This document shows positions 1 through 30,506 of a stretch of DNA of 30,506 nucleotides, piece by piece (position 1 is the stretch's first letter; each line of letters starts with the position of its first letter). Origin of the DNA: Candidatus Altarchaeum sp. (lineage in GTDB: Archaea; Altiarchaeota; Altiarchaeia; Altiarchaeales; Altiarchaeaceae); the NCBI GenBank assembly GCA_018260615.1, contig JAGWDQ010000068.1, positions 31,236 to 61,741 on the forward strand, given 5' to 3'. The notes below the pieces were generated by a model. It was not told the DNA's origin, did not search any database, and worked only from the letters and a program-made list of their open reading frames with translations. The translations under genes and the position numbers were made by a program.

Positions 1-55
1 ATAAATATTATAAATTTAAATAAATATTATAAATTTAAATAAATATTATAAATTT
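1..55. repeat. AT-only tandem repeat, 19-bp unit ATAAATATTATAAATTTAA x ~2.9
   Basis: Units read at 1-19, 20-38 and 39-55 (partial). The repeat touches the window edge. Confidence 0.9.
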
Positions 56-57
56 TT

Positions 58-174
58 CTATTGAATTGGATCCAATATATAAGTTCCGCTAAAATTTATC
101 CATATAAAATAAGATATTAGTACCAATATAAATACAATTATGATTATTTTTAGTTCTTTGTTTATCTTCTGCAT
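58..174 (-). CDS. Putative 38-aa single-pass membrane peptide (MQKINKELKIIIIVFILVLISYFIWINFSGTYILDPIQ)
   Basis: Translated by hand: ATG at 174, TAG at 58-60. Basic N-terminus followed by a ~19-aa hydrophobic stretch. Below the ORF-track cutoff. Confidence 0.4.
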   Translation of the reverse strand: MQKINKELKIIIIVFILVLISYFIWINFSGTYILDPIQ

Positions 175-269
175 TTTATCTTGTTATGAAAAAAATTAAT
201 TATCAATTAACTTTTATTAATTAAATATTTAATATTTAAAATATCAAAATTAAAGAACATTATAAAAAT

Positions 270-488
270 ATGAAAATTTCTGTTAAGGCAATTCCGAATG
301 CCAGAAAAGACGAAGTAAAGTTGGCGGGAGAAAATGTTGAAGAGGGACTAATTGTAAAGGTTCACGCCCCTCCGGAAAAGAACAAGGCAAATGAAAGAGT
401 TATTGAAATTTTGAAGGATTATTTTAAAGCAGATGTCCGTCTAATTAGCGGTGAAAAAAGCAGAAAAAAAATTGTTGAAATTTTATAA
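270..488 (+). CDS. DUF167/YggU (UPF0235) family protein
   Basis: Motifs VKAIPNARKDEV, VKVHAPPEKNKAN and LISGEKSRKK are typical of DUF167. Confidence 0.9.
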   Translation: MKISVKAIPNARKDEVKLAGENVEEGLIVKVHAPPEKNKANERVIEILKDYFKADVRLISGEKSRKKIVEIL

Positions 489-540
489 ACAAAAAGTAAT
501 TAGTATGACTTTTAAATTTTAAAATTAAAGTAAAACCAGA

Positions 541-1458
541 ATGCTCAAATTTTATACTCCTGACGGACATTTGGAAGCAAAAACCATGGAATTACTAAAA
601 AAAGCCGGCTTTGACATAAAAATTTCGGAGAGGAATTATAAACCAACAATTGACGACAAAGACATAATGTTAAAACGACTGCGACCTCAGGATTTTCCGT
701 TTTTGCTTGCATTGGGAAAAGGAGATATAGGAATATGCGGACTTGATATCCTGACAGAATTTAAGATAACTTACAAGGATTTGGCAGACAATGTTGTTGA
801 ATTAATGGATTTGAAATTAGGATGGACAAAATTAGTGGCGGCAATATCCGAAGAAGTAATTCCGGATGTTAAGACAATTGATGACTTTGCAAAGTATGCC
901 GAAGAAAGGAGTAAAAATAAAGACGATGTTGTTATTGTAAGTGAATATCCTGCAATTGCCAGGGAATATTTAGAGCGACACAACATTAAAGCAATTGTAA
1001 GAAGGCCGGCAGGAAAAACAGAGGCATGGCTCATTCCCCCGGATAATGAGGCGGATATGATAATAGATACAACAGAAACAGGGACAACACTGAAAGCAAA
1101 CAGATGCATAATTATAGATACGCTCCTTGAATCAACCGCTCACATTGTTGCCAACAAGGACTCATTAAATTCGGAAAAGAAGGAAAAGATAATGGAAATT
1201 GTTGACCTGATTAAGGGAGCAATGAGTGCGGAAAATAAGGTTAATGCATATATGAATGTGTTTGAGCCGAAAAATTTGGAAAATGTGCTGAACCTAATAA
1301 AACAGTACTCCTCAAATCCTACAATATCCCGGCTTGATAATGGGGGCTATGATATATTTATTATTATAGATGCACAAAATTTAAAATATATTCTTCCGAA
1401 ACTAAAGAAGGAAGGTGCAAGTGAAATTGCAGTAAGTGATGTCAGGATGTTATTGTGA
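541..1458 (+). CDS. hisG: ATP phosphoribosyltransferase, long form with C-terminal regulatory domain
   Basis: LRPQD, GDIGICGLD, SEYP, G(K)TEA and ADMIIDTTETGTTLKAN motifs, plus a C-terminal ACT-like extension. Confidence 0.92.
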   Translation: MLKFYTPDGHLEAKTMELLKKAGFDIKISERNYKPTIDDKDIMLKRLRPQDFPFLLALGKGDIGICGLDILTEFKITYKDLADNVVELMDLKLGWTKLVAAISEEVIPDVKTIDDFAKYAEERSKNKDDVVIVSEYPAIAREYLERHNIKAIVRRPAGKTEAWLIPPDNEADMIIDTTETGTTLKANRCIIIDTLLESTAHIVANKDSLNSEKKEKIMEIVDLIKGAMSAENKVNAYMNVFEPKNLENVLNLIKQYSSNPTISRLDNGGYDIFIIIDAQNLKYILPKLKKEGASEIAVSDVRMLL

Positions 1459-1519
1459 AAGCACCTTTTTTTGAGTCATGCCCGGTAAAAATGACCAAAC
1501 AAGATGCAAAAGTCACGAT

Positions 1520-1778
1520 TTTTGAAATTTACGCTCACTTCGTTCGTGTCTTTACAAAATGTTTCGCATTTTCAAAATACTTCAAGTATTTTGAAAGATT
1601 GAAAACTAATAGTTTTCAGTATTTGTAAGATTGAAAATCTCATAGATTTTCAGTATTTCAAACTCTTTGCGAGTTTGAAAATCACCTCACTTCCGCTCAC
1701 TTCGTTCGTGTATTTCCAAAACTTTGCGTTTTGAAAATCGTTCGGAGATTTTCAAAATACTTTGTACTTTGAAAATTG
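1520..1778. repeat. Modular REP-like hairpin array
   Basis: CGCTCACTTCGTTCGTGT at 1532-1549 and 1694-1711. Hairpins: TTTCAAAATACT-tca-AGTATTTTGAAA (1570-1596), TGAAAACT-aat-AGTTTTCA (1600-1618), TGAAAATCT-cat-AGATTTTCA (1632-1652), TTTCAAACTC-tttgc-GAGTTTGAAA (1656-1680), CAAAAC-tttgc-GTTTTG (1717-1733). Confidence 0.85.
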
Positions 1779-1814
1779 TTTTAAATTTCCAAATAAAGAA
1801 AATTTTTAATTGAA

Positions 1815-2567
1815 ATGTTCGCAAAAATTATTGCTAAAAGGACTGAAAATGAAAATAAGACAATAGTAACCTTAAAACTTGATAAGGGCTTTAATCAGTT
1901 AAATGCAACGCCGGGACAATTCCTGATGATATGGATTCCCGGAATTAATGAAAAGCCGTTTTCCGTCTCAAAAATTTCGGATGAATATTGCGAAGTTACA
2001 ATAGCAAAGGTCGGGAATTTTACTGAAAATTTAATAAACAAAGGAATTAATGACGGCGTTGGAATCAGGGGACCTTTTGGCAGCGGATTTAAGATTGCCG
2101 AAGAAAAAGAAATTTTAATTGTTGCAGGAGGAGTCGGACTTGCACCACTTGCCCAGCTTCCTGAAATTTACAAGACAAAAAAATTTACCTTTGCAGTTGG
2201 TTCAAAAACGAAAAACGAATTATTCTTCATTGAACGACTCAAAGCCAGCAAAAATACAAAAATTTTCATTTCAACTGATGACGGAAGCACCGGATTTAAG
2301 GGTTTTGTAACGGAGTTAGCAGAAGAAATTATAAGAAATGCGGAGCATAAATACGACTTAATTATCACATGCGGAAGAAAAGAAATGCTGAAAAATGTCT
2401 GCAAAATTTCAAAAAAACACAATATTGACTTACAAATTTCAGCCGACGCCTTTATGAAATGCGGAATCGGGATTTGCGGAAGCTGCGCAACGGGAAAATT
2501 TCTGGTTTGCAAAGACGGACCTGTTTTTATGAATGATGATGTAGATTATTTGGTCAAATTTATGTGA
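1815..2567 (+). CDS. pyrK: Dihydroorotate dehydrogenase electron transfer subunit (FAD/NAD, 2Fe-2S)
   Basis: PGQFLMIW, KPFSVS, RGPFGSGF, VAGGVGLAPL, TDDGS and the MKCGIGICGSC...VCKDGPVF 2Fe-2S motif. Confidence 0.85.
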   Translation: MFAKIIAKRTENENKTIVTLKLDKGFNQLNATPGQFLMIWIPGINEKPFSVSKISDEYCEVTIAKVGNFTENLINKGINDGVGIRGPFGSGFKIAEEKEILIVAGGVGLAPLAQLPEIYKTKKFTFAVGSKTKNELFFIERLKASKNTKIFISTDDGSTGFKGFVTELAEEIIRNAEHKYDLIITCGRKEMLKNVCKISKKHNIDLQISADAFMKCGIGICGSCATGKFLVCKDGPVFMNDDVDYLVKFM

Positions 2568-2608
2568 GTAGGTAAATTTAATGGTTATGAAATGCAAACA
2601 ATATAAAA

Positions 2609-3730
2609 ATGAAAATTGCTCAAAATTTTCTTGTGTTTTCGGTTTCATTCGGGCTGATATTTTTCAGTTTTGCAGCGGCACAACTATATCTTGCGGTTGA
2701 ATTTAACAAGACCTCAAATGTGGATGTAGCTTTTATGTCTCTGCTTTTAATATATCTGTTTGCGGCAATATTCTCTCCCATATCGGCTTATGTTGTTTCA
2801 AAATTTAATCCGAAAAAAGGAATAATACTGTCAAGTGTTGCATATTTGCTTTTTTGCGGAATTCTCGTTACAAAAAACGAAACTGCAATTTATATTGTTT
2901 CCGCATTGCTTGGAATTGCATCATCGGTCTTATGGACTTCCTGCGGAACATACATTCTTTCAATTACAGCTCAGAAATATTACGGGCGGGCATTGGGAAT
3001 ATTTAACACGGTATTTTCGCTTATGTGCATTTTCGGTATGCTTACGCTTGGAACCCTTCTTTCATATTACGACTTTAAAATTTCTTATCTGCTAATATTA
3101 ATTCCCGGAATTGCCGGATTTTTCATGCTGTTCTTAATCAGGGACTTAAAAATTTCAAAAACGGCTAATTTTAAAGAAGGACTTAAAAATTTCTTTAATC
3201 CTAAATTTCTGATATTCGTTCCTTTGTATGTTGCCCAGGGATTTTTGTTTTCACTGACAATAGGTATTATTCCGATTGAAATAAAGGACATGTTTTCGGA
3301 AATTTTTGTCGGAATTTTCGGAGTCCTGTTTTATTTGATTCCTTTGTTTTCGGCTTACGGAGTGGGAAAAATTTCGGACCGTATCGGAAGGCCTGTTTTG
3401 TTCATCGCATTCTATATTTTGATAGGAGCAGCAATGCTTATACTGACAAATAAAGAGAACTTTATTATAGGCATAAGTATTTTTGCGCTCGCCTTTTCAT
3501 TCACGAGGGTTTTGCTAATTGCTTATGTCGGGGACTTGTGCAAAGGCAAGAATTTGGAATCAGGAAATGCTTTGTTCAATACTGCATTAAATTTAGGGGT
3601 TGTGCTTGGATTTTTGACATTCATGTTAATTAAAAATAATAATCCGGATAGCGATTTGATTTACATAATTTCATTTTTTATTACAATTCTCTCGTTGCTG
3701 GGATTTGCGGTTGATAGGAAATTTAAATAA
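2609..3730 (+). CDS. MFS transporter (UNC-93-like)
   Basis: About 11-12 hydrophobic segments, the MFS loop motif GKISDRIGR and LGIASSVLWTSCGTY. Confidence 0.8.
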   Translation: MKIAQNFLVFSVSFGLIFFSFAAAQLYLAVEFNKTSNVDVAFMSLLLIYLFAAIFSPISAYVVSKFNPKKGIILSSVAYLLFCGILVTKNETAIYIVSALLGIASSVLWTSCGTYILSITAQKYYGRALGIFNTVFSLMCIFGMLTLGTLLSYYDFKISYLLILIPGIAGFFMLFLIRDLKISKTANFKEGLKNFFNPKFLIFVPLYVAQGFLFSLTIGIIPIEIKDMFSEIFVGIFGVLFYLIPLFSAYGVGKISDRIGRPVLFIAFYILIGAAMLILTNKENFIIGISIFALAFSFTRVLLIAYVGDLCKGKNLESGNALFNTALNLGVVLGFLTFMLIKNNNPDSDLIYIISFFITILSLLGFAVDRKFK

Positions 3731-3748
3731 AATGTAAAATTTTATTTC

Positions 3749-3906
3749 TTAACATTTCAGGTAAGTTTTCGCACACTTTTTTGCATTTTAAAAACGAAGT
3801 TTTTAAAATCTCCGAACGATATCAAAAATGCTTCAGGCATTTTTGAATATCCCAAAAATCTTATAGATTTTTGCGATAGTGAAATGATTTTGTCTCCGAA
3901 TATAAT
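3749..3906. repeat. Degenerate copy of the REP-like/MITE hairpin element
   Basis: AAAATCTCCGAACGAT is the reverse complement of ATCGTTCGGAGATTTT near 1737. Hairpins TTTTAAAAAC-gaa-GTTTTTAAAA, TCAAAAATGC-ttcag-GCATTTTTGA and CAAAAATCT-tat-AGATTTTTG. The left end TTAACATTTCAG matches the TIR GTAACTATTCAG at 9/12. Confidence 0.7.
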
Positions 3907-3978
3907 TTTATAAAAGTTATAATTAATTAATCACAAATTAAAAAACAAGTGCCAAAAAATTAAACAACCCCGATAAAA

Positions 3979-4980
3979 ATGAAATTTAGCGTAAATGAAG
4001 AGGACATAGTAGTAAAACAGAACTGCGAGACGGACCCAAGATACGGATGCGAACCTGAGAACAGGAAAATTTCGGATTACATATCTTATGGAATTATAAA
4101 CATAGATAAGGTAAAAGGACCGACTTCGCATCAGATTTCGTTTTGGGTTAAGCAAATGCTGGGCTTAAAAAAGGTTGGGCACGGCGGAACATTAGATCCG
4201 CATGTAACCGGACTGCTTACAATGCTGCCCCAGAATTCGACAAAGGTGGAGAGAATTATTACCTCGGTAAATAAAGAATATGTGGGGATAATAAATTTTA
4301 GCAAGCCGGTGGAAAAGAAAAAAGTTGAACGTTTATTTGAGTATTTTACAGGAGAAATTTATCAAAAACCACCGTTAGAAGCGGCTGTTTCCAGAAAGAT
4401 CAGAAGCAGAACGGTGTATTTTATAAAATTTTTGGAGATGGATGAAGATAGAATGAATATATTATTCAGGGTCGGATGCGAAGCCGGGACATATATAAGG
4501 GTTTTATGTACGGATATCGGCTTAATGTTTGGTATGAATGCAGTAATGGCTGATCTGAGAAGAACAAGGAGCGGGATTTTTGATGAAAATTCCTGTGTGT
4601 ATTTGCAGGACTTAAAGGATGCGGTTGAGATATGGAAAGAAACAGGGGACGAAAAAATTTTAAGAAAGATAATTCATCCGGTTGAAGAGGTCTGCGACAG
4701 TGTTAAGAAAATCTGGGTAAAGGATTCAGCGGTCAATGCTGTTTGCTATGGTGCTGACCTAAATATTCCGGGAATTGTAAAATTTGAAAAGAACATTAAA
4801 GTAAATGATGATATAGCAATTATGTCTTTAAAGAACGAACTTGTTGCAATTGGCAAGTCATTAAGAACATCGGAAGAAATTAAGGAGATGGACAAAGGTG
4901 AAGTTGTGGATATAGAGAGAGTAATAATGGAAAGAGATATATATCCGAGATTGTGGAGTTCAAAAACATCCGCACAATGA
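3979..4980 (+). CDS. cbf5: H/ACA RNP / tRNA pseudouridine(55) synthase Cbf5
   Basis: IDKVKGPTSH, the catalytic GHGGTLDP motif, CEAGTYIR, LRRTRSG and a C-terminal PUA domain. Confidence 0.97.
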   Translation: MKFSVNEEDIVVKQNCETDPRYGCEPENRKISDYISYGIINIDKVKGPTSHQISFWVKQMLGLKKVGHGGTLDPHVTGLLTMLPQNSTKVERIITSVNKEYVGIINFSKPVEKKKVERLFEYFTGEIYQKPPLEAAVSRKIRSRTVYFIKFLEMDEDRMNILFRVGCEAGTYIRVLCTDIGLMFGMNAVMADLRRTRSGIFDENSCVYLQDLKDAVEIWKETGDEKILRKIIHPVEEVCDSVKKIWVKDSAVNAVCYGADLNIPGIVKFEKNIKVNDDIAIMSLKNELVAIGKSLRTSEEIKEMDKGEVVDIERVIMERDIYPRLWSSKTSAQ

Positions 4981-5073
4981 AATTTTTATTTATGATTTTT
5001 ATTTTTTGCATATCTTAATTATTCTGTGAAAACATCTAATTAAATTTTAAAATTTAAATTTTAATATTTCAAA

Positions 5074-6129
5074 ATGTCAGTCGGAATTGTAGGTTATGGC
5101 GGTTATGTTCCAAGGTTCAGGATAAAAGCCGAAGAAATAGCCAGAGTGTGGGGAGAAGATGGAAAGAGAATGTCAGCGGGTTTGAATGTTCATGAAAAAT
5201 CAGTTCCGGGAATGGATGAGGATGCGGCAACGATTGCTGTTGAAGCGGCAAGAAATGCGGTTCGGCATGCCAATATTAATCCGCAGGAAATAGGTGCATT
5301 ATACACAGGTTCCGAATCACATCCGTATGCAGTTAAGCCAACAGCAACCATCGTTGCGGAAGCAATAATGGCGACGCCAAATTTAATGGCCGCAGATCTG
5401 GAATTTGCATGCAAGGCGGGAACAGCGGGAATTCAGATGTGTATGGGACTTGTCAAAGCAGAAATGATAAAGTACGGAATGGCAATAGGTACGGATACTT
5501 CGCAGGGAAGACCGGGTGACGCACTGGAATATACAGCATCGGCAGGAGGGGCGGCATACATAATAGGAACGAAAAATTTAATTGCGGAAATTTTGGACAC
5601 ATATTCATTTACAACCGATACACCTGATTTCTGGAGAAGGGAAGGTGCGGAATTTCCGAGCCACAGCGGAAGATTTACGGGGGCACCCGCATATTTCAGA
5701 CATGTGTCATCGGCAGCAACTAAAATTATGGAAAGAAATAATTTAAAACCGGATGATTTTAAATATGTTGTTTTTCACCAGCCGAACGGAAAATTTCCGC
5801 TTGAAGTCGCAAAGAAATTAAATTTTAAAAAAGAGCAGGTTGAACTGGGATTGCTTACTCCATACATCGGAAATACTTATTCCGGAGCAACACCTCTTGG
5901 TTTGGCAAATATTCTTGATTATGCAAATGAAGGCGATTTAATTCTGGCAACATCGTTTGGAAGTGGTGCCGGAAGCGATGCATTTGTTATTAAAGTTACA
6001 AAGGAGAATGAAATAAGAAGGAATCCGAATCCTATAAAAAAGTATGTAGATGATAAGGAATATATTGACTATGCAATTTATGCCAAACTCAAAGGAAAAA
6101 TCAAGGGAATACATTTGAGAAAGGACTGA
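5074..6129 (+). CDS. hmgB: Hydroxymethylglutaryl-CoA synthase (archaeal type)
   Basis: [18 protein letters not shown] (catalytic Cys), [25 protein letters not shown] and SFGSGAGSD. Confidence 0.96.
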
Positions 6130-6139
6130 AAATCTGAAA

Positions 6140-6176
6140 TTTTATTGTTAAATTTTACTTTTATTGTTAAATTTTA
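6140..6176. repeat. Tandem duplication of TTTTATTGTTAAATTTTA (period 19) upstream of pheT
   Basis: Identical 18-mers at 6140-6157 and 6159-6176. Confidence 0.8.
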
Positions 6177-6183
6177 TTTTGAA

Positions 6184-7077
6184 ATGAAAAGCACATCCCA
6201 AATTATGCAGACCAAAGCAATGGAATTGAGCGTTTCTTATGTCAATAAGATACTCGGAATGAAATTTGATGTTAATGAAATTCAAAATTTACTAATAAAA
6301 GCAGGGATGGAATCAAAGATTATTAACAAAAATCGCTTAAATGTCTTTATTCCTCCATACAGAACTGATATATTGCATGAGATGGATATTGCCGAGGACA
6401 TAGCAATTGCTTACGGTTATGAAAATTTTATTCCTGAAATTCCAAAAATCTGGACGAGCGGACAGGAGGATAAATTCCAGAAATTTTGCAATAAACTGAG
6501 AAATTTAATGCTCGGCTTAAATTTTCAGGAGAGTATGTCCTTAATCCTTACAAACAGAGAAAATTTATTTAAGCGAATGAACATTAAAAGCGAATATACC
6601 GGAGATGTCGTTGAAACGGAGAATGCACTGTCAACAGAACACGATGTTGTCAGGAATTATCTGCTCCCTTCATTAATGTCGTTCCTTGAAACAAACAAAA
6701 CAAAGGGCTATCCGCAAAGAATTTTTGAAATCGGTTATGCTGTTGAGGGGGCCTCAAATGAAAATAAAAATTTTCATGAGGTCTCAAAAATTAGCGGAGT
6801 AATTGCAGGCACAAAGACAAATTTTTCCGAAATAAAAGCAGTCGTTGAGGGTATTTTGTTTGGTCTTACAGACAGCGACAATGTGAAAATTTCAGAGGTC
6901 AATAAGGGATTTTTTATAGAGGGAAGGGCTGCAAAAATTTTAATTACGGATACGGAAGCAGATACCGATGTGGGCTTTTTCGGGGAAATTTCGCCTGTTG
7001 TTATAGAAAATTTCGGAATTGAAGTTCCTGTTACTGCTTTTGAAATAAATTTAACTGATTTGTATAGTAACATTTGA
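6184..7077 (+). CDS. pheT: Phenylalanyl-tRNA synthetase beta subunit, B5 plus catalytic-like domains only (N-terminal part absent)
   Basis: PPYRTDILHEMDIAEDIAIAYGYENF (B5 signature), VVRNYLLPSLM, YPQRIFEIG and FIEGRAA. About 297 aa from ATG 6184; the track's TTG at 6145 is probably not the start. Confidence 0.88.
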   Translation: MKSTSQIMQTKAMELSVSYVNKILGMKFDVNEIQNLLIKAGMESKIINKNRLNVFIPPYRTDILHEMDIAEDIAIAYGYENFIPEIPKIWTSGQEDKFQKFCNKLRNLMLGLNFQESMSLILTNRENLFKRMNIKSEYTGDVVETENALSTEHDVVRNYLLPSLMSFLETNKTKGYPQRIFEIGYAVEGASNENKNFHEVSKISGVIAGTKTNFSEIKAVVEGILFGLTDSDNVKISEVNKGFFIEGRAAKILITDTEADTDVGFFGEISPVVIENFGIEVPVTAFEINLTDLYSNI

Positions 7078-7099
7078 TGAGGGATGTTTAAAAATAAAG

Positions 7100-7435
7100 A
7101 TGGAAAAAACAGGAACAAAAACAGATACAGGAATAAAACAGATACAGGAACAGGATTACAAAAAATCATTGTATTCTATTATAAAGAAGGTTGAAGACAG
7201 CAAACACAGGGCAATCACAATTGTAAATAAATTATTGCAGGATTTGAGAGTGAAGTATCCTGACATGAGTGGATTTTCATCAAGAAATTTATGGAATTGT
7301 AAAAGATTTTATATAACCTATCGCGATTTTTCAAAACTGCGAACACTGTTCGCAGAAATTAGCCGGAATAATAATTTGACATTGCATAATTTTTCCAAAA
7401 CTCCAGCCACCGTCTGGAGAAATTATCTGCACTAA
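7100..7435 (+). pseudogene. DUF1016 (YhcG) N-terminal domain remnant, copy 1
   Basis: DYKKSLYSIIKKVEDSKHRAITIVNK and DLRVKYPDMSGFSSRNLWNCKRFY resemble DUF1016_N. The usual YWxIG segment and the C-terminal nuclease domain are missing. Confidence 0.75.
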
Positions 7436-7955
7436 TAATTTAACATCGCTTAATTATAGTTAAACCATTAACTTTTTGCTTTTGAGGTTCTTAATTATTT
7501 AATTGACTAATTGTTCTCAATTATTAATAAAATTATACAAAAATCACCAATATGAAAAACTACAGACACCGTCTGGAGAAATTATCTGAGTGAAATCGGA
7601 TAAATTTAAACTAAAAAAACAGAAATAAAACAAAGATGAAAAAAACAGGAACAAAAACAAACATTGAAATAAAACAAATACAGGAACAGGATTACAAAAA
7701 ATCATTATATTCTGTTATAAAGAAGGTTGAAGAGAGCAAACACATGGCAATCACAACTGTAAATAAATTATTGCAGGATTTGAGAGTGAAGTATCCTGAC
7801 ATGAGTGGATTTTCATCAAGAAATTTATGGAATTGTAAAAGATTTTATATAACCTATCGCGATTTTTCAAAACTGCGAACACTGTTCGCAGAAATTAGCC
7901 GGAATAATAATTTGACATTGCATAATTTTTCCAAAACTCCAGCCACCGTCTGGAG
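7337..7955. repeat. Five 19-nt 8-3-8 hairpin cassettes with constant flanks AAAA...AAATT
   Basis: CTGCGAAC-act-GTTCGCAG (7337-7355, 7873-7891), CTCCAGCC-acc-GTCTGGAG (7401-7419, 7937-7955) and CTACAGAC-acc-GTCTGGAG (7560-7578). Confidence 0.88.
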
Positions 7956-7971
7956 AAATTATCTGCACTAA
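7636..7971 (+). pseudogene. DUF1016 (YhcG) N-terminal domain remnant, copy 2
   Basis: Near-identical to 7100-7435. Confidence 0.75.
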
Positions 7972-8016
7972 TAATTTAACATTGCTTAATTATAGTTAAT
8001 CCTAAAAAAATTAAAG

Positions 8017-9138
8017 ATGGTCACAGATATTGAGGAAGAAGAAAAGGAAGTGGAAATTTATCGCATAAGAAAGTTATTGCAGAACTTAAAAAAAATAAGA
8101 GGGCAGCATACTGCTTTAGTATCCTTTTATATTCCAAGCGGATACAGCATTATCCAGGCATTACAGCAAATTCAACAGGAACAATTTACCGCTGAGAATA
8201 TCAAATCAAGGGTTAACAGGAAAAATGTTACGGATGCACTTGAAAAGACCGCCCAGCATTTAAAATTATTCAAGGTAACGCCCCCGCACGGACTCATTGT
8301 TTTTTGCGGGAATGTATCCGAGATTGAGAGCATTCAAAATATAAAAATATGGAGTTTGGAACCGCCGCAGCCATTAACAATAAAACTTTACCGGTGTGAT
8401 CAGGAATTTATAACCCAGCCGCTGGAAGATATTGTCTCGGTAAAAGATATTTACGGACTGATTGTCATTGATAATAACGAAGCAACGATTGGAATTTTAA
8501 AAGGAGGCAGTTATTCTGTTTTGAAGACAAAGGAATCAGGATATCATGGAAAACACAGAGCCGGAGGGCAATCAGCAAGAAGATATGAACGATTAATTGA
8601 GGAGCAAAGCCATAATTTTAAAAAGTTTATCGGGGACTCGGCAACACAAATTTTCCTGCCTATGTTAAAGGAACTAAAAGGCATAATTATCGGAGGTCCA
8701 GGTGCGACAAAGCTTGAATTCATAGATGAAGGAGGTATGCATCACGAGTTAAAAAAGAAAATCATAGCAGTAAAGGATATAAGTTATACTGATGAGTCGG
8801 GAATCAGGGAATTAATCCAGGTTTCTGAAAGCGATTTGAAGGAAGTGCAAATGGTCAGACAACAGCGCATGATGGCAAGATTTATGCTCGGATTGGTTAA
8901 AGATACGGAACCGGTAAGTTACGGAGAGGAAGCAAAAAAACATCTGGATAGGGGCGTTGTGGACATTTTACTTTTATCAGAGGAGATAGGCGATGAAGAA
9001 ATTGACCGGCTTTATGAAATTGCAAAGAAAAGTAAAACAAGAGTTGAATTAATGCCAACAACTTATGAAGAGGGATTTCAGCTTTATCATACATTCGGAG
9101 GAGTCGGAGCGATATTAAGATACAGGGTTAGCGAATGA
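8017..9138 (+). CDS. prf1: Peptide chain release factor aRF1
   Basis: NIKS, YRCDQEF (YxCxxxF) and HRAGGQS (GGQ) motifs. Confidence 0.97.
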   Translation: MVTDIEEEEKEVEIYRIRKLLQNLKKIRGQHTALVSFYIPSGYSIIQALQQIQQEQFTAENIKSRVNRKNVTDALEKTAQHLKLFKVTPPHGLIVFCGNVSEIESIQNIKIWSLEPPQPLTIKLYRCDQEFITQPLEDIVSVKDIYGLIVIDNNEATIGILKGGSYSVLKTKESGYHGKHRAGGQSARRYERLIEEQSHNFKKFIGDSATQIFLPMLKELKGIIIGGPGATKLEFIDEGGMHHELKKKIIAVKDISYTDESGIRELIQVSESDLKEVQMVRQQRMMARFMLGLVKDTEPVSYGEEAKKHLDRGVVDILLLSEEIGDEEIDRLYEIAKKSKTRVELMPTTYEEGFQLYHTFGGVGAILRYRVSE

Positions 9139-9173
9139 ATAAATTTATAGTGGAAAGAAGATAAAATTTATTC

Positions 9174-9265
9174 CTTTGTGAAAATACGCTCACTGTTGTT
9201 CCACTCACTTCTTTCGTGTCTTTTCAAAACCTTTGCGAGTTTGAAAATGAGTGCTGAAAATTTAA
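9174..9265. repeat. Copy of the REP-like element
   Basis: CGCTCACTGTTGTTCCACTCACTTCTTTCGTGTCTTTTCAAAACCTTTGCGAGTTTGAAAAT (9187-9248) matches modules of 1520-1778. It is preceded by ATTTATTC at 9166-9173. Confidence 0.8.
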
Positions 9266-9307
9266 ATTTTATGCTGTGAAATTTATGTATTTTTATAAAA
9301 TTTCCCT

Positions 9308-9367
9308 GTTTTTAACTTGTTAAAAACGTTAGAACAGAGTGATGTTAATTTAAGAACATAATCTTAA
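9308..9367. promoter_or_regulatory. Candidate operator palindromes upstream of the CDF transporter
   Basis: GTTTTTAAC-tt-GTTAAAAAC (9308-9327) and TTAAGA-N6-TCTTAA (9350-9367). In AT-rich DNA these could be chance. Confidence 0.25.
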
Positions 9368-9388
9368 TTTAAAAATTGATAAATTAAG

Positions 9389-10312
9389 ATGAAAACCATT
9401 CACAGCAACACCGACAGGGAAAAAATCCGCGCAGCAAATGTATCAATTACCTCAAATTTAATTTTGACTTTGCTTAAATTTATTGTTGGTATTTTAACTG
9501 GTGCAGTGAGTATAATTTCAGAGGCAATACACTCATTAAATGATTTGCTCGCTTCCCTGATTGCAAGATATGCAGTTGGCCAGTCATCCAAACCACCGGA
9601 CGAAGAACACCGCTACGGACATGGAAAGATAGAGGATGTTTCAGCACTTATTGAAGGAATGCTTATACTTTTTGCAGTAATATTTATCCTTTACGAATCA
9701 ATCGGCAGAATTATAAGCGGAAAATTTGAAATAGAGATTATTGAGTGGGGAATTGTCGTTATGCTGATTGCTGCGGTTGCAAATTTTTTTGTTTCCCAAT
9801 ATCTTCATCTTGTGGCAAAGAAAACGAATTCATCTGCACTTGAAGCGGACGCATTACATTTGAGGACTGACATATATACTTCATTGGGTGTATTTCTCGG
9901 ATTAATTGTTGTAAAATTTACCGGAATTTTGATTCTTGATTCAATAATTGCAATTGGAGTGGCAATACTTATAGTTAGAGCGGCTGTTAAAATGATACTG
10001 AAATCAGGTAAAAATTTAATGGACATAAAATTGCCAAAAAGCGAGGAAGATAAAATTATAGCAATACTGGACTCTCACAGGGAAAAATTTATTGACTATC
10101 ATAAACTGAGAACACGAAGTTCGGGAGCAGAAAAGTATATTGATGTACATATCGTATTCCCTAAACAGACAAGTGTTGAGGACTCACATAACCTTGCGGG
10201 ACATATTAAGAGCGATATAATTGAAAAAATCGGAAAAATCAATGTAATAGTTCATATTGAGCCGTGTAACGGGAAATGTGAAATTTGTGAAAATAAAGGT
10301 AAATGTAATTGA
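9389..10312 (+). CDS. Cation diffusion facilitator (FieF/CzcD-like) metal efflux transporter
   Basis: SEAIHSLND, PPDEEHRYGHGKIE, ADALHLRTD and a C-terminal dimerisation domain (LRTRSSG...VHIEP). Confidence 0.93.
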   Translation: MKTIHSNTDREKIRAANVSITSNLILTLLKFIVGILTGAVSIISEAIHSLNDLLASLIARYAVGQSSKPPDEEHRYGHGKIEDVSALIEGMLILFAVIFILYESIGRIISGKFEIEIIEWGIVVMLIAAVANFFVSQYLHLVAKKTNSSALEADALHLRTDIYTSLGVFLGLIVVKFTGILILDSIIAIGVAILIVRAAVKMILKSGKNLMDIKLPKSEEDKIIAILDSHREKFIDYHKLRTRSSGAEKYIDVHIVFPKQTSVEDSHNLAGHIKSDIIEKIGKINVIVHIEPCNGKCEICENKGKCN

Positions 10313-10331
10313 AAATTATTTAAATTTATTC

Positions 10332-10429
10332 GTAACTATTCAGCCACCCAAAAAAATAGCGGTAAATTTTCATTTTTGTATTTTTTTCGAAAATTTCAGA
10401 GGTAAATTTGACACCCTCTGAATAGTTAC
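10332..10429. mobile_element. 98-bp MITE-like element with a 12-bp perfect TIR and 8-bp flanking direct repeats
   Basis: GTAACTATTCAG (10332-10343) and CTGAATAGTTAC (10418-10429). ATTTATTC at 10324-10331 and 10430-10437. No coding capacity; it sits between convergent genes. Confidence 0.85.
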
Positions 10430-10438
10430 ATTTATTCA

Positions 10439-11482
10439 TTATTTGGGAATTGACTTTTTTGTCTTAATATATCTTCTAATTCCATAACCTAATGCAATTA
10501 AAACAAGTATTCCTGCTCCTGTTAAAAGTCCGGTATCAATTCCTGTGTTTGTTGGCTGAACTGCATTTGGTATATCTGTTTGGTTATTGACACAATCTGG
10601 ATCGTCTCCTTTACAATCTGTATTACATTTCCCATCTTTACCACAGCGCGGACAATCTTTCGGGCATGTTCGGTAATTCTCATCTGGAAAATTGCATTTG
10701 CCATCGCCACATATTGTTTCGTTTGAGATTTCAGCACAATCCGGATCCATTTTTATGGCAGATTCACCGTACTTTTCTTTACAATCCGGATCACATTTTC
10801 CGTCTTTAATCCTATCACAAAAGTTATCATAACCTCCTGACGGACAATCTTTCGGGCAGGTCTCATAATTCTCATTTGGAAAATTGCATTTGCCATCGCC
10901 GCAGATTGTTTCGTTTGATATTTCTGCACAATCCGGATCCATTTTTATAGCGGATTCACCATACTTTTCTTTGCAGTCCGGATCACATTTTCCGTCTTTA
11001 ATTCCATCACAAAAGTTATCATAGCTGCCTGATGGGCAATCTTTCGGACATGTCCCATAATTCTCGGGCATGCCGCAGATTCCGTCTCCACAGATGGTCT
11101 CTCTAAATGACAAATTCATCAGGTCCGTCACTTCTACCTCTGTTCCGTTTTCCAATATGCAGACAGCACATTCATCAGTCAAAAATTTTCTGCATTTATC
11201 CCTGTCTCTTATCGTCTTTATTCCATATCCTTTTTGCTTACAATAACTATATTCCTGAGCAATCTTTCCTTTAAGAAATTCCCATGCATCCACCACTGTC
11301 TTATTATCCAGCTCACATAATCCGTGCTGTCCTTCTTTTGTATCTTCTATCACATAAGTGTAGTTGAGACCTTCACAATAAACAGCAGATGGATTTTTCA
11401 TTGCAAAAGTTGAATTTAAAATCAATGCTGCAAACGCCCCCATAAATGCCAAAATACATAAATTTTTTAAATTTTTGCCCAT
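10439..11482 (-). CDS. Secreted, membrane-anchored Cys-rich protein with DUF333-like domain(s) and CGDGxC repeats
   Basis: Signal peptide from MGKNLK (ATG 11482; an alternative in-frame ATG lies at 11521), NPSAVYC (DUF333-like), three CGDGxC...ENYxTCPKDC repeats, and a C-terminal TM helix with a basic tail. Confidence 0.8.
   Translation of the reverse strand: MGKNLKNLCILAFMGAFAALILNSTFAMKNPSAVYCEGLNYTYVIEDTKEGQHGLCELDNKTVVDAWEFLKGKIAQEYSYCKQKGYGIKTIRDRDKCRKFLTDECAVCILENGTEVEVTDLMNLSFRETICGDGICGMPENYGTCPKDCPSGSYDNFCDGIKDGKCDPDCKEKYGESAIKMDPDCAEISNETICGDGKCNFPNENYETCPKDCPSGGYDNFCDRIKDGKCDPDCKEKYGESAIKMDPDCAEISNETICGDGKCNFPDENYRTCPKDCPRCGKDGKCNTDCKGDDPDCVNNQTDIPNAVQPTNTGIDTGLLTGAGILVLIALGYGIRRYIKTKKSIPK
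10650..11100 (-). repeat. Intragenic ~192-bp tandem repeat (63-64 aa), about 2.4 units
   Basis: ETICGDG...CDPDCKEKYGESAIKMDPDCAEISN occurs twice in full plus a partial third. The DNA copies differ mainly at synonymous sites. Confidence 0.9.
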
Positions 11483-11533
11483 TTTAAAATTGTTTGAAAT
11501 GTCCAAACGAAGTGAGGTCATTTTAAAATTGTT
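11480..11533. repeat. 24-nt REP-like core flanked by a 15-bp direct repeat that includes a start codon
   Basis: CATTTTAAAATTGTT at 11480-11494 and 11519-11533. The core TGAAATGTCCAAACGAAGTGAGGT is, in reverse complement, similar to ACCTCACTTCG at 1684. Confidence 0.75.
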
Positions 11534-11558
11534 AAATTTTATTCTTTTCAATTTAAAT

Positions 11559-12314
11559 TTATTTTTTTTTCATTCCGCCAACATCAAATAAATAGTCATA
11601 AGTGACTAATGAATGAGTATGGGGTATTTTGCTATATCCGTCATATCCTATTCCGGTTCCCCAACTATTTTTGATTATCCAGACATTCTCATCATCATCC
11701 CATCCGACCAAAACAACGCAATGAAGATCACTTCCAACATATCCACATGTAATAAGAGGACCATTGCAAACAAGTTCTTTTTTTATGTTGTTGGTAGTAA
11801 TATAAACCCGCTCATAATTAGAGAGATTCCACGTTTTATTTGCCCAATCCAAACACCTTTCATTACAGGCACAATCGCTTTTTTTGTAAGGAAAACACAG
11901 CTCGTCTGAAACGCCGTTGCTTCTTACATACTCTAATGCGTCTGCCGGCCAACCACCATTACAATTTCCCCCATTAAAACAATCAGATACAAGATATTGT
12001 TCCGAAAGATCCAAATTCAAAGAGGAATTATTATTTTCAATCTTGTATTTGGACTCTATTGCTCCGACAGAAGCAAACGCCCAGCAGGAACCACAATTCC
12101 CCTGATCTTTTACAGATGTGAGCCAGTTTCCTCCGCAGTCACGCCAGTCAAATTTAGATGGCAATGAAGAAGTATTTAAAGCAGCATTACTACATATTTC
12201 AGTATAATTGCAGGATTTAGGCGTAGACGGATAGATACACCCACTAAAATAGATTACAGATACAATAAAAAATCCAGCAACAGCAAATTTCCATAATTTA
12301 TTTTTCTGCTTCAT
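11559..12314 (-). CDS. Papain-family (C1A) cysteine protease, putative lipoprotein, no propeptide
   Basis: LPSKFDWRD, QGNCGSCWAFA (Gln/Cys), LSEQYLVSDC, LHCVVLVGW (His) and IKNSWG (Asn). N-terminal hydrophobic stretch ending in the lipobox-like FSGC. Confidence 0.93.
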   Translation of the reverse strand: MKQKNKLWKFAVAGFFIVSVIYFSGCIYPSTPKSCNYTEICSNAALNTSSLPSKFDWRDCGGNWLTSVKDQGNCGSCWAFASVGAIESKYKIENNNSSLNLDLSEQYLVSDCFNGGNCNGGWPADALEYVRSNGVSDELCFPYKKSDCACNERCLDWANKTWNLSNYERVYITTNNIKKELVCNGPLITCGYVGSDLHCVVLVGWDDDENVWIIKNSWGTGIGYDGYSKIPHTHSLVTYDYLFDVGGMKKK

Positions 12315-12343
12315 TTTGTTAATTTAATAAATTTGTTGGTTAA

Positions 12344-12415
12344 TGGACTCGTCGGGATTCGCACCCGAGGTCTCTTCCACGCCAAGGAAGCACGATACTG
12401 CTACGCTACGAGCCC
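12344..12415 (-). tRNA. tRNA-Ala(GGC)
   Basis: GGGCTCG...CGAGTCC-A acceptor with G3:U70, anticodon arm CTTCC-TTGGCGT-GGAAG and T arm TCGGG-TGCGAAT-CCCGA. No encoded CCA and no intron. Confidence 0.93.
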
Positions 12416-12428
12416 AAAAATTTGTTTT

Positions 12429-12511
12429 CGCTGAGGCAGGGATTCGAACCCTGGAGCCCTCGCGGGCACAGACTTAGCAGGCCTGCGCGATAACCACTCT
12501 GCCACCTCAGC
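12429..12511 (-). tRNA. tRNA-Ser(GCT)
   Basis: GCTGAGG...CCTCAGC-G acceptor, anticodon loop CTGCTAA, long variable arm (GCCC-GCGA-GGGC) and a canonical TTCGAAT T-loop. Confidence 0.97.
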
Positions 12512-12522
12512 ACTTGGTAAAT

Positions 12523-12550
12523 TTAAAGATAAAATTTATAATATCTTTAA
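12523..12550 (-). promoter_or_regulatory. Probable TATA box for the tRNA-Ser/tRNA-Ala pair
   Basis: TTATAAA on the minus strand at about -30 to -24 from tRNA-Ser G1, inside the inverted repeat TTAAAGATA/TATCTTTAA. Confidence 0.4.
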
Positions 12551-12594
12551 TTTCATAATAATTACAATTTCATTAAAATTTAATAATGATAAAT

Positions 12595-13677
12595 TTAAAG
12601 CATTGCCTTGAACTCATCAAAAATATGCCCCAAACAGTAAGGTCGGGGGTGTGCTTCGGGATGATACTGAACACTAAACATCCTTAAATTCTTACTTTTC
12701 AGTCCCTCAACGGAATTATCATTTAAATTTATCTGTGTTACCTCCAAATTTGCATCCTTTGCACTTTCCGCATTCACCGCAAATCCGTGATTTTGTGAGG
12801 TTATGTAGCATCTTCCTGTTCTTAAATCCTTCACCGGCTGATTGCCTCCGCGATGTCCGAATTTCAGTTTATATGTATCCGCTCCTGAAGCCAGTGCCAA
12901 AATCTGATGTCCCAGACATATCCCAAACAAAGGTATTTTTTCTTTCATTAACTCCTGAACTGTTTTTATTACATAGTTGGCTTTTTTCGGATCGCCGGGA
13001 CCATTTGAGATTATAATTCCGTCCGGCTCATAATCAAAAATTTGAGCCGCACTAAAATTTGCAGGCACCTTTATTAAATTTAAATTTCGCTCTGTGATAT
13101 TTTTGGCGATACTTTCCTTTTCTCCGCAGTCAATCATCACAACCGTCTTCTTTGCCCCGTCAACTTTATAAATTTTTGGCTCTTTTATTGTTACCATATT
13201 CACGAGGTCATATTCCGAAATGCCAGCAATTTTCTTTGCTTTTTCTTTTAATTCCTCAATCTCGCATTCGTCATAAGGAAATTTTAAAATTCCGTTCATA
13301 ACCCCAAAATTTCTCAACTTTCTCGTTAAAGCTCTTGTATCAACGCCCTCAATTCCCGTAATGTTGCGTTCTTCAAAAAATTTATTGATGGTTTTTTTCA
13401 TAAACGAATGTAATGGTTTTTGACACGCTTCTTTAACAACAACCCCGCTGACATGCACATTATCCGACTCAAAGTCGGTCTCGTTTATTCCGTAATTTCC
13501 GAGCAATGGATAAGTAAAGGTTAAAATCTGGTGTTTATAACTCGGGTCGCTTAAGGCCTCCTGATACCCTGTCATTGATGTATTAAACACTACTTCTCCC
13601 TCTTTGTTGCCCGAACATCCGAATCCCTCGCCTTTTATTACTGTTCCGTCTGCCAAAACAAGCACTGCATTTGACAT
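12595..13677 (-). CDS. carA: Carbamoyl-phosphate synthase small subunit
   Basis: GEVVFNTSMTGYQEALSDPSY, SNGPGDP, GICLGHQ (Cys nucleophile), TSQNHGFAV and QYHPE. Confidence 0.97.
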   Translation of the reverse strand: MSNAVLVLADGTVIKGEGFGCSGNKEGEVVFNTSMTGYQEALSDPSYKHQILTFTYPLLGNYGINETDFESDNVHVSGVVVKEACQKPLHSFMKKTINKFFEERNITGIEGVDTRALTRKLRNFGVMNGILKFPYDECEIEELKEKAKKIAGISEYDLVNMVTIKEPKIYKVDGAKKTVVMIDCGEKESIAKNITERNLNLIKVPANFSAAQIFDYEPDGIIISNGPGDPKKANYVIKTVQELMKEKIPLFGICLGHQILALASGADTYKLKFGHRGGNQPVKDLRTGRCYITSQNHGFAVNAESAKDANLEVTQINLNDNSVEGLKSKNLRMFSVQYHPEAHPRPYCLGHIFDEFKAML

Positions 13678-13735
13678 TTTAAAATTTTATGTTAAATTAA
13701 AATTTGAAAATTTAATTCTTAATAAATTCTTAATA

Positions 13736-14809
13736 TTATGTTTCCAGAATTTTTAAAATTTCATCATAATTTTCCATATCTTCTCTTAAATTTTTCCTGA
13801 CAATTTCTTTTACTTCCCCACTTTGACTGTATGCTAAATTTTCCAAAATCACGGCTAAATTTTTTATGTTTTCAAAGTTTTTATCCGTGATTTTAGCGAT
13901 GCTCTTTGCAATATTTTCATTCATAGACCTTGAAAACCTTTCAACAAAATTTTGTGCGATACTTATTTTTGTATATTCATTTTTATTGCATTTTTCAAGA
14001 CAAACAGCAACCCTGACAATAAAATCAATGTCCGCTTCTTCGTTCTCCGCTTCTATTTTTAATGTATTTTCTATCAGTAAATTTATTGCGTCTGTCTTAT
14101 TTTCTATTCTGTTAAAATATTCACCTATAAAGTCCGCTAATTCGGTCTTTACATCAAGAGCACAGCATCCCATTCCCAATGCATTGTTAGCTATGGATTT
14201 TGCCAGTCCAACATTTGTTTTTAAATCACTTTTTGCAATTATTACAATTGCCTGTTCTATGATATAAGGAGAAATTTTTTCAAAATTATCCTTCATAATT
14301 CTGAGCAGTTTCATTGCATGAGCACAACTACAATTGCCATAATTGTCCGCCTTTAAAAATTTTTCAAAAACATCACCCGGATTTAAAAATTTAAATAAAT
14401 TTTGCCTGAAAGCATATAATGCGGCATCCCGGACATATTCATCTGCATCTTCTGAAAATTTTCCTATTATAACTGCGGATACACTAAATTGAGCAAAATT
14501 TTCACTCAATCCCTCAGCTATTGCCAACCTTGTACTCTTATCGCCGGCCGCTAATTTAAGTAACTCTTCATCGCTTATTCGTTTATTTTTCAAATCATCT
14601 TTTAACTGGAATGTTTCTTTTTCCCGTTCCTCATCAGATGTCCATTTAGCTCTAAATTTTCTTTCAACAAATATTATTAATGCCAAAGCCAAAAGCAGAT
14701 ATATGGGCCAAAAATCGGGAAGGATAATTAAAAGCAAAGCAAATACCAAAATTGCAATAATTGAAATTAACTGTAAGCCCTTTTTATCTTCCAACAAATT
14801 TTCAATCAT
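13736..14809 (-). CDS. Membrane-anchored alpha-helical (HEAT/ARM-like) repeat protein, hypothetical
   Basis: Two N-terminal hydrophobic helices. Segments such as DADEYVRDAALYAF and SQSGEVKEIVRKNL resemble HEAT repeats. Confidence 0.6.
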   Translation of the reverse strand: MIENLLEDKKGLQLISIIAILVFALLLIILPDFWPIYLLLALALIIFVERKFRAKWTSDEEREKETFQLKDDLKNKRISDEELLKLAAGDKSTRLAIAEGLSENFAQFSVSAVIIGKFSEDADEYVRDAALYAFRQNLFKFLNPGDVFEKFLKADNYGNCSCAHAMKLLRIMKDNFEKISPYIIEQAIVIIAKSDLKTNVGLAKSIANNALGMGCCALDVKTELADFIGEYFNRIENKTDAINLLIENTLKIEAENEEADIDFIVRVAVCLEKCNKNEYTKISIAQNFVERFSRSMNENIAKSIAKITDKNFENIKNLAVILENLAYSQSGEVKEIVRKNLREDMENYDEILKILET

Positions 14810-14892
14810 CTTTTAATCAAATTTTAATTTAATTATGAATTATAATTTAACACATATTATTTAACTTTAAATTTAACTTTAAAAAATTTAAA

Positions 14893-17271
14893 ATGAGTAG
14901 AAAATCAAAAAATTTAAGTATTGCTTTGATAATTGCGAGCATTGCAATTATGTGGGTTGTCTTATTGAGCGGATGTGTTGATATAAATAAAGAACCGGAA
15001 CCCCAAATTTTAAATTTAACCATATGTTCAGAGGTGACAAATCCTTATGATGATTTTCGATTTTCAATGCCGATAAAAGAAACAATTTCTTCTGCATTTG
15101 TTGAAAATTCGGAAATTTATATTTGTGGAAATATCACTACTTCTATAAATGGCAATCAGATAAACATAAAAATTTATAAAATTTTTAATAAGCAGTCCAT
15201 TCTTTTAAATGTCTCAATTCCTGAAACTTATGCTGATCTTAATGAGACATACAAATGTGTAAATCTTTCATTATTATTACTCAAAGAGGGAGATTACAAA
15301 GCAAAATATATTTTGGGGGGAGGAAAAAATAAAAAGGAAAAAGATATTACCTTCAAAATTTTAAGAATTCAGGAACAAGATGAGCAAGTAGAATGGAACG
15401 AAACTAATAACGACACATATTGCCATTCTAATTATTATAACAAACCATACAAATCATGTCAAGATGATGAAAAATGTGCCATGTGTCCGAACTGTGACTA
15501 TTGCTCTTCGGTGGGTTGTCATTCCATTGAATTTTGTAGTAAAATTGGATTTAATAAAAGTTGGTTTGATAGCCTCGGAACTGCTGCAATAACCACAGAA
15601 TCCCAAGCAATTGCCATAGCCAATGCAACTGAAGAAGTGAAGGAGTTTTTGAAGTTTTATCCTGATGCAAAGGTATTTAGGGTTTTTCATACCACCAAAG
15701 AAAAACCTTTGATGTGTTGTGATAGACCTGAAGGACTTTTGGGTGGAGCTGCAATTGGAAGATTAGTTGAAGGTCGTTGCAATGATGCAACTTATAATTA
15801 CGTTCTTTCGGAATGTAAAAATGAACAATATGGAATTGTTTATGCCCTCTCAAATACCTCTAATACATTTGTTATTATTATAATAAATGGCACAAATGGT
15901 GAAATCCTCGCAAAATATTTGAGAATGGAAAACATCAAAAATGTAAAATACTGCGAAGAATATAGTGATTGTATGCCTACTTGTGCATACGGATGTGTAA
16001 ATAATATGTTGAAGGAAAGAGAGAAAAAGGATTGTGAAGGGATGCCAACTTATAAATGTGAATGTATAAACAACACCTGCGTTGCCATAGAGACAGAAAA
16101 ACCCTCAACAAATAATACTAAACCAACCCAAGCAAAAAATGTTGTTGAAGCAAATAACCTGTTTGCATTTGACTTATATTCCAAATTTAAGGATAATAAT
16201 GACAATATCTTTTTTTCTCCATACAGCATTTCAACAGCATTAGCAATGACTTATGAGGGAGCAAAAGGAAAAACAGCGGAAGAAATGCAAAATGTATTGC
16301 ATTTACCTGATGATAAAGAAAAAATACATTCTGATTTTGCAGGTATTAATAAAGAGTTAAACAAGGCAAATAAATCCTACAATTTGAGCGTTGCAAATGC
16401 TTTATGGGCACAAAATGACTATAAATTTTTGGACGAATACTTTAAAACAGTTGAGCGGTCTTACGGCGGAAAAGTCACAAATCTTGATTTTGTGAATGAA
16501 CAAGAAAGGGAAAAATCCAGACAAACAATCAATTCATGGGTTGAAAATCAGACAAATAATAAAATTAAGGACTTAATTCCGCAAGGCGTTCTTAACGATA
16601 TGACTCGTTTAGTGCTTACAAATGCGATTTATTTTAAAGGAACATGGGCTAATCAATTTGATAAGAAAAATACCCGAGAAGCGGACTTCAGAGTAAATCC
16701 TGAAAAAAATGTCAAGGTTCAGATGATGTCTTTAACGGGAGAAAAAGCAATATTCAATTATACCGAAACAGAAGAACTTCAAATCCTTGAACTTCCTTAC
16801 GAAGGAAACGAATTATTAATGTTAATCATTCTGCCAAAAGGGGATAATTTAACATTCATTGAGAACTCAATCTGTGTAAAAAATCTTTCCGAATGGCAAA
16901 ATAATCTCAGGGAAAACCATGTTGATGTATATTTGCCTAAATTCAAATTTGAAATAAAGTATTCTTTATCAGAGACGCTTAAAGAAATGGGTATGCCAAC
17001 TGCTTTTTCAAATGATGCTGCTGCTCCTGATTTTTCGGGGATAGATGGAACACATGAACTTTTTATTAGCGAGGTAATTCATCAGGCGTTTGTTGAAGTT
17101 AATGAAGAGGGAACGGAAGCTGCGGCAGCGACTGCTGTTGTTATGACGGGTGGAAGCATACACGAAAATAAAATATTCTATGCAGATCATCCATTCATAT
17201 TCATAATTCAGGACAAAGAAACAGGAAATATCCTGTTTTTAGGAAGAGTTACTGACCCGGGCAAAAATTAA
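14893..17271 (+). CDS. Multidomain lipoprotein with a C-terminal serpin domain
   Basis: Lipobox-like LSGC, Cys-rich and PepSY-like segments, then a serpin from about 16138 (NIFFSPYSIS, LVLTNAIYFKGTW, EVNEEGTEAAAAT, FYADHPFIFII). Confidence 0.93.
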   Translation: MSRKSKNLSIALIIASIAIMWVVLLSGCVDINKEPEPQILNLTICSEVTNPYDDFRFSMPIKETISSAFVENSEIYICGNITTSINGNQINIKIYKIFNKQSILLNVSIPETYADLNETYKCVNLSLLLLKEGDYKAKYILGGGKNKKEKDITFKILRIQEQDEQVEWNETNNDTYCHSNYYNKPYKSCQDDEKCAMCPNCDYCSSVGCHSIEFCSKIGFNKSWFDSLGTAAITTESQAIAIANATEEVKEFLKFYPDAKVFRVFHTTKEKPLMCCDRPEGLLGGAAIGRLVEGRCNDATYNYVLSECKNEQYGIVYALSNTSNTFVIIIINGTNGEILAKYLRMENIKNVKYCEEYSDCMPTCAYGCVNNMLKEREKKDCEGMPTYKCECINNTCVAIETEKPSTNNTKPTQAKNVVEANNLFAFDLYSKFKDNNDNIFFSPYSISTALAMTYEGAKGKTAEEMQNVLHLPDDKEKIHSDFAGINKELNKANKSYNLSVANALWAQNDYKFLDEYFKTVERSYGGKVTNLDFVNEQEREKSRQTINSWVENQTNNKIKDLIPQGVLNDMTRLVLTNAIYFKGTWANQFDKKNTREADFRVNPEKNVKVQMMSLTGEKAIFNYTETEELQILELPYEGNELLMLIILPKGDNLTFIENSICVKNLSEWQNNLRENHVDVYLPKFKFEIKYSLSETLKEMGMPTAFSNDAAAPDFSGIDGTHELFISEVIHQAFVEVNEEGTEAAAATAVVMTGGSIHENKIFYADHPFIFIIQDKETGNILFLGRVTDPGKN

Positions 17272-17351
17272 ATTTAAACATTTAAAAATTAAAATCAAAA
17301 TCAAAAATTTATAAATATAAAACAAAAAAATTTAAATATGAGGAAACAAAA

Positions 17352-17927
17352 ATGAAAAACCAAAGTAAAAATTTAAAAAATAAGGGCATAAAAAATGTAT
17401 TTAATGGAAATATTCAGGCAATTTTAGTGATTTCTGTATTGGCAGGAATTGTTTTAATTAGCGGATGTGTTGAAGAAAAAGAAAAACCAAAGCCGTTTAA
17501 TCCCGATGACATAGGAAACCTTTCGGATATTGTCGAATCCGGTCCCGTTGCGGAAGAAACAGTTGTGAATCTCACTACAAAAGATAAAGTTGCATTTTTC
17601 TTTTTGCACAACCCCGGCTGCGGTCATTGCATAGATGCGGAACAACACCTTCCCGAAATCCAGCAGATGTTTGGTCAGAGAATGGTTATTTACAAATTAA
17701 AAATAAGAGAGTCCGAATCACAACCATGGACTGGTTATGCTACAGACGCTGGATTGAACTATTATCCTTTTACTCTTGCTATCGGAATGCACTCGGTTGA
17801 AAATGAGACCCTAAATAAATCCAAAACAGGTATGACTTCCGGTTCAGGAGTTTATGAAGAATGGAAAAAGAATATATGTATGCAATTTAAAAACCCTCCG
17901 TCAAATTGCAGTAAATATTTAAATTAA
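17352..17927 (+). CDS. Thioredoxin-fold lipoprotein (CGHC)
   Basis: LISGC lipobox-like motif, FFLHNPGCGHC and YYPF (cis-Pro-like loop). Confidence 0.75.
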   Translation: MKNQSKNLKNKGIKNVFNGNIQAILVISVLAGIVLISGCVEEKEKPKPFNPDDIGNLSDIVESGPVAEETVVNLTTKDKVAFFFLHNPGCGHCIDAEQHLPEIQQMFGQRMVIYKLKIRESESQPWTGYATDAGLNYYPFTLAIGMHSVENETLNKSKTGMTSGSGVYEEWKKNICMQFKNPPSNCSKYLN

Positions 17928-17937
17928 AAGAATAAAT

Positions 17938-18019
17938 ATAACTATTCGGAGAGTGTAAATTTTACTCGTGAAAATTTCAAAAAATCCAGAAACGACAGTG
18001 AGTGGAACGAAATGAGCAG
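17938..18019. mobile_element. 82-bp element related to the 10332 MITE and the REP-like modules, flanked by GAATAAAT (reverse complement of ATTTATTC)
   Basis: Left end ATAACTATTCGG. The ~50-bp module matches the right end of the 10332 element in reverse complement. It contains GACAGTGAGTGGAACGAAATGAGC. GAATAAAT at 17930-17937 and 18020-18027. Confidence 0.75.
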
Positions 18020-18059
18020 GAATAAATTTATAAATTTTATTGTTAAATAAATTATCAAA

Positions 18060-18488
18060 ATGACAATCACAAAAATCAAAACGGAAAGGGCAAGCATTTC
18101 TCTGCCTGAATCACTCCTGGAAAAATTTGACCTGTTAATAGCAAAGAAAGGGTACGCAAATCGCTCCGAGGCGTTAAGGGACCTGATAAGAAATTTATTA
18201 ATTGAAGAAGAGTGGAATGAGAATGCCGATGTTGTTGCGACAGTTACACTAATTTACAATCATCACGCATCCAATCTTTTAGACAAACTGACTGATGTAG
18301 AGCATGAAAGTATTGGAAAGATTATTTCAACTATGCACATCCATATTGATACCGAGAATTGCCTTGAGGTCTTATGTCTGAAAGGAAAGTCATCTGTTGT
18401 CAAAGGTATCGGAGATAAACTAATCTCTCAAAAAGGGGTAAAATACGGAAAAATGGTAATGGCAACAACAGGAAAAGATGTTGATTAA
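18060..18488 (+). CDS. nikR: Nickel-responsive transcriptional regulator NikR
   Basis: Ribbon-helix-helix RASISLPESLL...GYANRSEALRDLIR, and metal site YNHH...HE...STMHIHIDTENCLEV. Confidence 0.95.
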   Translation: MTITKIKTERASISLPESLLEKFDLLIAKKGYANRSEALRDLIRNLLIEEEWNENADVVATVTLIYNHHASNLLDKLTDVEHESIGKIISTMHIHIDTENCLEVLCLKGKSSVVKGIGDKLISQKGVKYGKMVMATTGKDVD

Positions 18489-18515
18489 TATGGCTATTTA
18501 AAATAATCAGGTAAA

Positions 18516-19280
18516 ATGAGTGAAATAAACAATAACATAGTTGAGTTAAAAAATGTATCCGTATCTTTGGATGGGCAGATAATTCTTGAAGATATAAATT
18601 TTACCCTGAAAGAAAAGGAATTCCTGACAATAATAGGCCCAAACGGAGGCGGAAAGACGACAATTCTTAAAATTATTCTGGGCTTAATTAAGCCGGACAA
18701 AGGGAGTGTCAGTGTTTTCGGAAACACTTCAACAACAGCAGTTGGAAAATTTATCGGATATTTACCCCAGCATATAAACAGCGACTTAAAATTTCCCGTA
18801 AATGTATTTGATGTTGTGTTAATCGGAAGATACAACGGATTATTTAAGCGATATTCCGACGAGGATAAGCAAAAAGTAACTGAAGCACTTAAAATTACAG
18901 GCATGGAAAATTTTAAGAACAGGCAGATCGGAAAATTATCCGGGGGGCAGATGCAAAGGGTGTTTTTGGCGAGGGCGTTAGTCAGGGATCCGAAATTGCT
19001 TTTACTTGATGAACCGACTGCAAGTGCTGACCCTGAAATGCAGCAGTCATTTTATAAATTAATAAAAGAACTTAATGAAAAAATGGCAATTGTAATTGTA
19101 ACCCATGATGTAAGTGCTGTCTTACAATATGGAAAATCAGTTGCATGCGTTAACAGGAAACTTTATTATCACGGAGAAAAAGAAGGTGCTATCGGGAAAC
19201 TTCAGGAAGCATATAAATGTCCGATTGAGTTAATTGCCCATGGAGTTCCTCATAGAGTGCTTCAGGACCATAACAAATAA
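18516..19280 (+). CDS. znuC: Zn/Mn/Ni-type metal ABC transporter ATPase
   Basis: GPNGGGKT, LSGGQMQR, LLLDEP and VTHD motifs, with a Cys/His C-terminal tail (CPIELIAHGVPH). Confidence 0.88.
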   Translation: MSEINNNIVELKNVSVSLDGQIILEDINFTLKEKEFLTIIGPNGGGKTTILKIILGLIKPDKGSVSVFGNTSTTAVGKFIGYLPQHINSDLKFPVNVFDVVLIGRYNGLFKRYSDEDKQKVTEALKITGMENFKNRQIGKLSGGQMQRVFLARALVRDPKLLLLDEPTASADPEMQQSFYKLIKELNEKMAIVIVTHDVSAVLQYGKSVACVNRKLYYHGEKEGAIGKLQEAYKCPIELIAHGVPHRVLQDHNK

Positions 19281-19340
19281 ATTTAAAAATTTAACCCAAA
19301 TTTAATTCAAAAATTTATTGATTTCCTAAAATTTTTAAAA

Positions 19341-20171
19341 ATGTTAGAAATTTTCCAGTACGAGTTCATGAGGAATGCAGTAATTGCAATAATACTTGCA
19401 GGAATTGCCTGCGGAATTGTCGGAACTTATGTCGTAGTCAGAAAACTTGTATTTATCAGCGAAGGAATTTCTCACGCTGCATTCGGAGGTATCGGAATCG
19501 GATACTTTTTAAAGATAAATCCCATAATTGCCGCTATTCCGTTCGCTATCCTCGCGGCACTTGCGATTGGAATTATAACCAAAAAGACAAATGTTAATGA
19601 AGATACTGCTATCGGCATCACGCTTGCTTTTGGGATGGCAATAGGAATAATATTTATATATATAACGCCGGGATATGCAGCGGACTTATTTACTTATCTG
19701 TTCGGAAGTGTTATTACTGTTTCTATGTCAGACATAATAATAATGGTTATACTTGATGCAATTATTATAAGTATATTTTTTATATTCAGAAGGGAAATTT
19801 TAGCGATGTCCTTTGATGAGGAATTTTCAAGAATTGCCGGGATTCCTACAAAATTTTTATATCTGCTTACTTTATGCCTGATTGCATTAAGTGTTGTCGT
19901 GCTTATCAGAGTTGTCGGAATCATACTTATAATTGCATTGCTGACAATTCCGGCTGCGATAGCAAAAAATTTTACGGAAAATTTTTATAAAATTTCTGTG
20001 CTTTCTGTAATTACGGGCATTGTCATTTCTGTCTTTGGCTTACTTATTGCGATAATTTACAATCTTCCGCCGGGGGCAACGATAATTGTGGTATTGGGAG
20101 CAATTTTTATTTTATTTAATCTTACAAACAAAATTATTATGACAATGAATAAAAATATAAAAAATAACTAA
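19341..20171 (+). CDS. znuB: Zn/Mn/Ni-type metal ABC transporter permease
   Basis: SEGISHAAFGG, EDTAIG, YLFGSV, FDEEFSRIAG and VVGIILIIALLTIPAA. Confidence 0.9.
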   Translation: MLEIFQYEFMRNAVIAIILAGIACGIVGTYVVVRKLVFISEGISHAAFGGIGIGYFLKINPIIAAIPFAILAALAIGIITKKTNVNEDTAIGITLAFGMAIGIIFIYITPGYAADLFTYLFGSVITVSMSDIIIMVILDAIIISIFFIFRREILAMSFDEEFSRIAGIPTKFLYLLTLCLIALSVVVLIRVVGIILIIALLTIPAAIAKNFTENFYKISVLSVITGIVISVFGLLIAIIYNLPPGATIIVVLGAIFILFNLTNKIIMTMNKNIKNN

Positions 20172-20174
20172 ACA

Positions 20175-21332
20175 ATGGAAGAACAGGGATTAAGCTTAAC
20201 TTTACAACTATCAATTGTATTGTTTTTTGCACTTTTAGGATATATGGTAGCAATGAAAATAAACCAGTCAGCGGTTGTAGGTGTAATACTTATCGGAATA
20301 ATTGTCGGACCAAGTGTTTTCGGATGGGTACAATATACTGAATTTGTTGAGGCACTTGCTCATATTGGTGCAATTGTTTTATTATTTGCCATTGGATTTG
20401 AATTTAAACTTAAAGAGGTCTATACCAAAGAATCAACACTAATAGCAATCGGCGGAGTTACTGTACCCTGGATTTTAGGATATTTATTGGGAATAGCGTT
20501 TGGTTATTCTTCTTCAACATCAATATTAATCGGAACTGTCCTGGTAGCAACAAGTATTGCTATAACTGCAATGGTGCTTTTTGAAATGGGGAAATTACAG
20601 ACAAAGACCGCCAAGACAATAATGGGCGCTGCTGTTGTAGATGATATTCTCGGACTTATTTTGCTTGCGGTATCAGTCCAGGTGATTGAAGGTACACCAA
20701 ATATCTCTGAAATGATGATATTGGTCTTTAAGGCAATTGCCTTTGTTGCGATTGGTTTGTTTGCTGCGCAATATGTTGGAAAATTTTTCATGTGGGTTGA
20801 TGGAGGAAGAATAGCGAAAAAATTTCCCGATTTTTTATTTATACTTGCGATGACCGTTGCTTTTGGATATAGTTTTGCTGCAGAATTAGTCGGACTTTCT
20901 GCAATCATCGGTGCATTTCTTGCCGGATCTTCGCTTTCAGGAATACACCCAAAAAATAGCAAGTGCTTAGAGGACGGTGCAAAATATGTCCACATGATAT
21001 TTGCGGCAATATTTTTCATTTCTCTCGGAATTCTCGTTAATCTTCGTGCTGTTTCACCCGATATACTTTTATTCATAGTTGCATTAATTGCTGTTGCTAT
21101 TGTCGGTAAAATGATTGGATGCTACATCCCCGCAAGATTAGTAAAAGAAAATCATAAGGATTCGTTAATTATAAGTGTAGGAATGATTCCGAGGGGCGAA
21201 GTTGGAATGATTATCGGAATGATTGGATTAACATCGGGGGTCTTTACACAGGATATTTACGCTGCTGTCATAATTATGTGTATCGCAACAACATTAATTG
21301 TGCCGCCAATGTTAAGAAAAATGTATAAATAA
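20175..21332 (+). CDS. CPA2-family cation:proton antiporter (NapA/Kef-like)
   Basis: LLFAIGFEF, ATSIAIT, GAAVVDDILG, IIGAFLAG and GMIPRGEVG. Confidence 0.92.
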   Translation: MEEQGLSLTLQLSIVLFFALLGYMVAMKINQSAVVGVILIGIIVGPSVFGWVQYTEFVEALAHIGAIVLLFAIGFEFKLKEVYTKESTLIAIGGVTVPWILGYLLGIAFGYSSSTSILIGTVLVATSIAITAMVLFEMGKLQTKTAKTIMGAAVVDDILGLILLAVSVQVIEGTPNISEMMILVFKAIAFVAIGLFAAQYVGKFFMWVDGGRIAKKFPDFLFILAMTVAFGYSFAAELVGLSAIIGAFLAGSSLSGIHPKNSKCLEDGAKYVHMIFAAIFFISLGILVNLRAVSPDILLFIVALIAVAIVGKMIGCYIPARLVKENHKDSLIISVGMIPRGEVGMIIGMIGLTSGVFTQDIYAAVIIMCIATTLIVPPMLRKMYK

Positions 21333-21361
21333 TCTGAATTTTTGCGTTTGAAAAATTTAAA

Positions 21362-21555
21362 TTAACTATTCAGAGGATATAAAAATTTACCTGTGAAAAT
21401 TTTAAAAAATACAATTTTCAAATCGCAGAGTTTTGAAAATACACGAACGAAGTCCGCTCACTCCCGTTCGTGGATTTTTCAAACGATTTCGTTTGAAAAA
21501 TGAGTGTAAAAATCAAAAATTTACCGGTAATTTTCAAACTTGTTTGAAAATGTCC
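21362..21555. mobile_element. Composite copy of the TIR/REP-like element with back-to-back REP modules
   Basis: Left end TTAACTATTCAG plus the shared 50-bp module. TTTTGAAAATACACGAACGAAGT (reverse complement of the 1699 module) is followed by the forward module CCGCTCACTCCCGTTCGTGG. Hairpins TTTCAAAC-gatttc-GTTTGAAA and TTTTCAAAC-tt-GTTTGAAAA. Confidence 0.8.
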
Positions 21556-21868
21556 GAGCATCAGCGACCTAAAATCAAAAATTTTAATTGCTATTGCGGT
21601 TGGCTATCTTTTAAGTCCCATAGATTTAATCCCTGATTTCATCCCGGTAATCGGGCAATTGGATGATATTTTAATTGTACCTGTGTTAATGAGAGGTGCA
21701 GTCAAATCAATACCCCCTGAAATATTGAATACGTACAAAGAGGAAGCAAAAGTTGAGTTCAGAGAAGGAACACCAAAGTCGTACAAAGCAGCGATTATAA
21801 TTGTTATGGTATGGGTATTGATTCTTTCTATGATAATCTATTGGACCGGTGATATTTTCCAGTGGTGA
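21548..21868 (+). pseudogene. DUF1232 (YkvA) membrane protein, 5'-truncated
   Basis: The frame reads LKSKILIAIAVGYLLSPIDLIPDFIPVIGQLDD (DUF1232 signature). It has an upstream TGA at 21545-21547 and no in-frame start before the motif. Confidence 0.75.
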
Positions 21869-21890
21869 GATAACCGAAAAATTTTCTATT

Positions 21891-22862
21891 TTACACCTTC
21901 CCCAAAATCTCATCCCCCAGCGATACATCATACATTGCCTTTTTCCATTCGCTTATCCTTAAAAATAAGTATGTTACCACCAAAAAAAATGACAACGAAA
22001 TCAGAAACAAAAATCCGAAAGCATCACCTTGAAGTGTTGGCATAATTTTGTCAATCTCATCGGTCTTTTCTTTGCACTCATCTGCCAGTTCATCTTCATT
22101 GTGCGATTTATAAATTGCCGACGCATCACCAAATTTTTTCTGTGCCGAACCAAATTTAACAATTGCATCAATTTTTTCGCTCATACTCGCATTTTCAACA
22201 TTATCTGTTGTTATATTCATTAAATTTAATTCGCTTAAACCGTTTTTTACCAATCCGTTTGCCTTGGTCATATCCTTATTGTATCTTTTCTCCGTTTCAT
22301 CCGTTGAGACCTTTAAAGATGTACTCAAAACAACTTCTCCGCAAAGAGTATAAGCATAAGTTGCGTTTCTATAGTAAGAAATTTTCTTTTTTGTTACATT
22401 CTCATTATTTCCCAGATTTTCAAAAAACAATGCATCGTCGTAAATAAATTTATTAATTAAAGTATTTGCACTTTCAACGGCATCTATCTCTTCAATAGAC
22501 CTCGGATTTTTCGGAATCATCGCTCTTAAATTTGCACAATCCGTTATTGCCTGCTCTTTTGCGTTCAAATCACCTCTTTTATAGGCAAGATAAATTTCAT
22601 TAAATTTAACGAGAAAATTTTTCGTTTCGGATGCAAAAATTTCCATATCCTGAGGCAAATTTTTTCTTTCCGTTGTGTAAAGCATTATCAATACACTTTG
22701 CTTCATATCATCAACCTCCGAATAGGTAACACCTGCTTCAAGATTTAAATTTCTCAAATCATTAAGTATGTCTCCTTCTGCACTTACATTGCTTATATTA
22801 ATTATGATACAACTGAAACAAACGAGCAATAATAAAAAAATTTTAACATTCATTTTATTCAA
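21891..22862 (-). CDS. Hypothetical exported alpha-helical protein with a C-terminal TM anchor
   Basis: 323-aa ORF with an N-terminal signal peptide and a hydrophobic helix (FGFLFLISLSFFLVVTYLFL) near the C-terminus. Confidence 0.75.
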   Translation of the reverse strand: MNKMNVKIFLLLLVCFSCIIINISNVSAEGDILNDLRNLNLEAGVTYSEVDDMKQSVLIMLYTTERKNLPQDMEIFASETKNFLVKFNEIYLAYKRGDLNAKEQAITDCANLRAMIPKNPRSIEEIDAVESANTLINKFIYDDALFFENLGNNENVTKKKISYYRNATYAYTLCGEVVLSTSLKVSTDETEKRYNKDMTKANGLVKNGLSELNLMNITTDNVENASMSEKIDAIVKFGSAQKKFGDASAIYKSHNEDELADECKEKTDEIDKIMPTLQGDAFGFLFLISLSFFLVVTYLFLRISEWKKAMYDVSLGDEILGKV

Positions 22863-22935
22863 ATTTAAATTAAAACAATTAATTAGAAATATTAATAAAT
22901 TAATAAGATGGTTAAAACAATAAATTTAGCAAAAA

Positions 22936-23472
22936 ATGGGTATATTTAATAAGCTCAGGAAAATACTTGATTTTGAGATGTGGAAAAGGAAAAAAGATGA
23001 TAAAACAACACAGGACCTTGACCTTCCGCTGACATTTAAAGTCGGAAGTGTGGGAGAAATTTTGGAGGATGAGTTTGAAGATTTAGGACAAGTCAGATAT
23101 GAATGGGGCGGCGGGATGTGGGACGAATGCCTGCTTGAAATGAAGGACGGAAAGAAAAAATGGCTGCTCGTTGATGAACCGACTTTTATCTTATTCAGTG
23201 AGGAAATTTCCATCCCTGCAGGAAACATTAATAACGGATGGAATCTGATAAATAACCGGAAAATTTTTGTTGAATCAAAGAGAAAGATAACTGTAACAAA
23301 TACAGGCGGTTATTCGGAAATTAAGGTAGGAACGGATGTAAATTGCTACGATGGCTATGACGAAGGCAAAAATTTTATCTCAATAAGAGAGTATCTTGGC
23401 AAATATGGAAAAAATACAATATTGAGAACCGGAAGAAAAATCAGTAAATTTGAAATAGAGGTGTATGGATAA
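22936..23472 (+). CDS. DUF4178-like protein
   Basis: FKVGSVG...GQVRYEW...WDECLL...KWLLVDE pattern resembles DUF4178. Confidence 0.6.
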   Translation: MGIFNKLRKILDFEMWKRKKDDKTTQDLDLPLTFKVGSVGEILEDEFEDLGQVRYEWGGGMWDECLLEMKDGKKKWLLVDEPTFILFSEEISIPAGNINNGWNLINNRKIFVESKRKITVTNTGGYSEIKVGTDVNCYDGYDEGKNFISIREYLGKYGKNTILRTGRKISKFEIEVYG

Positions 23473-23524
23473 ATTTAGAGATGTAGGGATAAATTTGATA
23501 AATTTATAAATCAGAGGATTATAA

Positions 23525-23650
23525 TCAGCAGTTATCCCAAATTTTATCCCCATCATTTTCCCAAACTTCAGCAAAAGATTTTTCAGATAATTTCATTGTT
23601 TCATTAGCAATAGTTTCGTCTGTTATTTGCTTTAATGTTTCTCTGGTCAT
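23525..23650 (-). CDS. 41-aa acidic antitoxin-like peptide (MTRETLKQITDETIANETMKLSEKSFAEVWENDGDKIWDNC)
   Basis: Translated by hand. The ETxxLSExSxxxxW...W-D tail resembles small antitoxins usually found before PemK/MazF toxins. Confidence 0.55.
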   Translation of the reverse strand: MTRETLKQITDETIANETMKLSEKSFAEVWENDGDKIWDNC

Positions 23651-23753
23651 TGGTCTGTTTATTTTATTTAAAATTTATTTATGGACTTTTAATTTGTTTC
23701 GTAATTTTAATTAAAAATTTAAAAATAAATAACAAAAATTTAATAAAGATAAA

Positions 23754-24068
23754 ATGGCATTTTTGCACGACCCGATGACTGTATTTGAAGTCCTTTACGG
23801 CGCAGTAATAATTATAGGAATTGTAGTGATTAGCGGATTTTGTCTGACACTTGCAATTTTTCCGAAAAGGGATGAAATTGAGACACTTGAACGACTTGGA
23901 TTGAGTGTGATATTGGGATTTACGCCGTTTGTATTGCAGTATTTCTTTGATAAAAATTTTAATGTTCCGTTCAATTTCATAACAAGCGTTTTGTTTGTTC
24001 TTATTGTGTGTATAGGAGGATTAGCAATATGGGGGTGGAGAAGAGGCATAATAAAACAAAAGGTTTAA
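23754..24068 (+). CDS. Small three-TM membrane protein (DUF1616 N-terminal-like)
   Basis: SGFCLTLAIFPKRDEIETLERLGLSV motif and three hydrophobic segments. Confidence 0.65.
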   Translation: MAFLHDPMTVFEVLYGAVIIIGIVVISGFCLTLAIFPKRDEIETLERLGLSVILGFTPFVLQYFFDKNFNVPFNFITSVLFVLIVCIGGLAIWGWRRGIIKQKV

Positions 24069-24097
24069 AATTACAAATTATAAATTAATCATAAAAG

Positions 24098-24907
24098 ATG
24101 GATGTTGAAGCACAACTAAAAAAGGACTATGTTCTTAATGTTATTAAAAACAACAAAAGAATAGATGAAAGGAAATTTGATGAATACAGAAAAATTTCAA
24201 TAAAGAGGGGCTTTGTTGAAGGAAAGGCCGAGGGTTCCGCTTATGTAAAAATCGGTGATACTGAGGTACTTGCAGGAGTAAAAATAGATGTCGGGAATCC
24301 GTTTCCGGATACGCCTGACGAAGGGGTTATAACCGTTGGTGCCGAATTCAGGCCCATTGCATCCCCTTCATTTTATTCAGGTCCGCCTACACCTGCAGCA
24401 ATAGAACTGGCAAGGGTTGTAGACAGAGGAATAAGAGAATCAAAATGTATAGCAACAAACCAATTGGTAGTACCAAATACAGAATCCGTTGATAGCAATG
24501 GAAAAACCACAAAAAAGGTCTGGATGGTAATTATAGATATTCATATAATAAATGATGCGGGAAATTTAATAGATGCAAGCGGAATTGCTGCAATGACCGC
24601 CTTACTTGATACAAAACTTCCGAAATACGAAGATGGAAAGATAATAAGAAATGAATTTATCGGAGGACTTCCGATTACAAAAGTTGCAATTCCGGTAACA
24701 TTTAGAAAGATTGATAATAAAATTTTACTTGACCTTAATTCGGATGAAGAAACGGCAATGAGTGCACGACTGACAGTTACAACAACAGATACAATAAACG
24801 CGATGCAAAAAGGAGGAACCGGAAAATGGACAATGGAAGAAATAAACCACTGTGTGGATATTGCATTTATTAAGGCAGAAGAAATCAGAAAGATTGTAGA
24901 GGCATAA
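24098..24907 (+). CDS. rrp42: Exosome complex component Rrp42
   Basis: RIDERKFDEYRKI, KAEGSAYVKIGDT, PFPDTPDEG, ELARVVDRGIRES and AGNLIDAS. Confidence 0.95.
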   Translation: MDVEAQLKKDYVLNVIKNNKRIDERKFDEYRKISIKRGFVEGKAEGSAYVKIGDTEVLAGVKIDVGNPFPDTPDEGVITVGAEFRPIASPSFYSGPPTPAAIELARVVDRGIRESKCIATNQLVVPNTESVDSNGKTTKKVWMVIIDIHIINDAGNLIDASGIAAMTALLDTKLPKYEDGKIIRNEFIGGLPITKVAIPVTFRKIDNKILLDLNSDEETAMSARLTVTTTDTINAMQKGGTGKWTMEEINHCVDIAFIKAEEIRKIVEA

Positions 24908-24991
24908 AACCTCTACTGCAATAATTTGCAAAATAATTTAATGACTTTAAATCCAAATATAAATCTAAGGTTGATTTATATAACTCTGAAA

Positions 24992-25261
24992 ATGAAAACC
25001 CAAATATCTCAATACCCGAGATTAGATGAGGTGTTAATAGTTGAAGAAATAATACGAGAACACAGCGGAGAGTTCAAAAAGAAGCAGTTATGGGAAAGTT
25101 TGCCGGAAAAAGTTTCATATCAGACATATTGTACAATAATTGATTATCTGTCGGAGTCACAAAAAATCGCTGTGGATAAAGAGAGAAAAATCGGATGGAC
25201 ATATTACCCGGAAAGTGTGAAAGAGCGGATTAAACATAAAAATTTGTTTTGGAGAAAATGA
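24992..25261 (+). CDS. Small winged-helix-like protein, probable antitoxin/regulator
   Basis: YPRLDEVLIVEEII...LWESLP...YQTYCTIIDYL...KIAVD pattern. Overlaps (ATGA) a downstream toxin-like fragment. ATG 24992 is preferred over the track's TTG at 24926. Confidence 0.6.
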   Translation: MKTQISQYPRLDEVLIVEEIIREHSGEFKKKQLWESLPEKVSYQTYCTIIDYLSESQKIAVDKERKIGWTYYPESVKERIKHKNLFWRK

Positions 25262-25368
25262 AGTTTCATTCAAGGATTCAATTCGCTGATGAAAAAGTAA
25301 AAAAGGCATTTGAATATCTTGAAAATGCGAAAGGTGATGAAAAACAATTAATTCGTTTAAATTTTTAA
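25258..25368 (+). pseudogene. Truncated RelE-like toxin N-terminus (MKFHSRIQFADEKVKKAFEYLENAKGDEKQLIRLNF)
   Basis: Translated by hand. It is translationally coupled to the upstream gene, resembles a RelE-type first strand/helix and stops after 36 aa. Confidence 0.45.
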
Positions 25369-25416
25369 AATGAAATTATACACTCGCTCCATTAGTGCAT
25401 TTCAAATAAATCCGAA

Positions 25417-26199
25417 ATGAAAAAAGTAAGAGCAATTGTTCTTTCGGGCTATGGAATTAACTGTGAGAATGAAACCGCTTATTGTCTGAAAAAATGTAAT
25501 GCCGATGCAGAAATCATGCATATAAACGACCTTTTAAATAAGACAAAATGCCTTATGAATTATCAAATATTAGTAATTCCCGGCGGATTTTCTTTTGGCG
25601 ATGACATTGCAAGCGGCAAGGTCTTGGCAAACAAGCTCAAATTTAAAACGGATGAAATTTATAAATTTATAGATGCTGGAAATTTAATAATAGGAATTTG
25701 TAATGGATTTCAGGTTCTGGTTAAATCCGGAATACTTCCCGGAACTGCTCACCATAAAACACAGGAAGCGACATTAACTTTTAACGATTCCGGAAAATTT
25801 GAGGACAGATGGGTTTATTTAAGAGTCAATGAAAAATCAAAATGTGTGTGGACAAAAAATTTACATAAGTTGTTTCTTCCGGTCAGGCACGGCGAGGGAA
25901 AATTTTCCTGTGAAAACAAAATTCTGGCGAAAATTAAAGAAAACGAACAAATTGTTATGCAATATGCGGATGAAAACGGAAATTTTGCGGACTATCCTCA
26001 CAATCCCAATGGCTCAATTGAAAATATCTCAGGAATTTGCGACAAGACAGGAAGGATTTTCGGACTGATGCCGCATCCGGAAGCATATAACTGCCCTGAA
26101 AATAACCCGTTGTGGAGATCCAAAAACAAGGGTGTTTTTCCGCTTGGAACTGAAATCTTCAGGAACGGAGTAAATTTTGCAGAGGAAAATTTAATATAA
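25417..26199 (+). CDS. purQ: Phosphoribosylformylglycinamidine synthase glutaminase subunit
   Basis: GYGINCE, IPGGFSFGD, GICNGFQVL, VRHGEG, NPNGS and GLMPHPE. Confidence 0.97.
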   Translation: MKKVRAIVLSGYGINCENETAYCLKKCNADAEIMHINDLLNKTKCLMNYQILVIPGGFSFGDDIASGKVLANKLKFKTDEIYKFIDAGNLIIGICNGFQVLVKSGILPGTAHHKTQEATLTFNDSGKFEDRWVYLRVNEKSKCVWTKNLHKLFLPVRHGEGKFSCENKILAKIKENEQIVMQYADENGNFADYPHNPNGSIENISGICDKTGRIFGLMPHPEAYNCPENNPLWRSKNKGVFPLGTEIFRNGVNFAEENLI

Positions 26200-26204
26200 A
26201 AGAT

Positions 26205-26702
26205 ATGAAATTCAGAAAACCCAACAGGAATGAAATAGGATTAATAGAGAACTGCGCGGCTCATTTTAAAGGACATTTTGAAACGGATAAATTTTCTCTG
26301 TTTGTTGATAAATTTAACAAGGTCTTTATCTACAATGGAACACCTGCAAATTTAAATTTGGCTGATTTGAGAATGTTATCTATCGGATTAAATATCGGGA
26401 AACCGGACAAAAATATATTTGTTCCCACCCGGGAATTTGCGGACTTAATTAATCCGGCCGATAATATTTTTGAGATTGAAAATCAGGAAGATGCGCTCAA
26501 TTTTATGAAGGGATGGGATATTTACTATGGCACAAAGGCGGAATCCGGTAAAGAGAGATATAAAATTTATACTGAAAAAAAAATAAATTTTGAAGAAAAT
26601 ACATTGCTCGTGATAATGTCTAAAGGTATGGTTTTAGGTATTGGAAAATTCATGACCGGAAAAATTATAAATAAAATTTCAAAAAGAGAAAAATTACACT
26701 AA
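26205..26702 (+). CDS. Hypothetical protein, possibly NIP7/PUA-like RNA-binding
   Basis: 165-aa ORF in operon-like spacing with purQ and nfo. A-x-x-F-x-x-G-x-D and VLGIGK C-terminal pattern resembles PUA-like domains. Confidence 0.55.
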   Translation: MKFRKPNRNEIGLIENCAAHFKGHFETDKFSLFVDKFNKVFIYNGTPANLNLADLRMLSIGLNIGKPDKNIFVPTREFADLINPADNIFEIENQEDALNFMKGWDIYYGTKAESGKERYKIYTEKKINFEENTLLVIMSKGMVLGIGKFMTGKIINKISKREKLH

Positions 26703-26706
26703 AGCA

Positions 26707-27543
26707 ATGGATGGTTTGTTATTCGGAACTGCCGGAATTCCGCTGAGCACCAAAAACAGAAATACGAGCAACGGAATAATAGAAGTCAGAAATTTAAATT
26801 TAGATGCGATGGAACTGGAATTTGTCAGAGGTGTAAATATAGATGGCAAAATTGCGAAGGATGTTAAAGAAATTTCAAAGAAAAATAATGTTGTGCTTAC
26901 CGCTCATTGTCCCTATTATATAAATTTAAACGCAGATAGCGAAGATAAAATAAACGCGAGTATTGAAAGGATTTTACAAACAGCACGGATAGCAAAGGAA
27001 TGCGGTATATGGAGTATTGTTTTTCATGCTGCATATTACATAAACGAAAATAAAGACAGGGCTTATGATAATGTCTTACGGGCATTAAAGAACACAGAAA
27101 AAATTTTAAAGGACGAAAGTAATGATATCTGGCTCAGACCCGAAACAACCGGAAAGAAAACACAATGGGGAAATCTTGAAGAAGTAATAAAAATTTCAGC
27201 CGAACTGGAAAATGTGCTTCCCTGTATTGATTTTTCACATATTCATGCGCGGGAAAACGGGAAATTTAATTCTTACTCTGAATTTTGCGAAATTTTAGAG
27301 ATGATAGAAAAAAATCTGGGAAAAGTCGCATTGCAACAGATGCACATACATGTTTCGGGAATTGCGTATGGTGGAAAGGGAGAAAAAAACCATTTGAATT
27401 TAGAGGATTCGGATTTTAAATATGAGGAACTGATTAAGGCGCTGAAGGAGTTCAATGCCAAAGGTGTTGTAATTTCCGAGAGTCCGAATATTGAAGAAGA
27501 TGCGATTAGAATGAAAATGGCTTATGAAGAAAGAGTATATTAA
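26707..27543 (+). CDS. nfo: Endonuclease IV (AP endonuclease 2 family)
   Basis: FGTAGIP, TAHCPYYINL, VFHAAYY, RPETTGK, CIDFSHIHAR, HIHVSGI, EKNH and ISESP. Confidence 0.93.
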   Translation: MDGLLFGTAGIPLSTKNRNTSNGIIEVRNLNLDAMELEFVRGVNIDGKIAKDVKEISKKNNVVLTAHCPYYINLNADSEDKINASIERILQTARIAKECGIWSIVFHAAYYINENKDRAYDNVLRALKNTEKILKDESNDIWLRPETTGKKTQWGNLEEVIKISAELENVLPCIDFSHIHARENGKFNSYSEFCEILEMIEKNLGKVALQQMHIHVSGIAYGGKGEKNHLNLEDSDFKYEELIKALKEFNAKGVVISESPNIEEDAIRMKMAYEERVY

Positions 27544-27896
27544 TGAATATAAGCTTCTCGTAAAAAAATACAGTACTTTAATACAGATATAACTGCACCG
27601 AGGGAACTCATACATAAAAGTAAAAGAAGAGCTCCGGCAATATTTTCAAGAAGATATTTTCCAATCAAAGGTTCTATAAAATATAATGACAATCCAGTTC
27701 CCACACACACGATGCAGATAATCCATGAAAGGAGCGATATTATCCACGCCCACTGTATATTGTTTATTTCGTTGTGCGAATGTATAACATCCTTACCGTA
27801 ACCTTCTAAAAATTTAAATATCTGTGCAAAAGGAAATTGCAGGAAACTTCCGACAATCGCAATCGCATATAAAGGTAATTGAATAGAAACTTCCAT
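27540..27896 (-). CDS. Hypothetical membrane protein
   Basis: 118-aa ORF with three hydrophobic segments, co-oriented with the upstream ORF. Confidence 0.6.
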   Translation of the reverse strand: MEVSIQLPLYAIAIVGSFLQFPFAQIFKFLEGYGKDVIHSHNEINNIQWAWIISLLSWIICIVCVGTGLSLYFIEPLIGKYLLENIAGALLLLLCMSSLGAVISVLKYCIFLREAYIH

Positions 27897-27909
27897 CTGA
27901 AATAACTTT

Positions 27910-28557
27910 TTAATTTTCTATCTTTGCTTCTTTTTTAAATTTTTCAATTTCTTCTTTCCTTGCTTTTTCGTATCTGTGATAATCTAATTCAACAAGTAAT
28001 TTGTCTGTTTCCGGGAAAATTTTTTCGTCTAAAGTAGTTCCTTCTTTCCATTCTTTATCAAATCTCTTTTTGAATTTTTTCTTCAAATACCAGGAACCGC
28101 GCAGATAATAGGTTATATTATCACCTCTGTGAAAGAATATTGCATTATCAAAAATTCGATAGTGAAAATGATTGGGGTGATAAGAAGTACCATCTTCTTT
28201 TAAACATGCTCCGTTTTTAATTACTTTTATTTCTGTTTTTCTTTCTCCTTTTTGGGAGAAATAAGATAAAAGAAGTGGTGAAGAGACAAAGGAATTATCC
28301 GTTCTTTTTCCGATACACACCATATCTTCAGCAATTATTTGCGCCCCTTTCTCTTCCATTGTCTTAACCAGATCTTCTCCGAAAAACGATGGAGGGGCTT
28401 CTCCACTTCTAAAATAACTTTTTGTCTTACAATATCTTATTGCACTTTTATCTGAGGGATCAGAAGTTCTAATAGGCAGGGATACTAACTGATAAATCAA
28501 AAAGAAAATCCCTCCGGATAGTGCAACCGCAACTAATATTACAAAAATAATATCCAT
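27910..28557 (-). CDS. Hypothetical protein with an N-terminal membrane anchor
   Basis: 215-aa ORF with a single N-terminal hydrophobic helix. Confidence 0.7.
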   Translation of the reverse strand: MDIIFVILVAVALSGGIFFLIYQLVSLPIRTSDPSDKSAIRYCKTKSYFRSGEAPPSFFGEDLVKTMEEKGAQIIAEDMVCIGKRTDNSFVSSPLLLSYFSQKGERKTEIKVIKNGACLKEDGTSYHPNHFHYRIFDNAIFFHRGDNITYYLRGSWYLKKKFKKRFDKEWKEGTTLDEKIFPETDKLLVELDYHRYEKARKEEIEKFKKEAKIEN

Positions 28558-28629
28558 TTATATTTTTAATTAAAATTTAAAAAAAAGAAAAATAAAGAAG
28601 GGGAAATAAAAATTTTAACCCCGTCTTTC

Positions 28630-30504
28630 TTAAATTTCTTCGTATCTCTTTACCTTTATCTTGTTTTCTTCTGCTTTCTTTGCTGTTTCATCATTAGCGG
28701 TTAATATGTCAACATTAAATTGTTTTGCTCTTGCAACATGCTCATCGCCGCATTCTTGCCGATATTTTTCGCCTTTTTCGTCTAAATCTGCAAATTCAAA
28801 TTTATTCTTTATTTTATCATCTGTGTCCATTCCCTGTATTTTATCATACATCTTTCTTGAGACATAAATTTTGCCGTATTTGTTTGCCATGTTTTCAAGT
28901 TGTCCTTCTTTAATTGCTTTATTTACGGATTCTTCGTCTGCATAAATTTTCTTCTTTCTCAATAAGAGGAAAAGCAAAAGTGCTATTAATACCAGTAATA
29001 GCAACAATATCCAGCAGGGCAATCCAAAGATATTACATTCCGGACATTTCTTACATTGTATTGTTCCTTCTTCACATCCGCATTTGCATTCCTTCGGACA
29101 GATAATTTCTGCTACTTCTTTAATTTTACCTGTTGCAATGTTTGAGTCCCCATAGCCCTTTTTACTTGCTGTTGCTGTAACATCTCCGGCAATTGCTGTT
29201 TCATTCGTGCAGACCTTTCCATTTGCATCCGAAATTAAAGATGTTTCTCCGCCTGGTGTTGTCAATTTAACATTTGCATCCTTAACATCATTTCCGTCCT
29301 GATCTTTAACATAACAACATAGTGTTTCATTTACATTAACTTGTGAATCGCATGTGATTACTAATTTTGGCATTACTATCGTTCCGGTTAATGTCTCGTT
29401 TTCATAGCAGTCCTTTGATGCAGTCAATGTATAACTTCCTTCTTTTTCTCCGACATTAAATATTACTTTTCCGTTATAGTCAGAGGTCTTTACCATGTTT
29501 CCATCAGGCAATGTGACAGTTACTTTTGCATCCTTAACTGCATTTCCGCTGTCATCTTTTATAATGTATGTTAGCGTTTCATTGATTTTTGCTTTTGTTA
29601 AGTCAGATGGTGTTATGTGAAGTTTTCCGTAAGTTGTCGTTATCGTCTTGCTGTATTCATCTCCACAGACGCCTTTTGGAATAGTTATTGTATAAATTCC
29701 GCATCCAAAGTCATAACAAATTTCACCGTTTGGATATGTGTGAACAATCACATCACTGTCATCTGGGAGTGTTAACAATATATCTGCTGCAACTGGTATG
29801 TTCTTTGTAGTGCTTGCTGTTAATTTTCCGTCCTGATAAGTGTTTGTTGTGCATTCTGTTTTGAAGCAGTGACTTCCGGGAGTTGTTGTATCAGGAATTG
29901 TTGTTGAAATTTGGTGAGTTGTTGTTACTTGTCCACTTGGAATTCCTCCATACGGCTGTGGAGCACATGTTGTGCAACCTCCACTACCACCTGTTACTCC
30001 TCCTACTAGAACGCATTGATGGTTTTGTGCTTGCTGTCCTGCGGGACAAACTAAATTTTCACAACTGTGTGTTGTTAGGTTGCAAGTTTGATTACCTAAA
30101 CATTCACTATTATTAAAGCAATATGAAACATTTCGTTGACATGTGTGATTTTGTGAGAAATATCCTGCTGCACATATTAAATTTTGGCAAGCCTGTGTTG
30201 TTAGGTTGCAGATTTGATTTGATAAACAACTGTTGTTATTAATACATCCGCCCGTCACATTCACCGTTGCTTCTGTACATCTCCATATTCCTGAAGCTTC
30301 ATTCTGAAGTGTAGCATAAACACAAGCTTTGTTAGTAGTATTTTCGCTAATAAAAGCAGTGCAATTACAATTCATTGACGCTCCTACTGCCAATGTTGTT
30401 GTATTTGGACAAGTAACATTAGAGCATTTATTATCTGTTATGCTTATATTTGTTAAATTAATACAGCCATTATTTGTTACATTGTAAGTATAGGTTACAT
30501 ATCC
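28630..30504 (-). CDS. Large Cys-rich surface protein, 5'-partial, with Ig-like domains, a TM helix and a cytoplasmic PIN-like domain
   Basis: The frame stays open past the track start to the window edge (GYVTYTYNVTNNGCINLTNISITDNKC..., DUF11-like). It continues with two Cys-rich repeats, a Gly/Thr linker, two KDxxGNxVKDAxVxxTxP Ig-like repeats, TM helix LLLLLVLIALLLFLLL and a ~105-aa cytoplasmic domain. Confidence 0.88.
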   Translation of the reverse strand, partial: GYVTYTYNVTNNGCINLTNISITDNKCSNVTCPNTTTLAVGASMNCNCTAFISENTTNKACVYATLQNEASGIWRCTEATVNVTGGCINNNSCLSNQICNLTTQACQNLICAAGYFSQNHTCQRNVSYCFNNSECLGNQTCNLTTHSCENLVCPAGQQAQNHQCVLVGGVTGGSGGCTTCAPQPYGGIPSGQVTTTHQISTTIPDTTTPGSHCFKTECTTNTYQDGKLTASTTKNIPVAADILLTLPDDSDVIVHTYPNGEICYDFGCGIYTITIPKGVCGDEYSKTITTTYGKLHITPSDLTKAKINETLTYIIKDDSGNAVKDAKVTVTLPDGNMVKTSDYNGKVIFNVGEKEGSYTLTASKDCYENETLTGTIVMPKLVITCDSQVNVNETLCCYVKDQDGNDVKDANVKLTTPGGETSLISDANGKVCTNETAIAGDVTATASKKGYGDSNIATGKIKEVAEIICPKECKCGCEEGTIQCKKCPECNIFGLPCWILLLLLVLIALLLFLLLRKKKIYADEESVNKAIKEGQLENMANKYGKIYVSRKMYDKIQGMDTDDKIKNKFEFADLDEKGEKYRQECGDEHVARAKQFNVDILTANDETAKKAEENKIKVKRYEEI

Positions 30505-30506
30505 TG

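Follow-up and report, generated by a model that had tools for sequence, protein, structure and literature searches.

The closest described relatives of the element reported here, a palindrome carried inside the coding sequence of DUF1016/YhcG genes, are the binding sites of the ParB, Noc and KorB proteins. A ParB-type site is able to lie inside the gene of its own binder, as the DUF1016 palindrome would: Lin and Grossman are said to have located, in 1998, a parS site within the spo0J (parB) coding sequence of Bacillus subtilis. The ParB–parS, Noc–NBS and KorB–operator pairs share a helix-turn-helix domain that structural modelling would place in the same fold class as DUF1016_N, and their sites are palindromic duplexes of 13-16 bp read by a dimer (PMC7383237). 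Specificity in ParB and Noc is set by a few recognition-helix residues together with a later helix, namely residues 173, 179 and 184 in the helix-turn-helix and residue 201 further on, with an arginine swapping between the two positions, so that R173/G201 in ParB corresponds to Q173/R201 in Noc (PMC7383237). DUF1016 proteins differ in that, by Pfam, the N-terminal CTP-binding (CTPase) domain of ParB is absent and a PD-(D/E)xK nuclease domain is present instead. Unlike parS-type sites, moreover, the DUF1016 palindrome is gene-specific, occurs once per gene and lies within the codons for the putative DNA-reading surface.

Integron attC sites lie between cassettes, form an imperfect stem with extrahelical bases and need the integron integrase. 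They resemble the DUF1016 palindromes in that the structure is conserved while the sequence varies, and in their association with single-gene cassettes; the DUF1016 palindromes, however, have perfect stems or simple mismatches and lie inside coding sequence, and the immediate neighbours at the present locus are pheT and aRF1. In the Ripley-type model, quasi-palindromes are corrected by short template switching. Correction of this kind would likewise give simultaneous complementary changes in both arms, and strict Watson–Crick pairing without selection on RNA (PMC5453318). It is, however, a process and not an element, and it leaves unexplained both the fixed position and phase across phyla and the link to the recognition helix. 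Perfect inverted repeats within coding sequence, with both arms translated and the protein bent to the repeat, are also found in the mitochondria of Nematomorpha, where they reach 284 bp, are numerous and are scattered over many genes in few genomes (PMC6649704). The DUF1016 element, in contrast, is single and short, and occupies one homologous position in one gene family of bacteria and archaea.

The DUF1016/YhcG proteins themselves are very widespread predicted nucleases, often encoded in restriction-modification loci and on mobile elements, and are regarded as candidate single-gene phage-defence proteins (PADLOC PDC-S02). We know of no mechanism for them and, to our knowledge, it is rare for a DNA element to be kept within a coding sequence to the peptide's cost. 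A full-length paralog matched the PDC-S02 candidate defence gene profiles at E 3e-132. DUF1016 is described as enriched beside genes undergoing programmed inversion in restriction-modification loci (PMC9881135). The family palindrome is apparently undescribed in print: no paper describing it was found, PMC9881135 and PMC4316617 are silent on it at the points where they mention DUF1016, and the relevant parts of PADLOC PDC-S02 and PMC9881135 treat the protein alone.

The window analysed here, a whole stretch of 30.5 kb of DNA, contains five 8-3-8 hairpins, which begin at 7337, 7401, 7560, 7873 and 7937 and have AAAA on the left and AAATT on the right in every case (Table 1). An earlier note on this DNA had reported five such hairpins in three variants, and all are present where it placed them; the pattern of flanks plus spacing has five sites (7333, 7397, 7556, 7869 and 7933) against 0.02 expected from shuffles. 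The count of independent elements is smaller, since the pair formed by variants 1 and 2 was copied by the 369-nt direct repeat and the five hairpins therefore represent three independent relics.

Variant 1 (7337-7355 and 7873-7891) has a perfect stem, CTGCGAAC ACT GTTCGCAG. Variant 2 (7401-7419 and 7937-7955) reads CTCCAGCC ACC GTCTGGAG with a single C.T mismatch, and variant 3, present in one copy (7560-7578), reads CTACAGAC ACC GTCTGGAG with a single A.G mismatch. An intact gene of a same-class genome (G036:C74) contains the consensus of variants 2 and 3, CTCCAGAC ACT GTCTGGAG, in perfectly palindromic form; this consensus differs from variant 1 by three pairs, all of them fully compensated, as had been proposed. 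The peptides KLRTLFAEI, KLQPPSGEI and KLQTPSGEI, given previously for variants 1, 2 and 3, are correct translations. All stems can also be read as 9-1-9 odd palindromes centred on the first base of a codon, and at distances 2-9 from that centre 8/8 pairs are Watson–Crick in variant 1 and 7/8 in variants 2 and 3; the former Trp codon, at 7364, lies 18 nt downstream of the variant 1 centre. When folded as single-stranded DNA, variant 1 gave -8.5 kcal/mol (z -4.4), variant 2 -4.7 and variant 3 -4.5. Variants 1 and 2 stand at the heads of the two units of a 64-nt tandem (7327-7390 and 7391-7454, 75% identity) in each 369-nt copy, with variant 2 out of frame in its open frame, and variant 3 sits alone in the spacer as part of a solitary 20-codon module; the earlier description of the tandem and of the frame of variant 2 was accurate. 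Variants 2 and 3 have in common the ACC centre and a GAAATTATCTG tail (repeat family D3, 94%).

Table 1. Features of the pheT–aRF1 interval, in window coordinates.
Feature	Position	Strand	Support
pheT (phenylalanyl-tRNA synthetase beta chain), upstream housekeeping neighbour	6145..7077	+	Pfam tRNA_synthFbeta E 7.5e-38, B5 E 4e-21
Left copy of 14-nt direct repeat AAAAATAAAGATGG, which gives fragment 1 its start codon	7090..7103	+	Repeat family D8
369-nt direct repeat, copy 1: 5' part of gene, variant 1 module, variant 2 module	7091..7459	+	356/370 aligned bases identical to copy 2 (96%)
DUF1016_N pseudogene fragment 1, truncated, 111 codons	7100..7435	+	PF17761 E 4.4e-11, profile positions 40-108 of 137
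First copy (a) of the perfect variant 1 palindrome, CTGCGAACA C TGTTCGCAG	7337..7355	.	Centre 7346, phase 0
Second 64-nt module, relic of LQTLSGE-type allele, own frame FPKLQPPSGEIICTNNLTSLNYS, contains variant 2	7391..7454	+	Repeat and pattern search
167-nt spacer separating the repeat copies	7460..7626	+	7588-7620 is 94% identical to the 3' end of an unrelated G001 gene and its downstream sequence
Solitary 20-codon relic module KLYKNHQYEKLQTPSGEII followed by a stop, contains variant 3	7530..7589	+	Repeat family D3, pattern search
369-nt direct repeat, copy 2: fragment 2 (7636-7971), variant 1 copy b (7873-7891), variant 2 copy b (7937-7955)	7627..7995	+	
Right copy of 14-nt direct repeat AAAATTAAAGATGG, includes the aRF1 start codon	8007..8020	+	Repeat family D8
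aRF1 (archaeal peptide chain release factor 1), downstream housekeeping neighbour	8017..9138	+	Pfam eRF1_1, eRF1_2, eRF1_3

Some general classes of element were considered for the hairpins. An intrinsic terminator was rejected, the stems being followed on the + strand by AAATT and not by a T run, and a terminator scan flagged only a 5-pair minus-strand site at variant 3. Rfam covariance models returned no match at E up to 1 between positions 6800 and 8200. A dispersed repeat (REP/MITE-like) was also rejected, with each palindrome confined to its own gene or relic when up to 3 mismatches were allowed. A pattern search of four genomes of the genus found only DUF1016-linked copies and no solitary copies beyond those already known, plus one match in G002:C150.

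Both 111-codon open frames match DUF1016_N (PF17761) with scores (43.5 and 43.4 bits) above the Pfam gathering threshold of 32.8, and both cover only positions 38/40-108 of the 137-position profile. The PF06250 domain (YhcG_C, the nuclease domain) is absent from the same frame, and the window therefore contains gene fragments and not a gene. PF06250 has no match anywhere on this contig; the five matches in the genome all fall in other, full-length DUF1016 genes located elsewhere, and the genome has no orphan C-terminal domain. The conserved Trp codon, near-invariant in the family, has been replaced by CGG (Arg) in variant 1 and by TGC (Cys) in variant 2. On alignment with the intact gene of a same-genus genome, G002, the window copies carry an 87-nt in-frame internal deletion and end about 10 codons past the palindrome, and fragment 1, in which the Trp codon has become CGG, loses the frame in its second module.

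The interval was compared between genomes of the same genus, three of which are 81-83% identical in pheT DNA. In G002, an intact 356-codon DUF1016 gene directly follows pheT; in G003, about 50 nt of the 5' end of the gene is left at the locus; and in G001 the site is empty, with about 73 nt from pheT to aRF1 and a single AAAGATG just before aRF1. In the window, the 14-nt repeats AAAAATAAAGATGG (7090) and AAAATTAAAGATGG (8007) flank the entire DUF1016 remnant. The comparison shows the insertion of a DUF1016 gene into the pheT–aRF1 interval within this archaeal genus, with a duplicated AAAGATG(G) junction at both ends. In the present genome the gene is dead, with an internal deletion, truncation, loss of the Trp and direct duplication of 369 nt. 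The array, striking as it is, consists of dead DNA, left by a defunct DUF1016 gene that is duplicated and, it appears, recombinant. The earlier note's picture of alternative cassettes in a functional array is not upheld: an intact DUF1016 gene is absent from the locus, and each of the two frames is a truncated pseudogene fragment without the Trp. A silent-cassette system of antigenic or sequence variation was tried as a match and rejected, there being no intact expression copy at the locus and the relics matching 0/5 paralogs.

The origin of the variants was traced through the alleles of related genomes. The 5' part of the window fragment is identical to G002 at 191/222 positions (86-87%), whereas the 45 nt around variant 1 match G002 at 29/45 (64%) and G003:C94 at 42/45 (93%). 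The latter is a 3' gene fragment that follows a thioredoxin-reductase-like gene and starts about 8 codons before its own palindrome, and the 3' part of this allele is only 69% identical to G002. Because the variant 1 module and the 5' part resemble different alleles, the relic looks recombinant, with a junction about 20 nt upstream of the palindrome, a mosaic reading that depends on a single stretch of 45 nt and on comparison with an allele (G003:C94) that lacks its 5' part. The three variants appear to stem from different alleles; variants 2 and 3 derive from an LQTLSGE-type allele and have gained since then one uncompensated arm mismatch each. The compensated differences most likely arose while the alleles were live genes. 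The proposal that the locus holds several versions is thus borne out in the form of remnants of more than one allele, with recombination near the palindrome indicated; the proposal that the arms are being rewritten at the locus is not supported for variants 2 and 3, each of which has an uncorrected mismatch and is decaying rather than being rewritten.

Relics are also found elsewhere. A solitary, non-coding module after the MetRS gene of this genome (C22) has a perfect palindrome, while the MetRS locus of G001 holds two decayed units with 7/8 and 5/8 pairs, and the G001 counterpart of the MetRS relic differs at four arm positions inside well-conserved flanks. The relic C142 of this genome contains at least four units with different, compensated stems, and some intact DUF1016 genes carry in-frame arrays of additional QT.S units. 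Perfect palindromes were counted in 8/19 relics and 15/21 intact genes in our own tally, a difference that is not significant.

The DUF1016_N copies of this genome all carry a palindrome over the same codons, each with its own stem (for example CTCGCACAA C TTGTGCGAG and AATTGTGCACGCA C TGCGTGCACAATT), and the types among the paralogs include CTCGCACA, CTGCGACA and GTGCAGCA. Extra copies of each intact gene's palindrome were absent from this genome at up to 3 mismatches; each is unique, so that a regulon is not suggested by any broader set of sites. The family was then sampled through 80 loci from many bacterial and archaeal phyla, chosen by similarity to the C-terminal domain alone and hence unbiased as to the palindrome, which gave 74 full-length genes. 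A perfect arm of at least 8 in the 60 nt before the conserved Trp was present in 47/74 genes, against 10/1135 control windows in the same genes (0.9%). Resampling of synonymous codons for the same peptides gave an expectation of 0.61 genes against the 47 observed. The hairpins in the window are shown to be relic copies of a palindrome that most DUF1016/YhcG genes carry at one fixed codon position.

Phase and pairing were analysed in the 59/74 genes in which 8 or more of the 12 pairs flanking a single central base are formed. The centre was the first base of a codon (phase 0) in 58/59, and its distance to the Trp codon was 18 nt in 44/59 and 30 nt in 10/59. Pairs at distances 2-9 from the centre were Watson–Crick in 451/472 cases, while the innermost pair was complementary in only 27/59 genes, and the mismatches showed no wobble bias (6 G.T/T.G against 5 A.C/C.A among the 472 pairs). 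In 41/42 genes, the silent third base of a Leu codon (CTN) was the complement of base 2 in the codon five positions further downstream: CTC occurs with codons for Gly or Arg, CTG with those for Ala and CTT with those for Gln, and no protein-level rule predicts this. The constraint is shown to keep a strict Watson–Crick dyad symmetry of 8 bp + 3 + 8 bp even where the amino acid is dictated by it, and the strictness of the pairing places it at the level of DNA and not of RNA.

In 10 disjoint pairs of close genes, the arm changes were paired in 10 cases and single in 2, and the arms differed at 22 positions against 37 expected from the divergence of the flanks. Because the arms differ less than the flanks and change in pairs, the element is a conserved DNA-level dyad and is not hypervariable. 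The earlier idea that both arms change together under a constraint on this DUF1016_N segment is supported by these changes and by the Leu rule; its companion, that the segment is being diversified, runs counter to the family-wide excess of conservation in the arms. About one-third of the family has no perfect palindrome and one clade has lost it, indicating that the DUF1016 protein works without it.

A model of a full-length paralog was obtained with pLDDT 86.7; Pfam finds only DUF1016_N and YhcG_C in this protein, and likewise in the G002 gene. The C-terminal domain of the model matches PD-(D/E)xK nucleases of the NucS/EndoMS type (Z 10.6). The N-domain alone was modelled at pLDDT 96.8 and compared with 48,161 representative chains by VIA-align, where the top four matches were ParB–parS (Z 8.0, 102 residues), Spo0J (Z 7.5, rmsd 2.6, 90 residues) and KorB twice (Z 6.9 each), a range of 8.0-6.9 over 90-102 residues that is modest for a helical domain; SopB and VirB followed at lower ranks. 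The best Foldseek rows were ParB and Noc–NBS, with TM about 0.5 but E >0.5, so that the two rankings are consistent although the scores are modest. In the model, the palindrome codes for a short helix plus turn directly after the predicted recognition helix (GFSxxNLxxM). The notion, first raised as speculation, that the encoded protein binds the palindrome is strengthened to some degree by the predicted resemblance of the N-domain to the DNA-binding domains of ParB, Noc and KorB, tempered by the modest fold scores.

Covariation between alignment columns and arm bases was scanned in 58 genes, with the palindrome-coded residues set aside. The columns most strongly tied to the arm bases were 77 (z 16), 81 (z 14) and 80 (z 10), on the exposed face of the predicted recognition helix. 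R77 went with A100, Q77 with G100, Ala or Ser at 77 with R100, and D81 with R96. The apparent swap of an arginine between positions 77 and 100 is suggestive by analogy, in that it resembles R173/G201 of ParB versus Q173/R201 of Noc. The same covariation statistics are, however, expected equally from helix–helix contact involving residues 96 and 100, which the palindrome encodes, or from shared ancestry.

Breaks in DUF1016 genes were mapped in the 61 genomes of the class. Thirteen N-terminal-only fragments at 12 loci have Pfam matches ending at profile positions 93-118, and in the same genomes no fragment ends earlier and only about 3 end later, with the palindrome at about 85-93. The fragments themselves end 2-30 codons past the palindrome and not at one fixed nucleotide. 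Solitary palindrome modules follow MetRS, and the 3' fragment G003:C94 opens 8 codons ahead of the palindrome.

Several explanations for the palindrome were weighed. It could be maintained by mutation only, a quasi-palindrome persisting without function through intrastrand template switching or short-patch conversion from arm to arm. We regard this as doubtful but worth keeping in view. Clustered substitutions are well known to arise by template switching (PMC5453318), which has also been proposed for the coding palindromes of Nematomorpha mitochondria (PMC6649704). The strict Watson–Crick pairing without strand asymmetry, the paired changes, the existence of unit arrays with different stems, and the MetRS relic, perfect and non-coding here with four arm positions changed between conserved flanks in G001, would all be accommodated. 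It fits less well with the mismatches left uncorrected in variants 2 and 3 and the decay of the G001 MetRS relic to 5/8 pairs; the constancy of codon phase and Trp distance across bacterial and archaeal phyla is hard to obtain in this way without selection against palindrome-provoked deletions, and the recognition-helix residues that track the arms are left unexplained. An RNA hairpin in the mRNA, selected for stability, processing, ribosome pausing or an internal start, would account for the stable stems and for three central bases that are unconstrained like a loop, the innermost pair being complementary in fewer than half of the genes; it is nevertheless very improbable, given that wobble pairs are not tolerated and both strands fold alike, that the palindrome is kept in relics outside genes, and that Rfam has no match.

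Two further readings concern exchange of DNA. The palindrome may be a recombination site that moves or exchanges DUF1016 genes or their 3' halves, recognised by structure in the manner of attC. All 13/13 N-only fragments end just after the palindrome and a 3' fragment starts just before it, the mosaic junction lies about 20 nt upstream, solitary modules are known, and the gene behaves as a single-gene insertion between short duplications. The breakpoints fall at no fixed base, however; the duplicated junction of the insertion is AAAGATG and not the palindrome; the immediate flanks (pheT, aRF1) include no recombinase gene; and the perfect stems lack the bulged bases that define attC, so that we judge a dedicated site of this kind improbable. 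That the locus works as a store of hairpin cassettes, from which an expressed DUF1016 gene takes up alternatives so that a peptide segment is diversified, is hardly credible to us, even though several allelic versions lie side by side, the variant 1 module looks transplanted into another 5' context, and fragments and solitary modules recur beside housekeeping genes. An intact recipient gene is absent from the locus, and the relic palindromes match those of none of the five intact paralogs. The relics show Trp loss, stops and uncompensated mismatches, same-genus genomes display plain stages in the decay of one inserted gene, and the arms are more conserved than the flanks across the family.

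The explanation that we favour as a whole, with moderate confidence, is that the hairpins are relics of a dead gene and that the family palindrome is under DNA-level constraint as a dyad binding site and break-prone spot. A DUF1016 gene entered the pheT–aRF1 interval and then decayed to varying degrees among the same-genus genomes; the compensated arm changes most likely arose in live alleles, under the DNA-level constraint on the dyad. The nature of the constraint can be named only tentatively, at somewhat short of an even chance: it may be a duplex, dyad-symmetric site for a dimeric protein, the putative binder probably being DUF1016's own ParB/Noc/KorB-like helix-turn-helix N-domain. The site, or a DNA structure that can be adopted there, may then be a preferred spot for breaks, short-patch allele exchange and local duplication, and such events could have left the debris seen in the window.

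It could further be that the palindrome is the cognate duplex site of a ParB/Noc-like domain that it partly encodes, the right arm specifying residues 96 and 100, which would act in specificity together with 77 and 81, and that the nuclease uses its own gene as a home or self mark. This more specific proposal is unlikely as it stands, although it has some explanatory reach: the arm–helix covariation, the private palindrome of each paralog and the yielding of the peptide to the DNA would all follow if site and reader shared the same 19 bases.

Were the palindrome the protein's own binding site, it would offer a direct handle on what DUF1016 recognises, and would provide a natural case in which a single piece of sequence carries both a DNA-binding specificity and its target, so that the two evolve together. 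New here are the predicted ParB/Noc/KorB-like fold of the N-domain, the recognition-helix residues that covary with the arms, and the breaks of fragments beside the palindrome. For annotation, recurring short hypothetical genes and hairpin arrays beside housekeeping genes can be read as debris of DUF1016 nuclease genes. One of the N-only fragments forms a fusion with the 3' end of an hsdM-like gene. Many PADLOC profiles of the DUF1016 family are of N-fragment length.

The DUF1016 remnant, the dead, duplicated nuclease gene lying between pheT and aRF1, was found to be enclosed by a 14-nt direct repeat (see table). The aRF1 start codon is contained within this repeat, and therefore the ribosome site and start used by the inserted gene are a duplicate of those of its neighbour. 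A single copy of the repeat is present at the empty site of the same-genus genome G001. The repeat looks like the trace of a single-gene insertion, through either duplication of the target or joining at a microhomology. Inside the remnant, the part of the spacer directly past variant 3, a relic copy of the DUF1016 family palindrome, was found to match an unrelated G001 gene at 94% (window 7588-7620; contig C19). The match covers the final codons and the downstream region of that gene, which sits upstream of a DprA-like gene, and the same spacer segment is also similar to the 3' end of MetRS. This suggests that gene-end fragments were joined ectopically.

Features located in the window and in the compared genomes
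Feature	Location	Strand	Remark
14-nt direct repeat AAAAWTAAAGATGG	window 7090-7103 and 8007-8020		flanks the entire DUF1016 remnant
DUF1016 N-fragment with terminal hairpin array (L014)	G000:C142:13400-13560	minus	
DUF1016-type palindrome CTTGCACCA G TGGTGCGAG	G002:C150:1357-1382		encodes KLAPVVRE
Short intergenic repeat, ~75 nt, one copy	window 1681-1755 (G000:C68:32916-32990)		

Hairpin units were also found in other DUF1016 fragments and genes. The array of locus L014, in the window's own genome (G000), comprises at least four units with a common GACACTGTC core, and their outer stems differ from unit to unit in a compensated manner (GGCAGA, CCGAGA and GCCGGA). This N-fragment sits immediately upstream of an apparent topoisomerase VI subunit B gene. 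Three full-length, intact DUF1016 genes (L047, G036:C33; L067, G060:C227; and L152, G002:C104) carry 2-5 extra QT.S units, inserted in frame past the main palindrome and mostly degenerate. The G002:C150 palindrome may be another solitary module; the family search gave no DUF1016_N match on that contig.

At a further locus (L150, G023:C46), a DUF1016 N-terminal fragment is fused directly to an apparent C-terminal end of HsdM, the type I methylase, which reads ..LTPGRYVG.., the fusion point lying ~27 codons past the palindrome position. Many PADLOC profiles for the candidate defence gene PDC-S02 are just 108-175 positions long (PDLC04794, 04797, 04800, 04808, 04821 and others) and span the N-terminal part only, stopping shortly past the palindrome. 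N-fragments therefore seem common in bacteria, apparently frequent enough to form clusters of their own.

Side matches of the DNA search placed dozens of copies of the ~75-nt intergenic repeat across G000, G001 and the same-genus G002. Two further families of perfect odd palindromes, unrelated to DUF1016, occur on several G000 contigs (e.g. C2:11575, C70:50627 and C117:26261) and are probably the ends of a mobile element. One, TCAAAAATGCTT S AAGCATTTTTGA, has eight copies in that genome; the other, TTACAAAATGTTC N GAACATTTTGTAA, has three, one of them with C for G in both arms.
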